Sequence record: MN850568.1
DNA from: Escherichia phage altidsur
Direction: 5' to 3' (one strand)
Length of the DNA stretch: 42,197 nucleotides
Part shown: positions 1 to 42,197 of the stretch, in pieces
How the letters are laid out: every line of letters starts with the position of its first letter
How positions within the stretch are numbered: the first letter of the stretch is position 1
Position numbers and translations under genes: made by a program
Notes under the pieces: generated by a model
The model's database searches: none
What the model saw: the letters and a program-made list of their open reading frames with translations, nothing else
Told to the model about the DNA's origin: nothing

Positions 1-296
1 ATACGTTCGTGCAGCACACCAACATGGTAGCCCGGCAGATGCCCGGCACTGCTGCTGCACTGGGGTGGAGTCGTGATAACGATGCCCAGTTCCAGTTCAT
101 GATGCAGATGGGTTATCAGGCAGGTTCAAGCTGGTATCGTACCGATGGTGCGTACAGCAAACTGGCTGATGCAATCCGTGTTGGCGACCAAGAGAAAGCT
201 GTGCAGGCTCTGGCTGCGACCCCGGCTTATAAGCTGTCGCAGGACGAGCGTAAGCAGTATTACGTCCAAACTCTACTCGCAGGTATGCAGGAATGA
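1..296 (+). CDS. Internal virion protein B, C-terminal end (partial at window start; probable continuation of the ORF that runs off the window 3' end)
   Basis: Open frame from position 3 to the stop at 294-296. The ORF leaving the window at 42197 joins it in frame (2401 + 296 nt = 899 codons). ATGA stop/start overlap with the next gene. Confidence 0.6.
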   Translation, partial: TFVQHTNMVARQMPGTAAALGWSRDNDAQFQFMMQMGYQAGSSWYRTDGAYSKLADAIRVGDQEKAVQALAATPAYKLSQDERKQYYVQTLLAGMQE

Positions 297-3200
297 TTAT
301 CACACAAGAATCGCTCGACAAGTTCATGGCTCCCAAGCAGGGGGCCAACGCTCCCTCGCTGGTTATTCCAGCTCCCGTAAAGACTGCTGACCTCAGCACT
401 CCACTGCAAGATGCCACTCGTCAGGGTGCCGTCGAGCAGTTCGACAAGATGCAGGAACTGGAAGCAACTCCGATGGCCACGGCGTTGAGTGCTTCTGTGA
501 AGAACTGGGACACCACCCAGCTCTTTGATGCCGCGTTCAACAAGCCCACCTTCCAAGCTGACCCGGACTTCAAGCCCAACGAGGCATTGCAGAACGTACA
601 GTTCCCGGTGGGTGCAGATGACCGGACGTTCCTGTTCAAATCCAAATCCATGGACGAGTTCAACTGGCGTACCCAGCAGCTCCAAGAGATGCGTGAGCGT
701 ACCCAGTTGGCTCACACTGCCCCGGTGATGAACGCGGTTCTGCAATTCGCTGACCCGCTGTATCTCGCCACCGACCTGCTCTCGATGGGAGCAGGCACTG
801 CCCTGAAATTAGGTCGCCTCGGAACCGCCGCTGTCGGTGCAGCTTCAACTGCTGCCACTATGGCAGCGGTGGGTAACGAAGCACGCCCAGTGTCTCAGAA
901 CGAGATTATCTTCGCGGCTGCCCTGCACGGGGCAGCCACCACCGCGTTCTATCGTCCCGCCGCCGCGCCAGCTCGTCGCCTTGATGAACTGTCGCCGGAG
1001 GAGTTCGCTGCTGAGATGCAGCGCCGTAACGGTATCGACCCCAACAACCCGCCGCAGTTCGACCCGAACAATGCTATGTCGCCGCTGGCGATGTCGCTCG
1101 GTGTTGGCCCACGCGGTGCCGCTGTCGTTGACGAGGTTCCTGAATCCATCCGGGCTACGGCTCAGCGTGGACTCGACCTCGCACGCCGTGGCGAGCAGAC
1201 CAACCCTAAGCGTCCGTTCCTTGAGTGGTCACTGTTCAAGTCTTTCAGCCAGCACTCTGATGAATCAAGTGCTCTGGCCGGGCGACTGCTGGACGACCCA
1301 CTGAATCCGAACATGACCTCCGCTGCGTCTATCCAGCGCGAGACTCAGGCTCGCTTTGGTGTGCTGCTGAACCAGTATGAGGATACACTGCGCAACGCCC
1401 TGAACGCTGATGGCTGGAGCAACATCCGGCGCTTCCGCGACCCGGTAGGCTATCGCCGGGCGCAGCAGGAGTTTGAAGCTGCTGTGCGTCTGGAGCTGGA
1501 TAAGCGTATGATTGACCCCAGTTTCAAAGGCGCTAACCCAAATGTGGCCAACGCTGCCGACCGACTGGGGGAATACTCCCGTGCCGTTGGCCGTGAGCTG
1601 GAGAACAAGGGTATGGTTGAACCGGGCTTCGTTGAGAAGAACCCGTACTACTACCCGCGCCGGATGAACGTGACCAAGATTGAGCAGGCTGAGCAGTTGC
1701 TCGGCAAGAAACCATTCATGAAGCAGATGACGACTGCTGTGCAGCGCGGTATCGGTACTGACCGTCCGACTGCCAACGTCATTGCCCATGCTATGGTTGA
1801 GCGTGCTCGTCGTAAGGGTTACGGTATCGACAACTCCGGGATGATTATCAACAAGGAGGGTCGTGATGAACTACTCGAAATCATCGCGAACACGAAAGGT
1901 ATGGACGAGGCTGCCAAGGCCCGTGCGTCAGCGCTCCTTCGTGAGTCTGGCTCGGACGCTGGTAGACCGTCAATGCTTAAGAGCCGTATCAACATCGACA
2001 TGATGCACACGCTTGGCCCTAACTTGCAGGTGCGTGACCTGTTCGATGACAGCATCACCAGTATGATGGACAGCTACAACCGACGCATTACTGGGCGACT
2101 GGCTCTGCACGAGGCTGGATTGGGTACTGACGCTGAACGAGCTGCTGCTCGCGAGGCTCTGGCCAAATCTATCCCGGACAGCACTGCACGCCGCAAGGCT
2201 CTCGACCAGTACGACAACATCATGGCCTACTACCAAGGTGCTCCTGTTGGTGAGGAGATGCCGGAGTTCATGCGTCAGTTGTCGGCGCTGACTCAGGCCA
2301 CTGGTCTGGCTGCATCTGGTCTGTGGCAGTTGGTGGAATACGGCACGATGATGCAACGTTTCGGGGCAGTCAATACGTTTCGCGCCATGATGCGTACAAT
2401 TCCCGAAGCACGCGCACTATTTAAGCAAATGAGGGTGTCTACTAAGGAAGGTCGTCAGTTGGCACTTGATGCCGAGGAAGCTCTGACTGCGGCGGTTGCG
2501 AGTGATATTCGTATGCGCCCAATCATGCAGCACTATGACGACATGTTCTCTGCGGATAAGTCTCCGTGGGTCATGCGTATGGAACACCTGCGCGATGCCA
2601 CGATGTTCATCAACATGCAGAAGTACATCCACTTCCACCAGACTCGAACCAACGCTGCGCTCGTAATGCAGACGCTGCGCAAGGCAGCCGAAGGTGATGC
2701 CAAGGCTATTGCAGCCATGAAAACCTACGGTGCCAATGACGCGCTGCTGGCTGACATTCGCAAGCAGGTTGGTACTCATGGCACCAAGCCTGACGCTTGG
2801 GATGAAGGGGTGTTCAATCGCTCCCGCATTGTCATGATGAACGCCATGGATGACGCTATTGTTCGTGCTCGCGTAGGTGAGCTGCCTGCTTTCGCTGAGT
2901 TCAGTACCCTCGGCAAGTTCCTGTTTACGTTCCGTCGATTCGTCGCGGCTACGCACAACAAGACGCTGGTTGGTACTTGGAATCGCGAGGGTGCGCGTGG
3001 TATGGCTACGCTAATGGCGTACCAGTACCCGCTGGCGATGATGGCCACCGCTGCCAACAACGTCATCTCCGGCAAGGCATTCTCTGACCCGGACACTATG
3101 GCCCCGAACAAACTGGCAGGTCAGGCACTGAACTATCTTGGTGCTATCGGCTTTGCCTCTGAGTTCACTGGTGTACTGACCGGGCAGCAGCGTAGCTTCG

Positions 3201-3403
3201 GTGCGCCGGGCCTGCTGTTCCTCGACCGCCTGTATGGTGTCGCCGGGGCCACCTCTGCTACGGCAGGGAGTCTGGCTACTGGTGACATCGACCAAGCCGG
3301 GCATGACGCTCGCAAGGCTGCCGGGAACATCATTCAGGCTCTCCCACTAATCTCCATTGTGCCGGGTGTCCGAGCACTCAACGAAGCAGTTAAGGGCGAA
3401 TAA
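293..3403 (+). CDS. Internal virion (core/ejection) protein C, 1036 aa
   Basis: Very long ORF between the lysozyme-domain internal virion protein and the tailspike, matching T7/phiKMV gene order for the large core protein; ATGA coupling upstream, TAATG coupling downstream. Confidence 0.65.
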   Translation: MIITQESLDKFMAPKQGANAPSLVIPAPVKTADLSTPLQDATRQGAVEQFDKMQELEATPMATALSASVKNWDTTQLFDAAFNKPTFQADPDFKPNEALQNVQFPVGADDRTFLFKSKSMDEFNWRTQQLQEMRERTQLAHTAPVMNAVLQFADPLYLATDLLSMGAGTALKLGRLGTAAVGAASTAATMAAVGNEARPVSQNEIIFAAALHGAATTAFYRPAAAPARRLDELSPEEFAAEMQRRNGIDPNNPPQFDPNNAMSPLAMSLGVGPRGAAVVDEVPESIRATAQRGLDLARRGEQTNPKRPFLEWSLFKSFSQHSDESSALAGRLLDDPLNPNMTSAASIQRETQARFGVLLNQYEDTLRNALNADGWSNIRRFRDPVGYRRAQQEFEAAVRLELDKRMIDPSFKGANPNVANAADRLGEYSRAVGRELENKGMVEPGFVEKNPYYYPRRMNVTKIEQAEQLLGKKPFMKQMTTAVQRGIGTDRPTANVIAHAMVERARRKGYGIDNSGMIINKEGRDELLEIIANTKGMDEAAKARASALLRESGSDAGRPSMLKSRINIDMMHTLGPNLQVRDLFDDSITSMMDSYNRRITGRLALHEAGLGTDAERAAAREALAKSIPDSTARRKALDQYDNIMAYYQGAPVGEEMPEFMRQLSALTQATGLAASGLWQLVEYGTMMQRFGAVNTFRAMMRTIPEARALFKQMRVSTKEGRQLALDAEEALTAAVASDIRMRPIMQHYDDMFSADKSPWVMRMEHLRDATMFINMQKYIHFHQTRTNAALVMQTLRKAAEGDAKAIAAMKTYGANDALLADIRKQVGTHGTKPDAWDEGVFNRSRIVMMNAMDDAIVRARVGELPAFAEFSTLGKFLFTFRRFVAATHNKTLVGTWNREGARGMATLMAYQYPLAMMATAANNVISGKAFSDPDTMAPNKLAGQALNYLGAIGFASEFTGVLTGQQRSFGAPGLLFLDRLYGVAGATSATAGSLATGDIDQAGHDARKAAGNIIQALPLISIVPGVRALNEAVKGE

Positions 3404-5775
3404 TGGCGAACAGCTATAACACCTACGTGGCGAACGGGACGCAGACTGCGTTCCTCGTCACCTTTGAGCAGCGCGTATTTACGCAGATTCAGGTGTACCT
3501 CAACTCCACACTCGTGACGGAAGGGTACACCTACAACTCTGTGACCAAACAGATTGTCTTCTCGACAGCACCTGTCGCCGGGACAATCGTACGCCTGCAA
3601 CGCTACACCTCTGAGACGCTGCTTAACAAGTTTGGTCAGGACGCTGCCTTCACGGGCAGCAACCTCGACGAGAACTTCGAGCAGATTCTGTTTAAGGCTG
3701 AGGAAACTCAGGAGGCATGGCTCGCGCCGCTCGACCGAGCAGTCCGTGTCCCGAACTCCGAAGTCTCCATCAACGCATTACCGAACGTCGCTGGCCGCCG
3801 TAACAAGGCATTGGGCTTTGACAACGCTGGTCAGCCGTTCATGATTCCTCTGGTTGATATTCCTGACTCAGCTCTGGCCATTGCGCTGGCGATGAATGAC
3901 GGCGGTAAGTGGATTGGCACCCTTGGCGGTGGTACGTTCCTCGACCGTCAGGACACTGTGTGTCTGTCAGAGTTCACCAACAACACTGGCTATGCGTCCA
4001 TCGCTGCCGCTGTGCAGGCATGTTTCGACTATGCCAAGGCAAACGGTAAGGTTGTGGATGCACGCGGCTGGGAAGGCACTGTGGACTCCACGGTGACAAT
4101 GGATGGTATTGAGGTCGTCGGCGGTACGTGGCACGGTAAGGCAGATATTCGACTGATTGACTCAACGTTCCGCAACTTCAAGGCATCCACTGTGCGTGTG
4201 GCGTACTGGGGTGGCAAGGTTCGCATTGCTGACTATGAGTTCACCAGTGCGCCGAGCAACTCCAAAGTTACGTCAATCCTGTTCCAAGGCAACATCGCCG
4301 GGGGCAGCTACGTAATCGAGAACGGTATCCACCGTAACGGCAAGTTCGGTATTCTGCAACAGGGTACTGGTGAGGCTATCACCAATGGCATTATCCGCAA
4401 CGTCGCTATGATGGACATGATGGGTGATGGCATTGAGATGAACGTAATCAACAAGCACTATGACGGTGGCCTGCTGATTGAGAACATCTACCTTGAGAAT
4501 ATCGACGGCACCAACGCACCTATTCCACTGTCCAACTGGGGCATCGGTATCGGTATCGCTGGTCAAGGCCCGTTCGGTTGGGACGCTGCTGAGACTCAGT
4601 ACGCGAAGAACGTGACCGTGCGTAACGTCCATGCTCCGCGCGGTGTACGTCAGGTTGTCCACTTCGAAGTTACCCGCGACAGCGTGTGCGAGAACGTGGT
4701 CTGTAACCCTGACCTGTCCGTGTCCACTGGTACTGGCCTGTCTGCTGCTGGCGTAATCACGTACGGCTGCAAACGCATGACCATTGATGGCGTGGTTGGT
4801 GAGCCTATCAACACAGGTGCAACCTCCCCTAACGATATTCGTCTCGTTATGCTGGAGTGGGGTGCTAACCAAGCAGGTGCTGGCGGTACGCCGGGTGCTG
4901 CGTGTCCATCTTTTGACATGACCGTGCGCAACGTGCAGACCCGCACCGGGCGCTTCTATGCAGGTGTCGGCTCCGACGACGATAACACCAACACGTACCA
5001 CCTTGAAAACATTCACTGTTACAAGATGACGCTGTTCGGTGTGGCTACTCTGCTGAACATGACCAACGTTACTGGTGTCGTATTCGACGCAGTTGGCGAT
5101 GACTCCAGCGGCGGTACTTCGTCCAACGGTGTGTACCCGCGTAAGAAGACGTGCCTTAACATGGTGAACGTGAACTTCTACGGGCCGGGTATGACCGAGG
5201 GTGCGCTGTACAGTAAGGCTCGGTACTCGGACATCAGTACGCTGAACTCCAACGTCCGTGCAATCCCGTACACCAACATCCAAGGTAACGTTGGCGCTAT
5301 CCTGTCTCCAGTGAACCGCATCCTGACGCTGCCAAACAACTTGGCAACGCTGACAGGTGCTGAGTTCCCGACTGGTAAAGAGTTCCCGGAAGGTACTGTC
5401 CTGCTGAAAACTGATGGTTCTGGTGGTAACTTCATCGTCACCCAGTTTGGTGCCTACATCCCTAATGATGGCAACAACTTCAAGGTGCGTGCTGCTGCCG
5501 CTGGCCAGACGTATCTGGAGCAGAACCTGACTCCGGCTGGTACTCAGGCATCCACCTCGTGGCTGTACCACAAACCAATCTCTGCTGGCACCCGGTTGAA
5601 CATCCCCGGCGCTGGGCCGAGTGGCGGTACACTGACTGTGACGGTGGTGCGTGCTCCATATCAGGTGGACAACAACATCGGGAACCCGGTGCGCATCGAC
5701 ATCACACCGCCGCTGGTGACTGCTATCCCTGCCGGGACGCAGCTCGCCGCGACTTATCCGGTGGCTTACATCTAA
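3403..5775 (+). CDS. Tail fiber/tailspike protein with T7 gp17-like N-terminal anchor and a beta-helix (depolymerase-like) body
   Basis: The first ~150 aa resemble the conserved N-terminal adaptor of T7-type tail fibers by eye; the rest is Gly/Asn/Thr/Val-rich with repeated G-x-hydrophobic strands typical of right-handed beta-helix spikes; position after the internal virion proteins. Confidence 0.75.
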   Translation: MANSYNTYVANGTQTAFLVTFEQRVFTQIQVYLNSTLVTEGYTYNSVTKQIVFSTAPVAGTIVRLQRYTSETLLNKFGQDAAFTGSNLDENFEQILFKAEETQEAWLAPLDRAVRVPNSEVSINALPNVAGRRNKALGFDNAGQPFMIPLVDIPDSALAIALAMNDGGKWIGTLGGGTFLDRQDTVCLSEFTNNTGYASIAAAVQACFDYAKANGKVVDARGWEGTVDSTVTMDGIEVVGGTWHGKADIRLIDSTFRNFKASTVRVAYWGGKVRIADYEFTSAPSNSKVTSILFQGNIAGGSYVIENGIHRNGKFGILQQGTGEAITNGIIRNVAMMDMMGDGIEMNVINKHYDGGLLIENIYLENIDGTNAPIPLSNWGIGIGIAGQGPFGWDAAETQYAKNVTVRNVHAPRGVRQVVHFEVTRDSVCENVVCNPDLSVSTGTGLSAAGVITYGCKRMTIDGVVGEPINTGATSPNDIRLVMLEWGANQAGAGGTPGAACPSFDMTVRNVQTRTGRFYAGVGSDDDNTNTYHLENIHCYKMTLFGVATLLNMTNVTGVVFDAVGDDSSGGTSSNGVYPRKKTCLNMVNVNFYGPGMTEGALYSKARYSDISTLNSNVRAIPYTNIQGNVGAILSPVNRILTLPNNLATLTGAEFPTGKEFPEGTVLLKTDGSGGNFIVTQFGAYIPNDGNNFKVRAAAAGQTYLEQNLTPAGTQASTSWLYHKPISAGTRLNIPGAGPSGGTLTVTVVRAPYQVDNNIGNPVRIDITPPLVTAIPAGTQLAATYPVAYI

Positions 5776-5784
5776 GGAGAAACC

Positions 5785-6090
5785 ATGGCATCCGTGAACA
5801 AGCAGCTCGACGGGCTGCACCGGATGCTGGTGGAGTATCTGTCCGACCGCTTGGCCGACGCTCGTAGGAAAGATGAACACGGTAATATCATCGAACCTAT
5901 GGCGGCGGCTGAGCTGTCCGTACTTCGCCAGTTCCTGAAAGACAACGGTATTCAGGCTGACAAAGACCACGCAGATGACCTGCTGGCGCTGCAAGAGCAA
6001 CTGAATAACGAAAAGACCGAGGCAGGTCGTAAGGATATTATGACCGCTGCCATTAACTCAATCGCAGAAGATAGTGGGATGATGCACTAA
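5785..6090 (+). CDS. Terminase small subunit (DNA maturase A-like), 101 aa
   Basis: Small ORF immediately upstream of and coupled to the large terminase, similar in size to T7 gp18; RBS-like GGAGA upstream. Confidence 0.55.
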   Translation: MASVNKQLDGLHRMLVEYLSDRLADARRKDEHGNIIEPMAAAELSVLRQFLKDNGIQADKDHADDLLALQEQLNNEKTEAGRKDIMTAAINSIAEDSGMMH

Positions 6091-7850
6091 TGGATTTACA
6101 ACGCCGCATGGTGATGGCAGGAATCGTTCGCGCCCACTACGAGAACAACTTCCCGCTGTTCCTGCATGACTACTTCGCATGGCTGGGCTTTGACCTCACT
6201 GAAATGCAGCTCGACATTGGCCGCTACATGGCCGACAGGACGCTCAAGAACAAGTGCGTCATGGCGCAGCGTGGTGAGGCTAAGTCCACCATCGGTATTG
6301 CCCGTGCTCTATACGAATTTGTGCAGATGCCAAACGCCACTGTGCTGCTGGTATCCGGTTCGGATGACTATGCTGGCACGCTCTCGCACGCTATTGTGTC
6401 TGCCATCATGCAATGGGACAGACTCGAATGGCTGCGCCCGGAGACTCGCGCTGGCGCACGTACGTCATACACTGACGGCTTCGACGTGCATCACGCGTTC
6501 CGTATCCCTGACAAACAGCCCTCTGTAAAAGCGGTCGGTATCTTCGGCCAGTTGCAGGGGAACCACGTATCGCTGTTGATTGCCGATGACGTGGAGACTA
6601 CCAGTAACGGTAGCTCTCCAGCCAACCGCGCCCGTATCAACACCCTGACCAAAGAGTTCGCGGCTATCGCCAACGATGGTGCAGAGATTCTGTACCTCGG
6701 CACTCCGCAGACTCAGGACTCCATCTATAACACGCTCCCGCAGCGTGGCTTCGACGTTCGTATCTGGCCCGGTCGTTTCCCTACGCCGGAAGAAGAAGAA
6801 CGGTACGGCGGCTGTCTTGCCCCGTGGATTAAGCAGAAGATGGAAGGCCACCCGGAACTGCGTACTGGCTACGGTATCCTTGGGAACCGTGGTGCTCAGA
6901 CTGACCCTCAGCGTTATTCTGAGGAGAAGCAGCTCCAGAACGAACGAGATTATCAGCAGGCAGGCTTCCAGTTGCAGTTCATGCTGGACACGTCGCTGTC
7001 TGATGCGCTCAAACAAACGTTACATCTCAGAGACTTAATCTTCTTCCACGGCTCTACGCAGTCTGCGCCGGAGGTTCTGCATTGGTCTAACCACCCGCGC
7101 CATGCCGCCGAGCTGCCACTGGATTTCCCACTTGCTCGCGCTCAGCTATTCTTGGCTGCTGACTTCTCGGACACGTATGTACCATTCGAAAATACCTCGG
7201 CGTTTCTTGACCCTGCTGGTGGTGGGTCGGACGAATCAGTTATCATCGCCACAGCTTCTGTCGGCCCGTTTATCCACGTCATTGGTATGCACGTCTACCA
7301 CGGCGGCCAGACGGAGGAGAACATCAAGGCGGCGGTAGAGTGGCTGTCTGAGGTCGGCGTTAAGCGGCTGGTCATTGAGGATAACATGGGCCACGGAACC
7401 GTGACCAACATGTACCGAGGTGAGATTAAGCGGCAGGGCTTGACCATTGGCTGCGAAGGCGTGTACTCGTCCGGCCAGAAAGAGGTGCGTATCATCAACC
7501 GCCTCGGCCCAATCATGCAGCGCCACCGTGTCGTTGTGCATTGGTGCGTTGTTGAAGAAGACCTGCGGCTGTGCCGGGGGATGAATAACGGTGGTCGCGA
7601 GTTCAGCCTGTTCTGGCAGCTCCAGAACCTGACACAAGACCGTCAATCAATCCCTCATGATGACCGTATTGAAACCCTATCTGCTGCCGTGTACCTGCAC
7701 GCTGAGGTGCTACAGCAGGACGAACATGAAGAAGCTGCCAAGCGCGAGACTGCTGCTGCACGAGAGTTCCTTGCCAACCCCATGGGTTACGACGACTCGA
7801 AGTGGCGCAGCCATAAGCCTGTGCGCGGCGTGCGACGGAGACTACGTTAA
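6090..7850 (+). CDS. Terminase large subunit (DNA maturase B), 586 aa
   Basis: Same length as T7 gp19 (586 aa); ATPase-like segment (LLVSGSDD...LLIADDVETT) followed by a nuclease-like C-terminal half; position after the tail fiber and small terminase. Confidence 0.85.
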   Translation: MDLQRRMVMAGIVRAHYENNFPLFLHDYFAWLGFDLTEMQLDIGRYMADRTLKNKCVMAQRGEAKSTIGIARALYEFVQMPNATVLLVSGSDDYAGTLSHAIVSAIMQWDRLEWLRPETRAGARTSYTDGFDVHHAFRIPDKQPSVKAVGIFGQLQGNHVSLLIADDVETTSNGSSPANRARINTLTKEFAAIANDGAEILYLGTPQTQDSIYNTLPQRGFDVRIWPGRFPTPEEEERYGGCLAPWIKQKMEGHPELRTGYGILGNRGAQTDPQRYSEEKQLQNERDYQQAGFQLQFMLDTSLSDALKQTLHLRDLIFFHGSTQSAPEVLHWSNHPRHAAELPLDFPLARAQLFLAADFSDTYVPFENTSAFLDPAGGGSDESVIIATASVGPFIHVIGMHVYHGGQTEENIKAAVEWLSEVGVKRLVIEDNMGHGTVTNMYRGEIKRQGLTIGCEGVYSSGQKEVRIINRLGPIMQRHRVVVHWCVVEEDLRLCRGMNNGGREFSLFWQLQNLTQDRQSIPHDDRIETLSAAVYLHAEVLQQDEHEEAAKRETAAAREFLANPMGYDDSKWRSHKPVRGVRRRLR

Positions 7851-8518
7851 TGTCCTTGATTACCATCACAGACCAACAGCGGTATGACATCGGCTACCGC
7901 GCCAACATTGCTGCGAACCTTACGCAGCGTTTCGTGAACAACACGACCACTATCACGGCAGCTCAGGCTGCTGACATCGACACGGCCATCCAGCAGCTCA
8001 TGACAGCGTTGGAAGCGGCTGGGTATAGTTCCGTACCGGAAGGCTCAGTAATCGTCGCAGACGGCGCTACAGCGACTGTAGTGAACCAAGACGGCACTGT
8101 GTCCAAGTCGGGTACGGTTGAGGTCGATGGCTCTACTTATCAGATTCGATTCCCGGTGACTGTCGGTATGAAGTCCAACGGTGACTCAATCTCTGTGCAG
8201 AACGTGAACGGTGCCGCTGGCATTACGTCCACTTCCTTCGTGAACACCAACGGCGTGCTGCTGGCAGCCCGGCTCCCGGCGACGGTGGCCTGTATCTCCA
8301 GCGGTAACGGTATCCAAATCCGCAACTCTGCGGGTACGGCTATCGCCAACGCCACGTTTACTGTGTCCAACGGGGTAATCTCGTACGGCACCTTCCCTGC
8401 AACTATCGCTGCTGTGGCTAACGCCGCTGCACTACAGGTTCCGGTGACTGGCACTTACACCGACACTGCAACCTTCACTGTCGCTGGTGGCGTTATCACT
8501 GGCATCACCCTCTCTTAA
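7850..8518 (+). CDS. Hypothetical Gly/Thr/Val-rich protein (possible virion-associated or receptor-binding accessory protein), 222 aa
   Basis: ORF coupled (TAATG) to the terminase stop; beta-strand-rich low-complexity composition; no recognisable catalytic motif. Confidence 0.5.
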   Translation: MSLITITDQQRYDIGYRANIAANLTQRFVNNTTTITAAQAADIDTAIQQLMTALEAAGYSSVPEGSVIVADGATATVVNQDGTVSKSGTVEVDGSTYQIRFPVTVGMKSNGDSISVQNVNGAAGITSTSFVNTNGVLLAARLPATVACISSGNGIQIRNSAGTAIANATFTVSNGVISYGTFPATIAAVANAAALQVPVTGTYTDTATFTVAGGVITGITLS

Positions 8519-8529
8519 GGAGAATCTTT

Positions 8530-8724
8530 ATGGCACTTGTTGACTCTACCGCTGCTGAACGTGCGGAGTTCGTGGCAGCCTGTAATATGGCAGCCAAGTA
8601 TCTGAACGTTTGGACGGAAGACTACTTCTTCGACACCACCAACACCGAGCTGGTTGCTTACTATCAGACGTTCGTGACCCGTGTACAAACGGCGCTCACC
8701 AACCTCACTAACGGCGGCGCATAA
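8530..8724 (+). CDS. Hypothetical protein, 64 aa
   Basis: Short ORF with GGAGA RBS in the gap between flanking genes, same strand and tight spacing. Confidence 0.4.
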   Translation: MALVDSTAAERAEFVAACNMAAKYLNVWTEDYFFDTTNTELVAYYQTFVTRVQTALTNLTNGGA

Positions 8725-8734
8725 GGAGTAGAGT

Positions 8735-9223
8735 ATGAAACTGTCTCGGCTAATGGCCGGGGCAGTCCTCTCATTGTCACTGACATTGACGGGCTGCTCC
8801 GCAACTAGCGCACTGTCTGCTGTAACTTCGGCTGTCTCTCCCAACAAGCCGGAACTCACGGCGCAAGTCGGTGCAGAGAATACGAAGCAAGGTATCGGTG
8901 TGACTGCGAAACAGTCCGACGAAACAAAGGTCGGTGACGTATCAGGTAACGCGAAAGTGGATACCGCTAAGCAGGGTTCGAATGGCACTTCCGTCAAGGA
9001 CGTTACAGGAGGCTCTGTAAACGCTTCTAAGCAGGGGTCGCAAATGACCCAAGGAAACGTACAGGCTCGCACAGTAATCGTCTCACAGAGCGACCCACGC
9101 AGTCTCCTGTGGGCTTTCGGCATGGGCCTTACATGTATCCTTGGTTTAGTCATGTGGTTTGTACCATCTCCGTGGAAAAGGAAAGTGAAAGATGACGGAA
9201 GCAAAGAAGGAGCCAACTCCTAA
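8735..9223 (+). CDS. Lipoprotein with C-terminal transmembrane helix; unimolecular spanin (u-spanin) candidate
   Basis: N-terminal signal peptide ending in a lipobox (LTLTGC), Thr/Ser/Gly/Lys-rich extended middle, C-terminal hydrophobic helix (LLWAFGMGLTCILGLVMWFVP) followed by a charged tail; located directly upstream of the endolysin. Confidence 0.55.
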   Translation: MKLSRLMAGAVLSLSLTLTGCSATSALSAVTSAVSPNKPELTAQVGAENTKQGIGVTAKQSDETKVGDVSGNAKVDTAKQGSNGTSVKDVTGGSVNASKQGSQMTQGNVQARTVIVSQSDPRSLLWAFGMGLTCILGLVMWFVPSPWKRKVKDDGSKEGANS

Positions 9224-9575
9224 CATCCACTCGCGTATGGGTGCAGTGGAGGCTCGTATGCAATCCGTAGAACTTCGACTCGACAAGCACGAGGTACAAA
9301 TCGCCACCCTTGAAAAAGGCGACGCTGCAATGCTGGCCAAGCTCGCGGAGAACGATACCCGCTGGCAGACCGTTCAACAGCAGCTCCTTGTGGTTGAGCA
9401 AATTCAGGACATTCAGAAGACTATGAGCCATATCGGTAAGCTGTTTACGGCGGCGGCTCACGCTGTCAAATGGTGTCTCTTAACCGCATCCCTGTGTAGC
9501 GGTATCTACTTAGCGATTAAGGCTGGCGACCTCACGGCTCTCCAGTCCTTTATCACAACGATTATGGGGATGTAA
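9192..9575 (+). CDS. Lysis-cassette membrane protein with N-terminal coiled coil and single C-terminal TM helix (holin/antiholin/spanin-like candidate)
   Basis: ORF between the lipoprotein and the endolysin; heptad-like N-terminus, one hydrophobic helix (WCLLTASLCSGIYLAI); TAATG coupling to the endolysin start. An alternative start at 9237 would avoid overlap with the upstream gene. Confidence 0.5.
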   Translation: MTEAKKEPTPNIHSRMGAVEARMQSVELRLDKHEVQIATLEKGDAAMLAKLAENDTRWQTVQQQLLVVEQIQDIQKTMSHIGKLFTAAAHAVKWCLLTASLCSGIYLAIKAGDLTALQSFITTIMGM

Positions 9576-10111
9576 TGACTAACTTTGAAATCTGTATGCG
9601 GTTCACCGGGCTGGCAGAAGGCGGTTACGCCAACCTGCCCGGAGACACCGGAGGGGAAACGAATCATGGAATTAGTGACGCTCGTGATGGAAAGCTGGAT
9701 GGTAGAGCTTGCGGTGTCCCTACTGGGCTTGGCGGCACTATTTGTGTGCCTATCCGCAACCTCACCAAAGCGCAAGCCGAAGCAATCTATCGACGGGACT
9801 ACTACAGCCCCATCCGAGGTGACGAGCTTCACCCTGCGATTGCATGTGCCGTGTTCGACTACGGCGTTAACTCAGGTGTCTCCCGTGCGGCGAAAGCTCT
9901 ACAGCGGGTATGCGGCGTTGCACAAGACGGGGTTATTGGCCCTGCTACCGTGGCAGCAGCCAAACGTCTGGAACCTCACTCCGCAGCAGCAGCCATCTGT
10001 GACCTTCGTATTGCGTTCCTAAAGGCTTCTACAGCCCCGACAATCGTTCGGTATAGGGATGCCTTGGTAGCTCGTGCAAAACGCTGTAGCGACTACTGTG
10101 CGACGCTGTAG
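9575..10111 (+). CDS. Endolysin, GH108-type muramidase with C-terminal peptidoglycan-binding-like region, 178 aa
   Basis: N-terminal motif LAEGGYANLPGDTGGETNHGIS and downstream IYRRDYY match the GH108 signature (EGG...DPGG.T..GI...YxxDYW) read by eye; no N-terminal TM/SAR segment. Confidence 0.8.
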   Translation: MTNFEICMRFTGLAEGGYANLPGDTGGETNHGISDARDGKLDGRACGVPTGLGGTICVPIRNLTKAQAEAIYRRDYYSPIRGDELHPAIACAVFDYGVNSGVSRAAKALQRVCGVAQDGVIGPATVAAAKRLEPHSAAAAICDLRIAFLKASTAPTIVRYRDALVARAKRCSDYCATL

Positions 10112-10320
10112 GGGCTATCGAAAGCTGGAGCATTGAACAGGCCGTGGGGAGCAATACCCCCGGCTTGAAAATTGCATGTTTATAGTTGCCCCTCCCTCGA
10201 CCCAAATGACCGCGCGTACCCCCATGACGTGTGCGCGGATTAGCCTCGCGACGTGCGCGATATTGCCTCGCGTGTGCTGCGCGGCGCGTCAAGAGGATTG
10301 CCTGCGTGCGGTATAGCTCG

Positions 10321-10710
10321 TGCGTGTCGCGTTTCACTATCGCCGCGCGGTGCTGTCCTGCTGGCTGGCTGTGTGCCTGCTGTGTGGGCTATCGGTGGCG
10401 GTGTGGTGCTGTCCTATTGGGGACGCTCTGCGCTGGCTGCGTGGTGCTGCTGGCTGCGCGTGGTCGGTCGGGTATCTGTCTCTTTTCGTCGTGGTGTGTG
10501 GTGCTGGTGTGTAGCGGTGTGCGGCGTGGTGCTGCCGTCCTGCTGTGTGGTGTGCTGGTCTACTGTCTGCGCCTGCCAGCTCTGCGCGTCATGCTCTGCT
10601 ACTGTCTCTTACTGTCCTACTGCCTTCACTGTCTGCCGTCTGTCAGTCCTACGGTCTGCCATCCGTCATCCGTTCGGCGCTCGCTTGTTTCGGCTGCGCC
10701 GCGCTCGCTC
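10321..10710. other. A-depleted (G/T/C-only) strand-asymmetric tract; candidate genome-terminus / terminal-repeat-associated region
   Basis: By manual count roughly twenty A residues in ~390 nt on the + strand. Because every stop codon contains A, all three + frames stay open, which produces the overlapping Cys/Arg-rich ORFs in the track. Sits between the last late gene and the early promoters. Confidence 0.6.
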
Positions 10711-10730
10711 TGCGTATCTAGCGATACTAT

Positions 10731-10752
10731 ATCACTATAGACACTTTCATAA
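10731..10752 (-). promoter_or_regulatory. Copy of the 22-bp phage promoter-like motif ATGAAAGTGTCTATAGTGATAT, inverted; + strand reads ATATCACTATAGACACTTTCAT
   Basis: Reverse complement is identical over 22 bp to 31211-31232; contains the CTATAG core reminiscent of the CACTATAG core of T7/SP6-type promoters. Confidence 0.45.
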
Positions 10753-10757
10753 TTATC

Positions 10758-10856
10758 TAATGATTACAGTAACTTATAACCTATCTGATAACGGTATTCT
10801 ATCCAGTGTTATGATTATCTAATCAAACTTTAATCCTAATGATTACAGTAACTTAT
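10758..10856. repeat. AT-rich direct repeats (20-bp TAATGATTACAGTAACTTAT at 10758-10777 and 10837-10856, plus duplicated ATTATCTAA)
   Basis: Exact 20-bp duplication 79 bp apart, read directly, immediately downstream of the A-depleted tract and the inverted promoter-like motif. Confidence 0.6.
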
Positions 10857-10877
10857 CACTTTTCTTGAAAATAATAC

Positions 10878-10907
10878 TTGCCAATCTGTTTTGGTTTATG
10901 CTGTAAT
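10878..10907 (+). promoter_or_regulatory. Host sigma70-type promoter candidate (TTGCCA-N18-TGTAAT)
   Basis: -35-like TTGCCA at 10878-10883 and the same TATGCTGTAAT -10 box as the next two promoters. Confidence 0.35.
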
Positions 10908-10984
10908 TCATCTCGCCGGACAACACAGCGTTAACGTGTTGGACGGTGTAGGACGGTAACACTGCTCTTTAACAATCTGGTGTG

Positions 10985-11013
10985 TTGACAAGGCAAGCTC
11001 ACTATGCTGTAAT
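10985..11013 (+). promoter_or_regulatory. Host sigma70-type early promoter (TTGACA-N17-TGTAAT)
   Basis: Perfect -35 TTGACA at 10985-10990, 17-nt spacer, TATGCTGTAAT box; one of three identically spaced copies upstream of the early region. Confidence 0.55.
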
Positions 11014-11121
11014 GCTTCCACGTCAGCCAGCAAGCTAAACAGTCATTGATAAAGACGTTAAAACACACGTAGGCAAGCTGGTACGGTTTAACTATCTCAG
11101 AACGGGCGCTGATTAAATCGG

Positions 11122-11150
11122 TTGACAGGATGAAATGAGTATGCTGTAAT
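11122..11150 (+). promoter_or_regulatory. Host sigma70-type early promoter (TTGACA-N17-TGTAAT)
   Basis: TTGACA at 11122-11127, 17-nt spacer, TATGCTGTAAT box at 11140-11150. Confidence 0.55.
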
Positions 11151-11201
11151 GCACACCAGATTGACAGGGCAGCAAGCCAGTCAGTCAGAAGTAAAAAGTA
11201 G

Positions 11202-11230
11202 TTGACACGCTGAATACGATGTGATGTAAT
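11202..11230 (+). promoter_or_regulatory. Host sigma70-type early promoter (TTGACA-N17-TGTAAT)
   Basis: TTGACA at 11202-11207, 17-nt spacer, GATGTAAT box at 11223-11230. Confidence 0.5.
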
Positions 11231-11687
11231 CAGCACCGAGTTGAAAGGTTGCAAAACAACCTGCTCTGAGTGAACGTAAACTGGCCACGTAGTGTCACGG
11301 TCTCATGGGTATCCGGCGCAGCTAGGAACTGGTGAGAGGCATCGCTGAAAAGCAACGGTATTGCAACAATGCTAACGCCGTAGGGGTAGTGCCTGATGCA
11401 AGGGAACGGAGAAGCGCGATAGACACAGCGCAGTATCAGTAAAATCCCAAACGTCTTATAAGGCGCGGAGTGAAGCGGGTAGGTAGGCAAGCTGGTAACG
11501 GTGAGCCGGACTGCTGGAGGACTCCTGAGAGTGGATGCAGACAATATCCACGGCGCGAAATGGGCGGGGCGATTTTTCAGGGTAGTGAATCCGACAAGCC
11601 AATCAATGCCACTTAGTGCAACATGTACGGCGCGTCACAATGGGTTCACTATCCACCTGAAAATAGCCAACAACTGGAGAAATAACT

Positions 11688-12080
11688 ATGTACCGTATCT
11701 ATGCAAGCGCATATCGTCAGGGCAACGCTGAATGTGTTAATCTGGCGCTTCATTGCAAGGCACTGCGAACGGTGCAGGATATGTTCGGAGTGGTTCCGGT
11801 CACACTGACAGGCAAGTTCGACAATGCGTACGAGTTAAGCATGGTCTTTCCTGTCGATGGAATCTACGAAATCAGGCAGGCTGTTAAGCTGTTCTGTAAA
11901 GCATTCGAACAGGACTGCATCATGGTAGTGACCAAAGATGATGATGCAATCTTCATGGATTCACCATATCCGGGCAAGCCTGCTGGCAAGTTCGTCAGCA
12001 AGACTGAGGCCGAAATGGAAGCCGGGCAGCACACCGCTTGGACTTACGATGGTGAACAATTTTGGGTAGTGGAGGCGTAA
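11688..12080 (+). CDS. Early hypothetical protein, 130 aa
   Basis: First ORF after the ~450-nt leader; GGAGA RBS 8 nt upstream of the ATG. Confidence 0.55.
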   Translation: MYRIYASAYRQGNAECVNLALHCKALRTVQDMFGVVPVTLTGKFDNAYELSMVFPVDGIYEIRQAVKLFCKAFEQDCIMVVTKDDDAIFMDSPYPGKPAGKFVSKTEAEMEAGQHTAWTYDGEQFWVVEA

Positions 12081-12081
12081 C

Positions 12082-12156
12082 ATGTTTACCGCACTGTGTG
12101 TAGTAGCGGCGGCCTGCTGGGTCATTGACCAGCGACTGAGCCGTCGCCGTGGCTGA
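12082..12156 (+). CDS. Tiny hydrophobic peptide (24 aa, MFTALCVVAAACWVIDQRLSRRRG)
   Basis: ATG 1 nt after the upstream stop, with a strong GGAGG RBS 6 nt upstream; hydrophobic N-terminus with basic tail; not in the ORF track because of length. Confidence 0.3.
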   Translation: MFTALCVVAAACWVIDQRLSRRRG

Positions 12157-12217
12157 TAGCCTATAGCGTCCTGCGGGGCGCTATGTGAAATCAACCAACC
12201 TGACAAGGGGTACTACC

Positions 12218-12748
12218 ATGACAACTGCAATCAAATACACTAGCTTCAAAGACGCTGCCGCTCTGGACAAGGCCATTGAGTCTACCGTCAAGAAGGCGCA
12301 CTCACTCCGTAGCGACATTCAGAACGTTGCGGTCGGCATCATCCTGCACGCTTACCATCACGGCGACTACACTCGTGCTGAATCCTTCGTGAATCAGCTC
12401 GGTCAGGGTATCCGTGGTAAGGCGCTGGTAGACTGGTTCGTCAAGTTCGGCGGCCTGATTATCGGTGAGAACGGCGGGAAACAGGGCTTCATTGGCTGGC
12501 AGGGCGCTGAGTATATCAAGGCGAACATTGACACGGCCAAAGCCACTATGTGGTGGAGCCTGAAACCTGAGCAGGCGTTCGAAGGTTTCGACCTGCAAGA
12601 TGCGCTCGAAAAGCTGATTGCCAAAGCTGAGAAGGCGCTGAACAAGGCGAACGAACTGCGCCACGAAGGGAAGGACGAAGACGCGAACAAGGTTGTCGTT
12701 CCGCAGAACGTGCTGGATGCACTGCGCAAGGCTAAACAAGCTGCGTGA
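12218..12748 (+). CDS. Early hypothetical protein, 176 aa (Lys/Ala-rich C-terminus)
   Basis: ORF with AAGGGG RBS before the internal ATG at 12218; the track ORF begins 33 nt earlier at 12185. Confidence 0.6.
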   Translation: MTTAIKYTSFKDAAALDKAIESTVKKAHSLRSDIQNVAVGIILHAYHHGDYTRAESFVNQLGQGIRGKALVDWFVKFGGLIIGENGGKQGFIGWQGAEYIKANIDTAKATMWWSLKPEQAFEGFDLQDALEKLIAKAEKALNKANELRHEGKDEDANKVVVPQNVLDALRKAKQAA

Positions 12749-12755
12749 TTACTGA

Positions 12756-12778
12756 CAGGCCATTCACTGAGTGGCCTG
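12756..12778 (+). promoter_or_regulatory. Intergenic RNA hairpin (CAGGCC-loop-GGCCTG); candidate RNase III/processing or attenuation site
   Basis: 6-bp perfect inverted repeat with 11-nt loop between two early genes. Confidence 0.35.
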
Positions 12779-12813
12779 AATTGTAACCACACATCAACCC
12801 AAAGGGGCATAGC

Positions 12814-13092
12814 ATGACTTTTAAAGCTGTAGACACTCGCACCAAACCGCTGGCACACTCTTTCCCGGCAGCACTGATGGGAGGCCAGCTCACTGGCACC
12901 ATCGTAGCGACCATTGACGACACTGGCCGCATCGACATCAAGGAAGGCGCGGAGAACCTGCCGCACTTTGCTCAGAGCCGTGACATTCTGGACGAGTCCG
13001 GCGACTTCCTGTGGCTGGTCGATGAAGACCAAGGCACCGAATGGGATGGCACCGTTCGCTGGGGTCGTCAGGAAGACTTCGAAGTGGCATAA
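12814..13092 (+). CDS. Small acidic early protein, 92 aa
   Basis: ORF preceded by a hairpin and AAAGGGG RBS; Asp/Glu-rich with acidic C-terminus (EDFEVA). Confidence 0.6.
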   Translation: MTFKAVDTRTKPLAHSFPAALMGGQLTGTIVATIDDTGRIDIKEGAENLPHFAQSRDILDESGDFLWLVDEDQGTEWDGTVRWGRQEDFEVA

Positions 13093-13106
13093 GCCGGGAT
13101 TGACTC

Positions 13107-13130
13107 AAGCCAGTGTCAAGGCGCTGGCTT
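13107..13130 (+). promoter_or_regulatory. Intergenic RNA hairpin (AAGCCAG-loop-CTGGCTT), part of the repeated hairpin + GGCAAT..TGCC module
   Basis: 7-bp perfect stem with 10-nt loop, followed by GGCAATTCTGCCCCAACC, RBS and ATG. Confidence 0.4.
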
Positions 13131-13168
13131 TATGGCAATTCTGCCCCAACCTATTCGGAGTATTATCC

Positions 13169-13450
13169 ATGACTATCAAAACTGTAACTGCATTCGTGAC
13201 CAAGAAAGCTGGCGAACTGTATGGCTTCGCTGTTTCCCTGAACGAAGGCCAGTACCTGCACCACGTTCGTGAAGAAGGCGAGCCGACTGAGGCCGTAGCC
13301 ATCCTCGAAACGTTGCAGGGTATCCCGCTGCCACACGAGTTCATCATCATGCTCGCTGAGCAGGACGAAGACGACCTGCGACTGCGCCACGGCGACGACC
13401 TGACGATTGAAGAAATCGGCACGTTCGAAGCAGAAGTAGACGACGAGTAA
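13169..13450 (+). CDS. Small acidic early protein, 93 aa
   Basis: Internal ATG of track ORF 12914..13450, chosen because the upstream part overlaps the preceding gene; GGAG RBS; acidic C-terminus (EAEVDDE). Confidence 0.6.
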   Translation: MTIKTVTAFVTKKAGELYGFAVSLNEGQYLHHVREEGEPTEAVAILETLQGIPLPHEFIIMLAEQDEDDLRLRHGDDLTIEEIGTFEAEVDDE

Positions 13451-13460
13451 GCGTTGTCCT

Positions 13461-13484
13461 GCTGCATCCTTGCGAGGGTGCAGC
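13461..13484 (+). promoter_or_regulatory. Intergenic RNA hairpin (GCTGCATCC-TTGCGA-GGGTGCAGC) of the repeated module
   Basis: 9-bp stem with one G-U wobble and loop TTGCGA, followed by GGCAATAATGCC box. Confidence 0.4.
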
Positions 13485-13521
13485 GTGGCAATAATGCCTT
13501 ACTCAATCTGAGGGTTTTAAT

Positions 13522-13863
13522 ATGAGCATCAAACTTGTAATCCTGACCAACATCGCAGCTTCCGCATTCGGCGCAGACGTACCGGAAGAAGCGCGTACTG
13601 CTGAGTGGGTGGCGTTCACCTCCGACGACGAGGGCTACCTGATTGCAGGCCGCAACCGCGACGGCGACTCTGCCGAGGACATCGTGGCGCACTTCGACGC
13701 TGACGAAGGCTTCGCTGGGTTCGCAGCTTCTGGCCTGCCGCTGGAACTGTTCGGCATGATGAACGGCGTGCCTTTCATCGACCGTGAGAAGCTGGGCGCA
13801 GACGTGTCTGTCACCGAGCTGAAAGTGTACGGCGAAGAAGATGACGTAGACTTCTCTGCGTGA
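13522..13863 (+). CDS. Small acidic early protein, 113 aa
   Basis: ORF after the conserved module (ACTCAATCTGAGGGTTTTAATATG); strongly Asp/Glu-rich. Confidence 0.6.
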   Translation: MSIKLVILTNIAASAFGADVPEEARTAEWVAFTSDDEGYLIAGRNRDGDSAEDIVAHFDADEGFAGFAASGLPLELFGMMNGVPFIDREKLGADVSVTELKVYGEEDDVDFSA

Positions 13864-13869
13864 TACCTT

Positions 13870-13893
13870 ACTGCCTCGTTGCGACGGGGCAGT
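13870..13893 (+). promoter_or_regulatory. Intergenic RNA hairpin (ACTGCCTCG-TTGCGA-CGGGGCAGT) of the repeated module
   Basis: 9-bp stem with one G-U wobble and the same TTGCGA loop as 13461-13484, followed by GGCAATCATGCC box. Confidence 0.4.
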
Positions 13894-13928
13894 GCGGCAA
13901 TCATGCCCCAACCTACTGAGGATTTAAT

Positions 13929-14204
13929 ATGTCCACTATCAATGTGTTTTCCCTGAACAACGGCGGTCTGGCTTTCATCGTTGGCGAGACTGTTGACAAT
14001 GCACCTTCACTGGGTGTGCAGCCGAAGCCGGACGCAAGCCATGACGAAGTGATTGGCGAAGTGCGCGAGGCGCTGGAAGACCTCGGCGGTATGCTGATTG
14101 CCATTCAGGGTGGCAAGCTGTCGGTTGAAAAGCTGAATGCACTGGAGCCTCGCTTCATCACCAGCTTTGAAGCTGACAACGTAGACGCGGCTGACTTCGA
14201 GTAA
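13929..14204 (+). CDS. Small acidic early protein, 91 aa
   Basis: ORF after the conserved module (CCAACCTACTGAGGATTTAATATG); acidic C-terminus. Confidence 0.6.
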   Translation: MSTINVFSLNNGGLAFIVGETVDNAPSLGVQPKPDASHDEVIGEVREALEDLGGMLIAIQGGKLSVEKLNALEPRFITSFEADNVDAADFE

Positions 14205-14239
14205 GCCGACCACTAACCCACCAGTAACAGGAGAACAAC

Positions 14240-14476
14240 ATGGCTAAGTTTGAACTGGTACGCTTCACCGACCCGAACGATGGTGAAGTAACCTATGCAC
14301 AATTCGCTGACGACCGCCAGCAGGTGGCAGTGTACACCAGCAAGACCTTTGCTTTCGAACAGTTCGGTGAGGAACTGCACTTTGACAGCGTGAGCTACGT
14401 GCTGCTGTCCGGTGGTGAGTACGCCGATGCAGTGCAGGCCGCACTGGATGAAGGCGAAGTCATCAAGACTGCGTGA
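14240..14476 (+). CDS. Small acidic early protein, 78 aa
   Basis: ORF with AGGAGA RBS; Asp/Glu-rich. Confidence 0.6.
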   Translation: MAKFELVRFTDPNDGEVTYAQFADDRQQVAVYTSKTFAFEQFGEELHFDSVSYVLLSGGEYADAVQAALDEGEVIKTA

Positions 14477-14483
14477 TTTCTGT

Positions 14484-14507
14484 CAGCCCATCCATAGCGG
14501 TGGGCTG
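14484..14507 (+). promoter_or_regulatory. Intergenic RNA hairpin (CAGCCCA-loop-TGGGCTG) of the repeated module
   Basis: 7-bp perfect stem with 10-nt loop, followed by GGCAATCATGCC box, RBS and ATG. Confidence 0.4.
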
Positions 14508-14544
14508 TAGGGCAATCATGCCACAACTAACTGAGGGTTTTACC

Positions 14545-14829
14545 ATGGCTAAAGTAACTGCATACTACTCCGCACAAGAGAAAGACATCGTGGCTGTTGT
14601 TGGTGACGGCTTCGAAGAAGGCAACTATGCGCTGTGCATTTCCGGCTGCAAAGAAGTACCGAAGCTGAACACGGTTGATGATGCTGTGGCTGCGCTGCCG
14701 TCGCTGCAAGCTGACATCGAACGCATGGGTGAGCTGGCCTTCCTGCTGCACGGTGGTTCGCTGAACGCTACTGCTTCGGTTGACATGCCTGCCAAGGGCT
14801 ACGAAGAAGTCGGTAGCTTCGAGGTCTAA
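14545..14829 (+). CDS. Small acidic early protein, 94 aa
   Basis: Internal ATG of track ORF 14473..14829, directly after the conserved module (ACTGAGGGTTTTACCATG). Confidence 0.6.
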   Translation: MAKVTAYYSAQEKDIVAVVGDGFEEGNYALCISGCKEVPKLNTVDDAVAALPSLQADIERMGELAFLLHGGSLNATASVDMPAKGYEEVGSFEV

Positions 14830-14831
14830 GC

Positions 14832-15167
14832 ATGGCGTTGCATCCGGTCAAGGTATTCCGTGGGCCTGACATTACGGATGGGCAAGACGTGGCGGTACTG
14901 CTGTACCGCCTGCCCGATGGTCAGGAAGGGCTGGTCGTCATCGACCAGATTGAAATCTTAGGGCAGCAGATGTTGACGAGTGAGGCGAGCGACGAGCAAA
15001 TCATCGAACGCTTCAAGGCGTACGCCGGGCGCAGGCCATTCATCATCGACCTGCTGAACGAGCTGCACTACAGCGCCGCGCCGCTGGCTATCCAGACGTG
15101 GCTCAAGATTCTCACTCCCATCTACGAGGGTGAGATGTATCTGTTTGGTATTGACAACGAGGAATAA
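14832..15167 (+). CDS. Early hypothetical protein, 111 aa
   Basis: Tightly packed ORF on the same strand, 2 nt after the upstream stop. Confidence 0.55.
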   Translation: MALHPVKVFRGPDITDGQDVAVLLYRLPDGQEGLVVIDQIEILGQQMLTSEASDEQIIERFKAYAGRRPFIIDLLNELHYSAAPLAIQTWLKILTPIYEGEMYLFGIDNEE

Positions 15168-15169
15168 TC

Positions 15170-15415
15170 ATGGGTAAGAAAGTAACTTTGAAAGTAGTTA
15201 AGCGCCGCCCCGGATTCACCGTGGGTACTGAGTACCCGGCAGTGCTGATTGCTGAGGGCGAGAATCTGGTCAAGGCATTCCCTAAGCTGGCCTCGGTGTA
15301 CGGCAAGGGCGCTGAGGATGTGGCAGGCTACGAAACTGTAGCCGTACTGGACGAGCGTGGCCATCCGTGTGACTTCTTCACGCAGGGCTATCACGACTGG
15401 TTCGAAATCGTTTAA
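15170..15415 (+). CDS. Small early protein, 81 aa; paralog-like to 15446..15688
   Basis: Shares an overall pattern and C-terminal H..x..EIV ending with the next ORF (HDWFEIV vs HTIEIVE). Confidence 0.6.
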   Translation: MGKKVTLKVVKRRPGFTVGTEYPAVLIAEGENLVKAFPKLASVYGKGAEDVAGYETVAVLDERGHPCDFFTQGYHDWFEIV

Positions 15416-15445
15416 CCAACCACCTAACCAAGAGAGGGTAACAAC

Positions 15446-15688
15446 ATGGCACGTTCTATTCTGATTCGCATCATCGGCCACACCGCACAGCCGTCCCATT
15501 TCTCCGGCGCAGTGCGTGACACTACCATCGGTAAAGAGTACGCCGCTCTGCTGGTTGAAGCTGGCGAAGAAATCCCGGACGGCTGGGAAACTGACGAGCA
15601 AGGCATCGCGTTTGTTGATGACGTGGGTGATGACTGCTTCGCATACAGCTCGGCGCACCTCGGACACACCATCGAAATCGTCGAGTGA
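15446..15688 (+). CDS. Small early protein, 80 aa; paralog-like to 15170..15415
   Basis: AGAGGG RBS; tandem arrangement with a similar C-terminus. Confidence 0.6.
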   Translation: MARSILIRIIGHTAQPSHFSGAVRDTTIGKEYAALLVEAGEEIPDGWETDEQGIAFVDDVGDDCFAYSSAHLGHTIEIVE

Positions 15689-15744
15689 TAAGCTACAGCC
15701 TCTGCTTGCGGGGGCTGTGTCATTATCAAACGAGCGAGGTGAGC

Positions 15745-15897
15745 ATGAGCGGCAGCACATACAATGCGCACGCCAACCAGATAAGCTACGCAGGGTACTG
15801 CGCACTGGGCGGGGCGAGCAACCCGAACCTAATGAGCCGGGCGGTGTATCTCGGCGGTCACTACATGCACCACGAATACTATTTAATCAGGGGGTAA
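15745..15897 (+). CDS. Small hypothetical protein, 50 aa
   Basis: Internal ATG with GAGGTGAGC RBS inside track ORF 15685..15897; preceded by a hairpin-like inverted repeat at about 15702-15725. Confidence 0.35.
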   Translation: MSGSTYNAHANQISYAGYCALGGASNPNLMSRAVYLGGHYMHHEYYLIRG

Positions 15898-15899
15898 CT

Positions 15900-16184
15900 A
15901 TGGTACTGGCATCTGAAAGTATTATCGAACAGGCTGGCGCAATCCGTGAAGCTGAGCATCTGCGTGGGGTAGCCGCAACGCTCGGTCACTGTGCTGGCAA
16001 CGGCGGTCTGCGTGGGCATTCAGTCGGCGGCGTATTTCCCTGCGTGATATTCTCGCGGGGCAACCCACATGAACACCTCGACTGGTGCTTCCTCGCACCG
16101 AACGGCGACGAGTTCGACGGCTTCGTAAGTTATGAAGATGCGTATGCAGCCGCGCAGGTATGGCTGGAACAACGAGAGGTGTGA
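15900..16184 (+). CDS. Early hypothetical protein, 94 aa
   Basis: Internal ATG of track ORF 15516..16184 with AGGGGG RBS; the upstream part of that ORF overlaps other genes out of frame. Confidence 0.5.
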   Translation: MVLASESIIEQAGAIREAEHLRGVAATLGHCAGNGGLRGHSVGGVFPCVIFSRGNPHEHLDWCFLAPNGDEFDGFVSYEDAYAAAQVWLEQREV

Positions 16185-16186
16185 GT

Positions 16187-16486
16187 ATGAGTAAGTGGAA
16201 AGATAACGTAGCCAAGCTACAGCGTTGGTTGGTCGATGCCTTTGGCGCACCGCCAGCCCCTGTGCATGACGACTCGCCGTTCAAGTACGTCGAGAAGAAA
16301 ACGCAGGAGCTTAAGCTGGGTGACTACGTGGTAGCATACGGCGGTTACATCCAGCGCATCGGTGCCGTGGAGTATGACGGTAGCCGACTGGTCGTAACCA
16401 AGTTAGGGCATGGGCCTGAGCGTGAGTGGCAGGCGTACGAAGATGACGAGTTCACCGTCCGTATTCTGAAAGAGGATAACAAATGA
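16187..16486 (+). CDS. Early hypothetical protein, 99 aa
   Basis: ATG 3 nt after the upstream stop, with GAGAGGTG RBS; ATGA coupling to the next gene. Confidence 0.5.
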   Translation: MSKWKDNVAKLQRWLVDAFGAPPAPVHDDSPFKYVEKKTQELKLGDYVVAYGGYIQRIGAVEYDGSRLVVTKLGHGPEREWQAYEDDEFTVRILKEDNK

Positions 16487-16995
16487 TTGACTTCAAAACT
16501 TTTAACCCGAAGCAGTTAGAAGTGATTAAGCTGCTGGCTGCACACATCGACAGCGAGCCTATGCTCAGTGAGCTGGTCGAGTTCAAGGGTGGCTACCTGC
16601 CGAAGCAAAGCTACATCGGCGCAGTGCGTGCCGGGCGCGAGGGTATGCTGGACATTGTTCCGGCCACTCGTACTGGTGCGCTGCTGGCACGCAACGTCAG
16701 CGTCATCATCGGCATGAACATGCGAGCTGCACAGGCAGCGGGTGACGAGGAGTTGCAGGTCGAGCTGCGTCTGGCTGGCAAGATGGCAGCGCAGGCTATG
16801 TCCTCGGTTGATATTGCTGAGAAGTATCACGACTGGTACATGGCGTGCTCCAATGTGCCGGGGGATATTAGTGAGACGGCGCTGGGTCTGCTGTTCGTGG
16901 GCGAGTTCATTGACACAACGATGCGTACCATCAAGGGCAACGTTGAGCAGATGATTCGTGCAATGCTGGAGTCGAAGAATGCAACGCGACACTAA
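16483..16995 (+). CDS. Hypothetical protein, 170 aa
   Basis: Translationally coupled ORF of ordinary composition. Confidence 0.6.
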   Translation: MIDFKTFNPKQLEVIKLLAAHIDSEPMLSELVEFKGGYLPKQSYIGAVRAGREGMLDIVPATRTGALLARNVSVIIGMNMRAAQAAGDEELQVELRLAGKMAAQAMSSVDIAEKYHDWYMACSNVPGDISETALGLLFVGEFIDTTMRTIKGNVEQMIRAMLESKNATRH

Positions 16996-17149
16996 GCTGG
17001 CCGTAGTCAAATCACCCACCGGATTATTCTGGTGGGTTGTTAATAAACTCCAGCCGAATAAACCTTTGGCTGTGCGTGATACAAAGTGGGAAGCCGAGAG
17101 TAAACTCGAAGACCTGCAACGCATAGTGCGTAATGCTATTCCGGCGTAG
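16979..17149 (+). CDS. Small hypothetical protein, 56 aa
   Basis: Internal ATG of track ORF 16958..17149, overlapping the upstream stop by 17 nt; weak support. Confidence 0.3.
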   Translation: MQRDTKLAVVKSPTGLFWWVVNKLQPNKPLAVRDTKWEAESKLEDLQRIVRNAIPA

Positions 17150-17183
17150 TCATCTACTCATGCCTGTTATTATTTAGCAGGCA

Positions 17184-17205
17184 TTATGAAGGTGTCTATA
17201 TTGGC
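17184..17205 (+). promoter_or_regulatory. Phage promoter-like motif copy (TTATGAAGGTGTCTATATTGG), preceded by hairpin 17160-17184
   Basis: Matches the 22-bp motif at 31211-31232 in 17 of 20 core positions; perfect 7-bp stem ATGCCTG/CAGGCAT immediately upstream; precedes the gene at 17223. Confidence 0.4.
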
Positions 17206-17222
17206 CAACGTGAGGATGAAAT

Positions 17223-17426
17223 ATGTTCCGAGTTATATTGTTGTTCCTGTTCCTCGTTATTATTTGGGGAGCTTTATGGATGGCGCTGGCAGTGTTCGCA
17301 CTGATACCAGCCATCGGTGAGTCGGCTACTTCTTCGGTGGGTACGCTGCTCGGTATGCTGGTAGGCTGGGGCTTGATGCACGTAAGCCTGAGCGTAGGTC
17401 AGAGCCGGAGGTGGATTAGATGGTAA
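17223..17426 (+). CDS. Small membrane protein (two predicted TM helices), 67 aa
   Basis: Hydrophobic segments LLFLFLVIIWGALWMALAVFALI and LLGMLVGWGLMHV; downstream of a promoter-like motif. Confidence 0.5.
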   Translation: MFRVILLFLFLVIIWGALWMALAVFALIPAIGESATSSVGTLLGMLVGWGLMHVSLSVGQSRRWIRW

Positions 17427-17860
17427 AGCCTAAGTACAAAATCGGTGACGAGATTGTAGGTCACAACGACACTGGCACCCGGTCAGGTAAGCTGGGTATC
17501 GTCGCATGGGTTAACCCTGACCGCCGAGCATGGGAGCGCAGTGGCGAGACCCGCTACATCGTGAGCTGGATTGGTGAGCGGCTGAATGCACAGCCGGACA
17601 TCAGCCACTACAAGTCTGATTGGCTGGAGGATAATACCAGTCTGGTCAGCCGCAAGCCGGAAGACCGGGGCCGCTACATGTGCTTGGTCGAAGGTAGCAA
17701 TGCACCGCCGAAGGTTGAGCACATCACTGAACTGGATGCGCGGGAAGAAGCTGAGCGTTTGGCTGAGCGCAACGGAGGTACTGTCCGTGTGCTGCAAGTT
17801 GTAGCCAGCGTGAAGATGAAGAAGAAGATTCAGTACATACCAGAGTGGGATAACGAATGA
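17420..17860 (+). CDS. Hypothetical protein, 146 aa
   Basis: Translationally coupled ORF upstream of the primase. Confidence 0.55.
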   Translation: MVKPKYKIGDEIVGHNDTGTRSGKLGIVAWVNPDRRAWERSGETRYIVSWIGERLNAQPDISHYKSDWLEDNTSLVSRKPEDRGRYMCLVEGSNAPPKVEHITELDAREEAERLAERNGGTVRVLQVVASVKMKKKIQYIPEWDNE

Positions 17861-18567
17861 TGAAATCAGTGAGCAACGACGAGTGGCCGGAGCTGGCGAA
17901 GCGTCTGCCAGTAGGACAAAAGCGAAGGACGTTTCACAGTTGCTCGCGGTCATTCAGTAAGACCAACTTTGAGTATGGCCGTGCGCCGGATTACATATGG
18001 TGCAAGTGCCACCGCTGTGGGTACAGTCGCAAGCATGACCTGACTCATGCTGTGTACGTGCCGCCAGCCGAGGTGCAGGTGAAGGTGCCGACTGATGTGG
18101 TGCCTATCACTGAGGTGATTGCGAAGCAGCCCCGCCTTCTCCTGCCTGTGCTGGAGCGCGAGAACCTGATGCCGCACCTGTCCATCCTGACTGCAAGCCC
18201 AACGTATGGCAGGCTGTATCTGCCGGACGACACGGGCAGCTATTGTGGTCTGGACTATACCGGGCGGCAGTTCATACCGTGGCGCTCACCGCACAAGCAT
18301 AGCTTGGCAATGAAGGTACACCCACGCGGCGATGCTGAAACGAATTGCCTGTGGGTTTACGGTGAGGTGGACGAGTATCTCCAGCAGGTACGGGACGGGG
18401 GCAACTGTGCTTTCGTACCGAACGTGGACGACACGACATTGCAGGCGCTGGTCAGTGTGACGCTGGCCTACGGCTACAACCTCGTGGTCATCTGCCACCA
18501 CCCAAGTGCTCAACGTATCCGCAGGGAACTGCGTGTGGTAGGGCGAGTGCAGATAGTAGGAGAGTGA
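17857..18567 (+). CDS. DNA primase-like protein with zinc-ribbon (CxxxC...CxxC), 236 aa
   Basis: Cys cluster CSRSF...CKCHRCG near the N-terminus; sits directly upstream of the helicase, like the split primase/helicase of phiKMV-type phages. Confidence 0.55.
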   Translation: MMKSVSNDEWPELAKRLPVGQKRRTFHSCSRSFSKTNFEYGRAPDYIWCKCHRCGYSRKHDLTHAVYVPPAEVQVKVPTDVVPITEVIAKQPRLLLPVLERENLMPHLSILTASPTYGRLYLPDDTGSYCGLDYTGRQFIPWRSPHKHSLAMKVHPRGDAETNCLWVYGEVDEYLQQVRDGGNCAFVPNVDDTTLQALVSVTLAYGYNLVVICHHPSAQRIRRELRVVGRVQIVGE

Positions 18568-18568
18568 T

Positions 18569-19834
18569 GTGCTTGACAAGCTGTTGTTAACGGTGATGCG
18601 CGAGCGCGGGAAGTACAACTCCCTGCGACACGCCATCCCGGAAGATACAATGAGCCAGACCACGGGCTATATGCTGCGTGCTTACGGCTCATACTTTGAC
18701 GCGTTCCCGGACAGTGACTTCATTGACATTGAGACACTGGGTACGCATGTTCGTTTGAAGACAGGCAGCACGCCTGAACAGATGGCAGCCTTCGATTCGT
18801 TGTGCGCTCAGCTCAAAGAGTACAAGCCGACGAAGGAACAGAAGGAGGGCATCCTTGACCAGCTCGTAGAGTTGGACACTGCTGGTCGTGCGAACCTGCT
18901 AATGCAGAGGTACGACAATGGTGAAGAACTGGATATTATCTATGAGCTTGGCCGTCTGGCTGAGGGCGCACGCCGCAGTCGGGGTCAATCATCCGTTACC
19001 GATTACGTCGATGACGATGTTGTGGACATTATTAATCGGACTGATGATGACCAAGGCTTTAAGTTCGGTCTCATGTGCCTGCAAGATAGCGTACGCGTAC
19101 TGCTTCCCGGCGACTCCGTTGCAATCGCTGCCCGACCTGACAGTGGGAAGACCAGCTTCATCGCGTTTAACCTTACGCGAATGGCGGCGACAGCAGCGAA
19201 GCTCTATCCGGGCAGACCAATCCTGTGGTTCAACAACGAAGGGCAGGGCATCAACATCATCCCGCGCATCTATCAGGCGGCGCTCAACTGTACGCTCCCG
19301 GAACTGAAAGAGCTGGGTGAGGACAGGAGCAAGCTGCACGCTGCGTATGCCAAGGCACTGGGTGCGCCAGCCAATGTGATTCGTGTGAAGGATATGCACG
19401 GTGCAACGCTGGCGAAAGCTGAGCAGGTTATCGAAGCGATGAACCCGTGCATTGTGGTGTGGGATATGCTTGCCAACTTCAAGCTGTCTGTGTCTGACCC
19501 GTCCAGTAACAAGGCGAGTCAGGTCGAGCAGCTATGGCAGGAGGTACGTGAGCTGGCTGTGCGTCACAACTTCGTGTCGCTGGCTACGGTTCAGGTATCT
19601 GCTGATGGTGCCGACGATATGTTCCCGGCACTGGATGCACTCAAGGATTCCAAGACTGGTATCCAAGGGGCGACTGATGTTATCGTGATGCTCGGCAGTG
19701 TGGATGACCCATCACTGGCAGCACGGCGCGGTGTCAGTACGCCGAAGAACAAACGCCAGATTGCTGGGCGTCCAAGCAACGTGCGGTCACAGGTACACTT
19801 CTTTGCCGACCGCTGCCAATACGAGGATATGTAA
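18569..19834 (+). CDS. DNA helicase (DnaB/T7 gp4 helicase-domain family), 421 aa
   Basis: Walker A (ARPDSGKTSF); Walker B-like IVVWDML and further downstream helicase-like segments; GTG start overlapping the upstream stop. Confidence 0.8.
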   Translation: MLDKLLLTVMRERGKYNSLRHAIPEDTMSQTTGYMLRAYGSYFDAFPDSDFIDIETLGTHVRLKTGSTPEQMAAFDSLCAQLKEYKPTKEQKEGILDQLVELDTAGRANLLMQRYDNGEELDIIYELGRLAEGARRSRGQSSVTDYVDDDVVDIINRTDDDQGFKFGLMCLQDSVRVLLPGDSVAIAARPDSGKTSFIAFNLTRMAATAAKLYPGRPILWFNNEGQGINIIPRIYQAALNCTLPELKELGEDRSKLHAAYAKALGAPANVIRVKDMHGATLAKAEQVIEAMNPCIVVWDMLANFKLSVSDPSSNKASQVEQLWQEVRELAVRHNFVSLATVQVSADGADDMFPALDALKDSKTGIQGATDVIVMLGSVDDPSLAARRGVSTPKNKRQIAGRPSNVRSQVHFFADRCQYEDM

Positions 19835-20196
19835 TGAGCCATTTAAAGGTAGGCGACCGAGTAGTAAACATTGATGCACGCAGTGTGCATTACGGTGCGA
19901 AGGGTACTGTGGTTGACATCAACGACAAGTACGTGAGCATTGACCGCGATGATGGTGCGCGTGGTTCTGGTATCAGCGGCTCGTGGACTGCACGCCATGC
20001 GTCGTGGGCGCGGATTGGTGACGCGCCGCATGTGGCAGCCACGCCGGAACCGGAGGCGACTGCCGAGGACTGGAGTTACGCTGAGGCTGAGCGTCTGTAC
20101 CAAGCGGCGTGCGATGCCATGTCAGTGTACAACCAGTACGTTGAGCGTAAGCCAACGACCAGCTACCTGCCCGGCAGCGTGCCGAGTAAGTGGTGA
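19834..20196 (+). CDS. Hypothetical protein, 120 aa
   Basis: TAATG-coupled ORF; N-terminal KVGDRVV...GTVVDI resembles a small beta-barrel fold. Confidence 0.5.
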   Translation: MSHLKVGDRVVNIDARSVHYGAKGTVVDINDKYVSIDRDDGARGSGISGSWTARHASWARIGDAPHVAATPEPEATAEDWSYAEAERLYQAACDAMSVYNQYVERKPTTSYLPGSVPSKW

Positions 20197-20360
20197 AGGG
20201 TCGCAGCTATCGCCGTTGCTCTTGCGGCGGCAGTCTGCTGGCTGAGCAGACCAAGGGCAAGGCCACTGGCAAGACGCTGGTGATTTACGAGTGTGAAAAG
20301 TGTGGAGTAAAGCAGTATGGAAGAACGCACGTATCGAGCGGCACCCTTAAACCAACGTGA
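20193..20360 (+). CDS. Zinc-ribbon mini-protein (55 aa, GTG start; CxC...CxxC)
   Basis: GTG overlapping the upstream TGA stop; four Cys arranged C-S-C ... C-E-K-C; not in the ORF track. Confidence 0.3.
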   Translation: MKGRSYRRCSCGGSLLAEQTKGKATGKTLVIYECEKCGVKQYGRTHVSSGTLKPT

Positions 20361-20508
20361 GCAAGCAACCATCCGGGCGCAGTACCGGAAGGGTGATGCG
20401 TTCCGTGGTGCTGAGGCGCTGGCCGAACGTTTCAATGTGCCGCCTGCTGATGTGGTGGCAGTGGTGAACTTCACTTATCGCAAGGGGAAACAGAAGCATG
20501 ATAAGTAA
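20317..20508 (+). CDS. Small basic hypothetical protein, 63 aa
   Basis: ORF in the gap before the nucleotidyltransferase-like gene; overlaps the zinc-ribbon ORF, so at most one reading may be correct here. Confidence 0.35.
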   Translation: MEERTYRAAPLNQREQATIRAQYRKGDAFRGAEALAERFNVPPADVVAVVNFTYRKGKQKHDK

Positions 20509-21181
20509 TGCAGAAGTCAAGCGCGTATGGGCAGAGGACATCTGCCGTCTGCTGCAATCACATGAGCTGAACTTTGTGGTTGCCGGGGGAGGGGCAAGGG
20601 ATACAGCGCTGGGTGTTGAGCCGAAGGACTATGACATCGTGGTCTTCGGTTGGGGTGGGGATGTAAGCCGCGTGGTCGGTAGATTGGAATGGTTGGACAC
20701 CAACCTCGAAGCGTATGCCAAGCAGCACAACCTGCCGTATGAGTACATGCCAAGCTACCACGACGCAGCCGAGGGCGGCGACTTCGGTTCCCGTCTGTAC
20801 GGTGTGTTCAAGCTCGGCCCGGTTGACATCATCATTAGTAAATGTGGCTGCTGGTCACAGGTGCTGAGCGAGTTCGACTTCAACCTGAACCAGTTCTACT
20901 TCCCGTCCAGTATCCCGCGATACTCCGGGCAGTACAGCCGTGACCCCGGTGAGTTCATGGCGTACCCGTACGAGCCGAAGCTAACAGCCGAGGACGTGCA
21001 GTGGTATCCGGCGCTGGCCAGTCTGGTTGAAAGCTACGACGACCTGCTGACTCTCCGTGTCTGCCGACCGGATGCCAGCCTGAGTCGTGTGGCCTACATG
21101 CTGGAGAAGCACGAGACACACCGCGAGCGCATCGAAGCATACGTCAATCGTATGCCAGACCATTTGGGTGGCACAGCATAG
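20498..21181 (+). CDS. Pol-beta-superfamily nucleotidyltransferase-like protein (CCA-adding/poly(A) polymerase head-domain motif), 227 aa
   Basis: Motif VAGGGARDTALGVEPKDYDIVVF fits the GGxVRD...DxD signature of class II nucleotidyltransferases, read by eye. Confidence 0.5.
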   Translation: MISNAEVKRVWAEDICRLLQSHELNFVVAGGGARDTALGVEPKDYDIVVFGWGGDVSRVVGRLEWLDTNLEAYAKQHNLPYEYMPSYHDAAEGGDFGSRLYGVFKLGPVDIIISKCGCWSQVLSEFDFNLNQFYFPSSIPRYSGQYSRDPGEFMAYPYEPKLTAEDVQWYPALASLVESYDDLLTLRVCRPDASLSRVAYMLEKHETHRERIEAYVNRMPDHLGGTA

Positions 21182-21191
21182 CGGGGGATGA

Positions 21192-23657
21192 ATGGCAATA
21201 AGAGCACAGGTAATCGACGTTGAGACTGAGAACCATGAGTGGTATGGGGAGCTGGCATCGCCGCGCTGCCCAGATAACTATGTGGTTATGCAGGGCCAGC
21301 GTGACTGTGTGCTGACCAAGGATGGCTGGGTATTCTACGAGCGCGAGGAGTATCGGTACAGTTCTCGTGAGGACTGGTTGCAGAACAAGAGTCTGCACCT
21401 GCATCCTGACACGAACATTCTGGTAGCTCACAACGCGCCGTATGAATTGAGCTGGTGGTTCGAGCATTACGGTGACGAGTTCATTGCCTTCCTCAAACGA
21501 GGTGGCCGTGTATTCTGTACCGCGTATGCTGAGTACCTGCTGACGCATCAGCAATCCCAGTACCCATCCTTGAACGAGACAGCACCGAAGTATGGTGGTA
21601 CTCACAAGGTGGATGCAGTCAAGGCAATGTGGGAGTCAGGCTACCTGACCAGCCAGATTGACCCTGAGCTGCTGAGCGAGTATCTGTCCGGGCCGTCCGG
21701 GGATATTGAGAACACGACCAAGCTGTTCGTTGGTCAGTGGGCTGAACTGACAAAGCAGGGCATGTTGCCGATGGCACTGACCCGCTTCGAAGGTATGCTC
21801 ATGTGGGCGTACATGATGCACGCTGGTCTGCATGTTGACCGTGAGGTAGCCGAGCGCAACCGTCGCGAGTTACAGGATGCAATCAGTGGGCTGACTGAAA
21901 CGCTGCTGAGTTACCTGCCAGCCGACATGCCGAAGGAAGCGCGTGAGCAATTCAAGTTCACGTCAGCTTATCACATGAGCGCCTTCGTGTTCGGTGGTGT
22001 GATGAAGTACAAGGCGCGAGTCGAGCGCCGGGATGCCGAGGGCAATCTCATTTACGTGAAGGTGGATGCACCACTGTTCAAGCGAGGCAAGGACAAGTGG
22101 CTCAAGCATACCAGCGAGTGTGAGTGGGATGACGAGACTGGGTTGTGGTATGACCCGGTTGAGAAGGTACACCAGACTATCTACACCAGCGGCAAGCACA
22201 AGGGCGAGCCGAAGTTTGAGAAGCTGGCTACCGACGAGGTGGATACCAAGTGGGGTGAGGTGCTGTTCCGTATGCCGGGGCTTCTGCGTGTGCAGGACAA
22301 ACGAGCGAAGGAGATTGCAGACAACCTCGAATGGGAAGACCCGAAGAAGCCGGGCGAGTATCTCCGGCGCACAGGTGATTGGGTAGGTAAGCGTAGGCTG
22401 GCCGATGGTTCCCCGGTATTCAGTACGGCGGGTGAGGTGCTGGACATTCTGGCAGCTCGTAAGATTCCCGGCGTGGTGGAGATTGCTGACCGGGCCAAGG
22501 CACAGAAAGACCTCGGCACCTACTACCTCAGCGAGACGTTCGATGAAGAAGGTAACGTGACTGGCCAGTCGGGGATGATGCAGTTCATCCAGCCGGACAG
22601 TATCGTACACCACACCATCAACATGACCGCGACCGAGACGACGCGCTTATCTTCGGCGCGACCGAACAGCCAGAACTTGCCACGTAAAGGTACGAGTAAG
22701 GTTAAGCAGATGTTCACCTCCCGCTTTGGTGAAGGTGGCCGCATCGTTGAAGCTGACTACTCGGCACTGGAAGTGGTGGGGCTGGCCGGGTTCAGTAAGG
22801 ATAAGAACCTGATTCGTGCATTGCTCGACGGTATCGACATGCACTGTATGCGTCTGTCAGCTCAGCTCAACGAGCCATACGAGGACGTGCTTAAGAAGTG
22901 CAAGGATGAATCCCATCCCGACCATGCACGATACAGTCAGATGCGTACTGACATTAAGCCGAAGGCGTTCTCATATCAGTATGGTGCAACAGCGCGAGGT
23001 ATTGCGTACTCGACTGGTTGCTCTGAGGAAGAAGCTCAAGCGTTCATCGACAACGAGAAGGGTCTGTTCCCGGAAGTTGAAGAATGGTTCGACGCGGTTA
23101 TCTTCCCTGCCGTAGAGAAAAGTGGACAGAGCAATGTATTCAAGGAGCAGGACGAGAACGGGCGGTGGCAGGTGTATCGCCGTGGTCACTTCCGTTCGCC
23201 GGGTGGAACTTGTTATTCATTCCGTCAGTACGAGAAATGGAACAAGGCGGCGCGTGCTCACCTGATGGAATACAAACCAACTCAGATGCGTAACTATCCC
23301 ATTCAGGGTGAGACAGCATTTTGGGTACAGGGAATCGGTGGCTTGCTGTTCCGCTGGCTGCTATCGAATGACTTCTTTGGTGGGCGTGTGGTTCCCATCA
23401 ACCAAGTGCATGACGCATTCTATTTCGACATTGCACCTGACTGCCCTCACGAGTTCTTCGTTGGACTCAAGGCAATCATGGAGAGCATCCCGGAATACTA
23501 TAACCACGTATGGCCAGAGTATAACCTGACAGTGCCGTTCCCGGCAGAGGTGGAAGCAGGGCCAAGCATGTACGAGAAGCACCACGTAGAGACGACAGCC
23601 GATGAAGTGCTGGAGTTTAAGAGACAATTCCTGACGAGTAAGGGTATCGCATTATGA
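21192..23657 (+). CDS. DNA polymerase, family A, with 3'-5' exonuclease domain, 821 aa
   Basis: Exo I DVETE near the N-terminus; motif A DYSALEV, motif B RTDIKPKAFSYQYGA, motif C QVHDAF. Confidence 0.9.
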   Translation: MAIRAQVIDVETENHEWYGELASPRCPDNYVVMQGQRDCVLTKDGWVFYEREEYRYSSREDWLQNKSLHLHPDTNILVAHNAPYELSWWFEHYGDEFIAFLKRGGRVFCTAYAEYLLTHQQSQYPSLNETAPKYGGTHKVDAVKAMWESGYLTSQIDPELLSEYLSGPSGDIENTTKLFVGQWAELTKQGMLPMALTRFEGMLMWAYMMHAGLHVDREVAERNRRELQDAISGLTETLLSYLPADMPKEAREQFKFTSAYHMSAFVFGGVMKYKARVERRDAEGNLIYVKVDAPLFKRGKDKWLKHTSECEWDDETGLWYDPVEKVHQTIYTSGKHKGEPKFEKLATDEVDTKWGEVLFRMPGLLRVQDKRAKEIADNLEWEDPKKPGEYLRRTGDWVGKRRLADGSPVFSTAGEVLDILAARKIPGVVEIADRAKAQKDLGTYYLSETFDEEGNVTGQSGMMQFIQPDSIVHHTINMTATETTRLSSARPNSQNLPRKGTSKVKQMFTSRFGEGGRIVEADYSALEVVGLAGFSKDKNLIRALLDGIDMHCMRLSAQLNEPYEDVLKKCKDESHPDHARYSQMRTDIKPKAFSYQYGATARGIAYSTGCSEEEAQAFIDNEKGLFPEVEEWFDAVIFPAVEKSGQSNVFKEQDENGRWQVYRRGHFRSPGGTCYSFRQYEKWNKAARAHLMEYKPTQMRNYPIQGETAFWVQGIGGLLFRWLLSNDFFGGRVVPINQVHDAFYFDIAPDCPHEFFVGLKAIMESIPEYYNHVWPEYNLTVPFPAEVEAGPSMYEKHHVETTADEVLEFKRQFLTSKGIAL

Positions 23658-24547
23658 CCGCATCTGTATTGAACCGCATGAACTCCATCGTCGAACAGTA
23701 CGTTGACGAGGAAGAACTTGACTTTAACGAAGCCACGTCTGGTGGTGGTAAGCTGCTGCCGGAAGGTAAGGCACTGGCACGTCTGGTTGGCTACATTGAA
23801 GTGGGGCCGAGCGTAACCAAGCAGGCACCGGACAAGCCGCCTGTCAATAAGTTCTTCCTCCAGTTCGCGCTGTGGGGCAAGGCCAAGAACGGCGAGACTT
23901 ACCACGAAGTTGTCAATGGTAAGATGGTGCCGGGCAAGGTGCGCACGCAGTTCATCGCTGTGAAGAAAGACCTCAACAGCAAGTCCGGCGCATACAAACT
24001 GTTCAAGCGTATGAACCCGGACAAGACTGCGAAGCACTTCGCGCAGCTTCTGAACCACACCTTCATCGTTCCGATTATCCACAACGAATCGGGCGAGGGC
24101 GAGAACAAGAAGGTGTACGCCAACATCGACCTTGAGAACATCATGCTCGCGGTTGACCCGGTGACTGACCAGCCGTACCCGGTGCCGGAGGTTGAGGACG
24201 AGACGCTGTTCAAGCTGTTCCTGTGGAACCGTCCGACCAAGGAAGACTGGGAATCCCTGTACATCGAAGGTAAGAACGACGATGGCAAATCCAAGAACTG
24301 GATTCAGGATAAGCTGCTGGAATCTCCAGAGTTCCCCGGCTCTCCGCTTGACCTGCTGCTGAATGGTGCAGGTGCTGGCTCTGCAATCGCTGAGCTGCCG
24401 GAGCTGGGTGACGTGGGTGCGCCGGAGGAAGTGGCCGAGGTCAAGGAAGAAGTGAAGGAGCTGGAGACGGCTGGCGCTGCTGACAAGACCAGCACCAAAG
24501 AGCCGGACGTAACTGGCGAGGCTGACTTCGGGCTGCCGAGTCTGTAA
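23654..24547 (+). CDS. Hypothetical protein with acidic C-terminal tail (possible ssDNA-binding protein), 297 aa
   Basis: ATGA-coupled to the polymerase; C-terminus is strongly acidic (EEVAEVKEEVKELE...GEADFGLPSL), reminiscent of phage SSB tails; assignment speculative. Confidence 0.5.
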   Translation: MTASVLNRMNSIVEQYVDEEELDFNEATSGGGKLLPEGKALARLVGYIEVGPSVTKQAPDKPPVNKFFLQFALWGKAKNGETYHEVVNGKMVPGKVRTQFIAVKKDLNSKSGAYKLFKRMNPDKTAKHFAQLLNHTFIVPIIHNESGEGENKKVYANIDLENIMLAVDPVTDQPYPVPEVEDETLFKLFLWNRPTKEDWESLYIEGKNDDGKSKNWIQDKLLESPEFPGSPLDLLLNGAGAGSAIAELPELGDVGAPEEVAEVKEEVKELETAGAADKTSTKEPDVTGEADFGLPSL

Positions 24548-24566
24548 CTGACGCAGGCACAGGGAC

Positions 24567-25559
24567 GTGCCACGGGGGAAACCAATGAGCAGATTGAAAC
24601 GTCTACTCCACAACGCCGAGGAACTTGATGACCAGTTTGATGGTTACGTGTCTGGTCGTATCCTGCTGTGCGATGCTGACTCCACAGTCTACGTCGCGGC
24701 GGCAACCACGAAGAACATCGAGACAGCGAAGACGCGCTTCTGCTCAGGGGTGCTGACTGCTAAGTTCTTGGCCGCCGCCCAGTCTGTGCGTATCGAGCTG
24801 ACCGCTGCCGAGTGCAGCAAGGCTGGTCGGTACAAGCTGCGCGGTGTCAAGCCGTATCAAGGCAACCGCGACAAGGACAGAAAGCCCGGTCTGGTTGAGC
24901 CGTTGCGTAAGGCGATTGGCCGGAACATGTTCAACGTTCCTGATGGCGAGGACTGGTACGTCCACCTGAACTTTGAGTTCGAGGCAGACGACACCTTAAT
25001 CATGGACGCGTGGACGATTGGGCTGGAGGATGCTGTCATCTACAGTGCGGATAAAGACCTGCGCTGCTGGCCGGGCAGGTTCCTCGACCCATACGATAAC
25101 AAGGTGCTGGAGCCATGCAAAGGTATCGGCACATTGTGGTGGCATGAAACCAAGAGTGACAAGTCGCTCATTGGCCATGGCCCGATATTCTTTTGGGCGC
25201 AGATGCTGATGGGTGACACGGCAGACAACATCGCTGGTGTCAAGAAACTTGGCAAGCAGGCAGCTTACAATATGCTGAACGAGTATCAGGAAACTGATGA
25301 CGAGTCGGCAGTGGCTGAGCTGGTGCTGAGAGAATACATGGTGCGTGACCAGAACCCATGGCCGGAGGCTGTTGCTCTGTGGCTGTACCGCACGCCGACC
25401 TACTCATTCGCAGCTCACTTGAATACGCTGACCTTGAGCAAGGAGCTGCGTATCTGGTTGCATAAGAAATTGAGTGAGGAATGGTATGCGGAAAGTGACT
25501 GGCGCGACCTTGTTGCAGATGCGGAAGAATGCGATGGGCTGTCCTTGCCCACTCTGTAA
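24567..25559 (+). CDS. Putative 5'-3' exonuclease, 330 aa
   Basis: Position between DNA polymerase and endonuclease VII as in T7/phiKMV-type replication modules; size close to T7 gp6; Asp-rich N-terminal region. Call is synteny-based. Confidence 0.5.
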   Translation: MPRGKPMSRLKRLLHNAEELDDQFDGYVSGRILLCDADSTVYVAAATTKNIETAKTRFCSGVLTAKFLAAAQSVRIELTAAECSKAGRYKLRGVKPYQGNRDKDRKPGLVEPLRKAIGRNMFNVPDGEDWYVHLNFEFEADDTLIMDAWTIGLEDAVIYSADKDLRCWPGRFLDPYDNKVLEPCKGIGTLWWHETKSDKSLIGHGPIFFWAQMLMGDTADNIAGVKKLGKQAAYNMLNEYQETDDESAVAELVLREYMVRDQNPWPEAVALWLYRTPTYSFAAHLNTLTLSKELRIWLHKKLSEEWYAESDWRDLVADAEECDGLSLPTL

Positions 25560-25866
25560 CGAGCCGATGGTAGACCTCAAGCTCATGGTTGTTGACCACG
25601 ACCATGTGAGTGGGGAGATTCGCGGGGTCATCTGTCGCTGGTGTAATGCTCAGCTCGGTAAGGTAGAGAACTCTGCCAACCGAGCGAAGCGCCAGCGCAC
25701 TGTGGATGATTGGCTGGACAGCGCTATCGAGTGGCGACGTAAGCAACACACTGGTCTGATGTACCCAACGCACAAGACCGAGGCAGAGAAGAAGGCGGCA
25801 GTAGCCGACAGACGTAAGAAGGCAGCAGCCGCGAAAGCGCGAGCCTTATTGACTAAGGGGAAATGA
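25486..25866 (+). CDS. Endonuclease VII-type (His-Me finger/HNH-like) resolvase
   Basis: CPCPLCNEP...VVDHDHVSGEIRGVICRWCNAQLG matches the T4 endonuclease VII zinc/His-Me motif; start uncertain (25474-25534) and overlaps the exonuclease 3' end out of frame. Confidence 0.7.
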   Translation: MRKVTGATLLQMRKNAMGCPCPLCNEPMVDLKLMVVDHDHVSGEIRGVICRWCNAQLGKVENSANRAKRQRTVDDWLDSAIEWRRKQHTGLMYPTHKTEAEKKAAVADRRKKAAAAKARALLTKGK

Positions 25867-26990
25867 TGACCAAGTTAACGAATCACCAACTCAAAGAAGA
25901 CATTGCCGAAGGGCTTGGCACCAAAGCCATTGCGGATAAGCACGACATGACCGAGAGTGCCATCCGATACCGGAAGCGCCAGCTTGCCAAGAGCGGCTGG
26001 AGTCCTGAGCACGACATGACGAAGGAAGTACCGGAGCCGTATGCAGTCAAGGGTACGTCCACGCTGTACGATAAGGACGGCAACGTTGTCATGCAGTGGG
26101 TGAAGACTGCGCTCGACCGTGAGCAAGAGCTGGCTATGCTACAGGCAGCAGTTGATGCAATCAGTGAGAGCATCGTGCCGGAGCCGCCGCGCTTGTATGC
26201 AGGTCGCACAGCGCCAGCCGATTTGCTTAACCTGTTCGTCCTGACTGACTACCACCTCGGTATGCTGGCGTGGGCTGAGGAGACTGGCGACGACTGGGAT
26301 ATGAAGATTGCGGAAGACCTGCTGGTCAAGTGGTTCGCCGCCGCCATCGACAGTGCGCCGCCAGCTCAGGTTGCTATCTTCGGACAGCTCGGTGACTTCC
26401 TGCACTGGGATGGGCTGGATGCAGTAACGCCGTCGAGTGGTCATGTGCTGGATGCTGACACGCGATTCCAGAAGTTGGTGCGTGTGGCCATTCGAGCGCA
26501 GCGCCGCATCATTGGTATGCTGCTGGAGAAGTTCCCGCAGGTTCACGTAGTGTGTGCCGAGGGCAACCATGACATGGCCAGCTCTATCTGGATGCGTGAG
26601 CTGCTGCATGTACTGTACGCCGACGAGCCGCGTGTTACTGTTGACCGCAGCCCTGACCCGTACTACTGCTATGAGCATGGTGAGACGGCACTGTTCTTCC
26701 ACCATGGCCACAAGCGTAAGGCAGAACAACTGGAGACTGTACTGGTCGCCAAGTTCCGCGAAGTGTATGGCCGAACCAAACATGCTTATGCACACGTTGG
26801 CCACCTGCATCACAAGAAGGTACTGGAGTCTGGTGTTATGGTTGTCGAGCAGCACCGTACGCTGGCGGCGAAGGATGCCTACGCTTCTCGTGGTGGTTGG
26901 CTGAGCGAGCGCAGCGCGAGCGTGATTACGTACCATACCCGGTACGGCGAGGTTGCACGATTCACGATTAGCCCGGAGATGTTAGAGTGA
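25863..26990 (+). CDS. Calcineurin-like metallophosphoesterase with N-terminal HTH-like region, 375 aa
   Basis: Metallophosphatase motifs in order: LGDFLHWDG, AEGNHD, FFHHGH, VGHLHH; N-terminal ~40 aa helix-turn-helix-like. Confidence 0.65.
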   Translation: MMTKLTNHQLKEDIAEGLGTKAIADKHDMTESAIRYRKRQLAKSGWSPEHDMTKEVPEPYAVKGTSTLYDKDGNVVMQWVKTALDREQELAMLQAAVDAISESIVPEPPRLYAGRTAPADLLNLFVLTDYHLGMLAWAEETGDDWDMKIAEDLLVKWFAAAIDSAPPAQVAIFGQLGDFLHWDGLDAVTPSSGHVLDADTRFQKLVRVAIRAQRRIIGMLLEKFPQVHVVCAEGNHDMASSIWMRELLHVLYADEPRVTVDRSPDPYYCYEHGETALFFHHGHKRKAEQLETVLVAKFREVYGRTKHAYAHVGHLHHKKVLESGVMVVEQHRTLAAKDAYASRGGWLSERSASVITYHTRYGEVARFTISPEMLE

Positions 26991-27211
26991 CACGAACCCT
27001 GTACCAAGAAGATGTGGTACAGCTTAAAGAAGATGGCCTCTCGATTGAGTGGGAGGCCAACACTCAGGTTGAGCTGTACAAAGATGGCACCGTCTGCATT
27101 TCTCAGGACGGTGAGGAAGTCTGGTTGCCTTGGGCGTACGTCCGAGACGTTATCTTTGCTCTTGAGGAAGCACACGATGCACATGAAAGACACCGTAGTA
27201 GTAGACCTTGA
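26987..27211 (+). CDS. Small hypothetical protein, 74 aa (GTG start)
   Basis: GTG overlapping the upstream TGA; overlaps the next gene by ~35 nt; weak. Confidence 0.35.
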   Translation: MTRTLYQEDVVQLKEDGLSIEWEANTQVELYKDGTVCISQDGEEVWLPWAYVRDVIFALEEAHDAHERHRSSRP

Positions 27212-27680
27212 TGGTACGCTGGCCGATGGCCGCTGGCGTTTGCACCTGCTGCCTCCACCGGAGCGTCGGCACCTTGACGAAGCGTGGGCCGAGTTCAACT
27301 TGGCTGGCGCTGACGACCCTGCGTTTCAGGATACGATTGACATTGTGAACGCTCTGGCCCTCACGTATCGCATTGTCATCCTGACTGGACGCGGGGCCGT
27401 GGCCCGTGAAGTAACAGAGCAGTGGCTCGACGAAGCTGGCGTTGTTTACGACAAGCTAATCATGAGAGAGATTGGTGACTGCCGTAAGGACACAGAGATG
27501 AAGCTATCCGCTCTGGAGGATATTGGTATCGAGAACATCGTGTGTGCTTTCGATGACCTGCCGCACATCGTGGACTTCATGCGAAGCCTCGGCATCACAG
27601 TGTATGAAGTGACCCGGTACGAGGACAACCATGAGTACGTCCACGCCAATGCCAAATACGATGGAGACAAAGATGAGTAA
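27177..27680 (+). CDS. HAD-superfamily phosphatase (polynucleotide 3'-phosphatase-like), ~167 aa
   Basis: HAD motif I VVVDLDGTLAD near the N-terminus and a late acidic motif (FDDLPH); internal ATG of track ORF 27012..27680. Confidence 0.6.
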   Translation: MHMKDTVVVDLDGTLADGRWRLHLLPPPERRHLDEAWAEFNLAGADDPAFQDTIDIVNALALTYRIVILTGRGAVAREVTEQWLDEAGVVYDKLIMREIGDCRKDTEMKLSALEDIGIENIVCAFDDLPHIVDFMRSLGITVYEVTRYEDNHEYVHANAKYDGDKDE

Positions 27681-28257
27681 ACGTGGTGACAAGTTCTGTC
27701 TGGATATTAACCGCGACTACCAAAGCCCACGGCTCAACGCTATGCGGGACAACGGCATCATCCTGACGTACGATGAACCCTATGATGTACCTAATGACAG
27801 CAGGGATTATTACACCTACGTTTGGGACGGCAGGACGGAACATCTGGTACTGGAGCCTTATGAGGTACAGCCAGTCCAGACTGCGTTCATTGAGAACGAC
27901 CCATATGACCCGGCCTCTGATGTTGAGGTGGCCGTGGCCATTGGTCAGGGTGTTGGTGGGCCGGGCGGTATGAAGTTCGACGGCGGCAAACCGCGCATGG
28001 CCCTGCTGTTCGACGGTTGCCCGAATGCACTGGAGGCTGTAGCCAGCGTGCTAACCTTCGGTGCTCAGAAGTACGCAGCTCACTCGTGGCAGACCGTACC
28101 GGAAGGTGAGGAACGCTACAAGTCAGCGCTGCTTCGTCACCTGACCGCAGTGGGTAAGGGTGAGGAGACTGACCCGGAATCCAATCTGCACCATCTGGCG
28201 CACGCTGCTTGCAATGCGCTGTTCATTCTGGAACTTGCTTTAAGGAAAACGAAATGA
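27673..28257 (+). CDS. Conserved phage protein resembling dATP/dGTP pyrophosphohydrolase-type nucleotide hydrolase domains, ~194 aa
   Basis: Segment KFDGGKPRMALL...FGAQKYAAHSWQ...RYKSALLRHL...ESNLHHLAHAACNALFILE; family assignment from memory only. ATG overlaps the upstream stop (ATGAGTAA). Confidence 0.5.
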   Translation: MSKRGDKFCLDINRDYQSPRLNAMRDNGIILTYDEPYDVPNDSRDYYTYVWDGRTEHLVLEPYEVQPVQTAFIENDPYDPASDVEVAVAIGQGVGGPGGMKFDGGKPRMALLFDGCPNALEAVASVLTFGAQKYAAHSWQTVPEGEERYKSALLRHLTAVGKGEETDPESNLHHLAHAACNALFILELALRKTK

Positions 28258-28433
28258 GTGCTTTACTTTATGTGATTGCTTTGTTCTGGTTCGTGTACTT
28301 TACACTGGCCACCCTCAGCGCGTGCAAGTCTTATAACTTGACGCACTACCCGACACGGGCTGGCTCTGCTGGTTTCGTTGTGTGGGTACTGTTGGCTGTA
28401 CTGCCAACTTGGTTCATCTGCTATCTGGCGTAG
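28254..28433 (+). CDS. Small two-TM membrane protein (holin-like topology), 59 aa
   Basis: ATGA-coupled internal ATG of track ORF 28209..28433; hydrophobic helices LLYVIALFWFVYFTLATL and FVVWVLLAVLPTWFICYLA. Confidence 0.5.
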   Translation: MSALLYVIALFWFVYFTLATLSACKSYNLTHYPTRAGSAGFVVWVLLAVLPTWFICYLA

Positions 28434-28441
28434 GGGATTGT

Positions 28442-28747
28442 ATGAGTCGTTATCAGAGAGCTGTCGATGACACAGCGGTAGACAAGAATGTGTGCGGTGC
28501 GTGCCATGGGAGTGGCACCTACCGGGGCATGTTGATTGGTGGGCAGGTAGTCCTGATGGATTGCGAAGCCTGCGGCGGTACGGGTACGAATAACAGCACG
28601 CTTCAACACGAGGTGCTGGCAGACTTAGGGCAGCGCAACCAAGCGCAGCCCGGTTATGATAAGCCTACCTATGGCGTTGGTATTGTCGAAGAATTTCAAG
28701 ACGATGCGGCTGAGGTTGAGCGGTTAGCTGGACAAATTAAGGAGTAG
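28442..28747 (+). CDS. Zinc-finger protein (DnaJ-like CxxCxGxG repeats), 101 aa
   Basis: CGACHGSGTY and CEACGGTGT motifs; internal ATG of track ORF 28382..28747 with GGGG RBS. Confidence 0.5.
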   Translation: MSRYQRAVDDTAVDKNVCGACHGSGTYRGMLIGGQVVLMDCEACGGTGTNNSTLQHEVLADLGQRNQAQPGYDKPTYGVGIVEEFQDDAAEVERLAGQIKE

Positions 28748-28749
28748 TT

Positions 28750-31182
28750 GTGGACTTACTTGCTGAGCAGATTCGACTTGAAGAAGAAGCACGAGCCAGA
28801 CACCGCGAGGGCTGGCTGGACAATATCAAAGAAGCCATGGCTAGTGGCCGGGCCGGGTCGGTGCCGTTGCTCCAGCGTATGATGGTAGAGGCGTATCCTC
28901 TTGTCGAAGCTGCGATGCAAGAAACCCTGAACGAAACGACCCGTGGGTACGGTGCGCAGTACCGGACGTACATGCGTGAGATTGGCACCAAGGCGTGTGC
29001 CTCTCTTGCACTGAGCATGGCGGTGTCCGGTGCTGCGTCGGAGCAGGCGGTGCTGAGTCTGCTTAAGAGTATGGGTAAAGCGCTGATGGCTGAGGTGGTG
29101 TATCTCCGGGCGAAGCAGACCGGGCCACAGCAGGCAGCGTACATGGAGCGCGTGAAGCAGGACGTTAAGAAGTCCCGGTCGAAGTCAGCCAACCACGTCT
29201 ACAACAAAGCGCGTGCGTCGGCGGCGAACGTTGGGGTCGAGATTGATGTGCTGCCGCAGCGTGCTCTGATTACCATTGGCAAGCTGATGATGAAATGCGT
29301 GGAGCCAACTGGGTTGGTGGCTACGATTCGCGTCGGCGGCAACCAACGTCAGCGCGGTACGGCACACTTCGCACTGCATGAGGATGTGCTGGCTACGATG
29401 AACGACTGGCTGGACATGCCGCGTGCTGATGGCATGTGCTGCCCACCGTTGATTATCCCACCGAAGCAGATTGCACCGAACGGTCGCAGCGGTATGTGGC
29501 ACTCGGATGGGCAGGCGGCGATGTACCGGGTAATGAGTCGCATGAACCACAAAGGGTATCGTGCATTGAACGTTGACCCGACCCCTGTTATAGAGCCGTG
29601 TATGATGCTCAGCAGCGTTCCGTACCGAATTAACCCAATGGTACTGGAGTTCCTGAGAACGAACCGTACAGGCGTTATGGGGCTGCCTGTGCCGCCTCGT
29701 GAGCCTAAGCTCCCATTCACCATCCCGGCTGGTGTCAGCTTCGCGCAGTACATCAGCAAGTTCCCACCAGAGATGCAGCAGCAGATGGATGCCGAGGCTC
29801 ATGAGTACAAGGTTAAGACTCGCTTGTATTACAATGAGTTGCGTAAGTTCACGTCGCAGATGCTGGCGCTGAATGGTGCAGTCAAAGAGGCAGAGCGCTA
29901 TGCGCATTATGACCGGGTATACCTCCCGACCTACGCTGATACACGGGGCCGAATTTATTATTCTTCGACCCTTAACCCTCAGTCCATCGACGCAGTGCGA
30001 GCGCTGCTCGAACTTGCTGAACCAGTGGCTCTCGGAAGTGAGGGGTTATTCTGGCTCAAGGTACATGTTGCGAATTGCTTCGGCTACGACGCGACAGACT
30101 TCGAAGACCGGGCGGCGTGGACGGACAAGACACTCCCCCGACTACGTGAGGCGTGCCGTCTTCCAGAGGCATTTGATTCGTTCTGGTCAGAGGCCGATAG
30201 CCCTATCAGCGCGTGGGCTGCATCTGTTGAACTCATTCGCGCTATCGACTCAGGAAATCCTGCGGCTTATCCCTGCCGAGTGGTTACACAATGGGACGCT
30301 ACCTGTTCAGGATTACAGCACCTCAGTGCGATGTTACGAGATGAGGTTGGAGGTGCTGCTGTCAATCTTATCGACAGCGTGGGAAGAAAAGCAGACATAT
30401 ATCTCAAGACGGCAGCAGCGGCGATGCAGGCTCTTGAAGAAAGTGAGGCAGCAGCGCCGACGCAAATGGGTACGTGGCTTGTTAGCATCGGCATCGTTCG
30501 GGCTATGGCCAAGAAGCCAGTGATGACCTACGTGTACGGGGCAACCCGGCATGGTATGGTTGATTACTACTGCCTGTATCTGCGTGAGAACCGGGTCAAG
30601 CTGCCGGACGGCAAGAGCCTGCTGGAGTGTGCGCAGTTCATCGCAGAGTTCATGTGGAACGCTATCCCTCGCGTTGTGCCGAAGGCGGCTGAGCTGATGG
30701 CATGGTTGCAGGCTATCGCAGTTGAGGCGGCAGCCAACGGCGAGTACGTGGAAATCATCGCACCGTCAGGGTTGCGGGTGGTTAACCTGTACCAAGCCAG
30801 TAAGGAGACGATGCTCAACAACATCAACCTCATGGGTATCCACAGCATTAAGCTGCGTGAGTATCTGGACAAGCCGGACAGCCGGAAGTGTGCTGCTGCG
30901 ATTGCTCCGAATTTCGTACACGCTATGGATGCCAGCCACATGATGAAGGTGCTGTGGGAGATGTGGAACAACGGGGTGTACATGGTATCCATCCATGACT
31001 CGTTCGGTGTTGCGGCGGCACATGCTGGTCTGCTGCATAAGGTCATTCGTGAAAAGTTCGTACAGATGTATGAGCAACATGACCCAATTCAACAGCTTGC
31101 GGTAAGATACAATGCTGTTGCACCAGAACGGGGTAATCTGGACATCCAGCTTGTGAAACAATCAAGCAAGTTTTTCTGCTAA
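28750..31182 (+). CDS. DNA-directed RNA polymerase, T7-like single-subunit, 810 aa
   Basis: Motif WDATCSGLQHLSAMLRD (compare T7 DGSCSGIQHFSAMLRD) and IHDSFG catalytic motif; GTG start; located directly upstream of the structural module. Confidence 0.9.
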   Translation: MDLLAEQIRLEEEARARHREGWLDNIKEAMASGRAGSVPLLQRMMVEAYPLVEAAMQETLNETTRGYGAQYRTYMREIGTKACASLALSMAVSGAASEQAVLSLLKSMGKALMAEVVYLRAKQTGPQQAAYMERVKQDVKKSRSKSANHVYNKARASAANVGVEIDVLPQRALITIGKLMMKCVEPTGLVATIRVGGNQRQRGTAHFALHEDVLATMNDWLDMPRADGMCCPPLIIPPKQIAPNGRSGMWHSDGQAAMYRVMSRMNHKGYRALNVDPTPVIEPCMMLSSVPYRINPMVLEFLRTNRTGVMGLPVPPREPKLPFTIPAGVSFAQYISKFPPEMQQQMDAEAHEYKVKTRLYYNELRKFTSQMLALNGAVKEAERYAHYDRVYLPTYADTRGRIYYSSTLNPQSIDAVRALLELAEPVALGSEGLFWLKVHVANCFGYDATDFEDRAAWTDKTLPRLREACRLPEAFDSFWSEADSPISAWAASVELIRAIDSGNPAAYPCRVVTQWDATCSGLQHLSAMLRDEVGGAAVNLIDSVGRKADIYLKTAAAAMQALEESEAAAPTQMGTWLVSIGIVRAMAKKPVMTYVYGATRHGMVDYYCLYLRENRVKLPDGKSLLECAQFIAEFMWNAIPRVVPKAAELMAWLQAIAVEAAANGEYVEIIAPSGLRVVNLYQASKETMLNNINLMGIHSIKLREYLDKPDSRKCAAAIAPNFVHAMDASHMMKVLWEMWNNGVYMVSIHDSFGVAAAHAGLLHKVIREKFVQMYEQHDPIQQLAVRYNAVAPERGNLDIQLVKQSSKFFC

Positions 31183-31207
31183 TAAATAGTGATATGTATC
31201 ATTGACT

Positions 31208-31233
31208 TATATGAAAGTGTCTATAGTGATATG
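31208..31233 (+). promoter_or_regulatory. 22-bp phage promoter-like motif ATGAAAGTGTCTATAGTGATAT, flanked by direct repeats of TAGTGATATGTATCA
   Basis: Identical over 22 bp to the reverse complement of 10731-10752; partial copies at 17184-17205 and 31498-31519; lies in the gap between the RNA polymerase gene and the structural genes. Confidence 0.5.
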
Positions 31234-31293
31234 TATCACGCTACCGGTAGCCCCGTCAGTGGCGGGGGTTACTGCCACTAAGAGAGGATTGTA

Positions 31294-31485
31294 ATGGGTA
31301 AAGAATCTCCATTAGAAAGAGTTACCTTCACGAAAGCTCAGTTAGCTCTACTGGAAAAACACTTCGGAACTTGGGCGGCGGTAGGTAAGACTGTAACCCC
31401 TGATACCAACCTGCCACTGATTAACAGAGAAGCTGGTAAGCAGGATGTGCTGGACTTCATCCGTGAACGTGTCATTGGGTTGTAG
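31294..31485 (+). CDS. Small hypothetical protein, 63 aa
   Basis: ORF with AGAGAGGA RBS downstream of the promoter-like motif. Confidence 0.5.
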   Translation: MGKESPLERVTFTKAQLALLEKHFGTWAAVGKTVTPDTNLPLINREAGKQDVLDFIRERVIGL

Positions 31486-31497
31486 GGAGAGTTGTCG

Positions 31498-31519
31498 TTA
31501 TGAAAGTGTCTACTATGGG
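31498..31519 (+). promoter_or_regulatory. Phage promoter-like motif copy (TTATGAAAGTGTCTACTATGGG)
   Basis: First 13 core positions identical to the 31211-31232 motif; overlaps the first ATG of the next ORF. Confidence 0.35.
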
Positions 31520-31919
31520 AAATACATCACACACGACAATGCCACTCGACATTCGCCGTGCTGTGGCCGAGGGCATTCAAGCTGAGCGGCCATGGTCTGA
31601 CTTATCTCCCGATGTGATTGTTGACAGCATGTACGAGGCCACCGCCTCCGGTTGTGTTGACGTTTACATCACTGACGATGACGACAGCCTCATGGCCGTT
31701 GCACACATCGGCAGGTTATTCGATATTCATGTGGGCGAGATGGTGGTCGTTATGGCCTCATACGTCTGGCCCCCGTACAGAAACCGTGGAGTGATGCGTG
31801 CCATCCTCCGTGTACTCAAAGACGTGGCCCGTTCAGAGGGTGTACGTTGGTGCGGTTACTCCCATATGGTGCGGCCTTACGTTCAGGAGTACCGCTTCAT
31901 TGATTTGGAGAAACCGTAA
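31515..31919 (+). CDS. Hypothetical protein, possibly GNAT-like acetyltransferase, ~134 aa
   Basis: Motif YRNRGVMRAILRVL resembles GNAT motif A; start placed at the second ATG because the first (31500) lies inside the promoter-like motif. Confidence 0.45.
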   Translation: MGNTSHTTMPLDIRRAVAEGIQAERPWSDLSPDVIVDSMYEATASGCVDVYITDDDDSLMAVAHIGRLFDIHVGEMVVVMASYVWPPYRNRGVMRAILRVLKDVARSEGVRWCGYSHMVRPYVQEYRFIDLEKP

Positions 31920-32179
31920 TGGGTAGCGTAGGCAAAGTATTCAAGGGCATTGGCTCGGTCTTCGGGCTGGGTAGCCAAAAGCCTCAGTACACTATCAAGA
32001 CTGACCCCGCTCAGATTAAAGCCGAGACGATGCAGGCTAACCTTGCCGCCGACCTCGGTAACGAGAACACCCCAACCATTCAGGCAGGTGGCCAAGTAAG
32101 CTCGGCCTCTGATACGCTGGGTGGTCGCCGCCGTCGCACCGGAACTGGTGTGGCAAGTAACCTCGGCATTGGGAGCTAA
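31919..32179 (+). CDS. Small Gly-rich protein upstream of the portal (possible virion protein), 86 aa
   Basis: TAATG-coupled ORF immediately before the portal gene, in the position of T7 gp6.7/7.3-type small virion proteins. Confidence 0.5.
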   Translation: MGSVGKVFKGIGSVFGLGSQKPQYTIKTDPAQIKAETMQANLAADLGNENTPTIQAGGQVSSASDTLGGRRRRTGTGVASNLGIGS

Positions 32180-32181
32180 GC

Positions 32182-33747
32182 ATGACTCAAGACGCGCAGA
32201 ACGTCAGCTATGAGTCTCTGTGGCAGAAGTACCGGGATAGCAACGTTGTCACCAAAGCGCGGGAGTACAGCCGCTATACACTGGCTAAGCTGGTGAGCGA
32301 GTACGACCGCAGTGACGTGGACGACATGAACCGCCAGCAGATTACTCGTGATTACCAGTCTGTCGGCGCTCTGCTCGTCAACAACCTAGTTGCCAAACTG
32401 GGTGAGTTCCTGTTCCCGGCTTCCGCTCGATTCGTGAAGCTGAAATTAAACAAGGTGTCTGACCAACAGCGGCAGTCTATGTCGCAAGTTAATCAGGCGC
32501 TTATCACTATTGAAAAGGCCATCGTAGACAAAGCCAAAGAGAATGGCGGCTACGCTGACCTGCTCCAAGCAATTGCCCAACAAGCTGTGACCGGAAACGC
32601 CGCGCTGTACCGCGATATGGAAACTGGTTCGTACCGAGTGTACGGATTGGAATCCTTCGTGGTGCAGCGCGACGGTCGTGGCGTTGTGGTGGATGCTATC
32701 GTGAAGGAGCGCATCCAGTGGGATTCTCTGCCCAAGGACTTTCAGAATGAACTGAACTCCAAAGGCTTCCGCTGCGGTGGGAACAAACGCGTATGGCTGT
32801 ACACTCGTGTGCTCCGCGTCCAGAAGGACAGCGGCACGTACGGCTACGAAATCACGCAGCAGATTGGTAACTACCAAGGTTGCGTCTATACCCCCGGTAA
32901 GGATTACTACCCTGAAAAAGTCTGCCCATGGTTATTCCCAGTGTGGTCTTTGAAGTCTGGCGAGCATTACGGTCGCGGGATTGTCGAAGACCACGCTGGG
33001 GATTTCGCACGTCTGTCCATGCTGTCTGAGCATTCGGCTCTGTACATGCAGGAAGCGCTGCGCGTGCTGTGGATGCTCACTGGTTCTGGCGGCAACGCCG
33101 ATGACATTGAGAGCGCAGAGACTGGTCAGGTCATTCCACTCCAGAACGGCACATCGCTGTCCGGCTTGGAGGTCGGGGATTACCAGAAAGTTCAACAGGC
33201 CCGTGACGAAATCAACCAGATTGTGCAGCGATTGGCGCAAGCCTTCATGTACACTGGCGAGTTCCGTGACTCCGAACGTACCACCGCCACCGAAGTGCAG
33301 CAGGTAGCAACCAGCGCCGAACGTGGGCTGGGTGGCCCGTACTCAATGCAGGCTAAGACCCTCCAGATTCCTCTGGCGTACGTCCTGCTCGCGGAGATTG
33401 ACGAGTCCACCGTACCTGACATCGTAGGCAATATCCTGTCGCTTCAAGTTGAAGCTGGTCTGGATGCCCTCGGTCGCAGCATTGAAGCAGAGACGCTGAT
33501 TCGTGCGCTCTCTGACTCGCAGGCAGCAATGGTTGCTGTCCAAAATATTAATGGCGTTGCTAACACCATCGACCCACAGAAAGTCCTTGAGGTTATCTTC
33601 GCATCCAACGGTGTTGCGCTTGACGACTATCGTAAGTCGGCACAAGACTTGGCCCAAGAAGGGCAGGCCATCGACAATGCAGCTCAGGCTGCCGCAGGCG
33701 TTCAGCCGGGCGCAGTCGATGTAGCGCCTAACATCGCACAGATTTAA
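32182..33747 (+). CDS. Portal (head-tail connector) protein, 521 aa
   Basis: Size and position (first large gene of the structural block, followed by scaffold and capsid) match T7 gp8-type portals. Confidence 0.8.
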   Translation: MTQDAQNVSYESLWQKYRDSNVVTKAREYSRYTLAKLVSEYDRSDVDDMNRQQITRDYQSVGALLVNNLVAKLGEFLFPASARFVKLKLNKVSDQQRQSMSQVNQALITIEKAIVDKAKENGGYADLLQAIAQQAVTGNAALYRDMETGSYRVYGLESFVVQRDGRGVVVDAIVKERIQWDSLPKDFQNELNSKGFRCGGNKRVWLYTRVLRVQKDSGTYGYEITQQIGNYQGCVYTPGKDYYPEKVCPWLFPVWSLKSGEHYGRGIVEDHAGDFARLSMLSEHSALYMQEALRVLWMLTGSGGNADDIESAETGQVIPLQNGTSLSGLEVGDYQKVQQARDEINQIVQRLAQAFMYTGEFRDSERTTATEVQQVATSAERGLGGPYSMQAKTLQIPLAYVLLAEIDESTVPDIVGNILSLQVEAGLDALGRSIEAETLIRALSDSQAAMVAVQNINGVANTIDPQKVLEVIFASNGVALDDYRKSAQDLAQEGQAIDNAAQAAAGVQPGAVDVAPNIAQI

Positions 33748-33757
33748 TGGAGAATAC

Positions 33758-34990
33758 ATGTTTGGTGAATCCCAACCTACTGCCGCACCCGCTCCCCAAA
33801 ACGTACCCGCTGGCCCGACCTATGCTCCCTCTGGTCACAGCGGTAATGATTATGGTGGAAGCCCACAGGTGGTACAGAACCCAGCGTTAGGCCGTCTCGG
33901 TACGCCAATCGAGTTACCTCGTGGTGGTGCTACCCCGCAGCCTGCGCAGCCGTTCGGACAGCAGCCGGGCCTGATTCCTTATCAGGAGCAGAATCCGTAT
34001 GCACAGCCCCAACAGGGAAACCCAAGTCCTTACGCACCCGTACCTCAGCAGAACCCGTATGGTGCTCCGCAGCAGACCTCTCCGTTTGCGGCACCACCAA
34101 TTCCGGTTAATGGGTATCAGAATCCGGGCGCAACGCCTCCGGGCCAAGCGGCTCCGGCACAACAGTTCCAACAGCCAGTAGCTCCGCAGCCTTACGCTTT
34201 CGACCCGTATGGTCGTCAGCCGGGCGCACAGCCGCAGGCACAGCAGCCTCAACAGCAGCAGCCGCAGCCATTCCAACAGTTGCAGCAGCAGCCGGGCCAG
34301 CCCCCGCAGCAGTTCCAGAATCCCAACCTCACGGCTGAGAAACTGGCTACTCAGGAAGGTGGCTTGACCTCCGAGCAGGTTGCTCAGATTTTCCCGGACG
34401 ATACCAGTCGCGCCGTATTCCAAGGTATGGACACCATTGCCCGTGGCCAGAACATCGACCTGCTTGCAGCGTTCGGTTCTGCTTACGAGCGTCGTGACCC
34501 GTCGCTGGTGAACGACCGCTATCTGGCTCAGTTCGACCCACAGACTGTATCAATCCTCAAAGGTCAATTCGGCGCACTGGTTGCGGCTGGTCAGCAGCGT
34601 GACGCTGCAATCGAGCAGCAGGTTTACCAGATGGCTGGTGGCGAGGAGCGATGGGGTCTGGCTGTACAGGCATTCAACACCGCCGCCGACAAAGGCACGG
34701 TCGATGCCGTTGTAGCGGCTGTGAACTCCGGCGACCCTAATCAGGTGCGTCTGGCAGTGAACACCATTCTCCAGTTCGCTGGTTCCGCAGGGAATATGAT
34801 TCAGCGTTCTGGTCAAACTTTGACGCCTAATGGTGGCGGTCAAGCACCTCGTGAGGTTATGACCAACGAGGCATTCCGTCAGCATCTTGGCTGGCTTGAG
34901 CAGGCGCATCCTGTTGGTTCCCCGGAATACAACAAGCATTACGCCGCACTGGTAGAGCAGCGCCGTCAGGCTAAAGCTCAAGGTTACTAA
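33758..34990 (+). CDS. Scaffolding protein with a long Pro/Gln-rich low-complexity N-terminal region, 410 aa
   Basis: Position between portal and major capsid; residues ~1-190 are dominated by P/Q/A/G repeats, the C-terminal half is ordinary. Confidence 0.6.
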   Translation: MFGESQPTAAPAPQNVPAGPTYAPSGHSGNDYGGSPQVVQNPALGRLGTPIELPRGGATPQPAQPFGQQPGLIPYQEQNPYAQPQQGNPSPYAPVPQQNPYGAPQQTSPFAAPPIPVNGYQNPGATPPGQAAPAQQFQQPVAPQPYAFDPYGRQPGAQPQAQQPQQQQPQPFQQLQQQPGQPPQQFQNPNLTAEKLATQEGGLTSEQVAQIFPDDTSRAVFQGMDTIARGQNIDLLAAFGSAYERRDPSLVNDRYLAQFDPQTVSILKGQFGALVAAGQQRDAAIEQQVYQMAGGEERWGLAVQAFNTAADKGTVDAVVAAVNSGDPNQVRLAVNTILQFAGSAGNMIQRSGQTLTPNGGGQAPREVMTNEAFRQHLGWLEQAHPVGSPEYNKHYAALVEQRRQAKAQGY

Positions 34991-35010
34991 TTTCTTCGTA
35001 AGGATTTTCC

Positions 35011-36003
35011 ATGGCTGATAACGCTTATACCCCGAACCAGTTCCGTCCACACTGGGGTGGCGCGAACTCTGATAACGACATTCACCTTGAGGTGTATGAC
35101 CGTGATGTTCAAACCCAGTTCATCTACAACTCCATCTTCCGTTCCGGTCTGACCAACTTCAAGTCTGTGGCTAACCAGTCCAACACTTGGCGTGGCGACC
35201 GTCTCGGCTCTGTGACCGTTAAAGGTCGTCGCTCTGGTGAGGCGCTGGACAACCAGCCAGTTCGCTCTGAGAAACTGATTGTCACTGTGGATACCGTGTC
35301 TTACATCCGTATCCCGATTGACTATCAGGACGACTGGACTGCGCCGGACTTCCGCGCTGAGCTGACCCGTAACATGGGTACTGCACAGGCGAAGGCGTTC
35401 GACCAAGCGCACGTCATCCAGCTCCAGAAGTCTGCTGACTTCGTGCCTCCGGCTTCTCTGGCTGGCGCGTTCAACGCAGGTATCAAGGAGCAGGTCACTC
35501 TGACTGGCACCGTGGCATCTGAGGAAGATGATGCGTCTGCGCTGGTACACGGCCACAAGAAAGCTATCGAGGCGTTCATCCGTCGCGATGCCGACCTTGG
35601 CCGACTGGTTACGCTGATTGACCCGGCGTGGTTCAGCATTCTGCTGGAGCACAAGAAACTGATGAACGTTGAGTTCACTGGTGGTCGTGGTGTCAACGAC
35701 TTCGCAATGCGTCGTGTTGCGTACGTCAACGGTATCCGCATCATCGAGAGCAACGCGTTCCCGCAGGCGGCAATCACTGACCACATCCTCGGCCCTGACT
35801 TCAACGTCACCGCCGACGAGATTCAGCGCAAGATGATTATCTTCGACCCGTCTCTGGCTCTGGTCACTGTCGAAGCCCAGCCGCTGTTCAACCGCGTATG
35901 GGATGACGAACGTGAACTGACCAACGTTCTGGATAGCTTCCACATGTACACCGTGGGCCAGCGTCGTCCAGACGTGGTTGCTGTAGTTACCACTGAGACC
36001 TAA
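35011..36003 (+). CDS. Major capsid protein, 330 aa
   Basis: Strong RBS (AAGGATTTTCC-ATG); size and position match T7 gp10-type capsid; followed by a terminator hairpin. Confidence 0.85.
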   Translation: MADNAYTPNQFRPHWGGANSDNDIHLEVYDRDVQTQFIYNSIFRSGLTNFKSVANQSNTWRGDRLGSVTVKGRRSGEALDNQPVRSEKLIVTVDTVSYIRIPIDYQDDWTAPDFRAELTRNMGTAQAKAFDQAHVIQLQKSADFVPPASLAGAFNAGIKEQVTLTGTVASEEDDASALVHGHKKAIEAFIRRDADLGRLVTLIDPAWFSILLEHKKLMNVEFTGGRGVNDFAMRRVAYVNGIRIIESNAFPQAAITDHILGPDFNVTADEIQRKMIIFDPSLALVTVEAQPLFNRVWDDERELTNVLDSFHMYTVGQRRPDVVAVVTTET

Positions 36004-36013
36004 TGGTAAACTC

Positions 36014-36036
36014 GAAGCCCTTCTCTGAGGGGCTTC
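36014..36036 (+). terminator. Stem-loop terminator candidate after the capsid gene (GAAGCCC-loop-GGGCTTC)
   Basis: 7-bp perfect inverted repeat with 9-nt loop 11 nt after the capsid stop, followed by a T-containing stretch; analogous in position to T7 T-phi. Confidence 0.45.
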
Positions 36037-36059
36037 TATGATTATCACTGGGAGGTTTT

Positions 36060-36608
36060 ATGACTCTACTCGAAGCAGTCAACATTGTTCTTCGAGCATT
36101 GTCTGAACACACTGTATCATCCACCGAGATTCGAAACCCGTCCGTTACCCTTGCACTTGACAAGATTGGTATCGCGCAGGAAGAAGTTCTCACCGATGGT
36201 TGGTGGTTCAACAATATTCGAATCACCATCCCCCGCGAAACGGATGGTCGTGTCAAATACCCCGCCGACGCATTGAGCTTCATCCCTGATGGGTTTGAGT
36301 GTATCGTGCGTGGCGGGTATCTTTACAACGCTAATTCCCAAACCTTTGTTTTTACAGAAGATGTTCCGGGATTGGTGACTTACGATTTAGGCTGGGATGA
36401 CCTACCCAGTCCGGTACAACGACTCGTTGCATATCAAGCAGCTATCTCCGCGTACTCGGATGACATGGGTGACAATCCCCCGGCCAGTGTTACTGGTGGT
36501 TATGCCATGGCCCTGCAACAGTGCCAGTCTATCCATACCCGCCAGCGTCGATTCAATGCTCGCCAGCGCAAGAGCTGGTGGCGCTATGAGAGTGCTCGGA
36601 GAGGATAA
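36060..36608 (+). CDS. Tail tubular protein A, 182 aa
   Basis: Size and position after capsid match T7 gp11; GGGAGG RBS. Confidence 0.7.
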   Translation: MTLLEAVNIVLRALSEHTVSSTEIRNPSVTLALDKIGIAQEEVLTDGWWFNNIRITIPRETDGRVKYPADALSFIPDGFECIVRGGYLYNANSQTFVFTEDVPGLVTYDLGWDDLPSPVQRLVAYQAAISAYSDDMGDNPPASVTGGYAMALQQCQSIHTRQRRFNARQRKSWWRYESARRG

Positions 36609-39052
36609 TGCCAGTATACCAAGGCGCTTATAAATCCATCCTCGGCGGCGTGAGCCAGCAGGTCTATACTGACCGCCAGCTATCGCAGGTTGAGGAACAG
36701 GTCAATATGACCTCTGACACCGTGCGTGGCCTGCGTAAACGCCCCGGCACCCGACTGCACCGTACTGTGGATTCCACTAACGCGAACGTCTGGAGCCTTG
36801 GTAACTTCGGCCACCTGCGATTCACTACCACTAACTTAGGCTGGGGCATCACCACGTTCATCGTGAATACGAAGACCGGGTATGTCACAGCCATCGTCGA
36901 GACGGAGACTGTCCAGTTCATGGGCCAGTCCAACTATCTCGTCACGAACAACCCCGACGACATCGTGTTCGCTACCGTAGGCAACACCATGTACGTTGCC
37001 AACTGCTCCAAGCTGCCCGTGCTTCTGGAGAACGAGACGCGTATGAATCCGGGTCGCCGGGGTTACTTCTTTGTGCTGGCAGGCGCATACGGCAAGCAGT
37101 TTACCGTCCGTATCGAGACCAGCGGTGGGGCAGTCTCTGCTACATACACCACCCCTGAATCTGGCGCTACAGGCGCGGCAGCCGCATCTACCCCGGAGCG
37201 CATCATTAGCGAGTTGAAGACTCAGCTCGACGCTGCCATCGGCGGCGCTACCGGGCTGGAGGTTGTGCAGGTGGACGGTGCGTACATGTACCTCCAGACC
37301 ACTGCTGCATACACTGACCTGAACGTTTCCACCAACACTGGCTCCAGCTATGCGATTGCCTCGAACACTCACCGCGTTGACCTGACCACTAAGCTCCCGG
37401 CACGTCTGCCGACTCAGGCTGGTGGCTTCATCATGACCGTGGGCGACGACAGCTTCGCGCAGTATTTCCAGTGGGATTACGCCAACTCGCGCTGGGTGGA
37501 GAAAGGTGCGTGGGGTTCCCCGACCGGGATTAACCCAAGCACAATGCCGCTGGTGTTCAGCACGACTTCGACCACCAACCAGCACACGTTCGCCCAAGGC
37601 TCATGGCCGGGCCGACTGGCTGGCGACGACAAGACCAACTCAATCCCAGCATTCACTGATGCTGATGGTGTGGGTATCACTGGTCTGGCTTCGTTCCAAG
37701 GTCGCCTGATTGTGTTCTCCGGCCCGTACATTACCATGGGTTCCAGCAACAAGGAAGACAGAACCAACTTCTTCCGTACGACTGTGACGCAGGTACTGGA
37801 CGACGACCGCATTGAGTTCACTGCAACCAGCTTCGCCGGGGCATCGTTCCGGTACGGCATCCCGTTCAACTCTGACCTGATTCTGGCCAGCGAGGAACAC
37901 CAAGCCGTTATCCCCGGACGTAACCAAATCCTGACACCGAACAACGCCACCGCTGTGTTGACCTCGACGTACCAGATGGATACGGGTGTAGCGCCGACTA
38001 CTTCTGGCCGCAGCCTGTATTACGCGTACCCGCGCTCGAACAGCTCATTCTCCATCAAAGAGATGCTACCGTCCGGCTACACGGATTTGCAGTACGTGAG
38101 TCAGGATGTGACCGACCACCTGCCGACCTATCTGGAAGGGGCTAACTCGTACATCTCTGCCAGCACCACGAACAACATCGTTGTGTTTGGCTCAACCACT
38201 GAGAAGTCCACGCTCTACGTGAACGAGTACCTGTGGTCAGGTGACGAGAAGGTGCTGTCCTCTTGGCATCGCTGGGAGGTGTACGGTACTGTGCAGGCTG
38301 CGTGGTTCGTCCGTGAAGTGTTGGTGCTTTTGGTTGAGCAGCAGGGCCACATGAACCTGCTCACGCTGTCCATGCGAGATTCCCCTGACCCGACTGACCC
38401 GGCGCGATTCCTCCCGGCCATTGACTACGCCCAGTTGATGACTGTGACGAACCCGGCCACGGACAGCTCGTACATTCAGTTCGCTGCCACTGGCGAGCAG
38501 AAGGCGCTGTGGGACATTATCCAGTACCGCTACCAGACTGAGGGCAACTGGGATTTCATGACGAACGTAGTGCCGTCTGGTAACTACATCGGGGCTGAGG
38601 TCGGGGTTAAGTCCATCGACACCACGAACCGACGCGTGTACCTCCAGCCTTCATATGGCAGCAGCTCACTGTACGTGGGCCTGCGATTCACTGCCCTGTT
38701 CAGCCCTACGCCTCCGCGTGTGTTTAATCAGGACGGTTCGTACATGGACGTGAACAAGATGGTTATCATGCACTACAACTTTACGTTGCGGTACACGAGC
38801 CTGTTCAACATCACGGCCAGCGACCGGGGCGCGTACTCGGCACTGAACATCATCAGCAGCCCTATCCGGTACACCAGTAAAGAGCTGGGTCTGGAGTCTG
38901 CGATGTTGGCCAAGCGTGCGCACTTGAAGGTTCGCATGGGTCTTGAGGTGGAGTCCAGCAGCATGGTCGTGGATTCGTCTACGGCAGGCGACCTGAACAT
39001 TCAGGGGCTTGGCTACTACATCAAGTTCTACAACAAAGTTCGGAGAATTTAA
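36608..39052 (+). CDS. Tail tubular protein B, 814 aa
   Basis: Size and position match T7 gp12; translationally coupled to tail tubular A. Confidence 0.75.
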   Translation: MPVYQGAYKSILGGVSQQVYTDRQLSQVEEQVNMTSDTVRGLRKRPGTRLHRTVDSTNANVWSLGNFGHLRFTTTNLGWGITTFIVNTKTGYVTAIVETETVQFMGQSNYLVTNNPDDIVFATVGNTMYVANCSKLPVLLENETRMNPGRRGYFFVLAGAYGKQFTVRIETSGGAVSATYTTPESGATGAAAASTPERIISELKTQLDAAIGGATGLEVVQVDGAYMYLQTTAAYTDLNVSTNTGSSYAIASNTHRVDLTTKLPARLPTQAGGFIMTVGDDSFAQYFQWDYANSRWVEKGAWGSPTGINPSTMPLVFSTTSTTNQHTFAQGSWPGRLAGDDKTNSIPAFTDADGVGITGLASFQGRLIVFSGPYITMGSSNKEDRTNFFRTTVTQVLDDDRIEFTATSFAGASFRYGIPFNSDLILASEEHQAVIPGRNQILTPNNATAVLTSTYQMDTGVAPTTSGRSLYYAYPRSNSSFSIKEMLPSGYTDLQYVSQDVTDHLPTYLEGANSYISASTTNNIVVFGSTTEKSTLYVNEYLWSGDEKVLSSWHRWEVYGTVQAAWFVREVLVLLVEQQGHMNLLTLSMRDSPDPTDPARFLPAIDYAQLMTVTNPATDSSYIQFAATGEQKALWDIIQYRYQTEGNWDFMTNVVPSGNYIGAEVGVKSIDTTNRRVYLQPSYGSSSLYVGLRFTALFSPTPPRVFNQDGSYMDVNKMVIMHYNFTLRYTSLFNITASDRGAYSALNIISSPIRYTSKELGLESAMLAKRAHLKVRMGLEVESSSMVVDSSTAGDLNIQGLGYYIKFYNKVRRI

Positions 39053-39053
39053 T

Positions 39054-39794
39054 ATGGGTTGGGCAGCTTTTGCTAAAGCTGGTGCCGACGCTACGAACTC
39101 CTTCATCACCACCTATGCTCAAGGACGAGCAGAGCGTGCGCAGATGAAGGCGGTTCAGGCAGAGAACGAACGCCTGAACAAGCAAACGTGGCAGGCAATG
39201 GGCCAGCGCATCAACACCGTGAATCTCCAGCGCGGCCTGCTCCGGCAGCAGACTGGCACCGACCTGTACAACATCAACAAGGAAGCTAACCGGGCATCCG
39301 GCGCGAGCATTAACAATGCCGCCGCTGCCGGGATTGAAGGTGCCTCTGTGGACGAGGCGGTTACGGACATCAGCCGCCAGAATCAGGAAAGCCAAGCGCA
39401 GACCCGATTCAATGAGCAGATTCAGGAGATGAACCTCGACACCAGTATCAACGACATCATCGACACCGCCGTCGCAGCTCAGCGTTATTCGCAGAAGCCA
39501 GCGAGCAACAGCATGATTGTGGGCCGCGCCATTGGCGTGTCTGCCATGCAGTTTGCTTCGAGCCTCGCGCAGACCAGCTTCGACTACATGCCGACTGAGG
39601 GTGCGAAGGGTACGGGTACACAGAGCGGCAGTGCTGGCGCTACAGCGTCAACGTTCGATAACCTCGGCTCCAGTACAGCGAGTTATGGAACAACTAACTG
39701 GATGCAGAAGGCTGGGGAATTTAACCCTGTGCCTGCGCAGTATCAATCAAATCGTTACATGGGCTACGGCTCAGGTTCAATCTTTGGGGGCTAA
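39054..39794 (+). CDS. Internal virion protein A, ~247 aa
   Basis: ATG 2 nt after the upstream stop (track ORF starts earlier at 39009, overlapping the upstream gene); Gln/Ala-rich. Confidence 0.6.
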   Translation: MGWAAFAKAGADATNSFITTYAQGRAERAQMKAVQAENERLNKQTWQAMGQRINTVNLQRGLLRQQTGTDLYNINKEANRASGASINNAAAAGIEGASVDEAVTDISRQNQESQAQTRFNEQIQEMNLDTSINDIIDTAVAAQRYSQKPASNSMIVGRAIGVSAMQFASSLAQTSFDYMPTEGAKGTGTQSGSAGATASTFDNLGSSTASYGTTNWMQKAGEFNPVPAQYQSNRYMGYGSGSIFGG

Positions 39795-39796
39795 TC

Positions 39797-42197
39797 ATGG
39801 CTACTATGCGTGACCAGCGTGGCGCTAACCTTAATGCTGCGCAGCAGGGATTACCAAGTGTGCAGCAGGCGCAGACTCCGTTTAGTCTCGCAGGCCGCGA
39901 TACTCGCATCGACACGTTTCCTACCGAGTCCATTCAACGCGTACTGAACATGGCCAGCGCACTTGCTGGCCGTGTCACTGAGCGTGCGAACGAGGAAGAA
40001 TACCTCAAGGGGGCTAACGCCGCCGCGAGTGGCAAGGCTGTCGAGGATTTGGATTCGAACTGGCTTACCGCTCAGTTCCAGAAAGCTGGTTACAACGACC
40101 AGTACAAACGAATGGAAATGGCGAAGGTCGCCTCAGACATCTCGGCTAACATGCCGCAGTATGCGAAGATGGCACCCGACGAGTTCTTGAAGGTGGTGGA
40201 CGAGAAGACCACTGGCCTGTTCGAGAACACTGATGGTATGACGCTGAACGGGCGTAAGTCACTGCTGGAGAACCAGCTCACGTTCAGCAACACCCTTATC
40301 CGTACGCAGGCTGCCCAGCATGGTAAGTATCTGGTTGAGCAGCGTGCGGCGATGTACAACACGCAGGGTAACACTCTAGTTACTCTGGCGGCTCAGGCCA
40401 AGGCCACTGGCGATGGCGGCGCGTACGCTAACGCTACGGCAGCAACCATGGCATGGGCCAAGTCTATTCTGGCAGACGACAAGCTGCCACTGGAGACTCG
40501 CCGGACGCAGGTGACTTCCATGATGGGGCTGATGCTCCAGCAGGATTTGCGTACCCCGGTCGAGACTGCTGTGAACTCCGGGCTATTCAACGAGCTGCCT
40601 GCCGACGATTTGGCCAAGCTGCAAGGTCAGATTCGTGAATCCAAATCTCGTACTGAGGTTCAGGATAACATGGGTCTGCTGGCGCAGAAGGGTCAACTTG
40701 ATGCGCGTCAGGCAGTATTCGGTGACGTTACGCCGGAACAGTACACGCAGACGCTCCAGCAGATGGTGGACAATAAGCTGATTAGCGCTGGTGGTTTCAG
40801 CTCTGCTATCGAGTCCTTCTACAAGGATTACGCCAAGCAAGCCAAGGCCAGCCAGCTCGGTCAGGCTTACGCCACCGGGAACCAGACGTACATGCTCCAG
40901 CAGGGCGCGAGTGAGCAGGATGGTGCTGACGCATTCATCAAGGCTCGCATGAAGCAACCGGGCGCGACGGCAAGTTCCGTGGCGTTCGACCTGCTGCAAG
41001 TGGGTGCGCAGACTGGCTTCCCTTCTGCGTACAAGTCTGCTGCCAAGTTGATTGAACCATCCCTGTCGAACTTCGGCACCGTGGACGAAATGAACCCGGA
41101 CGCTGCCCGTACCGTAACCGGGCTGATTGACCGCGTAACTGTGGCCGAGAATCAGGGTGACAAGACTGCATGGACTAAGCTCCTGTCAGGTCTGTCAGAA
41201 GAAAACCAAGAGAAGATGGTGTACATGCGCGAGCAGATTAAGGCTGGCCGCACCATCGACCAAGCTGGTCAGGGTTACATCAAGCAGCAGCAGGACTACG
41301 CTGGCTTGACCCCGGCACAGAAATCTCAAATCCTCACGCAGCGTCAATCTGACGTTAACTCTGTGGTGAATGGGCTGGAGGCTCAGGGCTTCCTCTCTCG
41401 CACTTGGCAGGGTCTGGCTGGTCTGTTCTCAGATACTCAGCAGAACCTGTTCCAAGCACGCGTCGCATCTGGTGACATTACTGCCGCGCAGGAAATGTCG
41501 GAGGTGTCTGCCGCGTACCGCGAGGAGCTGCAAGCTGTAGTCCTCAAGAACCCGAACGTGACGAAGGATGGTATGGAAGCACTCGCATCTGCGAAGCTGG
41601 CCAACCGTGTCCTGCGCGTTGGTGAAACCACATTCAGCCCCGGCTCTGTGCTTATCGCACCGAGAGGCCAAACTGTTCAGTCTATGCTCGGCTTGCCTGC
41701 TGACGTAGCCCCCGACCGTATCGGTCGCGCTATCGCCGCACTTGACCAGACCAAGGCACCAGAAGGCTTCGAGTCGTCCTACTCGTTTATGCCAGATGGC
41801 TCTCTGAACGTTCAGTTCTTCAACAAGCAAGGTGACGTTTCCCCGAACTCGGTACGCATTCTGCCGCAGCTCGTGCAGGAACGCATCCGTGAAGACGACC
41901 GTGCAGCAGCCACTGCCAACAACGAAGTGTATGGCGACGGGAAACTCTTTGTTGATAAGACCAGTAACGTGGGTATCCGCGTGAATGGCGTTAATACTGC
42001 TGGGGTAGACGAGCAGCGTATGCTTGTTGCCCGTGGCAAACTGATTGACTTCGAAGGTATCCGCAGCACCACCTATCGCGACAGCACTGGTGTACAGACT
42101 AACGGTGTCGGTATCTCCGACCGTAGCCCGTACTTTGCCCAAGGCCAAGCGTCTGGTATGAAAGGCGGTACTGAGTGGTCGCCGCGAACTATCCACG
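39797..42197 (+). CDS. Internal virion protein B with C-terminal lysozyme-like domain (5' part; runs off the window and appears to continue at 1-296)
   Basis: Uninterrupted + frame from the ATG at 39797 to the window end (800 codons); near the end, FEGIRSTTYRDSTGVQTNGVGIS fits the E-G-x-R...Y-x-D...G...T-x-G-x-G lysozyme motif. phiKMV gp36 is known to carry a C-terminal lysozyme domain. Confidence 0.7.
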   Translation, partial: MATMRDQRGANLNAAQQGLPSVQQAQTPFSLAGRDTRIDTFPTESIQRVLNMASALAGRVTERANEEEYLKGANAAASGKAVEDLDSNWLTAQFQKAGYNDQYKRMEMAKVASDISANMPQYAKMAPDEFLKVVDEKTTGLFENTDGMTLNGRKSLLENQLTFSNTLIRTQAAQHGKYLVEQRAAMYNTQGNTLVTLAAQAKATGDGGAYANATAATMAWAKSILADDKLPLETRRTQVTSMMGLMLQQDLRTPVETAVNSGLFNELPADDLAKLQGQIRESKSRTEVQDNMGLLAQKGQLDARQAVFGDVTPEQYTQTLQQMVDNKLISAGGFSSAIESFYKDYAKQAKASQLGQAYATGNQTYMLQQGASEQDGADAFIKARMKQPGATASSVAFDLLQVGAQTGFPSAYKSAAKLIEPSLSNFGTVDEMNPDAARTVTGLIDRVTVAENQGDKTAWTKLLSGLSEENQEKMVYMREQIKAGRTIDQAGQGYIKQQQDYAGLTPAQKSQILTQRQSDVNSVVNGLEAQGFLSRTWQGLAGLFSDTQQNLFQARVASGDITAAQEMSEVSAAYREELQAVVLKNPNVTKDGMEALASAKLANRVLRVGETTFSPGSVLIAPRGQTVQSMLGLPADVAPDRIGRAIAALDQTKAPEGFESSYSFMPDGSLNVQFFNKQGDVSPNSVRILPQLVQERIREDDRAAATANNEVYGDGKLFVDKTSNVGIRVNGVNTAGVDEQRMLVARGKLIDFEGIRSTTYRDSTGVQTNGVGISDRSPYFAQGQASGMKGGTEWSPRTIH

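Follow-up and report, generated by a model that had tools for sequence, protein, structure and literature searches.

In T7-like phages the early operon relies on the host RNA polymerase (RNAP), and the earliest transcript is produced before most of the genome has entered the cell; whatever element lies at its 5′ end is the first to act. In T7, tandem host-type promoters (A1-A3) near the left genome end are followed by a boxA, a long irregular hairpin (the RNase III site R0.3) just 5′ of the first Shine-Dalgarno (SD) sequence, and the anti-restriction gene 0.3. The leader from A3 to gene 0.3 is 175 nt long and comprises essentially boxA and one hairpin; CGCTCTTTAACAATCTGG is located in this interval (PMC11863960). 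Pre-rRNA operon leaders combine tandem promoters, boxB-boxA-boxC antitermination and a leader-trailer helix cut by RNase III. The put RNA of HK022 (~70 nt, two stem-loops acting on RNAP β′ in cis) lies directly downstream of early promoters in a phage that also depends on host RNAP. GOLLD, ROOL, OLE and raiA RNAs span several hundred nt and are rich in covarying helices; they have GNRA loops and conserved junctions, and GOLLD and ROOL are associated with phages. ONT-cappable-seq of Pseudomonas phages, including the phiKMV-like LUZ19, gave 5′UTR-derived ncRNA candidates, mostly <250 nt and defined by premature termination (Putzeys et al., PMC10914365). In IMG/VR, bulk prediction yielded 10,006 unnamed structured-RNA candidates (PMC10690425).

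We analysed a stretch of 42,197 nt (the window; MN850568.1) from Escherichia phage altidsur, a T7-like coliphage of the genus Bonnellvirus with ~99% identity to aldrigsur. Four conserved copies of TTGACA-N17/18-TGnTGTAAT (P1-P4; Table 1) suggest tandem early host-type promoters. The 29-nt pattern of P4 was kept in 15 relatives and in LIMEzero, whose GenBank record labels the sole matching site and two more sites as putative promoters. A consensus promoter scan did not accept P1-P4, because their atypical -10 has G at -11. The first-pass annotation had put about 450 nt between the last early promoter and the first start codon, and the interval from 11230 to the ATG at 11688 is indeed 457 nt. 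The first gene, annotated as 'anti-restriction SAMase' in relatives, encodes an S-adenosylmethionine (SAM) lyase. It adjoined the leader in every relative, and AACUGGAGA at the junction was invariant in both genera (Bonnellvirus and Waewaevirus). The boxA forms sought in the nascent RNA were UGCUCUUUA of rrn and CGCUCUUA of lambda. The rrn-type boxA between P1 and P2, with its perfect boxA at 10963-10975, matched CACugcucuuuaacaau of the rrn leader at 17/17 positions (PMC2724277) and was kept by the LIMEzero clade and most relatives; from its position, it is carried by P1 transcripts only.

Table 1. Features of the early region of altidsur; positions refer to the window
Feature	Position	Strand	Evidence or detail
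Putative promoter P1, upstream P4-like copy	10878-10907	+	TTGACA-N17/18-TGnTGTAAT
rrn-type boxA, between P1 and P2, outside the leader	10963-10980	+	UGCUCUUUAACAAUCUGG; sequence match
Putative promoter P2, upstream P4-like copy	10985-11013	+	TTGACA-N17/18-TGnTGTAAT
Putative promoter P3, upstream P4-like copy	11122-11150	+	TTGACA-N17/18-TGnTGTAAT
Putative early host-type promoter P4 (last)	11202-11230	+	TTGACA 11202-11207, 17-nt spacer, TGTAAT 11225-11230 (TGnTGTAAT)
Whole structured leader RNA, predicted TSS region to base before ATG	11237-11687	+	Fold and covariation
5′ strand of predicted long-range helix (CGAGUUG)	11237-11243	+	RNAalifold; partner CAACUGG 11671-11677
Hairpin H1, AGGUUG-CAAAA-CAACCU	11246-11262	+	Pair 19:29 A:U in 7, U:A in 6 sequences
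Hairpin H2	11263-11295	+	9 pairs, 100% paired; one-sided change only (U:G/U:A)
Hairpin H3, 15 pairs	11301-11338	+	Five double-changed pairs; two haplotypes split 7:6
Multi-helix junction H4-H7	11339-11399	+	Covarying pairs 112:166, 116:121; whole-hairpin indel
H4, closing stem of the 11339-11399 junction		+	GCAUC/GAUGC
H5, GCU-GAAA-AGC	11344-11353	+	GNRA loop
H6, optional hairpin	11355-11381	+	Missing as a block in 5/13 relatives
H7, GGG-GUAGYG-CCY	11383-11394	+	Kept in both genera; pair 3:14 G:C, G:U, A:U
Hairpin H8, three stacked stems	11402-11448	+	Internal loop GAA/AGUA; conserved apical loop GAUAGACRCA
Central three-way domain	11452-11566	+	Closing helix CGUCU 11452-11456 with GGGCG 11562-11566
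Central domain, inner stem GCGC/GCGC	within 11452-11566	+	
Central domain, arm A	11467-11525	+	Tip GCUG-GNRA-CGGU 11491-11502
Central domain, arm B	11531-11551	+	Covaries
Terminal irregular hairpin, ~100 nt	11568-11668	+	31 pairs, each kept in all 17 sequences
SD and start codon of first gene	11676-11690	+	GGAG 11676-11679, ATG 11688-11690; sequence
First early gene, SAM lyase, anti-restriction	11688-12080	+	Pfam PF23780, E 1e-27

The order of elements (tandem host promoters, boxA, hairpin, anti-restriction gene) is that of T7, and the two boxA copies, both rrn/lambda-like, share an identical GCTCTTTAACAATCTGG. Like R0.3, the terminal hairpin follows the last host promoter and precedes the SD of the first gene, and it is at least ~2 helical turns long with bulges (8+11+3+3 bp, 3-nt and 5-nt bulges). 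However, the altidsur leader of ~450 nt contains at least 14 conserved helices, its boxA is upstream of P2 and not in the final leader, and it has neither sequence nor covariance-model homology to T7 (terminal-hairpin model R1 against T7 1-2000, E≤10: nothing). The RNase III site proposed in the first-pass annotation by analogy with T7 is plausible for the terminal hairpin only, which agrees in position and geometry but has no detectable homology to the T7 leader, and cleavage in altidsur is a candidate event only. With pre-rRNA leaders the locus shares a perfect rrn boxA, a boxC-like CUGGUGUGU, a long, untranslated, purine-rich and highly structured transcript and a predicted 5′-3′ closing helix, which is invariant here; unlike them, it has no homology to E. 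coli genomes and precedes mRNA instead of rRNA. The likeness to put is positional only, the altidsur leader being far larger and more modular. In size, covarying helices, GNRA loops and conserved junctions it resembles GOLLD, ROOL, OLE and raiA, but it has no Rfam match, is joined as a 5′ leader to one specific gene and belongs to ~20 genomes of enterobacterial T7-like lytic phages. The RNAs of PMC10914365 and PMC10690425 are likewise conserved structured species from phage 5′UTRs; none is described for the subfamily Stentvirinae.

Comparison among relatives indicates that the ~450-nt 5′ untranslated part of the early transcript is one large multi-domain structured RNA and not a set of chance hairpins. 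For 46 pairs common to 17 leaders from Bonnellvirus and Waewaevirus (the latter being the LIMEzero clade), all 771 of 771 cells were standard pairs. Nine of these pairs were changed on both sides, a result matched by 0/500 shuffles, a test that is inflated by the close kinship of the Bonnellvirus sequences. Controls in which these pairs were slid along the alignment were 33-41% paired. In 13 Bonnellvirus leaders, the 5′ half added 54 pairs that were 100% paired, eight of them with double changes; over all pairs, slid controls fell to 24-41%. The LIMEzero clade alone showed 17 compensated pairs among 3 sequences. We assign the structure to the + strand, because ~150 G:U cells would become A:C mismatches on the opposite strand and because the whole leader folded better than its shuffles on the + strand (z -2.24) and not on the - strand (z +0.25). 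Identity between the genera was 76-79% in the RNA core and 69-76% in the 3′ domain (core overall 69-79%), and the SAM lyase was only 26% identical to LIMEzero ORF1. On these sequence comparisons, the RNA fold is under stronger selection than the adjacent anti-restriction protein. Several loops and junctions were invariant (GUAGYG, GAUAGACRCA, ACAAU, GAA/AGUA and two GNRA loops), which implies that the RNA adopts a specific tertiary fold or binds a partner.

The leader is purine-rich (G 30%, A 29.5%, C 22%, U 18%), with a GC skew of up to +0.27. Its ends are joined by the predicted long-range helix, whose 3′ strand overlaps the first GG of the SD; it was paired in 13/13 sequences with zero variation and, being invariant, is a prediction without covariation. 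Two hairpins named in the first-pass annotation proved real: AGGTTG-CAAAA-CAACCT is H1, one base away from the position given there, and GTGGAT(G)-loop-(T)ATCCAC is arm B. Both keep their pairing through double substitutions (GGUUG/CAACC versus GGAUG/CAUCC; GUGGAU/AUCCAC versus GUGAGU/ACUCAC). On their own, two 6-bp hairpins would be unremarkable; what was conserved, with extensive covariation, is a multi-helix RNA over the whole ~450 nt, more than the 'long structured leader' that had been proposed. Two of the checks suggested with it, structure prediction and conservation among relatives, came out in its favour (the + strand fold and the full pairing with double changes in 17 leaders). H2 is less strongly supported than the remaining helices. 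In H8, pairing was preserved in GGGA/UCCC versus GGUA/UACC, GUCA/UGAC and GCCA/UGGC and in A:U versus C:G, and one base pair was deleted on both sides in the LIMEzero clade; its internal loop has what we take to be a sarcin-ricin-like signature. The closing helix of the central domain occurred with U:G, U:A and C:G variants across genera, and the loop at the tip of arm A was GUAA, GCAA, GAAA or GUGA depending on the phage, a GNRA in all. In three phages the central domain was swapped for a different module of the same outline, with the inner stem GCAU/AUGC. The lower half of the terminal hairpin consists of the base GGC/GCC, an 8-bp stem (UUUUCAGG/CCUGAAAA) and a 3-nt bulge, the upper half of an 11-bp stem, the invariant 5-nt bulge ACAAU, two 3-bp stems and a variable tip; pairs 105:211, 110:207, 123:191 and 124:190 showed double changes. 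The distance from the end of the hairpin is 8 nt to the GGAG and 20 nt to the ATG of the SAM lyase.

Relative to Rfam 15, the leader RNA is a new family, so far confined to the Stentvirinae (Bonnellvirus and Waewaevirus); its known distribution is very narrow (~20 genomes). Rfam 15 (4227 covariance models, among them riboswitches, r-protein leaders, GOLLD, ROOL, OLE, raiA, 6S, CsrB and ribozymes) gave no family match at E≤10 for 10000-13000 and 11200-11700 of the window or for LIMEzero 700-1900. The sole matches were partial, on the wrong strand and attributable to chance (20.4 bits where the gathering score is 45; snoRNA models with E ~2). ARAGORN found 0 tRNA or tmRNA genes in 10500-12200. 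We built covariance models of the core hairpins H7 and H8 (R2) and of the terminal hairpin with the SD (R1). In altidsur, R2 matched 11381-11462 (108 bits) and R1 matched 11557-11690 (163 bits), so that its leader has R2 followed by R1 upstream of the SAM-lyase gene, the arrangement that defines membership of the proposed family. Scores in the LIMEzero clade were 83-143 bits, and R1 was found in family members only (98-163 bits). No significant match to R1 or R2 occurred in T7, Era103, Minorna, P7285, four Drulisvirus, PPWS2, Kotilavirus or 40 unrelated viral contigs. Scans of IMG/VR added only three relatives (L019, L024 and L031), a core-motif scan returned 36 loci, all of them chance apart from known members, and a 20-base pattern had 0 matches in the metagenomes scanned. 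We found no mention of this leader in the literature consulted on Bonnellvirus, LIMEzero and phage structured RNAs. A host origin of the sequence was rejected: 10850-11700 had no blastn match in 5,426 E. coli genomes, and scanning 100,044 species genomes for exact 19-mers returned none.

The leader region holds several ORFs of 34-104 aa on both strands, and not the single ORF that the first-pass annotation had listed as spurious. Across 19 relatives none kept its frame or start or was consistently present, which argues that the leader is non-coding; indels of 1, 5 and 20-25 nt disrupt these ORFs, and the LIMEzero clade has none of them. We rejected a small ATG ORF (MGGAIFQ...) as a gene, as it occurs in some Bonnellvirus only, lacks an SD and is missing in the LIMEzero clade. 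A T-loop or tRNA mimic in GGGUUCACUAUCC was discarded because covariation makes this segment a helix strand, with GGGUGAAC in LIMEzero. A pseudoknot between the GAUAGACG loop and CGUCU was not conserved in the LIMEzero clade, and the repeated GGUAG was dropped as a protein site, its copies lying in differing structural contexts. At GGGCGAUUUUU, an intrinsic terminator lacks an upstream complement, and the U-run is a strand of a covarying stem. No terminator-like site or internal promoter was found within the leader, so that a stable small RNA, one of the functions suggested in the first-pass annotation, could arise by processing only.

Tentatively, we favour a role in cis, in which the leader would be a platform for folding, processing and stabilising the first early message. 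A cis link is indicated by its constant position next to the same gene and by the invariant AACUGGAGA junction. The compact fold, rich in G and poor in C, may keep the long untranslated stretch from Rho loading and RNases, and P1 transcripts would additionally bear the rrn-type boxA. The terminal hairpin could be the counterpart of R0.3, as a candidate RNase III-type processing or stability element, and cleavage or stacking there might determine where the SAM-lyase mRNA begins, how stable it is and how readily ribosomes reach it. If processed, the leader would release its upstream ~400 nt, which would persist as a stable, abundant RNA with a 3′ hairpin cap. The order of elements shared with T7 counts for this analogy, and the Drulisvirus leader offers a parallel in also closing with a long covarying hairpin before the first SD. 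Against it stand the atypical -10 of the promoters and the lack of T7 homology of the terminal hairpin. An SD-sequestering switch was not supported: no alternative structure of this kind was found, the SD was unpaired in both consensus folds apart from one or two G, and its predicted accessibility was similar with and without the upstream RNA. Further function is suggested because the conservation of unpaired nucleotides and of motifs resembling tertiary contacts far exceeds what processing or Rho shielding needs, and because 450 nt of leader delays expression of a time-critical gene.

Such a function could be exerted in trans. A processed leader of ~400 nt, made from four strong promoters, might bind or titrate a host protein, be it a sensor or nuclease of defence, an enzyme of RNA decay or a global RNA-binding protein, before any phage protein is present. 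The invariant loops and junctions, the two GNRA loops and the sarcin-ricin-like loop suggest a specific three-dimensional fold or binding surface; the RNA is better conserved than the neighbouring protein and is the first RNA made on entry, its central domain is exchanged between lineages like a specificity module, and other phages have 5′UTR-derived ncRNA candidates (PMC10914365). But the leader was never found apart from the SAM-lyase start, its SD junction is invariant, which points to cis, it has no internal terminator, and we found no target, no motif enrichment and no host homologue (GGA was not enriched by eye, on which ground a CsrA sponge was also rejected). We regard a trans role as somewhat unlikely. 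In a bolder and slightly less credible form, the leader would be an autonomous, abundant 'ornate' RNA freed at the terminal hairpin, an RNA-only factor for counter-defence or host takeover in the first minute, with the swappable central domain setting the target and the Drulisvirus leaders belonging to the same class; it would then be a decoy or inhibitor of a nuclease, an RNA-decay enzyme or an immune sensor. The anti-defence RNA mentioned in the first-pass annotation is pure speculation. Action in cis on the host polymerase, as a put/EAR-like antitermination element or an extended rrn-type Nus site promoting read-through of the early region and faster genome pull-in, would fit the location directly downstream of all early promoters, the perfect rrn boxA upstream, the dependence of the early operon on host RNAP and a hairpin followed by the boxA-like UGCUCUGAGUGAA (11262-11274) at the extreme 5′ end. 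This degenerate sequence, the 5′ strand of H2, agrees with boxA at UGCUCU but then departs from it in the critical CUUUA part, is base-paired within H2 and has no equivalent in the 5′ region of the LIMEzero clade. As known put and boxA elements are <100 nt, such a role would leave 450 nt unexplained, and we hold it to be quite unlikely.

A riboswitch-like sensor, with a large aptamer for a metabolite or ion (e.g. SAM or its products MTA and homoserine lactone) tuning SAM-lyase translation, would account for the fixed tie to one gene class across two genera, the conserved junction nucleotides and the predicted helix touching the SD. We consider it improbable in view of the lack of any Rfam riboswitch match even at E≤10, of conserved mutually exclusive pairing, of a terminator and of a covarying SD-sequestering helix, and of a length several times that of known SAM aptamers. 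Still less probable, indeed only faintly so, is a folded G-rich pre-primer that, in the manner of ColE1 RNA II, stays hybridised as an R-loop at a left-end origin. The strong purine skew of the transcript, the G-run GGGCGGGGCG and the fact that the origin of these phages is not established speak for it; against it, the G-run is base-paired in a covarying helix, the leader has no tie to replication genes, and T7-type origins use phage-RNAP promoters elsewhere. That the region contains no functional RNA, and only chance hairpins, DNA-level signals or a missed small protein gene, draws on the frequency of single 6-bp hairpins by chance and on the kinship that inflates the shuffle tests. With 100% pairing over 100 pairs, 17 of them double-changed, and a base-pair co-deletion across two genera, with poorly paired slid controls, strand-specific G:U pairs and no conserved ORF, the comparative evidence effectively refutes this reading.

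A whole subfamily of culturable phages of E. coli, Pantoea and Enterobacter thus spends ~1% of its genome on a large RNA fold. E. coli K-12 is a host of J8-65 and the Danish 'sur' phages, so that the role of a big immediate-early RNA can be tested directly with standard genetics. In Drulisvirus we observed a structured leader that is not homologous to this family and whose final long covarying hairpin immediately precedes the first SD. If it is the same phenomenon, it bears on hundreds of genomes of therapeutic Klebsiella phages in which this region is now annotated as empty; if the leader acts in trans, the Drulisvirus leaders (~250 genomes) would mark a widespread, undescribed class of immediate-early RNA in the phiKMV-like family Autoscriptoviridae.

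Between the altidsur promoters (10908-11236), support for structure was weak (covariation term -0.41, 4 double changes), we claim none, and the candidate helices of this region include promoter hexamers.

We collected homologues of the leader, the + strand stretch between the last early promoter and the first gene, from 15 Bonnellvirus records, Pantoea phage LIMEzero (Waewaevirus) and three IMG/VR contigs. In a MAFFT alignment, successive helices with both strands changing in step were visible by eye. RNAalifold predicted 113 pairs from 13 Bonnellvirus leaders, 15 of them with compensatory changes, and 111 pairs from the three LIMEzero-type leaders only, with 17 compensated. The count across both genera (46 pairs in 17 sequences, covering hairpins H7 and H8, the closing helix of the central domain and the terminal hairpin) gave standard pairs in 771/771 cells; nine pairs had changed on both sides and there were 18 extra pair types. 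No shuffle matched any of these measures (0/500), and pairing fell to 33–41% when one partner was slid by 1–3 columns. Within Bonnellvirus, the 54 pairs of the 5′ half were paired in 672/672 cells (slid controls: 24–41%), with eight pairs changed on both sides; independent events are fewer than cells, because the tested structures were partly derived from the same sequences and the 5′-half changes form one two-haplotype split. Moreover, one base pair was co-deleted in the LIMEzero clade (GCGC/GCGC to GCC/GGC), and the hairpin at 11355–11381 was missing as a whole block in five phages. Judged by sequence comparison, the 100% pairing over 100 pairs, the co-deletion and the whole-hairpin indel make it very secure that the whole leader is a single, large and conserved RNA structure. 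The first-pass annotation had proposed a structured leader, which this covariation with its both-side changes bears out, and the two hairpins that it named were both found (H1 and arm B in the table).

Approximately 150 cells were G:U on the + strand, which would be A:C on the opposite strand. The fold was better than shuffles on the + strand (z=−2.24) and no better on the − strand (z=+0.25), and all genes of the neighbourhood lie on the + strand, 3′ of + strand promoters. The parsimonious reading is that the leader is an RNA transcribed rightward by host polymerase. Purines predominate in its transcript (G 30%, A 29.5%, C 22%, U 18%). A protein gene was rejected, as no ORF on either strand was conserved among 19 leaders and indels of 1, 5 and 20–25 nt break all of them. 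The ORF at 11501–11731, earlier described as the sole one, is accompanied by others. No tRNA or tmRNA was detected in the leader region. Through redundancy in the assembly, the two ends of the Cronobacter phage RZ4 record (LC778449.1) overlap by ~120 nt within the leader, which looks interrupted until the duplicate is taken out.

Features of the leader and its surroundings (window coordinates)
Feature	Position	Strand	Remarks
Early promoters P1–P4 (inferred)	10878, 10985, 11122, 11202	+	TTGACA/TTGCCA-N17/18-TGnTGTAAT; from sequence; 4 copies
rrn-type boxA UGCUCUUUAACAAUCUGG	10963–10980		between P1 and P2
Long-range helix (predicted)	11237–11243 with 11671–11677	+	invariant; RNAalifold
H1	11246–11262	+	leader structure
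H2	11263–11295	+	leader structure
H3	11301–11338	+	leader structure
Junction	11339–11399	+	GAAA-capped hairpin, optional hairpin, H7; H7 loop GUAGYG invariant
H8	11402–11448	+	three stems; internal loop GAA/AGUA; invariant loop GAUAGACRCA
Closing helix CGUCU/GGGCG	11452–11456 with 11562–11566	+	U:G, U:A, C:G across phages
Central domain, three-way		+	leader structure; arm A tip GCUG-GNRA-CGGU
Arm B of central domain	11531–11551	+	second hairpin of the first-pass annotation
Terminal irregular hairpin, ~100 nt	11568–11668	+	invariant ACAAU bulge; 3′ end 8 nt before Shine-Dalgarno
First gene, S-AdoMet lyase	11688–12080	+	Pfam, E 1e-27; GGAG Shine-Dalgarno

We take the internal loop of H8 to match the sarcin-ricin/loop-E signature. 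The tip loop of arm A varies among phages (GUAA, GCAA, GAAA or GUGA) and is GNRA in every case. Three phages (BHUENT7, Lidtsur and RZ4) have an unrelated module of the same outline instead of this central domain, and their inner stem has changed from GCGC/GCGC to GCAU/AUGC.

The window is a circularly permuted Bonnellvirus genome (Autographiviridae/Autoscriptoviridae, subfamily Stentvirinae); positions 10700–12200 are 98.7% identical to Escherichia phage aldrigsur, and the leader alone 99.8%. T7-like phages carry host-polymerase early promoters at the left genome end. In J8-65, whose record begins at the true left end, the counterpart of the leader region (1008–1467) follows a 259-bp terminal repeat, and the leader thus occupies this early-promoter position. 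The promoter pattern was kept in 15 relatives. A single copy occurs in LIMEzero, labelled a putative promoter in the GenBank record together with two other sites. All four −35 elements are perfect or near-perfect and lie 17–18 nt from the −10, and the pattern is kept across two genera. Each −10 is TGTAAT, preceded by TGn, and a consensus promoter scan rejected all four copies because the hexamer carries G in place of the normally invariant A at −11. We infer from sequence that the four copies are early promoters. From the end of the last −10 (11230) to the ATG at 11688 we measured 457 nt, close to the ~450 nt first estimated.

Several further elements were observed in this region. The P4 spacer GCUGA can pair with UCAGC just 3′ of the −10 (11209–11235), and both sides are altered in Lidtsur (GCCGA/UCGGC); on this single covariation event, transcripts from the promoters upstream of P4 may form a hairpin over P4. 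Positions 11069–11087, between P2 and P3, hold a near-copy of the GNRA-tipped central-domain hairpin at 11483–11502, the two forming a direct repeat, GTAGGCAAGCTGGTA(A)CGGT. Just right of the endolysin gene, 10231–10720 (~490 nt) has almost no A on the + strand (AT skew down to −0.8, GC 62–65%) and spans the site of the terminal repeat in J8-65; a stretch of 31% GC (10720–10900) follows directly.

BLAST and covariance models of the 3′ domain (R1) and the H7–H8 core (R2) found one leader element per genome, in Stentvirinae only. Between the window and the LIMEzero clade, the core was 76–79% and the 3′ domain 69–76% identical; at the protein level, the SAM lyase was only 26% and the second gene 57% identical. 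These searches gave no leader RNA in T7, Era103, Minorna, P7285, four other Drulisvirus phages and PPWS2, and there was no match in ~40 unrelated viral contigs, E. coli genomes, representative bacterial genomes or JGI metagenomes. The metagenome result accords with Olsen et al. 2020 (PMC7552041), who noted that metagenomes lack bonnellviruses. The searched literature on Bonnellvirus, LIMEzero, J8-65 and phage non-coding RNAs held no description of the leader RNA, which may be one of the 10,006 candidates left unnamed in PMC10690425.

Upstream of the leader, a perfect rrn-type boxA CACUGCUCUUUAACAAU is followed by a boxC-like CUGGUGUGU (10958–10984). The boxA as listed in the table matches the extended rrn boxA CACugcucuuuaacaau (PMC2724277) at 17/17 positions; most Bonnellvirus relatives keep it, and the LIMEzero clade has it slightly altered, as CGCUCUUUA(U)ACAAUCUGG. 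In T7, CGCTCTTTAACAATCTGG lies between promoter A3 and the hairpin of R0.3, the RNase III site before gene 0.3 (sequence in PMC11863960); the GCTCTTTAACAATCTGG downstream of A3 is common to T7 and the window. Because tandem host promoters, boxA, long hairpin and anti-restriction gene line up likewise, the window has the T7 element order. The T7 leader measures 175 nt; its counterpart in the window is a 450-nt multi-domain RNA. We class the leader as a T7-type early leader enlarged into a large, ornate RNA that founds a new RNA family; no Rfam 15 family matched it even at E≤10.

The function of the leader is readily testable because these phages grow on E. coli K-12. The fold and its conservation are observed; beyond them we favour, with somewhat less than even confidence, a role in cis. 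The compact G-rich fold would guard the long untranslated stretch from Rho and RNases, and the terminal hairpin, by analogy with R0.3, would be an RNase III-type processing and stability element that determines where the SAM-lyase message begins and how it is translated; a stable upstream RNA would remain after processing. As a full account, however, this faces the conservation of unpaired loops and junctions and the modules resembling tertiary motifs, which far exceed the needs of such roles, and a 450-nt leader slows a time-critical gene. An immediate-early RNA acting in trans is a rather unlikely alternative to the cis role.

The upstream boxA suggests, at the level of sequence motifs, that early transcription, and with it genome entry, may be subject to antitermination of the rrn type through Nus factors. 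That the leader itself is a put/Nus-type antitermination RNA seems improbable; within it only a degenerate boxA-like UGCUCUGAGUGAA occurs, paired in H2. We would give a riboswitch-like sensor still less credence: no terminator-like site was found in or near the leader, no conserved alternative pairing that would hide the Shine-Dalgarno was found in it, and predicted Shine-Dalgarno accessibility was alike with and without the upstream RNA. A replication pre-primer is very improbable, and, given the conserved pairing, a leader of no function is scarcely credible.

Drulisvirus phages (Slopekvirinae) likewise carry a long non-coding stretch at the left end. In Escherichia phage Minorna, the ~300 nt that precede the first gene (1264–1549) are conserved across 250 phage records, and this early leader folds better than shuffles (z=−2.16). 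Five diverse Drulisvirus members gave 67 predicted pairs, 14 with compensatory changes, and their leader closes with a long hairpin immediately before the Shine-Dalgarno, as in Stentvirinae. A covariance model detected no homology between the two leaders; it may therefore be that the phiKMV-like family has structured early leaders in general, an undescribed trait.

Two other elements lie nearby. Between genes 1 and 2, a 32-nt element CCTATAGCGTCCTGCGGGGCGCTATGTGAAAT (12160–12191), present once in the window, forms a near-perfect hairpin of 9–10 bp (one G:U included) that is closed by a UGCG loop. Distant phages, from Drulisvirus (on E. coli and on Klebsiella) to a phage of Acinetobacter, carry the element with 100% identity. 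It could serve as a stability or RNase III hairpin, or else be a mobile regulatory element. An unannotated 24-codon ORF (12082–12156; MFTALCVVAAACWVIDQRLSRRRG) overlaps the SAM-lyase stop codon and has a GGAGG Shine-Dalgarno 5 nt upstream; with its hydrophobic N-terminus and basic tail, the predicted product resembles a small membrane peptide.

Follow-up and report, generated by a model that had tools for sequence, protein, structure and literature searches.

The early region of Escherichia phage altidsur raises a simple question: is the very short reading frame behind its first gene a gene in its own right? The frame occupies positions 12082-12156 (+ strand) of the sequence record MN850568.1, and we call the whole stretch of 42,197 nt that was analysed the window. 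It consists of 24 codons and a TGA stop (12154-12156), and direct reading of the sequence gives the product MFTALCVVAAACWVIDQRLSRRRG, exactly the hydrophobic peptide with a basic tail that the initial annotation had described. The length of such an ORF is by itself uninformative: 58 ORFs of at least 20 codons overlap the 3.5-kb stretch around it. Its start site, its conservation, the selection acting on it and the RNA structure into which it runs are more telling, and they are considered below in this order.

Start site, early operon and encoded peptide

The small ORF is located between the SAM lyase gene, which is the first gene of the early region, and gp2. The SAM lyase gene (gp1, 'anti-restriction SAMase'; 11688-12080, +) was identified by Pfam PF23780 (E=1e-27), by phrog_2226 and by the annotation of relatives. 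The gene gp2 (12218-12748, +; phrog_1448, E=6e-51) encodes a 176-aa early protein of the phiKMV type that is widespread, with tblastn matches in 509 records including LUZ19 gp3. Only a single base (C, 12081) separates the ATG at 12082 from the TAA stop of the SAM lyase gene (12078-12080), and a Shine-Dalgarno (SD) sequence, GGAGG at 12071-12075 (+), lies 6 nt 5' of this ATG within the last SAM lyase codons. Both the gap of 1 nt and the well-placed GGAGG had been pointed out before, and the sequence agrees on both points. This combination is rare: the + strand of the 42-kb window has just five instances of GGAGG with an ATG 4-9 nt further on, the small ORF included. Of the other four, two open large genes and a third is an internal Met in frame. 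The sole remaining site (1866-2003, +), unexplained by a known start or an in-frame Met, opens a 45-codon ORF that lies out of frame inside the large gene at 293-3403.

Folding of the junction predicts a stem at 12051-12090 (+), formed by GGUGAACA in SAM lyase codons and UGUUUACC around the start of the small ORF; the SD sequence falls in the loop. An equivalent stem occluding the start was predicted in 10 of the 10 relatives folded, with energies of -8 to -14 kcal/mol. Pairing of a start region with the 3' coding end of the preceding gene is the usual arrangement in translational coupling, and the predicted stem is a possible basis for coupling of the small ORF to the SAM lyase gene.

Upstream of these genes, direct reading and the repeat families D8 and D10 reveal four tandem early promoters of the sigma-70 type at 10878-11233 (+), with the elements TTGMCA and TGnTGTAAT and spacings of 17-18 nt. 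Their shared -10 region is unusual in carrying G at position 2; a consensus promoter scan, which requires A at this position, missed the TGTAAT promoters. Judged by their sequence, these four promoters would drive the operon. They are followed by a leader of ~450 nt (11240-11687) with no ORF before the SAM lyase gene. A sequence inside the small ORF, TTGACC at 12125, was also considered as a sigma-70 promoter and rejected: no -10 element follows it at a suitable distance, and RZ4-type genomes have not kept TTGAC.

Two further observations concern the region of early transcription. Between the first and second early promoters, at 10963-10975 (+), stands TGCTCTTTAACAA, the exact boxA consensus of the E. 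coli rrn operons. By chance, ~0.04 matches per window with one mismatch or none are expected; the sequence is exact in phage aldrigsur and has one mismatch in the leader of phage J8-65, and T7 carries a comparable sequence, CGCTCTTTAACAA, between promoter A3 and gene 0.3. This element suggests antitermination of early transcription by Nus factors. Further upstream, window positions 10231-10822 are G/T-rich, with short degenerate direct repeats and long spurious ORFs rich in Cys, Val and Leu. The J8-65 record begins with a 259-bp terminal repeat, and by alignment with it the stretch 10231-10822 should be the physical left end of the genome, in which case the window is circularly permuted relative to J8-65.

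The encoded peptide is divided into a hydrophobic N-terminal segment of 15 residues (M1-I15) and a polar, basic tail, DQRLSRRRG. Residues 1-15 have a mean Kyte-Doolittle hydropathy of 2.41 and a summed Hessa scale of -1.5 kcal/mol in the window, and the variants of relatives range from 2.2 to 2.7 and from -0.6 to -2.5 kcal/mol, respectively, with a net charge of the tail of +2 to +3. The hydrophobic run is Ala-rich and, at 15 residues, short for a membrane-spanning helix, the canonical length of which is 19-21 residues; insertion into the membrane is predicted as likely, not certain. According to the positive-inside rule, a basic tail is expected to stay in the cytoplasm. A lipoprotein signal was rejected for both cysteines, since the -1 residue of a lipobox would be L before C6 in all variants and L before C12 in the RZ4/Kc261/Lidtsur type.

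Conservation, selection and distribution

Around the small ORF, sequence identity is 98.9% with Escherichia phage aldrigsur and 84-93% with other phages of the genus Bonnellvirus (Autographiviridae). Searches with the peptide (tblastn) found the ORF in frame in 18 phage records, all of them Bonnellvirus, from phages of E. coli, Enterobacter, Cronobacter, Kosakonia and Pantoea. None of the 18 records has an annotated feature under the match. The ORF is as unannotated in its relatives as the initial annotation had found it to be here, and would have been missed because of its small size.

The spacer between the SAM lyase gene and gp2 was extracted from 13 relatives for comparison. Two stop/start junctions occur among them, GGAGGCRTAAnATG and GGAGTAAGGRG(n)ATGACYATG, and both place an SD sequence 6-8 nt from the homologous ATG. 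Loss of the frame in related genomes had been named as an observation that would speak against a gene, with conservation of the ribosome-binding site as a further check. The frame is kept in the 18 records with substitutions of the coding type, and the SD sequence is kept in both types of junction. Among the genomes that carry the small ORF, there is no stop or frameshift within it.

Substitution statistics were calculated for the first 20 codons in 10 haplotypes of this single genus. The pN/pS is 0.23 in the frame of the small ORF, whereas the two remaining sense frames give 1.10 and 2.27 and the best of the antisense frames gives 0.51. None of 2000 column shuffles reached the value of the small ORF; the haplotypes are related and partly recombinant, and these statistics rest on few independent events. 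Variable columns are distributed over codon positions 1, 2 and 3 as 8/4/13. A count of minimum events per codon gave at least 15 synonymous against 10 nonsynonymous changes (binomial P=1.7e-4), and the counts in the other frames (7/20 and 3/23 synonymous/nonsynonymous) were not significant. The pS of 0.39 is similar to that of the neighbouring genes (0.22 and 0.45), and nonsynonymous divergence is 0.09. With its pN/pS, the small ORF falls between its annotated neighbours, the SAM lyase gene (0.16) and gp2 (0.27).

The replacements that do occur are mostly conservative (V/I/L/A, T/A and R/K), and the codon of Ser20 alternates between AGC and TCT. Thirteen residues are invariant (M1, A4, L5, C6, A9, A10, C12, W13, D16, Q17, R18, L19 and R22). 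By this pattern of substitutions, purifying selection is acting on the encoded amino acids of the small ORF. In addition, the strict conservation of DQRL suggests a specific contact of the peptide rather than unspecific damage to the membrane.

The distribution of the small ORF indicates both loss and gain. In phage HHU8 the ORF has been cleanly deleted except for its last ~15 nt. In LIMEzero, which belongs to the sister genus Waewaevirus, and likewise in L058, a genome from IMG/VR, the hairpin described below comes directly after the SAM lyase stop, with no small ORF between them. The small ORF is thus a Bonnellvirus-specific insertion, and any function that it has is dispensable, as the deletion in HHU8 and the absence from LIMEzero and L058 imply. 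LIMEzero has an annotated 22-codon ORF3, which was considered as a counterpart and rejected as unrelated and not hydrophobic.

In the lineage of forsur, glasur, usur, ROV85 and LF82-23, the C-terminus of the peptide is altered and ends in SKRA, and a second unannotated hydrophobic ORF of 27 codons, MWDLLVALFWFVFAGLWIYWLTRPKLW, stands between the small ORF and the hairpin. It was found only in these five Bonnellvirus records. Its ATG comes 1 nt after the stop of the first ORF (TGATATG; forsur locus L009, 856-939, and also L007 and L013), and three nucleotide differences among its copies are all synonymous. The hairpin behind it is a LIMEzero-type variant (AATGCG…CGCATT), which points to acquisition by recombination.

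Beyond the genus, searches for homologues of the peptide were negative. There was none in Pfam, PHROGs, NCBIfam, PADLOC or PDB sequences, and no match in NCBIfam, Pfam, PHROG or PADLOC even at E<=10. None of the 10 variant peptides is present in a collection of ~15 billion predicted proteins, nothing similar was found in plasmids or in 5,426 E. coli genomes, and among 50,697 phage records searched by tblastn with the peptide, Bonnellvirus alone matched at E<=10. A scan of IMG/VR for the core C-W-x-x-D-Q-R-L gave eight loci, three of them real Bonnellvirus genomes and the other five chance matches inside long unrelated ORFs, and no peptide homologue was found in IMG/VR beyond those three genomes.

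A conserved RNA hairpin at the end of the small ORF

The small ORF ends inside a two-helix RNA hairpin at 12151-12196 (+), which was defined by covariation, a covariance model and folding. The lower helix has 7 bp (12151-12157 with 12190-12196) and contains the UGA stop of the small ORF in its 5' strand. It is followed by an invariant 4x4 internal loop, AGCC (12158-12161) opposite UGAA (12186-12189), and by an upper stem of 10 bp (12162-12171 with 12176-12185) closed by the loop UGCG (12172-12175). The predicted fold has -24.0 kcal/mol (z -4.38). Among 22 distinct copies, 95.7% of cells are paired and 11 pairs have changed on both sides, with compensatory changes in all seven pairs of the lower helix. 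The covariation score is 0.471, compared with 0.137 after shuffling (0 of 500 shuffles reached it) and at most 0.12 with slid partners. Moreover, the covariance model scores 73.7 bits on the + strand and 12.1 bits on the - strand, and two G-U pairs on the sense strand are invariant; this bias and these pairs argue for an RNA of the sense strand and not a DNA cruciform.

The element is far more widespread than the small ORF. It is present in 238 phage records, mostly of Klebsiella phages like KP34, and includes Bonnellvirus, Waewaevirus, Drulisvirus and others. A genome has the element at 1-5 places, with a lower helix that is self-complementary and particular to each copy, and the core of 32 nt (12158-12189) is 100% identical in Drulisvirus and other podophages. 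In the window this core is single copy, and it is common to genera with different RNA polymerases. The core corresponds to the motif AGCCTATAGCGTCCTACGGGGCGCTATGTGAA described as a 'putative phage promoter' of KP34-like phages (Eriksson et al. 2015, PMC4411677), from which the 32-mer of the window differs at one loop base. Lu et al. 2019 (PMC6834552) report that KP34 RNA polymerase made no product in vitro from a PCR fragment with this motif. Whereas the KP34 motif was proposed as a promoter, the element here behaves as a covarying two-helix RNA.

In L029, L055 and Minorna, a stretch resembling TATAAT stands 5' of the hairpin and was considered as a promoter that would put the hairpin at the 5' end of a transcript. 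It was rejected because TAATTAC is the self-complementary outer helix of a second hairpin copy (Eriksson Table 3, PMC4411677) and L029 and L055 are recombinants of copies 1 and 2. Rfam has no family matching the hairpin or the small-ORF region. Its match to a Mn riboswitch at 11913-11952 (minus strand; 20 bits against a cutoff of 45) and its match to a lncRNA model are chance. A leader-peptide attenuator is not indicated either: no terminator-like site was found in 10000-15000, the hairpin is followed by GUGAAAUCAACC and not by a U-tract, and it also occurs without the small ORF.

The ORF preceding the hairpin has its stop in the 5' strand of the lower helix in every lineage compared. This ORF is the SAM lyase gene in LIMEzero and L058, an ORF ending in YEGLGEYL and a double stop in Drulisvirus, and the small ORFs in Bonnellvirus. 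The Drulisvirus loci (L027-L059) share a conserved ORF ending in (V)YEGLGEY(L/V), which stops right at the lower helix. In the Minorna record (L003, ~1440-1500) the YEGLGEY ORF has no annotated CDS, the nearest preceding one ending 130 nt before it; a further gene, small or mis-annotated, may be present at this locus.

Similar structures follow other early genes of the window. [quoted passage not shown] Their spacers are 65-76 nt long, several start with CUGCGUGAU, in which UGA is the stop of the upstream gene, and each hairpin is then followed by a CA-rich leader and an SD sequence. A weak match of the covariance model was obtained at 13856-13911. In total, six of the seven early spacers have the two-tier layout, and the 36-nt spacer at 14205-14240 alone is without it. 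The small ORF ends where other early cistrons end, a further sign that it is treated as a cistron.

The layout resembles the RNase III signals of T7 (R0.3, R0.5, R1.1 and others), which likewise stand in spacers of early mRNA and have a lower stem that includes the upstream stop, an internal loop and an upper stem of ~10 bp. The T7 0.4-0.5 spacer, which holds the R0.5 RNase III site, folds into a two-stem hairpin: the lower stem has 9 bp and includes the UGA stop, and beyond an internal loop the upper stem has 10 bp. Its folding energy is -22.8 kcal/mol (z -4.36), close to that of the window hairpin. There is no sequence similarity between the window hairpin and the T7 sites, and the former is far more conserved in sequence across genera than a generic RNase III site would need. 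By analogy with T7, the hairpins are probably signals for mRNA processing or stabilisation.

Explanations for the small ORF

T7 offers several points of comparison. Its gp0.5 (47 aa, GRAVY 1.38), gp1.4 (51 aa) and gp1.5 (29 aa) are annotated small hydrophobic products of the early or class II type, with GRAVY values of 0.9-1.65 and a best 15-residue hydropathy of 2.1-2.6, a range that includes the value of the small-ORF peptide. T7 gp0.5 also ends in a basic tail (KGALRK). The suggestion in the initial annotation that early regions of the T7 type hold comparable tiny membrane peptides is therefore correct in kind; the small ORF is shorter than these three, stands directly behind the SAM lyase gene and has no sequence similarity to them. 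The positional analogue is T7 gene 0.4: its start overlaps with the end of the anti-restriction gene 0.3 (TAATG), and its own UGA UAG stop stands at the base of the two-stem hairpin in the following intercistronic spacer. Its product, which inhibits FtsZ, has 51 aa, is not hydrophobic (GRAVY -0.03) and has no homology to the small-ORF peptide; nor did tblastn against 50,697 phage records at E<=10 reveal homology to the T7 gene 0.4/0.5 families.

Type I toxins (Ldr, Fst/PepA1, TisB, Ibs and ShoB) and the E. coli proteins AcrZ, MgtS and MgrB have ~19-50 residues, one hydrophobic helix and a charged juxtamembrane tail. The small-ORF peptide shares this architecture of size, helix and tail with the toxins and with the regulatory small membrane proteins of E. 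coli. In contrast to type I toxins, it is encoded in the early operon of a lytic phage, and it matches no NCBIfam or Pfam family. No sigma-70-like site for the promoter of an antisense RNA antitoxin was found on either strand in 10000-15000, by a scan insensitive enough to have missed the TGTAAT promoters.

We consider it somewhat more probable than the contrary that the small ORF is a genuine accessory gene of the early region, specific to Bonnellvirus, which encodes a small membrane peptide and is translationally coupled to the SAM lyase gene. In the mechanism that we propose, host RNA polymerase would transcribe the early operon from the tandem promoters at ~10878-11233, and the small ORF would be translated right behind the SAM lyase gene, with its SD sequence in the last lyase codons and its ATG 1 nt past the stop. 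Ribosomes finishing the SAM lyase gene would open the predicted stem that hides the start of the small ORF. The hydrophobic helix of 15 residues in the product, which has 23-26 residues, would most likely insert into the inner membrane and leave the conserved tail, DQRLS(R/K)RR, in the cytoplasm, where it would probably act on a membrane-associated host component during takeover. This role would be accessory and not essential. Translation would end inside the lower stem of the conserved hairpin, as for other early cistrons, and the hairpin would probably mark a site of processing or stabilisation of the mRNA.

A doubtful alternative is that the small ORF is translated and its peptide is incidental, the frame serving only to keep ribosomes moving past the SAM lyase stop until they reach the base of the hairpin. 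The stretch might be kept translated as protection from Rho or decay, or ribosomes on the lower stem might tune processing and the expression of gp2. This would fit the ending of the upstream ORF at the lower helix in every lineage and likewise of other early cistrons, and the second mini-ORF of the forsur lineage ends at the same helix position. However, an incidental peptide would not be expected to show selection on its amino acids, with the low pN/pS, 13 invariant residues including DQRL and a Ser that is kept through AGC and TCT, and phages without the small ORF simply put the lyase stop beside the hairpin, where no spacer ORF is needed. Selection also bears on the very unlikely explanation that the small ORF is a recent neutral insertion, open by chance, whose similarity among genomes reflects shared ancestry and recombination. 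Its confinement to a single genus, its absence from the sister genus, its loss in HHU8, the lack of homologues and the few independent changes are all compatible with such an origin. Yet a pS as high as that of the neighbours combined with much lower nonsynonymous divergence, the open frame in every genome and an SD sequence kept across two junction architectures speak against neutrality.

We regard it as hardly credible that the small ORF is untranslated and that its conservation comes from an RNA or DNA element or from a gene on the opposite strand. The small-ORF region is GC-rich and folds somewhat better than shuffled sequences (z -2.35), and an antisense ORF of 81 codons (11961-12206) overlaps the small ORF, shares its wobble positions and is stop-free across it in all genomes, so that it could mimic a coding signal. 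But the three-base periodicity of variation and the conservative replacements are unexpected for an RNA element, for which Rfam offered no match. As a source of constraint, the antisense ORF was rejected. Its start varies between genomes from +8 to +215 and is mostly TTG or GTG without an SD sequence, its stops differ and give lengths of 30-102 aa, its C-terminus is frameshifted in J8-65-type genomes, it hardly overlaps the small ORF in the forsur lineage, and its pN/pS is 0.51. Furthermore, the genes of these phages are all on one strand, which is the + strand in the window.

A more specific proposal, which we hold to be quite unlikely in this form, is that the peptide is a genus-specific early microprotein born de novo with a specific host target, its residues C6, C12 and W13 together with DQRL contacting an inner-membrane protein. 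Such a peptide might block a membrane-bound defence or the entry of DNA from superinfecting phages, in partnership with the SAM lyase. On this proposal, mini-genes would arise preferentially between the lyase stop and the hairpin, a hotspot suggested by the 27-codon ORF of the forsur lineage.

As an accessory early gene for a membrane peptide, which is the explanation we favour, the small ORF would add a conserved gene overlooked in all Bonnellvirus genomes deposited so far and would be a clean case of length cut-offs hiding phage microproteins under selection. Its position beside an anti-restriction gene in the operon expressed first makes it a candidate factor for host takeover, exclusion or anti-defence, and a natural knock-out (HHU8) and variants with two peptides (forsur) exist for comparison. 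The hairpin is arguably the more general result. A motif of 32 nt in more than 230 genomes of Klebsiella, E. coli and related podophages, once called a phage promoter and later refuted as such, is now a covarying structured RNA resembling the RNase III sites of T7, and this gives it a testable function.

What the first reader, a model, noticed from the sequence alone, without database searches (positions are those of the whole stretch)
12749..14829. Array of small acidic early proteins, each preceded by a repeated hairpin + GGCAATnATGCC module
Six consecutive genes of 78-113 codons encode Asp/Glu-rich proteins with acidic C-termini. Four of the intergenic spacers share a module: a 7-9 bp hairpin (two with identical TTGCGA loops and a G-U wobble at the same stem position), a GGCAAT(A/C/T)nTGCC box, then a conserved stretch ending in the RBS and ATG. 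The DNA module is better conserved than the proteins, which points to a regulatory or RNA-processing element such as RNase III sites or middle promoters. Small acidic early proteins in T7-like phages include the DNA mimic Ocr, so these are candidate anti-restriction or anti-defence factors.
Basis: partly seen in the sequence, partly recalled or inferred. Interest (0 to 1): 0.65.

Follow-up and report, generated by a model that had tools for sequence, protein, structure and literature searches.

The report
T7-type RNase III sites between early genes
The repeated hairpin-plus-box modules between these small acidic phage genes are most likely cutting sites for the host enzyme RNase III, of the kind long known in phage T7, here in a subclass with an unusually conserved lower stem; what the acidic proteins do is still unknown.

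Summary
The window is a Bonnellvirus coliphage, 98.5% identical to aldrigsur over the region and with one protein identical to altidsur_18. Six consecutive early genes (78-113 aa) encode proteins of pI 4.05-4.32. Four spacers carry GGCAATNNTGCC (4 exact copies; 0.09 expected).

The box is not a free-standing motif. It is the 3' strand of a lower stem that pairs with GCG(UGAU), often the last codon plus stop codon of the upstream gene. With the 9-11 bp upper hairpin this gives a helix of about 20 bp.

A covariance model built only from five T7 and five T3 RNase III sites hits the window at M0 (E 2.8e-5), M1, M4 and M5, at the first phage promoter, and after the capsid gene. All hits are on the + strand; the early-region hits start at stop codons. 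M2 and M3 do not score. Covariation supports both helices.

The box is not the phage promoter and not a sigma-70 promoter or terminator. The box subclass recurs in Limelightvirus, Phimunavirus and Bucovirus, with an invariant lower stem and a freely covarying upper stem.

The proteins have no known homologues or folds, so an anti-defence role is untested. In mellemsur, recombination between two modules deleted five genes. Cleavage itself was not tested.

The parts
10985..11230 (+). Three strong sigma-70-type early promoters (TTGACA, 17 nt, TGTAAT with an upstream TGn) at 10985-11013, 11122-11150 and 11202-11230, plus a weaker one at 10878-10908. They are the inferred start of the early polycistronic transcript that carries the array.
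   Evidence: Sequence read and custom scan. These are the only such sites on the + strand between 10700 and 17300. The tool scan missed them because position 2 of the -10 hexamer is G.
12743..12794 (+). Module M0, an RNase III-type signal without the box. Lower stem is UG-UUAC / GUAA-CA and includes the stop codon of g0 (12746-12748). Upper hairpin is CAGGCCAUUC / GAGUGGCCUG (12755-12777).
   Evidence: Hit by the T7/T3-only covariance model at 31.8 bits, E 2.8e-5. It shares ACAGG.CAU...GUGGCCUGAAU with the T7 R1 site. Fold.
12814..13092 (+). g1, 92 aa, pI 4.32, net charge -10.
13094..13146 (+). Module M1. Lower stem is (C/G)CGGGAUUG / CAAUUCUG(C) plus CU/GG. Upper hairpin is 13107-13130. Box GGCAATTCTGCC is at 13134-13145. 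The flanks GACUCAAG...CUUUAU are the same as in T7 R0.5 and R1.1.
   Evidence: Covariance model hit at 18.5 bits, E 0.074 in the window; orthologues reach E 0.0002-0.005.
13169..13450 (+). g2, 93 aa, pI 4.30, net charge -16.
   Evidence: only one 50%-identity cluster of homologues among 1.8 billion representatives
13451..13498 (+). Module M2. Lower stem is GCGUUGU-CC / GG--AUAAUGC. Upper hairpin is 13460-13485 with a UGCG tetraloop. Box GGCAATAATGCC is at 13487-13498.
   Evidence: Not found by the T7/T3 model at E <= 10. Assigned by its shared architecture and box.
13522..13863 (+). g3, 113 aa, pI 4.05, net charge -17.
13858..13907 (+). Module M3. The 5' strand of the lower stem is GCGUGAU (last codon of g3, the stop codon 13861-13863, then U) and pairs with AUCAUGC of the box; CC pairs with GG. 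Upper hairpin is 13869-13894 with a UGCG tetraloop. Box GGCAATCATGCC is at 13896-13907.
   Evidence: Not found by the T7/T3 model.
13929..14204 (+). g4, 91 aa, pI 4.14, net charge -11. A weak, distant relative of g6.
   Evidence: (hhalign probability 62%, E 7.7e-5)
14240..14476 (+). g5, 78 aa, pI 4.10. It is preceded by a 35-nt spacer with no module.
14471..14523 (+). Module M4. Lower stem is GCGUGAUU-UCU / GGG-C-AAUCAUGC and includes the g5 stop codon (14474-14476). Upper hairpin is CAGCCCAUC / GGUGGGCUG. Box is at 14511-14522. This type is conserved across genera.
   Evidence: (13.2 bits, E 1.7)
14545..14829 (+). g6, 94 aa, pI 4.25. Identical to altidsur_18. Matches phrog_32287 (function unknown).
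15686..15728 (+). Module M5, outside the finding and without a box. Lower stem is UGAUAA / UUAUCA and starts at the g9 stop codon. Upper hairpin is ACAGCCUCUG / CGGGGGCUGU.
   Evidence: Covariance model hit at 18.1 bits, E 0.097. Sequence read.
17147..17200 (+). RNase III-like stem-loop at the end of the early region. It overlaps the first + strand phage-RNAP promoter (ATGAAGGTGTCTATATTGG, about 17186-17204). T3 has the same arrangement at R1.1 and R1.3.
   Evidence: (20.5 bits, E 0.023)
36001..36052 (+). Strong T7-type RNase III-like site immediately after the major capsid gene.
   Evidence: Covariance model hit at 31.5 bits, E 3.3e-5. The same position is hit in two relatives.

Best explanation
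The modules are RNA elements that act in the early polycistronic mRNA. They are processing signals of the T7/T3 type, cut by host RNase III.

Host RNA polymerase starts at three or four strong promoters at about 10.9-11.2 kb. It transcribes the SAM hydrolase gene, g0 and the array of small acidic genes as one long RNA (inferred from promoter positions and from the lack of promoters or terminators inside the array).

Behind most genes the RNA folds into an interrupted helix of about 20 bp. It has a lower stem of 7-11 bp whose 5' strand starts at or just after the stop codon, small internal loops or bulges, and an upper hairpin of 9-11 bp. This is shown by folding and covariation.

In M1-M4 the 'GGCAATNNTGCC box' is the 3' strand of the lower stem. 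Its two variable positions change together with their partners: UC with GG, AA with UU, CA with UG.

By analogy with T7 R0.3, R0.5, R1 and R1.1, RNase III would cut 12-13 nt 3' of the loop. That places the cut at the first nucleotides of the box (the T7 cut positions are recalled from memory). The upstream mRNA would keep a protective 3' hairpin. The downstream mRNA would start at pGGCAAU..., about 35-40 nt before its start codon, with a free Shine-Dalgarno sequence.

Cleavage, its exact position, and whether one or both strands are cut are inferred, not shown.

Because the modules are repeated they also act as substrates for recombination: mellemsur lost g1-g5 by a crossover between M0 and M4.

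The proteins are lineage-restricted, acidic, early alpha/beta proteins of unknown function. Host take-over or anti-defence is a reasonable guess from their position next to the SAM hydrolase gene, and nothing more.
For: (1) Identity and layout. The window is a Bonnellvirus with its RNAP gene late in the middle region. The array lies between the sigma-70 promoters and the first + strand phage promoter.

(2) Direct resemblance to T7 sites. The T7 intergenic regions that hold R0.3, R0.5, R1, R1.1 and R1.3 fold into the same two-stem shape. M0 reads ACAGGCCAU..GUGGCCUGAAU against T7 R1 ACAGGUCAU..GUGGCCUGAAU. M1 reads GACUCAAGCC..GGCUUUAU against T7 R0.5/R1.1 GACUCAAGG..CCUUUAU. The T3 record annotates the homologous stem-loops as 'RNase III recognition site'.

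(3) Independent test. Covariance model R1 was built only from 5 T7 and 5 T3 sites. With filters off it hits the window at M0 (E 2.8e-5), after the capsid gene (3.3e-5), at 17147 (0.023), M1 (0.074), M5 (0.097) and M4 (1.7). All are on the + strand. In aldrigsur coordinates the early-region hits (M0, M1, M4, M5 and the promoter site) begin within 0-6 nt of an annotated stop codon. Relatives hold further early-region sites at 38-43 bits, E about 1e-7. Two whole relative genomes give hits only at the orthologous places.

(4) Covariation. On the R1-aligned hits, 94.5% of cells pair against 65.6% in shuffles and 33-45% with slid partners, and 14 of 18 pairs show compensatory changes, in both helices. 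The M2/M3 upper stems pair in 98.9% of cells, with 4 of 11 pairs compensatory. Eleven M4-type modules from four or more genera pair in 100% of 209 cells, with 7 of 8 upper-stem pairs compensatory.

(5) Minimum-free-energy folds of 25 distinct box modules all pair the box with the upstream GCG... strand.

(6) Literature. [quoted passage not shown] Internal loops restrict cutting to one bond and leave protective 3' hairpins, and E. coli substrates typically span two helical turns (PMC1540722).

(7) Recombination. The mellemsur spacer is a hybrid of M0 and M4.
Against: No cleavage data exist for any of these phages, and none could be generated here.

M2 and M3 are not detected by the T7/T3 model at E <= 10, and M4 only at E 1.7. 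Their assignment rests on shared architecture plus the box. M1 and M5 are borderline in the window (E about 0.07-0.1).

The model's E-values are rough because calibration was shortened.

Alignment A6 was fitted to the model's structure, and the A9 structure was derived from these same sequences. Both inflate the percentage of paired cells.

The lower stem of the box type is invariant in sequence across genera, unlike the freely varying lower stems of T7/T3. A plain double-stranded RNA requirement does not explain this. It could mean that a different or additional factor recognises it.

Several modules have almost no internal loop, so the T7-style single cut that leaves a 3' hairpin is not assured.

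Rfam has no family matching these elements, so there is no curated benchmark.
Confidence: 0.72

Rival explanations
1. The modules are structured RNA elements but not RNase III substrates. One option is that they are generic mRNA-stabilising or intercistronic hairpins (REP-like) or entry sites for another nuclease such as RNase E. Another is that the invariant lower stem, GCGUGAUU/AAUCAUGC, is the binding site of a sequence-specific phage or host protein that controls translation or stability of each cistron.
For: The lower stem of the box type is invariant in sequence across Bonnellvirus, Limelightvirus, Phimunavirus and Bucovirus while the upper stem varies freely. That pattern is typical of sequence-specific recognition. 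M2 and M3 do not score with the T7/T3 model. Once freed from its partner strand, the box folds into its own 4-bp hairpin.
Against: M0 and M1 share long sequence stretches with sites mapped in T7. Box-type and box-less modules occupy equivalent positions and have the same geometry. The total helix length is about 20 bp, the substrate size typical for E. coli RNase III (PMC1540722). No candidate RNA-binding protein was identified among the early genes.
Confidence: 0.17
2. The modules exist mainly as recombination cassettes, that is, portable junctions that let small early genes be swapped, duplicated or deleted. This resembles the promoter-stem-loop (PeSL) cassettes I recall from T4-type phages. 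Any RNA function would be secondary.
For: mellemsur carries an exact M0/M4 hybrid hairpin and lacks g1-g5. Gene content between modules differs among relatives: megetsur and HHU8 have a 64-aa gene instead of g1; glasur, forsur and ROV85 have a g4 paralogue after M4 instead of g6; Lidtsur has a g3-like gene first. The same M4-type junction follows different genes in different genera.
Against: Recombination needs only sequence identity. It does not explain compensatory changes that preserve pairing in the upper stem, the fixed position at stop codons, or the similarity to T7 RNase III sites. The modules carry no promoter, unlike PeSLs. Other deletions did not use the modules: the ROV85 g0-g4 fusion and the forsur deletion inside g3.
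Confidence: 0.06
3. The box is a DNA-level signal: a promoter (phage RNAP, sigma-70 or sigma-54), an operator for a dimeric DNA-binding protein (GGCA-N4-TGCC is an inverted repeat), or, together with the hairpin, a transcription terminator.
For: The box is an imperfect palindrome. It resembles the GG...GC layout of sigma-54 promoters. It precedes every gene it serves.
Against: The phage promoter consensus is different (ATGAARGTGTCTATAKTG), and no late gene carries the box. No sigma-70-like hexamer pair lies in the array. The GG-to-GC spacing is 3 nt shorter than the fixed sigma-54 spacing (read from the sequence; the consensus is from established knowledge). There is no U-tract after the hairpins, and no terminator was predicted in the array. 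The variable box positions covary with an upstream strand, which is a single-strand (RNA) property. All copies are on the transcribed strand.
Confidence: 0.04

Closest known systems
RNase III processing signals of coliphages T7 and T3 (R0.3, R0.5, R1, R1.1, R1.3)
   Same: They sit in the spacers of a host-RNAP-transcribed early polycistron, on the coding strand, starting at or near the stop codon and followed by a Shine-Dalgarno sequence and ATG. They have the same two-stem anatomy: lower stem, internal loop, and a roughly 10-bp upper hairpin with a conserved U.G wobble. M0 shares sequence blocks with T7 R1, and M1 with T7 R0.5/R1.1. The distance from loop to predicted cut is 12-13 nt. There is an extra site next to a phage promoter and another after the capsid gene.
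   Different: The host phage has a phiKMV-like gene order, with the RNAP gene late. In M1-M4 the conserved part is the lower stem (GCGnnnnU / AnnnnUGC plus GG), which is invariant across genera, while the upper stem is free. In T7/T3 the base of the upper stem (AAGGUC/GUGGCCUU) is conserved and the lower stem varies. Internal loops are smaller. Sites are denser, about one per 350 nt. Cleavage is unproven.
PeSL (promoter-early stem-loop) cassettes of T4-type phages (recalled from memory, not read here)
   Same: Both are repeated short regulatory modules flanking many small early ORFs of unknown function in a variable region, with evidence that recombination between modules deletes or exchanges genes.
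   Different: The modules here contain no promoter. The stem-loop is part of a two-stem RNase III-type structure. The phage family is different.
Ocr (T7 gp0.3) and ArdA DNA-mimic anti-restriction proteins
   Same: They are small, acidic and made early, and are encoded at the left end of an Autographiviridae genome next to an anti-restriction gene (here the SAM hydrolase at 11688-12080).
   Different: There is no sequence or fold similarity. Net charge is -9 to -17 per 78-113 aa, which is less extreme than I recall for Ocr (memory, not computed here). The predicted folds are mixed alpha/beta, not the elongated helical Ocr shape.

Membership tests
T7/T3-type RNase III processing signal | Lies in an intergenic spacer of a polycistronic, host-RNAP-transcribed early operon, on the sense strand | tested here: met
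   All modules are on the + strand and lie between annotated CDS, downstream of the sigma-70 promoters and upstream of the first + strand phage promoter.
T7/T3-type RNase III processing signal | Two stacked helices totalling about two helical turns (about 20 bp), interrupted by an internal loop or bulges and capped by a small loop | tested here: met
   MFE folds of 25 distinct modules and of the window modules. Covariation supports both helices. Literature criterion from PMC1540722.
T7/T3-type RNase III processing signal | Scores as a family member against a profile of known sites (sequence plus structure) | tested here: inconclusive
   Model R1 (T7 and T3 sites only): M0 E 2.8e-5 and the capsid site E 3.3e-5 are met. 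M1 (0.074), M5 (0.097) and 17147 (0.023) are borderline. M4 is weak (1.7). M2 and M3 are not detected. Orthologues of M1 reach E 0.0002.
T7/T3-type RNase III processing signal | Cut by E. coli RNase III at a defined phosphodiester, in vivo (rnc-dependent) and in vitro | not testable with these tools
   No transcript-end data are available. The predicted cut at the first nucleotides of the box is by analogy with T7 (T7 cut coordinates are from my memory of Dunn and Studier 1983; the single cut in R1.1 is stated in PMC4858673).
Phage-RNAP (middle/late) promoter | Shares the phage's own promoter consensus and recurs upstream of middle and late genes | tested here: not met
   The consensus ATGAARGTGTCTATAKTG was found at three places, none resembling the box. 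The box is absent outside 13134-14522.
Sigma-70 promoter | -35 and -10 hexamers at 16-18 nt spacing | tested here: not met
   There are no such sites in 12.7-17.1 kb on the + strand by two scans. The TTGCGA loop has no -10 partner at a usable spacing (read from the sequence).
Intrinsic (Rho-independent) terminator | GC-rich hairpin directly followed by a U-tract | tested here: not met
   No terminator-like site was predicted in the array. The hairpins are followed by GUGGCA, GCGGCA and UAGGGC.
Ocr/ArdA-type DNA-mimic anti-restriction protein | Sequence or fold homology to a known DNA mimic | tested here: not met
Ocr/ArdA-type DNA-mimic anti-restriction protein | Surface array of carboxylates that mimics the phosphate backbone of B-DNA; inhibits type I restriction-modification enzymes | not tested
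   Only bulk charge was computed. No surface-charge analysis or assay was done.
PeSL-like mobile regulatory cassette | Module contains an early promoter plus a stem-loop and flanks small ORFs; recombination between modules shuffles the genes | tested here: inconclusive
   A promoter is absent, so that feature is not met. Recombination between modules is documented once, in the mellemsur M0/M4 hybrid.

The most novel reading that the evidence does not exclude
The box-type modules (GCGUGAUU...variable hairpin...GGCAAUCAUGCC) are a distinct class of processing signal conserved across genera. Their invariant lower stem incorporates the upstream stop codon and carries the recognition determinants, the reverse of T7, where they sit in the upper stem.

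Cleavage would then flip the RNA from the long helix to a 5'-terminal GGCA/UGCC mini-hairpin that shields the new 5'-monophosphate end of each downstream cistron.

The same repeated junctions would drive modular shuffling of an arsenal of small acidic anti-host proteins.
Probability: 0.2. Interest if true: 0.6.

Novelty: new variant of a known kind. Interest (0 to 1): 0.42.

Why it matters
It gives a concrete, testable annotation for a dense set of conserved non-coding elements. No record I inspected annotates them in Bonnellvirus, Limelightvirus, Phimunavirus or Bucovirus, and Rfam did not detect them.

It extends the classic T7 RNase III paradigm to phages with a phiKMV-like gene order.

It reveals a subclass in which the conserved and variable halves of the signal are swapped. 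That is useful natural variation for understanding how E. coli RNase III chooses its sites.

For genome engineering and phage therapy, the modules mark natural cistron boundaries and recombination-prone junctions.

The acidic early proteins remain unexplored candidates for host take-over or anti-defence functions, but nothing found here raises them above other early ORFans.

Tried and rejected
1. Sigma-70 promoter in the module (TTGCGA loop as -35, box as -10 or -35): the spacings do not fit, and two scans found none.

2. Sigma-54 promoter: the GG-to-GC spacing is 3 nt too short (read from the sequence).

3. Phage-RNAP promoter: the real consensus was identified elsewhere and is different.

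4. Intrinsic terminator: there is no U-tract.

5. Rfam: no relevant hit in 10-18 kb at E <= 5.

6. Box as a stand-alone 4-bp hairpin: possible only once the 5' strand is removed. In the intact spacer the box pairs upstream.

7. Paralogy of the six proteins: BLAST finds nothing. hhalign links only g4 to g6 (E 7.7e-5, probability 62%) and, weakly, g2 to g3 (E 0.004). A shared C-terminal [ST]FE[AV] motif was seen by eye only.

9. A genome-wide approximate 14-mer repeat search was too permissive to be useful, and an earlier version timed out.

10. The IMG/VR scan for TAGGGCAATCATGCC returned 51 loci, most of them chance matches. Only about 11 have the module context.

11. Literature searches found no description of RNase III sites in Bonnellvirus, LIMElight or phiKMV-like phages. 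The T7 cleavage coordinates could not be confirmed from a held paper.

12. MAFFT could not put the M2 and M3 lower stems in one register. Their lower stems were therefore judged from folds only.


Full report
**What the window is.** Region 12700-14900 is 98.5% identical to Escherichia phage aldrigsur and about 82% identical to other members of the genus Bonnellvirus (Autographiviridae). The window length, 42,197 bp, equals that listed for phage altidsur in PMC7552041, and g6 is 100% identical to 'altidsur_18'. The gene order follows phiKMV: SAM hydrolase gene, a block of small ORFs, primase/helicase, DNA polymerase, RNA polymerase (28750-31182), then structural genes.

**Check of the observation.** The six ORFs are real and match the annotated CDS:

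| Gene | Coordinates | Length |
|---|---|---|
| g1 | 12814-13092 | 92 aa |
| g2 | 13169-13450 | 93 aa |
| g3 | 13522-13863 | 113 aa |
| g4 | 13929-14204 | 91 aa |
| g5 | 14240-14476 | 78 aa |
| g6 | 14545-14829 | 94 aa |

- Their pI is 4.05-4.32 and net charge -9 to -17.
- The acidic run continues into g7 and g9.
- In megetsur, 7 of the 9 proteins with pI < 4.5 in the whole 54-protein proteome lie in this block. The clustering is therefore a real feature.
- GGCAATNNTGCC occurs exactly four times, all on the + strand, at 13134, 13487, 13896 and 14511. Shuffles give 0.09 on average.
- Each copy follows a hairpin and precedes a Shine-Dalgarno sequence and ATG at a nearly fixed distance.
- A fifth spacer (M0, before g1) has the hairpin but no box. 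The g4-g5 spacer has no module.

**What the box is.** Folding each spacer from the upstream stop codon to the end of the box shows that the box is not an independent motif. It is the 3' strand of a lower stem.

- In M3 and M4 the partner is GCGUGAU: the last codon, the UGA stop codon and one U. This explains the repeated CTGCGTGAT at the gene ends (family D6).
- In M1 the partner is (G/C)CGGGAUUG. In M2 it is GCGUUGU. Both lie directly after a UAA stop codon.
- The two 'variable' box positions change together with their partners: UC with GG (M1), AA with UU (M2), CA with UG (M3, M4).
- With the upper hairpin (9-11 bp; UGCG or CAAG tetraloop, or a hexaloop) the structure is an interrupted helix of about 20 bp.

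**Comparison with T7 and T3.**
- The T7 intergenic regions that contain the classical RNase III sites fold into the same shape and share sequence with the modules.
- T7 R1 reads ACAGGUCAU...GUGGCCUGAAU|AGG. M0 reads ACAGGCCAU...GUGGCCUGAAU|UGU.
- T7 R0.5/R1.1 read GACUCAAGG...CCUUUAU|GAU. M1 reads GACUCAAGCC...GGCUUUAU|GGCAAU.
- The bar marks the T7 cleavage position as I remember it from Dunn and Studier 1983 (890, 1468, 3138, 5887, 6448). I could not confirm these numbers in a held paper.
- The T3 RefSeq record annotates the homologous stem-loops as 'RNase III recognition site'.
- PMC1540722 states that E. coli substrates typically span two helical turns, and that internal loops restrict cutting to one bond and leave protective 3' hairpins.

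**An independent membership test.** I aligned the five T7 and five T3 sites (A1). The consensus fold has an 8-bp lower stem, an internal loop and a 10-bp upper stem, with 9 of 18 pairs compensatory. I built covariance model R1 from them alone. Scanned over the whole window with filters off, it gave the hits below.

| Position | Element | Score | E-value |
|---|---|---|---|
| 12743-12794 | M0 | 31.8 bits | 2.8e-5 |
| 36001-36052 | directly after the capsid gene | 31.5 bits | 3.3e-5 |
| 17147-17200 | overlaps the first + strand phage promoter | 20.5 bits | 0.023 |
| 13094-13146 | M1 | 18.5 bits | 0.074 |
| 15686-15728 | M5, after g9 | 18.1 bits | 0.097 |
| 14471-14523 | M4 | 13.2 bits | 1.7 |

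- M2 and M3 were not reported.
- All six hits are on the + strand. In aldrigsur coordinates the early-region hits (M0, M1, M4, M5 and the promoter site) begin within 0-6 nt of an annotated stop codon.
- Only about 8% of the window is non-coding by a crude estimate. This placement is very unlikely by chance (inference).
- Relatives contain further early-region sites scoring 38-43 bits (E about 1e-7).
- Two complete relative genomes give hits only at the orthologous positions.

**Covariation.**

| Alignment | Cells paired | Controls | Compensatory pairs |
|---|---|---|---|
| A6: 23 distinct R1-aligned Bonnellvirus hits | 94.5% | 65.6% shuffled; 33-45% slid | 14 of 18, in both helices |
| A7: M2 and M3 upper stems | 98.9% | 87.7% shuffled; 42-70% slid | 4 of 11 |
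| A9: 11 M4-type modules from several genera | 100% of 209 cells | 88.3% shuffled; 38-52% slid | 7 of 8 upper-stem pairs |

- Caveat: A6 is fitted to the model's structure, and the A9 structure was derived from these sequences. The percentages of paired cells are therefore optimistic.
- The compensatory changes themselves are plain in the raw sequences.

**Other readings tested.**
- The promoter for the phage's own RNA polymerase is ATGAA(A/G)GTGTCTATA(G/T)TG. It occurs after the RNAP gene, near the genome end in inverted orientation, and at about 17186 in the window. It is unrelated to the box, and no late gene carries the box.
- The only sigma-70-like sites between 10.7 and 17.3 kb are four promoters at 10878-11230 (TTGACA, 17 nt, TGTAAT). 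The array is therefore read as one early polycistron.
- No terminator-like site lies in the array.
- Rfam has no match.

**The box subclass beyond this genus.** A distant BLAST of M4 finds the module in Shigella phage Buco, Pantoea phages LIMElight and LIMEzero, Pectobacterium PhiM1-like phages, Dickeya BF25/12 and Cronobacter Peggy. In LIMElight, PhiM1 and Buco the sequence reads GCGTGATTTCTGT, then an unrelated hairpin, then TAGGGCAATCATGCC, then a Shine-Dalgarno sequence and ATG. An IMG/VR scan added a few more true instances among many chance matches.

Across these genera the 11-bp lower stem never varies, apart from one A-U to G.U change. The upper stem changes at 7 of 8 pairs. This is the reverse of T7/T3, where the base of the upper stem is conserved and the lower stem varies. 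A plain double-stranded RNA requirement does not explain it. It is the main unexplained point, and the reason I rate the box type as a variant rather than a plain member.

**Mechanism: shown versus inferred.**
- Shown: the position, the strand, the two-helix structure with covariation, and the similarity to T7/T3 sites.
- Inferred: RNase III cuts 12-13 nt 3' of the loop, which falls at the start of the box. The upstream mRNA keeps a 3' hairpin. The downstream mRNA starts at GGCAAU.
- Speculative: once freed, the box folds into a 5'-terminal 4-bp hairpin (predicted in all four modules). Such a hairpin could protect the new 5' end.

**Recombination.** The spacer between g0 and g6 in mellemsur matches M0 up to GGCCATTCA and matches M4 from CATAGCGGTGGGCTG onward. 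A crossover inside the two hairpins therefore removed g1-g5. Gene content between modules also differs among relatives. Other deletions did not use the modules: the ROV85 g0-g4 fusion and the forsur deletion inside g3.

**The proteins.**
- There are no Pfam hits. PHROGs gives only families of unknown function.
- Homologues are confined to this phage group and are all 'hypothetical'.
- Profile comparison suggests that g4 and g6 are distant relatives (E 7.7e-5) and perhaps g2 and g3 (E 0.004).
- AlphaFold models of g4 (pLDDT 80.4) and g3 (pLDDT 81.2) are mixed alpha/beta.
- The best BFVD matches are uncharacterised early proteins of Lidtsur, LIMElight and usur.
- Their function stays open. An anti-defence role is a guess based on position and charge.

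**Verdict.** The finding is real. Its RNA half is explained as T7-type RNase III processing signals (confidence about 0.7), including a new box-type subclass shared by several genera. The promoter reading is rejected. The protein half remains unassigned. This is a solid but not surprising result for a relative of T7, and interest is moderate.

Noticed in passing
L010 (mellemsur) 4025-4116, compared with window 12725-12815 and 14453-14547: The mellemsur spacer is an exact hybrid: M0 on the left and M4 on the right, with the crossover at CCAT(T/C)CA at the top of the hairpins. It removed g1-g5, which fits the smaller 40.8-kb genome.
   Followed up: yes
L011 (Pantoea phage ROV85) 3156-3686: One ORF fuses the N-terminal two thirds of the g0 homologue in frame to the C-terminal two thirds of a g4 homologue. 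This deletion did not use the modules.
   Followed up: partly
window 10878-11230: Four tandem sigma-70-type promoters share tatgcTGTAAT as an extended -10 element. Three of them have a perfect TTGACA at 17-nt spacing. The consensus scan tool misses them because position 2 of the -10 hexamer is G. The layout resembles T7 A1-A3.
   Followed up: partly
window 11231-11687: An untranslated leader of about 450 nt lies between the last early promoter and the SAM hydrolase start codon. The T7/T3 model found no RNase III-like site in it, unlike R0.3 of T7/T3. Its role is unknown.
   Followed up: no
window 36001-36052: A strong T7-type RNase III-like stem-loop (31.5 bits) lies directly after the major capsid gene and is conserved in relatives. 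T7 itself has a terminator (T-phi, from memory) after its capsid gene.
   Followed up: partly
window 17147-17204; 10727-10750 (- strand); megetsur L004 18860-18890: The promoter consensus for the phage RNA polymerase is ATGAA(A/G)GTGTCTATA(G/T)TG. The first + strand copy overlaps an RNase III-like hairpin. A second copy near the genome end points leftward.
   Followed up: partly
window 17010-17046: The hairpin CACCCACCGG...TGGTGGGTTG is followed by TTGTTAATAAA, just after the 170-aa ORF and inside a small annotated ORF. It may be the early terminator, the counterpart of T7 TE.
   Followed up: no
window 13494-13496 and 14518-14520, and relatives: The ATG inside the box (GGCAAT-C/A-ATGCC) is in frame with the downstream gene in M4 of all relatives and in M2 of some. 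This produces spurious N-terminally extended ORFs (MPQLTEGFTM...). In the window's M2 a stop codon intervenes. Probably coincidental.
   Followed up: partly
C-termini of g1, g2, g4 and g6 (window 13075-13092, 13415-13450, 14160-14204, 14805-14829): These proteins share a C-terminal motif, roughly [ST]FE[AV] followed by acidic residues (IGTFEAEVDDE, ITSFEADNVDAADFE, VGSFEV, EDFEVA). It hints at a common partner or a common origin. It was seen by eye only.
   Followed up: no
window about 10250-10700 (megetsur L004 40140-40500): A region of about 400 nt rich in GTG/CTG (repeated GTGCTGTGC-like units) lies in the long non-coding stretch between the endolysin gene and the early promoters, presumably near the physical genome ends. 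The ORFs listed there look spurious.
   Followed up: no
L007 (glasur) 4343-4394, L008 4462-4513, L009 3601-3652, L012 3327-3378: Relatives carry an extra near-consensus T7-type site (CAGUGGAUU ACUCAAGGCUG...CCUUUUUGA AAUCCAUUG, 38-43 bits) in a spacer of about 230 nt that the window lacks.
   Followed up: no

Follow-up and report, generated by a model that had tools for sequence, protein, structure and literature searches.

Phages of the T7 group, which encode their own RNA polymerase, carry small, mostly acidic, non-essential early proteins, and two T7 proteins, Ocr and Gp5.9, are DNA mimics directed against host DNA-binding enzymes. The small acidic inhibitors of this group (Ocr/Gp0.3, Gp5.9 and Gp2) resemble the protein family described here by functional analogy only, without a sequence or fold relationship. 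Three PHROGs (phrog_17459, phrog_23195 and phrog_34652) comprise small early proteins of enterobacterial phages that belong to the same family and are listed as having unknown function. In the PHROG collection, the family is scattered over several groups that are not linked to one another, and neither protein A (at E ≤ 0.1) nor the D type introduced below matches any PHROG. By fold, the nearest structures are SH3-like, Tudor and KOW small β-barrels, for example the RecD SH3 domain (5ld2_D), CarD (4l5g), the UvrD C-terminal domain (7egs_B) and the KOW domain of NusG/Spt5. Gp54 of Escherichia phage Bas11 (PDB 9axb; 64 aa) is shorter, lacks the family motifs and has undetectable sequence homology to the family.

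Here, we analyzed two adjacent genes, A and B, in the genome of Escherichia phage altidsur (MN850568.1); "the window" refers to the whole stretch of 42,197 nt. The region is 84–97% identical to the Bonnellvirus coliphages (Autographivirales) aldrigsur, LF82-23, megetsur and HHU8. Bonnellviruses have been reported to differ "primarily in small hypothetical genes" (Olsen et al. 2020, PMC7552041), and the literature on Bonnellvirus, J8-65, LIMEzero and early-gene paralogs yielded no functional work on the proteins of interest. Our best overall explanation, to which we assign a probability of roughly 0.55, is that A and B are ancient paralogs residing in a cassette slot, with a putative role as host binders.

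Genes A and B and their protein family

The sequence-only reading had described A and B as two adjacent 80-aa ORFs of equal length; the adjacency and the coordinates (Table 1) stood up, and the equality of length did not, as A has 81 residues and B has 80. The C-termini it quoted are correct (A ends in YHDWFEIV and B in GHTIEIVE), and the (F/I)E(I/L)V(E) common to both is the conserved last β strand of the whole family. The start codon of A lies 2 nt past the stop of the upstream 111-aa gene, and Shine-Dalgarno sequences were found 6–8 nt 5′ of each start (GAGGA for A and GAGGG for B). Orthologues of A in aldrigsur, HHU8 and LF82-23 are 80–85% identical, orthologues of B are 80–98% identical, and their comparison revealed purifying selection (dN/dS of 0.10–0.25 for A and 0.05–0.31 for B, with dS up to 1.9). 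Because dN/dS among orthologues is low, A and B are real, selected reading frames. Two overlapping ORFs, 15122–15805 on the (−) strand and 15516–16184 on the (+) strand, were considered as genes and rejected, since conservation and dN/dS favour the frames of A and B. A 123-aa protein from a 42,472-bp Logan contig (P0017) represents a B gene that continues, beyond residue 37, in the frame of the spurious (+)-strand ORF; either a frameshift has made it a B pseudogene, or the sequence of this sister phage was misassembled.

Table 1. Features of the A/B slot in the window
Feature	Position (nt)	Strand	Description
Conserved 111-aa gene	14832–15167	+	Left slot boundary; immediately precedes the first cassette and is present in all examined Bonnellvirus relatives but J8-65
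Gene A	15170–15415	+	ORF, 81 aa; divergent, near-neutral (pI 6.1) member of a small SH3-like barrel family
A-specific insertion	15263–15313	+	17 residues, NLVKAFPKLASVYGKGA (residues 32–48); from family alignments and AlphaFold2 helices at residues 33–36 and 38–44
A–B spacer	15416–15445	+	30 nt; holds the ribosome-binding site of B (AGAGAGGG)
Gene B	15446–15688	+	ORF, 80 aa; typical acidic family member (pI 4.4, net charge about −11)
Family motif 1 in B	15515–15541	+	RDTTIGKEY (residues 24–32); end of the first long loop/start of strand 2
Family motif 2 in B	15617–15631	+	DDVGD (residues 58–62); hairpin between strands 3 and 4
Conserved stem-loop	15686–15728	+	RNA fold −26.3 kcal/mol, z −2.3; lower stem begins in the B stop codon; right edge of the slot
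Conserved 50-aa gene	15745–15897	+	Right slot boundary; in smaasur directly after the 111-aa gene, so that the slot is empty

When 1.84 billion representative proteins were searched with a profile, 136 clusters were identified at E ≤ 1e-3. Nearly all members are stand-alone proteins of 68–90 residues (the family is roughly 70–85 residues long), with some fused tandem two-domain members (P0020, P0024, P0034, P0066 and P0147) and a few cases in which the domain forms the N-terminus of anonymous 266–333-aa proteins, where no Pfam domain was found. P0143 and P0144, which are fn3/SLH repeat proteins, were rejected as spurious. Among 130 family sequences, the conserved columns read RDtTvGKvYdA...GE.D.dG...F.DDvGD.V...fE.Ve, corresponding to a family motif of RDxTxGKxY...GE...FxDDxGD...(F/I)E(I/L)VE. 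Conservation in motif 1 (130 sequences) is about 90% for D, G and Y and about 80% for the following T, while in motif 2 it is about 90% for D, D and G and about 80% for the final D. The family is acidic, with a median pI of 4.5 and 5 of 128 members above pI 6.

In comparison with PHROGs, B matched phrog_17459 (E 2.3e-7, residues 20–63) and the C-type paralog matched phrog_23195 (E 1.3e-16). Pfam, NCBIfam and PADLOC searches with A, B and the family returned nothing meaningful; among the 16 members scanned for PADLOC defence components, a single weak AbiEi match was obtained (E 0.026), and A gave none. The source names of ten representative clusters are all "hypothetical". Outside Bonnellvirus, B/C/D-like members were found in Drulisvirus and phi92-like phages: a member gene lies just upstream of the primase gene in Klebsiella Drulisvirus VLC4, and a homologue of phi92 gp183 (annotated Phi92_gp183) is present in phi92-like vB_Eco_PATM. 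A scan of IMG/VR with alignment A1 gave two loci only. The distant members lie on contigs that are too short or in anonymous arrays of small genes, and no functional association was found in their genomic context. In assemblies of Cutibacterium acnes, Bacillus paranthracis and Salmonella, the entries of one cluster (P0084, with P0150-P0153), found on 62 contigs, are labelled "hypothetical protein" and look like phage contamination of these bacterial assemblies. The family is phage-restricted and uncharacterised, with an SH3-like β-barrel, and its delineation joins several separate "hypothetical protein" groups (the three PHROGs and, in addition, the A and D types) under one confident fold model and a clear motif.

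Distant homology and predicted fold of A and B

We found that A and B are homologous, but distantly. BLASTP aligned 17 residues, TVGTEYPAVLIAEGENL of A with TIGKEYAALLVEAGEEI of B, at 8/17 identities (E 4e-4). When the two proteins were compared against 5,000 shuffles, the local Smith-Waterman score was matched in 4/5000 (z 4.9), the end-gap-free global score in 1/5000 (z 5.3) and the local score, when gap opening was made cheaper (−8), in 0/5000 (z 5.4). The proposal of a paralog-like pair, which depended on significant similarity in a formal pairwise alignment, thus survived this comparison, the similarity being above chance (z about 5). At the family level, comparing the A orthologues with the B/C/D group by hhalign gave a probability of 95.6% and an E-value of 1.3e-8 over 55 columns. 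Among the 549 stop-to-stop ORFs of the window, an HMM built without A-type sequences matched only A (E 7.7e-4) besides B (E 5e-37, with B itself among the training sequences), the next best value being 2.2; the reciprocal HMM search gave an E-value of 3e-3. The exhaustive search also supplied a bridging protein, P0084, with E-values of 9e-17 to A and 2e-7 to B, which is A-like and keeps the typical ADTTVGKEYD motif together with a helical insertion resembling that of A and the GHPCD hairpin of A. No DNA-level repeat was found between genes A and B. Judged by these comparisons, the pairwise evidence is weak but real, and the family-level evidence much stronger.

The AlphaFold2 models of A (pLDDT 93.2; strands at residues 3–9, 21–27, 56–60, 66–70 and 78–80, and two helices listed in Table 1) and B (pLDDT 89.6; strands at residues 3–9, 31–37, 53–57, 63–67 and 76–78) share an identical order of five strands, that of an SH3-like barrel, with the caveat that the alignments behind both models mix the A and B groups. 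The five strands are antiparallel and in SH3 order, and the structural neighbours are SH3, Tudor or KOW domains, as expected of SH3-like small β-barrels. Both models retrieved the same BFVD neighbours (glasur, VLC4, A0A6C6XYR7 and A0A6B9WNV3), so that the structure predictions, together with the alignments and profile comparisons, bear out the proposed paralogy. With regard to canonical peptide-binding SH3 domains, no Pfam SH3 model matches A or B at E ≤ 1, and a profile search of PDB sequences produced two chance matches only, one of them RCC1-like.

Both family motifs are present in B, and A retains only parts of them: A keeps the T.G.EY of motif 1, without its RD, and the GE further along, and its motif 2 is degraded to (L)DERGH, compared with FVDDVGD in B. 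The loop between strands 1 and 2 is about 10 residues shorter in A, and the second loop is 17 residues longer, with the insertion modelled by AlphaFold2 as two short helices in the strand 2–3 loop, at the n-Src-loop position of the SH3 fold. The two proteins also contrast in charge (Table 1). On these sequence features, B appears to be a full, typical member of the family and A a degenerate outlier. Across the family, the RT-like and n-Src-like loops are the least conserved parts. In SH3 folds, the RT and n-Src loops flank the ligand groove, and by this analogy A and B may have different partners because their variable loops would flank such a groove; A is probably no backup for B and would bind a partner of its own.

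A possible second paralog pair was observed at 13929–14204 and 14545–14829, encoding acidic early proteins of 91 and 94 aa that share ...LGG/MG.L.F.L.GG.L...; hhalign of their orthologue sets gave a probability of 68% (E 4.7e-5), and BLASTP produced no alignment. In glasur, the first type (the 13929–14204 protein) is present twice.

Cassette exchange in a hypervariable accessory slot

The contents of the slot were determined by HMM scans of all loci compared, from the 111-aa gene to the 50-aa gene. Subtypes of the B group in sister phages comprise B′ (aldrigsur), C (aldrigsur, megetsur and mellemsur) and D (HHU8, glasur, usur, Kc261 and ROV85). The slot contains A and B in altidsur; A, an unrelated 88-aa gene and B in LF82-23; A and, about 280 nt downstream, B in the IMG/VR locus L016; B′, A and C in aldrigsur; A and D in HHU8; B and C in megetsur and mellemsur; B alone in Ec1-ASingh; D in glasur, usur, Kc261, ROV85 and L017; and no member in smaasur and J8-65. 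In a more distant 43-kb phage, the A-like P0084 is the only member in this slot (loci L022 and L023), and L009 and L010 each have two members that are not adjacent. The copy-number survey suggested by the sequence-only reading thus revealed 0–3 copies per phage, drawn from four subtypes (A, B/B′, C and D) in variable combinations and orders. Since the slot is empty in smaasur and J8-65, growth on E. coli K-12 does not require the family.

BLASTN identity breaks at the cassette edges, and recombination breakpoints were found inside genes. In HHU8 (about 3602–3680 of locus L003), the A–B spacer and a truncated B start (MARSILIRIIGHNINL, then a stop) lie 3′ of A and before the D cassette. This remnant of about 12–16 codons, which ends in a stop, is a recombination scar left where B was replaced. 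The survey and these junctions show cassette exchange in a hypervariable accessory slot of 0–3 copies. In mechanistic terms, homologous recombination, partly within the paralogs, exchanges, adds and deletes cassettes of A, B/B′, C and D.

The origin of the pair could be read in other ways. That the likeness of A and B reflects chance or composition, the two being unrelated ORFans, would fit a pairwise BLASTP alignment covering only 17 residues, but it is extremely unlikely given the shuffles, the leave-one-out HMMs, the hhalign E-value, the bridging P0084, the matching AlphaFold2 topologies and the common structural neighbours. The sequence-only reading had proposed local duplication followed by divergence; its paralogy holds, and the data do not support a duplication in this phage. 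A recent tandem duplication in this lineage with rapid divergence would account for two adjacent, co-oriented genes of nearly equal length with homologous N- and C-termini, and the fused two-domain members elsewhere demonstrate that tandem duplication does occur in the family. We nonetheless regard it as very unlikely, as nucleotide similarity between A and B is absent, A is no closer to B than to the other subtypes, with about the same distance to each (17–28% identity), A-like and B-like subfamilies occur separately in distant phages, and order and partners vary among close relatives (B′-A-C, A-X-B, A-D and B-C). Because of the breaks at the cassette edges, the HHU8 remnant, the lack of an A/B DNA repeat, the equidistance of A and the separate occurrence of the subfamilies elsewhere, we favour A and B as old paralogs shuffled by recombination, which fits better than a recent local duplication.

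The conserved stem-loop follows the last family gene in all relatives, with a second copy after the next gene in HHU8, glasur, usur and Kc261 (copies at 3936–3995 and 4240–4298 of locus L003 and at 4006–4065 and 4310–4370 of locus L008). It is GC-rich, with an 11-bp upper stem and an A/U lower stem. Among 9 distinct copies, 90.7% of cells are paired, and we observed one compensatory A-U to U-A pair and several G-U to G-C changes. The element has no U-tract and no Rfam match; across the window, scans for Rfam families and tRNAs returned nothing. If T7 early mRNAs are a guide, the stem-loop could be processed by RNase III or stabilise the mRNA; this predicted element may also provide homology for cassette exchange and serve as a recombination boundary.

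In one respect, the locus is an ordinary, if tidy, case of accessory-gene turnover in a phage early region. At the same time, near-identical coliphages that grow on K-12 with 0, 1, 2 or 3 cassettes in one slot amount to a natural experiment and make gene-swap tests possible.

Putative early expression and host targets

A and B lie after the sigma70-like promoters and the SAM lyase gene (11688–12080) and before the primase/helicase region (from about 17.9 kb), and we infer early expression from this genome position, which is the only source of the label "early". The promoters, two or three in number and strong (about 10.98–11.15 kb; GTTGACA-N17-TGTAAT preceded by TGC), include 10984–11015 and 11121–11152; a simple promoter scan missed those at 10984–11152, and a genome-wide repeat search for a phage promoter consensus found none with which to time expression. 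A related sequence, TATGCTGTAAT, occurs at 10897–10912, and a 30-nt direct repeat (10757–10786 and 10836–10865) belongs to a repeat cluster at 10757–11155 upstream of the early genes. In addition, a 39-nt intergenic repeat (GGGCnGTnnGGCAATCATGCCnCAAC...CTGAGGnTTT) is present at 13125–13163, 13887–13925 and 14502–14540; its copies are 67–82% identical, lie just 5′ of three early genes and contain a small hairpin and a ribosome-binding site.

A and B would be made early from transcripts of the host RNA polymerase and, as small proteins, would bind host proteins stoichiometrically in the service of takeover or counter-defence; the barrel would be a conserved scaffold, and the two variable loops (RT-like and n-Src-like) would fix target specificity. 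We consider it about an even call that they are early accessory proteins that bind host factors with loop-encoded specificity, A having shifted to a different partner. The putative takeover or anti-defence role that the sequence-only reading had mentioned gains plausibility from a slot that is dispensable, variable and filled with mostly acidic proteins. A more elaborate version, in which a modular counter-defence or takeover scaffold with retargeted loops is swapped at a hairpin-flanked slot and A and B hit two host factors or heterodimerise, is doubtful. If the proteins are inhibitors, the contrast between A and B (the same barrel with differing loops, charge and DDxGD hairpin) would show how specificity is encoded.

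Two further readings concern how A and B might work. They could be the half-units of one functional heterodimer, as suggested by the fused tandem two-domain members in other phages and by the co-occurrence of A and B in the window, LF82-23 and L016. However, HHU8 has A with D rather than B, megetsur and mellemsur have B and C without A, and B (Ec1-ASingh), D (glasur) and the A-like protein (L022) each occur alone, which makes a pairing of this kind unlikely. Acidic members such as B could instead mimic DNA and thereby block RecBCD, restriction enzymes or other enzymes of the host that bind DNA, in line with the acidity of B and of the family and with an early region that starts with an anti-restriction SAM lyase. 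We judge this equally improbable: no sequence or fold match to proteins of the Ocr, ArdA or Gp5.9 type was found for the family (neither a Pfam ocr nor a PDB match), A is near-neutral, and the best conserved residues are grouped in a compact loop motif, not in charges arrayed like phosphates. Small host-binding proteins built on ancient paralogous barrels remain our preferred reading.

Elsewhere, a weak or faint match to Pfam Gad2 (anti-Gabija) was seen in a gene just upstream of the DNA polymerase gene in two related loci (10820–11446 of L009 and 11679–12252 of L023); the equivalent altidsur gene (20498–21181) has no Pfam match. A 120-aa protein encoded after the helicase gene (19834–20196) gave a sub-threshold match to the Pfam model SH3_12 (Xrn1 SH3-like), with an E-value of 6e-5 and 23.3 bits against a cut-off of 26.2.

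Follow-up and report, generated by a model that had tools for sequence, protein, structure and literature searches.

Two genus-restricted genes for small predicted membrane proteins in the replication and RNA polymerase gene block of Escherichia phage altidsur

The window analysed here, the whole 42,197-nucleotide stretch of Escherichia phage altidsur (MN850568.1), is a circularly permuted Bonnellvirus genome with 97.8% identity to Escherichia phage aldrigsur. Two of its genes, here named ORF-A (67 aa) and ORF-B (59 aa), are found on the plus strand where an earlier note on this DNA had located them (Table 1). Their products are 100% identical to aldrigsur_28 (QHR68502.1) and aldrigsur_13 (QHR68487.1), respectively, which are encoded at the same genomic positions and annotated as hypothetical proteins; the orthologues of both are on record only under this label, without function or membrane nature. 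In a hydropathy scan of the genes of the window, transmembrane-grade segments were found only in the u-spanin, in a 127-aa protein of the lysis cassette, and in ORF-A and ORF-B. The window also contains hydrophobic ORFs that are spurious, some of them in off-frames and others within the non-coding stretch at 10.2-10.8 kb.

Table 1. Genes and sequence elements discussed in the text, in the numbering of the window.
Feature	Position	Strand	Remarks
u-spanin (unimolecular)	8735-9223	+	lipobox LTGC, C-terminal transmembrane domain (TMD); PHROG 1804, E 1.4e-36
127-aa protein (105 aa from ATG 9258)	9192-9575	+	between u-spanin and endolysin; positional holin candidate
GH108 endolysin	9575-10111	+	PF05838, E 2.3e-22; no N-terminal hydrophobic or SAR segment
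19-bp motif, copy 3, exact	10733-10751	-	non-coding stretch between endolysin and early genes
Hairpin with 10-bp stem	17160-17184	+	conserved inverted repeat just 5' of the ORF-A promoter motif
19-bp motif, copy 1, TATGAAGGTGTCTATATTG	17185-17203	+	candidate phage-RNA-polymerase (middle) promoter of ORF-A, 146-aa gene, primase and helicase
Shine-Dalgarno sequence of ORF-A, GAGGA	17212-17216	+	6 nt ahead of ATG
ORF-A	17223-17426	+	67-aa two-helix protein, ATG start; TMD1 ~4-31, TMD2 ~38-57; from ORF, Shine-Dalgarno sequence, hydropathy and AlphaFold2
146-aa soluble protein gene	17420-17860	+	translationally coupled to ORF-A; phrog_28324 (unknown function)
Shine-Dalgarno-like sequence of ORF-B, AAGGA	28242-28246	+	7 nt ahead of ATG
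ORF-B	28254-28433	+	59-aa two-helix protein, ATG start; TMDs ~3-23 and ~40-59; no C-terminal tail
19-bp motif, copy 2, exact	31210-31228	+	just past the RNA polymerase gene, before the structural genes

Both proteins are predicted to insert into the membrane. No other segment in the genes of the window is as hydrophobic as the first stretch of ORF-A (residues 4-31; 19-residue Kyte-Doolittle (KD) mean of 2.8, Hessa-scale dG summing to about -4.9). Its second stretch (residues 38-57) is weaker and glycine-rich (KD about 1.4-1.7, dG +2.4 to +3.6), so that the second helix is marginal as a TM segment by hydrophobicity alone. The AlphaFold2 (AF2) model is a helix-turn-helix hairpin (H2-31/H33-61, pLDDT 90, pTM 0.68). 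The charges of ORF-A are R3, E33 and R62, R63 and R66, and its homologues likewise carry R/K3, an acidic or neutral loop and a basic tail, a pattern that by the positive-inside rule suggests that both ends are cytoplasmic (N-in/C-in); for both proteins topology was deduced from simple hydropathy scales and this rule rather than with a dedicated predictor. The C-terminal tail of ORF-A consists of 9 basic and aromatic residues (GQSRRWIRW), three of them basic. The motif G40xxxG44xxxG48 in helix 2 is invariant in the 14 aligned homologues and is kept in the divergent clusters P0012 and P0013. Such a GxxxGxxxG glycine zipper probably favours tight helix-helix packing, either by self-association or by binding to another membrane protein.

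The orthologue of ORF-A in phage J8-65, gp11, has its annotated start 12 codons upstream, at an ATG inside the promoter motif. An N-terminally extended, holin-style dual start was considered for ORF-A and rejected, as the codon that would serve for it, the ATG at 17186, sits within the 19-bp motif and does not share the frame of ORF-A, either in the window or in most relatives. The start of ORF-B was likewise set at its ATG, with which all homologues begin; the program-made reading frame opens at TTG 28209. This ATG overlaps the stop codon of the upstream gene (ATGA). The two TM segments of ORF-B are both clear (KD 2.2; dG -1.9 and -0.6), and its AF2 model is again a hairpin (H2-30/H36-58, pLDDT 86). 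The glycine zipper is absent from ORF-B, and its loop contains three invariant residues, C24, Y27 and H31. There are two divergent allelic types of ORF-B that differ in loop charge, and its topology is therefore ambiguous.

ORF-A and ORF-B are real genes under purifying selection. Pairwise dN/dS values (Nei-Gojobori) were 0.04-0.58 for ORF-A, mostly 0.1-0.35, and 0.02-0.50 for ORF-B, mostly 0.06-0.3, i.e. well below 1 at saturating dS. Between the window and J8-65, ORF-A has accumulated 29.5 synonymous (Sd) and 17.5 non-synonymous (Nd) differences (dS 1.10, dN 0.127); the corresponding ORF-B comparison with Kc261 gave a dS of 1.02 and a dN of 0.077. The starts, ribosome-binding sites and coupling of both genes are conserved, some residues are invariant in sequences that are only 39-50% identical, and the surrounding synteny is maintained in divergent metagenomic relatives. 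The two frames might alternatively be non-functional, as chance hydrophobic frames or decaying genes, given that frameshifted copies are known, that several genomes lack ORF-B and that hydrophobic frames of no significance exist in the same window; selection at saturated dS, the conserved signals, the invariant residues and the synteny make this extremely improbable. The view of the earlier note that both are genuine small proteins of a two-helix membrane-type format is thus upheld by hydropathy, the AF2 hairpins, dN/dS and conserved position.

The two genes differ in their distribution. ORF-A was present in 14/14 bonnellvirus genomes examined, and its homologues, found in 19 phage records, occupy the same position in the relatives. 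In forsur, a viable plaque-forming isolate, an additional T (+1) shifts its frame, and neither helix 2 nor the tail is retained. ORF-B homologues were found in 13 phage records, also at the same position; it is missing in four genomes (LF82-23, J8-65, Lidtsur and, probably, smaasur) and frameshifted by a 4-bp deletion in megetsur, and appears to be a dispensable accessory gene. The frameshifts in forsur and megetsur could be sequencing errors. LIMEzero lacks both ORF-A and ORF-B. ORF-A evolves rapidly at the protein level, its non-synonymous rate being about 7-25 times that of its neighbours: between the window and glasur, dN was 0.48 for ORF-A, 0.07 for the 146-aa gene and 0.02 for the primase.

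No relatives of known function were found. Neither protein had a match in Pfam, PHROGs, NCBIfam or PADLOC (E<=0.01-1), and a permissive Pfam scan (E<=10) of 14 ORF-A homologues returned only noise-level matches to assorted transmembrane families. These included Holin_BlyA, matched by one of the 14 homologues at E 0.021, and other transmembrane families appeared at similar E values, as expected from noise. A word-indexed search of 5.8 billion proteins detected relatives of ORF-A and ORF-B only in bonnellvirus-like clusters, and 1.84 billion representatives, searched exhaustively with HMM profiles, again yielded only bonnellvirus-like relatives; two long matches from the HMM search were discarded as compositional artefacts, e.g. 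P0014, which is a repeat protein. When both AF2 models were compared with BFVD using Foldseek, each matched only its own family at E<=0.001. ORF-A and ORF-B are unrelated to each other and genus-restricted. In the window as a whole, no Rfam family was detected.

ORF-A is the first gene behind a conserved hairpin and a 19-bp element, TATGAARGTGTCTATAKTG, of which the window contains three exact copies against 0.01 expected. The stem of the hairpin occurs in four versions whose substitutions are compensatory (dG -12 to -16 kcal/mol), and the hairpin is the positional equivalent of a LIMEzero feature annotated as 'putative factor-independent terminator' (7255-7284). The 19-bp motif likewise coincides in position with the sites annotated as 'putative phage specific promoter' in LIMEzero, and within any one genome the copies vary together. 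It behaves like a promoter of the phage RNA polymerase and is a candidate for this role. A promoter-like motif ahead of ORF-A had been claimed before; the claim holds for the 19-bp element but not for a sigma-70-like match at 17174-17202, which was rejected, since it agrees at only 9/12 positions, such sites are no more frequent in the window than in shuffled sequences (3 vs 5.1 expected), and J8-65 does not preserve its -35 region. The motif offers a map of transcription in Bonnellvirus that can be put to the test.

The stop codon of ORF-A and the ATG of the 146-aa gene overlap by 7 nt (ATGGTAA), and this overlap is conserved. The distribution of the 146-aa gene is identical to that of ORF-A (19 records), and LIMEzero, in which the primase gene lies directly behind the promoter, lacks it as well. 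Because the two genes are translationally coupled and co-inherited, the most economical reading is that their products form a two-gene module of which ORF-A would be the membrane component. Overlaps continue the chain from the 146-aa gene into the primase and helicase genes. It is conceivable that ORF-A and the 146-aa protein anchor phage DNA or the replication machinery at the inner membrane, functionally like p16.7 of phi29: the strictly co-inherited pair heads the overlapping chain, and the predicted topology of ORF-A places its two ends in the cytoplasm. However, LIMEzero replicates with a homologous primase and helicase and without the module, and the module and the primase gene are set apart by an HNH gene in a metagenomic relative. 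Moreover, ORF-A has essentially no soluble domain, and searches of PHROGs, Pfam and PDB sequences detected no DNA-binding or replication domain in the 146-aa protein (PDB matches were due to chance, E>0.1). We therefore consider a tethering role quite unlikely.

As the earlier note had indicated, both genes are located away from the lysis cassette, ~7.1 kb (ORF-A) and ~18.1 kb (ORF-B) downstream of the endolysin gene. ORF-B was also said to lie just upstream of the RNA polymerase gene; a 101-aa Q-like zinc-ribbon gene (28442-28747) intervenes. The same note proposed that either protein could be the missing holin or antiholin. The word missing is a fair description of the annotation, since no holin is named in the bonnellvirus records examined or in the Kc261 report; the supplements of the spanin survey contain no holin assignment for J8-65 either. 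The N-terminus of the endolysin, MTNFEICMRFTGLAEGGYANLPGD, is not hydrophobic, and an endolysin of the GH108 type without signal or SAR sequence needs a canonical holin.

The cassette itself contains a candidate for this function. The 127-aa protein resembles a coiled coil in its N-terminal region, has one TMD (residues 91-109), and is conserved at 83-98% in all bonnellviruses and at 53% in ORF54 of LIMEzero, which shares the cassette of u-spanin, 127-aa counterpart and GH108 endolysin. In KP34-like and PhiM1-like phages the gene order is u-spanin, predicted single-TMD holin, endolysin, so that the 127-aa protein occupies the slot of the predicted holin. The predicted holin of those phages is shorter, about 83 aa against 105-127 aa for the window protein with its long coiled-coil-like N-terminal part, and their endolysin is of the SAR type, whereas that of the window is canonical. 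The u-spanin of the window, like those of J8-65 and LIMEzero, is of the T1 gp11 family, and Kongari et al. singled out J8-65 and LIMEzero as having no pinholin/SAR system. For a holin, the 127-aa protein is atypical, with its long N-terminal soluble region, uncharged C-terminus and only moderately hydrophobic TMD (KD 1.58), and its homologues carry a holin label in no database checked. Nevertheless, it is more probably the holin of this phage than ORF-A or ORF-B. A hidden holin in the +1 frame of the endolysin gene (9585-10022; a TMD followed by KRKPK) was also considered and rejected. This embedded ORF is open in all bonnellviruses, its ATG being forced by conserved H/Y-G codons of the endolysin, and the dS of the endolysin gene is as low inside as outside the overlap (0.21-0.31 vs 0.21-0.40), which gives no sign of selection on the embedded frame.

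Compared with holins in general, ORF-A and ORF-B are alike in being small proteins with at least one TMD, two hydrophobic helices being predicted in each. Where holins have a hydrophilic, highly charged cytoplasmic domain at the C-terminus, ORF-A has only its 9-residue tail with three basic residues, and ORF-B has no tail, because helix 2 runs to the C-terminus. Both genes are embedded in the replication/RNA polymerase gene block instead of adjoining the endolysin gene, neither product belongs to a described holin family, and neither gene is intact wherever the endolysin/spanin cassette occurs, with the reservation that the frameshifts could be sequencing errors. The closest likeness is to class II holins and pinholins (S21-68 of phage 21; T7 gp17.5), which share the length of about 60-70 aa and the two helices, and in the case of ORF-A also the predicted N-in/C-in topology, the basic C-terminal tail and the glycine-zipper second helix. 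TMD2 of the S21 pinholin carries a GxxxSxxxG motif, similar to the G40, G44 and G48 zipper of ORF-A. The two proteins differ from this class in having no sequence or profile similarity to it, in their distance from the endolysin gene and in being seemingly dispensable. Furthermore, helix 1 of ORF-A is strongly hydrophobic and is not a weak SAR helix as in the S21-68 and phiKMV pinholins, the window endolysin is not of the SAR type, and ORF-B has no tail.

ORF-A might still be the true holin or a co-holin, i.e. a class-II-type two-TMD hole-former that would accumulate from the middle promoter and let the GH108 endolysin out of the cytoplasm on a programmed schedule. Its size, helices, charge pattern, basic tail and invariant zipper fit this role, as do its presence in every bonnellvirus examined, the lack of an annotated holin in the genus and the need of the endolysin for one. 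Phage lysis genes can be scattered, as they are in T4 and T7, but ORF-A lies 7 kb from the endolysin gene inside the transcription unit of the replication genes, and its sole family match is at noise level. The plaque-forming forsur carries a frameshifted copy, LIMEzero, with the same cassette, lacks the gene altogether, and the fast non-synonymous evolution of ORF-A stands against the good conservation of the 127-aa protein. We consider this role unlikely, and the same holds for a holin identity of ORF-B.

Alternatively, ORF-A and/or ORF-B might be an antiholin or lysis-timing modulator that binds the real holin in the membrane and delays or tunes its triggering. Separately encoded antiholins are known in T4 (RI), P1 (LydB) and P2 (LysA), and such a role would be in keeping with two small proteins that are predicted to reside in the membrane, would precede the late genes in expression and have an apparent dispensability that suits a modulator better than a holin; the zipper of ORF-A could mediate heterotypic TMD-TMD binding. 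Yet neither protein resembles known antiholins in Pfam and PHROGs scans, neither gene is linked to the lysis cassette, and their allelic types assort independently of the conserved 127-aa candidate holin, which argues against tight co-evolution with it. This possibility therefore appears rather improbable. The holin or antiholin proposal of the earlier note is thus not sustained, given the distance from the endolysin gene, the lack of a holin family match, the pattern of dispensability and the candidate within the cassette.

The explanation that we prefer, and to which we would give an even chance, is that ORF-A and ORF-B act on the membrane as accessory factors, in the class of host takeover, superinfection exclusion or conflict, and that the holin function more probably resides in the 127-aa protein. 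This designates a class and no particular mechanism. Both would be tiny alpha-helical-hairpin proteins of the host inner membrane, expressed together with the DNA-metabolism genes and either earlier than the late lysis cassette or independently of it. ORF-A would be switched on from the phage-RNA-polymerase-type promoter and insert N-in/C-in, and its zipper helix may pack with itself or with another membrane protein, acting with the 146-aa soluble partner.

A superinfection-exclusion or host-takeover role, which the earlier note had also mentioned, is compatible with these features. Superinfection-immunity proteins of the T4 Imm type, which a virulent phage produces early, are small and have two TMDs in the inner membrane. 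ORF-A and ORF-B resemble them in size class, in the predicted two-TMD inner-membrane format, in the pre-late expression context and in being accessory and fast-evolving; they differ in having no sequence similarity to Imm (no Pfam match) and, for ORF-A, in the soluble partner, which Imm lacks. Nothing relevant was found in the literature on superinfection exclusion in Autographiviridae, and the toxic-protein screen of fHe-Kpn01 contained no analogue of either protein.

A more specific and speculative proposal, which we regard as improbable, is that ORF-A is a glycine-zipper channel-forming 'viroporin-like' protein, turned on at the early-to-middle transition by the phage RNA polymerase and forming a two-component membrane device with its 146-aa cytoplasmic partner. 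Such a device would be either a new superinfection-exclusion or membrane-conditioning system in Autographiviridae, or the real bonnellvirus holin, clocked from a middle promoter 7 kb away from the endolysin gene.

No holin has been assigned in Bonnellvirus or LIMEzero although their GH108 endolysin needs one, and the present analysis narrows the membrane-protein candidates of the window to four, i.e. the u-spanin, the 127-aa protein, ORF-A and ORF-B, among which the 127-aa protein ranks first as holin. ORF-A and ORF-B exemplify a large and unexplored class of tiny phage membrane ORFans. With its strict pairing to a soluble partner, its phage promoter and its rapid allelic diversification, ORF-A is a tractable starting point for finding a new membrane-directed takeover or exclusion function.

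The window is a complete, circularly permuted phiKMV-type podophage genome of the genus Bonnellvirus (Autographiviridae/Autoscriptoviridae), and all its genes are carried by the + strand. Around the two small genes ORF-A and ORF-B, it is 97.7-97.8% identical to Escherichia phage aldrigsur, its nearest relative (published identity of the two phages: 97.1%), and 82-90% identical to other bonnellviruses. Both genes are annotated in aldrigsur, but solely as hypothetical proteins, as in the GenBank records of other relatives; what this analysis adds is their membrane nature, the context of their expression, the module arrangement and an order of preference among holin candidates. The non-coding stretch that separates the endolysin gene from the first early genes (10112-11680) is the counterpart of the genome-end/terminal-repeat region of J8-65 (a phage with a 259-bp DTR) and contains spurious Cys- and Val-rich ORFs (10231-10822) as well as a minus-strand copy of a promoter motif.

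Coordinates of the features in the window, and of two frameshifted copies in relatives
Feature	Position	Strand	Remarks
Internal virion proteins and tailspike, then terminase		+	first in gene order
Lysis cassette	8.7-10.1 kb	+	after terminase
T1-gp11-type u-spanin	8735-9223	+	lipobox LTGC; C-terminal transmembrane domain (TMD); PHROG 1804
127-aa protein	9192-9575	+	between u-spanin and endolysin; N-terminal region coiled-coil-like; one TMD (residues 91-109)
GH108 endolysin	9575-10111	+	no signal or SAR sequence
Non-coding end region			between lysis cassette and early genes
TATGAARGTGTCTATAKTG	10733-10751	-	exact copy
Small early genes	11.5-17.1 kb	+
Hairpin	17160-17184		10-bp stem; abuts promoter motif; conserved in relatives
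TATGAARGTGTCTATAKTG	17185-17203	+	before ORF-A; directly abuts hairpin
DNA metabolism genes	17.2-28.7 kb	+
ORF-A	17223-17426	+	67 aa; ATG start; GAGGA 6 nt upstream
146-aa soluble protein	17420-17860	+	phrog_28324 (unknown function)
ORF-B	28254-28433	+	59 aa; ATG start; AAGGA 7 nt upstream
RNA polymerase	28750-31182	+	followed by structural genes
TATGAARGTGTCTATAKTG	31210-31228	+	immediately 3' of RNA polymerase gene
TATGAARGTGTCTATAKTG-like	31499-31517	+	3 mismatches
forsur ORF-A	L012 501-668		+1 T insertion; helix 2 and tail lost
megetsur ORF-B	L007 15898-16104		4-bp deletion in TGTC tandem repeat

The earlier note had described ORF-A and ORF-B as small membrane proteins with two hydrophobic helices, which is borne out by hydropathy, AlphaFold2 hairpins and purifying selection. 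ORF-A has a very hydrophobic segment (residues 4-31) and a weaker, glycine-rich one (residues 38-57) that is marginal on hydrophobicity alone, and ORF-B has two clear segments (residues 3-23 and 40-59). The AlphaFold2 models, based on family alignments, are high-confidence helix-turn-helix hairpins with pLDDT values of 90 for ORF-A and 86 for ORF-B. Chance hydrophobic frames are present in the non-coding 10.2-10.8 kb stretch of the window, but such an origin was ruled out for the two genes by codon comparison of 12 ORF-A and 8 ORF-B orthologues: dN/dS was mostly 0.1-0.35 at dS values from 0.5 to above 2, indicating that both are protein-coding and under purifying selection. Both are conserved coding genes with predicted helical hairpins, and very probably encode genuine membrane-type proteins.

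The residues V4, L7, F8, W15, W19, P29, G32, T36, G40, G44, V47, G48, M52, G59, W64 and W67 are invariant in the ORF-A family, across sequences as low as 39% identity. Three of them make up a glycine zipper in helix 2 (G40xxxG44xxxG48), also kept in two divergent metagenomic clusters (P0012 and P0013). The N-terminus carries R/K3, the loop (GESATS, GEQLTS or GDSTTS) is neutral or acidic, and the tail is basic and aromatic; from these charges the positive-inside rule predicts an N-in/C-in topology. ORF-B, which has no C-terminal tail, has invariant residues in the loop (C24, Y27 and H31) and in helix 2 (P51); the net charge of the loop is positive in one of its two allelic types but negative in the other, which leaves the orientation ambiguous. 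The ATG of ORF-B overlaps the preceding gene (ATGA). This gene (27631-28257) is labelled 'putative phosphodiesterase' in relatives, and a metagenomic homologue contains PF18909 (dGTP_diPhyd_N). Downstream, directly before the RNA polymerase gene, 28442-28747 encodes a zinc-ribbon protein of 101 aa that contains CxxCxGxG and is assigned to PHROG 6060 ('anti-termination protein Q-like').

Each of the 14 bonnellvirus genomes read has ORF-A; by phage records, ORF-A is present in 19 and ORF-B in 13. ORF-B is missing from LF82-23, J8-65 and Lidtsur, in which the preceding gene runs up to the Q-like gene, and was not found in smaasur; the relative LIMEzero has neither gene. Searches of 5.8 billion proteins and a profile search run exhaustively over 1.84 billion cluster representatives gave solely bonnellvirus-like matches, with the same synteny and on contigs of roughly 40 kb or shorter; the two genes are small phage membrane ORFans. 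Each occurs in two divergent allelic types (45-50% identical) that assort independently, both between the two genes and relative to the genes beside them. Between the window and glasur, dN is 0.48 for ORF-A, 0.07 for the adjacent 146-aa gene and 0.02 for the primase gene. ORF-A of forsur and ORF-B of megetsur are frameshifted; since both isolates form plaques and the sequence further downstream is otherwise undamaged, the frameshifts are recent mutations or else errors of sequencing. Both genes evolve fast, and each on its own is dispensable or variable.

The 73-bp spacer 5' of ORF-A contains two conserved elements, a hairpin and a 19-bp motif. The hairpin (-12 to -16 kcal/mol) occurs in relatives as four stem variants linked by compensatory changes (ATGCCTG/CAGGCAT, ATGCCAG/CTGGCAT, GTGGCAT/ATGCCAC and ATGGCAT/ATGCCAT). 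In LIMEzero, the equivalent place before the primase gene is annotated with a 'putative factor-independent terminator' and a 'putative phage specific promoter'. The hairpin is the positional equivalent of this terminator but lacks a clear U-tract, so that its function may be termination, processing or stability. Other early intergenic gaps also have hairpins of this kind, e.g. at 12756-12778 and 13870-13893.

The motif, TATGAARGTGTCTATAKTG, is present in three exact copies in the window, compared to 0.01 expected. Two copies occupy the positions of the annotated phage-specific promoters of LIMEzero, the second of which lies right after the RNA polymerase gene. Within one relative, all copies share one lineage-specific variant (GTGTCT, GCTACT, GTGACT or GTAACTGT), as would be expected if a promoter and its polymerase co-evolve. 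From copy number, position and these variants, we read TATGAARGTGTCTATAKTG as a candidate bonnellvirus phage-RNA polymerase promoter, of which a variant 'middle' copy, consistently ending in TATATTG instead of TATAGTG, may drive ORF-A. For the promoter-like motif previously noted before ORF-A, the relevant element is this 19-bp one; the sigma-70-like site (17174-17202) is a chance-level match that lacks conservation. The minus-strand copy points leftward, to the genome end.

Preceded by a phage-type promoter, ORF-A is coupled to a soluble protein that is inherited along with it. The ORF-A stop codon and the ATG of the 146-aa gene always overlap, by 7 nt (ATGGTAA), and the two genes have the same distribution over the 19 records. 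The 146-aa protein has no Pfam or PDB match. In LIMEzero the primase gene directly follows the promoter, whereas in bonnellviruses ORF-A and the 146-aa gene lie in between; by gene arrangement, they appear to form a genus-specific two-gene module.

No holin is annotated in any bonnellvirus or LIMEzero record examined, and ORF-A or ORF-B had been proposed as the missing one. Among the window genes, only these two, the u-spanin and the 127-aa protein have TM-grade segments. In KP34-like and PhiM1-like phages the order is u-spanin, predicted holin, endolysin, and the 127-aa protein lies in the place of that predicted holin. Its TMD has a Kyte-Doolittle hydropathy of 1.58, and the protein is conserved in all bonnellviruses (83-98%) and in LIMEzero (ORF54, 53%). 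The gene has two possible starts, ATG 9192 and an internal ATG 9258 preceded by a strong Shine-Dalgarno sequence (GGAGG), and the product has a weak, sub-threshold XhlA match (E 0.049). Although nowhere annotated as such, it is the best positional holin candidate. ORF-A and ORF-B, however, lie 7 kb and 18 kb from the endolysin gene, match no holin family in profile scans (including Pfam) or Foldseek, are variably present or disrupted, and are both missing from LIMEzero, which has the same cassette. Probably, then, neither is the essential holin: a holin or co-holin role is unlikely for ORF-A, a holin role more so for ORF-B, and an antiholin role is similarly doubtful. Nor does ORF-A fit the pinholin pattern: helix 1 is far too hydrophobic for a SAR helix, and the endolysin does not belong to the SAR type.

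ORF-A and ORF-B would insert into the inner membrane in the middle phase, where the glycine zipper of ORF-A may mediate self-association or binding of another membrane protein and its short cytoplasmic ends may be presented to the 146-aa partner. Their role would be of the accessory host-takeover, superinfection-exclusion or conflict class, and their reading as inner-membrane factors of this class has about even chances of being correct. In format alone, T4 Imm is the nearest functional analogue. The findings would gain in significance should ORF-A turn out to be a displaced holin or an exclusion device that forms a channel.

A hidden gene within the endolysin gene (9585-10022, frame +1) was also considered. 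This frame is open in all bonnellviruses and would encode a TMD followed by KRKPK, but conserved endolysin codons dictate its ATG, and it gave no sign of being a gene, as the endolysin dS is just as low within the overlap as beyond it. The overall endolysin dS is 0.22-0.34, below that of its cassette neighbours.

Follow-up and report, generated by a model that had tools for sequence, protein, structure and literature searches.

A conserved small gene with a predicted zinc-ribbon-type product overlaps a second small gene in the replication module of Bonnellvirus phages

The window analysed here is the whole 42,197-nucleotide stretch of DNA from Escherichia phage altidsur (MN850568.1). The locus studied, a small zinc-ribbon open reading frame (ORF) hereafter called ZR, lies in this phage downstream of the helicase gene and upstream of the DNA polymerase gene. 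A 901-nt stretch around ZR is 99.9% identical, as reverse complement, to Escherichia phage aldrigsur (MN850592), and the locus belongs to the genus Bonnellvirus of the Autographiviridae. Genes are encoded on the + strand throughout the window. The module and the features of ZR are as follows:

17857-18567, + strand: primase gene
18569-19834, + strand: DnaB-like helicase gene
19834-20196, + strand: 120-aa gene, taken from the ORF list, annotated as hypothetical and present in the annotations of all related records
20190-20360, + strand: ZR gene, with 56 codons if GTG 20190 is the start or 55 if it is GTG 20193, ending at TGA 20358-20360
20217-20225, + strand: first knuckle of ZR, Cys10-Ser-Cys12 (TGC TCT TGC), with C10 and C12 invariant in alignment A2
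20292-20303, + strand: second knuckle of ZR, Cys35-Glu-Lys-Cys38 (TGT GAA AAG TGT), with C35 invariant
20304-20307, + strand: Shine-Dalgarno sequence GGAG, within the Gly39-Val40 codons of ZR and 9 nt ahead of the ATG of the 63-aa gene, which it serves
20317-20360, + strand: dual-coding overlap, in which ZR has its C-terminal tail (YGRTHVSSGTLKPT) and the 63-aa gene its first 14 codons
20317-20508, + strand: 63-aa gene (phrog_31596)
20498-21181, + strand: nucleotidyltransferase-like gene (phrog_1614, E = 1.6e-42; also from the annotations of related records)
21192-23657, + strand: DNA polymerase I gene, directly after the nucleotidyltransferase-like gene

The 63-aa gene runs 11 nt into the next gene, and within the module no promoters or terminators were found above shuffle expectation. 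ZR sits among genes for nucleic-acid enzymes, adjoins the gene of an HTH-like protein and is apparently coupled to that of the 120-aa protein. The N terminus of the latter gives an SH3/ProQ-C-like match (Pfam SH3_12, E = 6e-5) that lies under the cutoff, and the tail of its gene has a pN/pS of 0.22.

Read from the GTG at 20193-20195, which shares bases with the TGA (20194-20196) ending the upstream 120-aa ORF, the ZR frame extends for 55 codons to the TGA at 20358-20360. Its product is VKGRSYRRCSCGGSLL...IYECEKCG..., with Cys codons at 20217-20219, 20223-20225, 20292-20294 and 20301-20303. The first-pass annotation had described this GTG-initiated frame overlapping the preceding stop, as well as its overlap with a second ORF (20317-20508) in a different frame. 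Both descriptions are confirmed in the sequence; the overlap measures 44 nt, and with ZR as reference the 63-aa ORF is read in the +1 frame. Another GTG in the ZR frame, at 20190, is also a possible start. Phage Lidtsur has ATG at the position equivalent to 20190 and GTA, which is not a start codon, at that equivalent to 20193, and the metagenomic contig L027 has ATG at the 20193 equivalent. Because of these two observations, either 20190 or 20193 may be the start of ZR. ATG starts the gene in Lidtsur, in L027 and also in contig L026.

The length of the ORF and its cysteine content were of little help in deciding whether it is a gene. A search of the six frames of the window for ORFs of 40-100 aa with a loose four-Cys pattern returned six matches, compared with 2.6 ± 1.6 in shuffled sequences, and ORF length plus the four-Cys pattern alone is not above chance. 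The case that ZR is real is thus made by conservation only, inspection of the sequence being insufficient.

Selection was assessed by frame-specific Nei-Gojobori counts on an alignment of 14 Bonnellvirus sequences. In the zone that belongs to ZR only (20193-20315), pN/pS was 0.21 in the ZR frame versus 1.32 and 1.05 in the two other + frames. Variable columns in this zone were distributed over the three codon positions as 5/6/19 (chi-square p = 0.002), a threefold concentration of substitutions at the wobble positions of ZR. The zone belonging to the 63-aa gene only (20362-20496) behaved similarly, with a pN/pS of 0.16 in the 63-aa frame (variable columns 9/11/32) versus 1.35 and 3.7 in the two other + frames. 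Among the six frames, ZR alone is open in 14 out of 14 Bonnellvirus genomes, and its frame is likewise open in Pantoea phage LIMEzero and in L026, L027, L030 and L031. The antisense frame that shares the wobble positions of ZR scores low as well (0.31) but contains stops in all 14 genomes, and a 103-codon antisense ORF shows the wrong periodicity. Independent pairs of sequences gave pN/pS values for ZR of 0.25 (window versus L027) and 0.46 (LIMEzero versus L026). Diversity in ZR is below that of its neighbours (0.084 versus 0.16), and its synonymous diversity is also lower than in the flanks (pS 0.24 versus 0.41).

Since purifying selection is frame-specific in the non-overlapping parts, and since both genes and their 44-nt overlap recur in divergent lineages, comparative sequence analysis shows that ZR and the 63-aa gene are both real and that each is under purifying selection as a protein. 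The first-pass suggestion that one of the two ORFs is probably not real is therefore abandoned. Stop codons or frameshifts interrupting ZR in close relatives had been proposed as grounds for rejecting it; none was found in any relative carrying the segment, and the frame stands.

The overlap is exactly 44 nt long in six lineages or contigs (window, LIMEzero, L026, L027, L030 and L031). Inside it, pN/pS rises to 0.63 for ZR and to 0.85 for the 63-aa frame, values that come from 4 haplotypes only and with that limit suggest that both proteins are relaxed within the overlap. In the models, each of the two proteins has an unstructured terminus here, with a pLDDT below 50 for the ZR tail, and the overlap contains the rare codon AGA. 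The ATG of the 63-aa gene is placed within the conserved Tyr-Gly codons of ZR (T-ATG-G). Its GGAG is kept in most Bonnellvirus sequences and in LIMEzero, with GGGG in Lidtsur and GGAT in L026. The RNA around this start folds poorly (z = +1.61, with 196 of 200 shuffles folding at least as well), which fits an open, independent initiation site. The 63-aa protein itself matches phrog_31596 (E = 9.6e-38). Its AlphaFold2 (AF2) model is a three-helix bundle of HTH-like appearance (pLDDT 81), and the best Foldseek matches of this model are HTH DNA-binding domains, at non-significant scores.

The start of ZR overlaps the stop of the 120-aa gene in every lineage; the junction reads GTGA or GTGGTGA (window), ATGGTAA (Lidtsur), ATGA (L026), TGATG (L027) and GTGAGTAA (LIMEzero). 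The Shine-Dalgarno sequence upstream of ZR is weak (GAG). In phage operons, a stop/start overlap of this kind is a sign of translational coupling. Given that the ZR start always overlaps the 120-aa stop and has no strong ribosome-binding site of its own, ZR is most likely translated by termination-reinitiation coupling to the 120-aa gene, which would be its likely ribosome donor. All this would take place within a packed operon composed of primase, helicase, 120-aa gene, ZR, 63-aa gene, nucleotidyltransferase and DNA polymerase. Initiation of the 63-aa gene would proceed from its own GGAG, within the second-knuckle codons of ZR and on an unstructured stretch of mRNA, and the shared 44 nt would code for a probably disordered ZR tail together with the N terminus of the 63-aa protein. 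Folding compared with shuffles revealed no excess RNA structure at the ZR start or at the 63-aa start, which argues against an RNA element and against a switch like that of phage Mu Com.

The ZR product has 55-56 residues (∼6 kDa) and is basic, with a pI of 9.75, 11 Lys plus Arg versus 3 Asp plus Glu, and a net charge of +8. Residues invariant in alignment A2 are R5, R9, C10, C12, G13, G27-K28, L30, Y33, C35, G39 and Y43-G44-R45. C38 is present in seven of the eight aligned sequences and replaced by Asp in LIMEzero. Where identity is down to 43-48%, it is the Cys and Gly of the knuckles that are conserved. The spacing of the ligands varies: the two knuckles read CSCG and CEKCG in Bonnellvirus, CPTCG and C-TEDG in LIMEzero (with Asp as fourth ligand), and C-CAECG and CKCG in L026. 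The first knuckle is accordingly C-x2-C in LIMEzero and L026 versus C-x-C in the window, and in L026 it is the second that is C-x-C. One Bonnellvirus subgroup has an additional Cys15 (CSCGGC), restoring the C-x2-C spacing.

An AlphaFold2 model of ZR, built from a shallow alignment (pLDDT 63), has strands at residues 5-9, 16-23, 29-35 and 41-44 and disorder at residues 48-56, with the knuckles directly after strands 1 and 3. The two Cys knuckles (C10/C12 and C35/C38) would flank a β-hairpin and so form a small zinc-ribbon-type fold. When this moderate-confidence model was compared with PDB and BFVD by Foldseek, the best matches were zinc ribbons (E = 0.2-1, TM 0.3-0.55), and the ribbons of Rpb9/A12.2/C11, TFIIS, TFIIB, Rpp21 and NUDIX proteins stood at the top of both lists; the only significant match was the Lidtsur orthologue. 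Sub-threshold Pfam matches were all to ribbons as well (RNHCP, L44e, DUF1922, and topoisomerase, recombinase and Cas12f ribbons). A PDB sequence search produced sub-threshold matches to generic ribbons only, the best PHROGs score was E = 0.025 with no matched stretch, and a PADLOC scan yielded no matches. Overall, the Pfam, PHROGs, PADLOC, PDB and Foldseek searches revealed no homology of ZR to any characterised protein from which a function could be assigned, including the modulation of polymerases that the first-pass annotation associated with such small ribbons. A WRKY match (E = 0.44) was treated as a chance hit.

From the model and the knuckles, we consider it probable that ZR has a zinc-ribbon-type fold, with four potential ligands in two knuckles and an atypical C-x-C spacing in one of them. 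The first-pass description of a four-Cys zinc ribbon thus holds in so far as the replication module contains a small coding frame with Cys knuckles of zinc-ribbon type, but the word classic slightly overstates the case, as the first knuckle is C-x-C and not C-P-x-C-G. LIMEzero does have the classic form (CPTCG), and L026 retains its C-x2-C-G spacing (CAECG). ZR may plausibly bind zinc, although its knuckles are atypical and variable (C-x-C in places, Asp for the fourth Cys in LIMEzero). By sequence comparison, ZR represents a new, narrow family within a known fold.

To describe the distribution of ZR, nucleotide and protein collections were searched. Searches with tblastn located ZR in 18 distinct phage genomes (21 records). 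Both proteins are found in all Bonnellvirus records except LF82-23, which has the 63-aa gene only, and also in LIMEzero. Identity within Bonnellvirus ranges over 80-98% for ZR and 82-100% for the 63-aa protein; in LIMEzero (genus Waewaevirus) it falls to 44% (E = 8e-5) and 63%, respectively. A profile search (HMMER) of 1.84 billion representative proteins added one true homologue, P0010 (58 aa, E = 3e-6), encoded by L026, a 44-kb metagenomic phage contig. The genes of this contig follow the order helicase, 124 aa, ZR, 63 aa, 53 aa, nucleotidyltransferase and polymerase, which we regard as the same order as in the window. Nineteen other matches in this search were discarded as compositional, being long Cys-rich or repeat proteins with many short matching stretches. 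A word-indexed search of 5.8 billion sequences returned the Lidtsur and Kc261 proteins only. Scanning IMG/VR identified four loci (J8-65, Lidtsur, LIMEzero and L018, a close relative), and a scan of JGI metagenomes identified two more close relatives. No domain fusion hinting at function appeared in the protein or contig searches. These data indicate a family that is real but narrow.

Annotation of the two genes is uneven. The 63-aa ORF alone is annotated, leaving a 120-nt hole, in the records of aldrigsur, mellemsur, megetsur, HHU8, forsur, usur, glasur, smaasur, J8-65, RZ4 and LIMEzero; in the aldrigsur GenBank record, for instance, ZR goes without annotation and the gap is at 21420-21539. 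ZR alone is annotated in Kc261 and Lidtsur, and both genes are annotated in ROV85. In the full-text literature we found no paper on the ZR gene, and zinc is absent from the Kc261 paper.

Two lineages lack ZR while keeping all the neighbouring genes. In LF82-23, a spacer of 11 nt containing AGGAG is all that separates the 120-aa stop from the ATG of the 63-aa gene; the codon pair from which ZR takes its TGA, CGT-GAG, is CGA-GAG in this phage. In contig L028, ZR is likewise missing and the 63-aa gene is kept. Since the outgroups LIMEzero and L026 carry ZR, the parsimonious reading of this pattern is at least two losses. LF82-23 is a plaque-forming isolate without ZR, so the gene is dispensable in at least one host, and its absence from two related lineages indicates an accessory factor and not a core part of the replisome.

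Taken together, the best overall explanation is, with high probability, that ZR is a genuine Bonnellvirus gene for a small basic ribbon-type protein, with a coupled start and a real overlapping 63-aa gene. Three other readings of the locus dispute parts of this. ZR might not be translated at all, in which case its conservation would stem from an element at the RNA or DNA level, or from an antisense gene, and the 63-aa ORF alone would be real. Most GenBank records and gene callers omit ZR, its start is GTG and its Shine-Dalgarno sequence is weak, and the reduced pS could hint at an extra constraint at the nucleotide level. We nevertheless judge this extremely unlikely given the threefold wobble concentration, the low pN/pS confined among the + frames to that of ZR, the stops and the wrong periodicity in antisense, the lack of an RNA structure signal, the ATG starts of Lidtsur, L026 and L027, and the fact that the knuckle Cys and Gly are what is conserved in the most divergent members. 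That ZR is a translational regulator like Mu Com, binding its own mRNA at the overlap and thereby controlling the 63-aa gene, seems very improbable. The overlap with the 63-aa start is invariant in every lineage bearing ZR, the protein is basic, and com overlaps mom in a parallel way; against this, the unusually unstructured 63-aa start region offers no hairpin to melt, the 63-aa gene has its own GGAG and persists in the ZR-less LF82-23 and L028, where its ribosome-binding site is ordinary, and no Com family match was obtained in Pfam. Barely credible is a programmed +1 frameshift within the overlap that would join ZR and the 63-aa ORF into a zinc-ribbon-HTH fusion. The relative frame (+1), the invariant overlap length and the rare AGA codon agree with it, but no +1 shift site can be recognised, the 63-aa gene comes with a conserved ATG and GGAG of its own and stands alone in LF82-23 and L028, and the HMMER search of 1.84 billion representative proteins returned no fused homologue.

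As for the function of ZR, we tentatively favour a small accessory factor that would bind nucleic acid during the DNA-metabolism stage of the phage, a possible role proposed because of the net charge of +8, the predicted ribbon fold and the genomic neighbours. A rather doubtful competitor is that ZR acts on a host protein as an accessory host-takeover or anti-defence factor, with host-specific selection producing its patchy distribution. Small non-essential proteins are encoded around genes 4-6 of phage T7 and provide a parallel. Two related lineages show a clean absence of ZR with every neighbouring gene still in place, the family is a narrow one of 18 phage genomes and a few contigs, and its patchy presence fits host interaction or anti-defence as well as it fits a role with nucleic acids. 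Its position directly upstream of a small HTH-like gene recalls acr-aca pairs. On the other hand, PADLOC and Pfam gave no matches, a positive charge as high as this is more often found in proteins that bind nucleic acids, and the strong conservation of ZR (low pN/pS, and diversity about half that of the neighbours) is unlike that of fast-evolving counter-defence genes. By analogy with acr-aca pairs, ZR could in particular be a host-specific counter-defence or host-takeover factor paired with the downstream HTH-like gene. We regard this as unlikely; if true, such pairing would explain the conservation of ZR where it is present, its at least two clean losses and its confinement to a small enterobacterial clade of Autographiviridae.

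Whatever its role, ZR is a conserved gene that is missing from most deposited Bonnellvirus genomes and has no PHROG or Pfam family. Records carry one of the two overlapping genes, or both in one case, and gene callers evidently drop one partner of the 44-nt overlap; frame-specific substitution analysis resolves such overlapping-ORF conflicts. ZR also adds a small family of predicted zinc-ribbon type to the uncharacterised accessory proteins of the replication module in phages of E. coli, Enterobacter and Cronobacter that are therapeutic candidates. Biologically it is ordinary unless a specific target is found.

Several known systems bear comparison with ZR. Cys-rich ORFs also occur in Edwardsiella, Klebsiella, Proteus and Yersinia phages, among them the 94-aa and 104-aa ORFs of Proteus phage PM1 and g23 of Yersinia phage phi80-18, which lie at the analogous position between helicase and polymerase and have C-x2-C knuckles. 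Those of PM1, which were tested as positional orthologues, had no detectable homology to ZR (hhalign probability 4-5%). These small ORFs appear to be different proteins recurring at a similar location. Mu Com is a zinc-finger protein that activates the translation of mom, the gene with which com overlaps. ZR resembles it as a small basic Cys4 protein whose gene overlaps the start of the next one, but differs in that the downstream start is open and not occluded by a hairpin, the downstream gene persists without ZR and the sequences do not match. P2 Ogr and P4 Delta are zinc-finger activators of late genes with the pattern C-x2-C-x22-C-x4-C. They share with ZR the small phage zinc-binding type, predicted in the case of ZR, and the 22 residues between knuckles. 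The setting of ZR is different, namely a lytic phage of the Autographiviridae with its own RNA polymerase, and ZR is dispensable; the Ogr/Delta Pfam family was absent from the 18 families found at E ≤ 10 for eight ZR members, although HMMER filters may hide very weak matches.

The closest Pfam profiles are RNHCP (PF12647), Ribosomal_L44 (PF00935) and DUF1922 (PF09082), matched by five or six of the eight ZR members over the knuckle-hairpin-knuckle region. All scores fall below the family cutoffs: 18.6 bits versus a gathering threshold of 24 for RNHCP (E = 0.0018; best member E = 0.0012), about 15.1 versus 25 bits for Ribosomal_L44 and 13 versus 30 bits for DUF1922. The resemblance thus appears to be to zinc ribbons in general and to no specific family. 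In comparison with the zinc ribbons of TFIIS (domain III), Rpb9/A12.2/C11 (C-terminal), TFIIB (N-terminal) and Rpp21, ZR gives no significant match (E ≥ 0.2) and no detectable sequence homology, its knuckles are C-x-C/C-x2-C instead of C-x2-C/C-x2-C, and it is a free-standing 6-kDa phage protein without the catalytic acidic loop. What ZR has in common with these domains is two Cys knuckles ∼22 residues apart, a predicted three- to four-stranded antiparallel sheet, small size, a basic character and a likely contact with nucleic acid.

The putative metal-ligand set of the small basic zinc-ribbon protein (ZR; gene at window 20190/20193-20360, + strand, between the helicase and DNA polymerase genes) appears to be evolutionarily labile. 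Ser15 (window 20232-20234) is replaced by Cys in one Bonnellvirus subgroup (forsur, usur, glasur, Lidtsur and the metagenomic contig L031); the resulting CSCGGC gives a C-x2-C motif adjoining the atypical C-x-C knuckle. The fourth ligand position is occupied by Asp in the ZR of the outgroup Pantoea phage LIMEzero.

The whole ZR gene is missing from Escherichia phage LF82-23 (L004, 1888-1900) and from the related contig L028 (Logan ERR3304356, 189-197), both of which retain the flanking 120-aa (19834-20196) and 63-aa (20317-20508) genes. A Shine-Dalgarno sequence is present in the short remodelled spacer that replaces ZR in these two lineages, and in LF82-23 the codon pair that provides the ZR stop elsewhere has changed from CGT-GAG to CGA-GAG. 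Comparison of GenBank records (MN850592, MW250275, MK629528, PP526764, NC_015585 and others; loci L001-L015) revealed that the 300-nt ZR/63-aa stretch is annotated differently between them: the 63-aa gene stands alone in some, ZR stands alone in others, and a single record has the two together. In the relative L027, ZR has an ATG start and yet is omitted by the Logan gene calls.

Among the Bonnellviruses, nucleotide diversity in the ZR-only zone (20193-20316) was about half that of either flanking gene (0.084 versus 0.16; flanks, window 20080-20189 and 20361-20497). Synonymous divergence was reduced too, with a pS of 0.24 versus 0.41 in the flanks. Additional constraint at the nucleotide level, a recent exchange of the segment and small-sample noise are all possible explanations of this low diversity.

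Upstream, sigma-70-like hexamers and an inverted repeat (CATGCCTG...CAGGCATT) lie in the AT-rich intergenic region at 17150-17225, which precedes the small genes ahead of the primase. This region may be a terminator and promoter boundary of the ZR-containing transcription unit.

The N-terminus of the 120-aa protein gave sub-threshold matches to SH3-like (E 6e-5) and phage ProQ-C-terminal-like (E 0.04) domains, and its C-terminal segment is conserved (phrog_19629); this protein, probably translationally coupled to ZR, may be another small nucleic-acid-binding protein. A conserved nucleotidyltransferase-like gene adjoins the polymerase gene:

window 20498-21181, nucleotidyltransferase-like gene
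L026 6491-7189, the gene in a relative
L027 3180-3854, the gene in a relative
L028 381-1067, the gene in a relative

PolyA_pol (E 0.04) was the sole family listed in the Pfam scan of the window protein, and in the three relatives the protein has weak or faint precomputed matches to PF26128 (Gad2). The separate primase (window 17857-18567) has its own Cys/His cluster close to the N-terminus (HSC...CKCHRCG), and therefore its zinc-binding domain need not come from ZR.

In other Autographiviridae, the region from helicase to either ligase or polymerase holds small Cys-rich ORFs that differ from ZR and contain several C-x2-C motifs:

L024 (Proteus phage PM1) 980-1535, Cys-rich ORFs
L025 (Yersinia phage phi80-18) 984-1184, Cys-rich ORF

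Comparison of ZR with the two PM1 ORFs by hhalign gave a probability of 4-5%, with no detectable homology. Small, putatively zinc-binding proteins are therefore a recurring element of the replication module.
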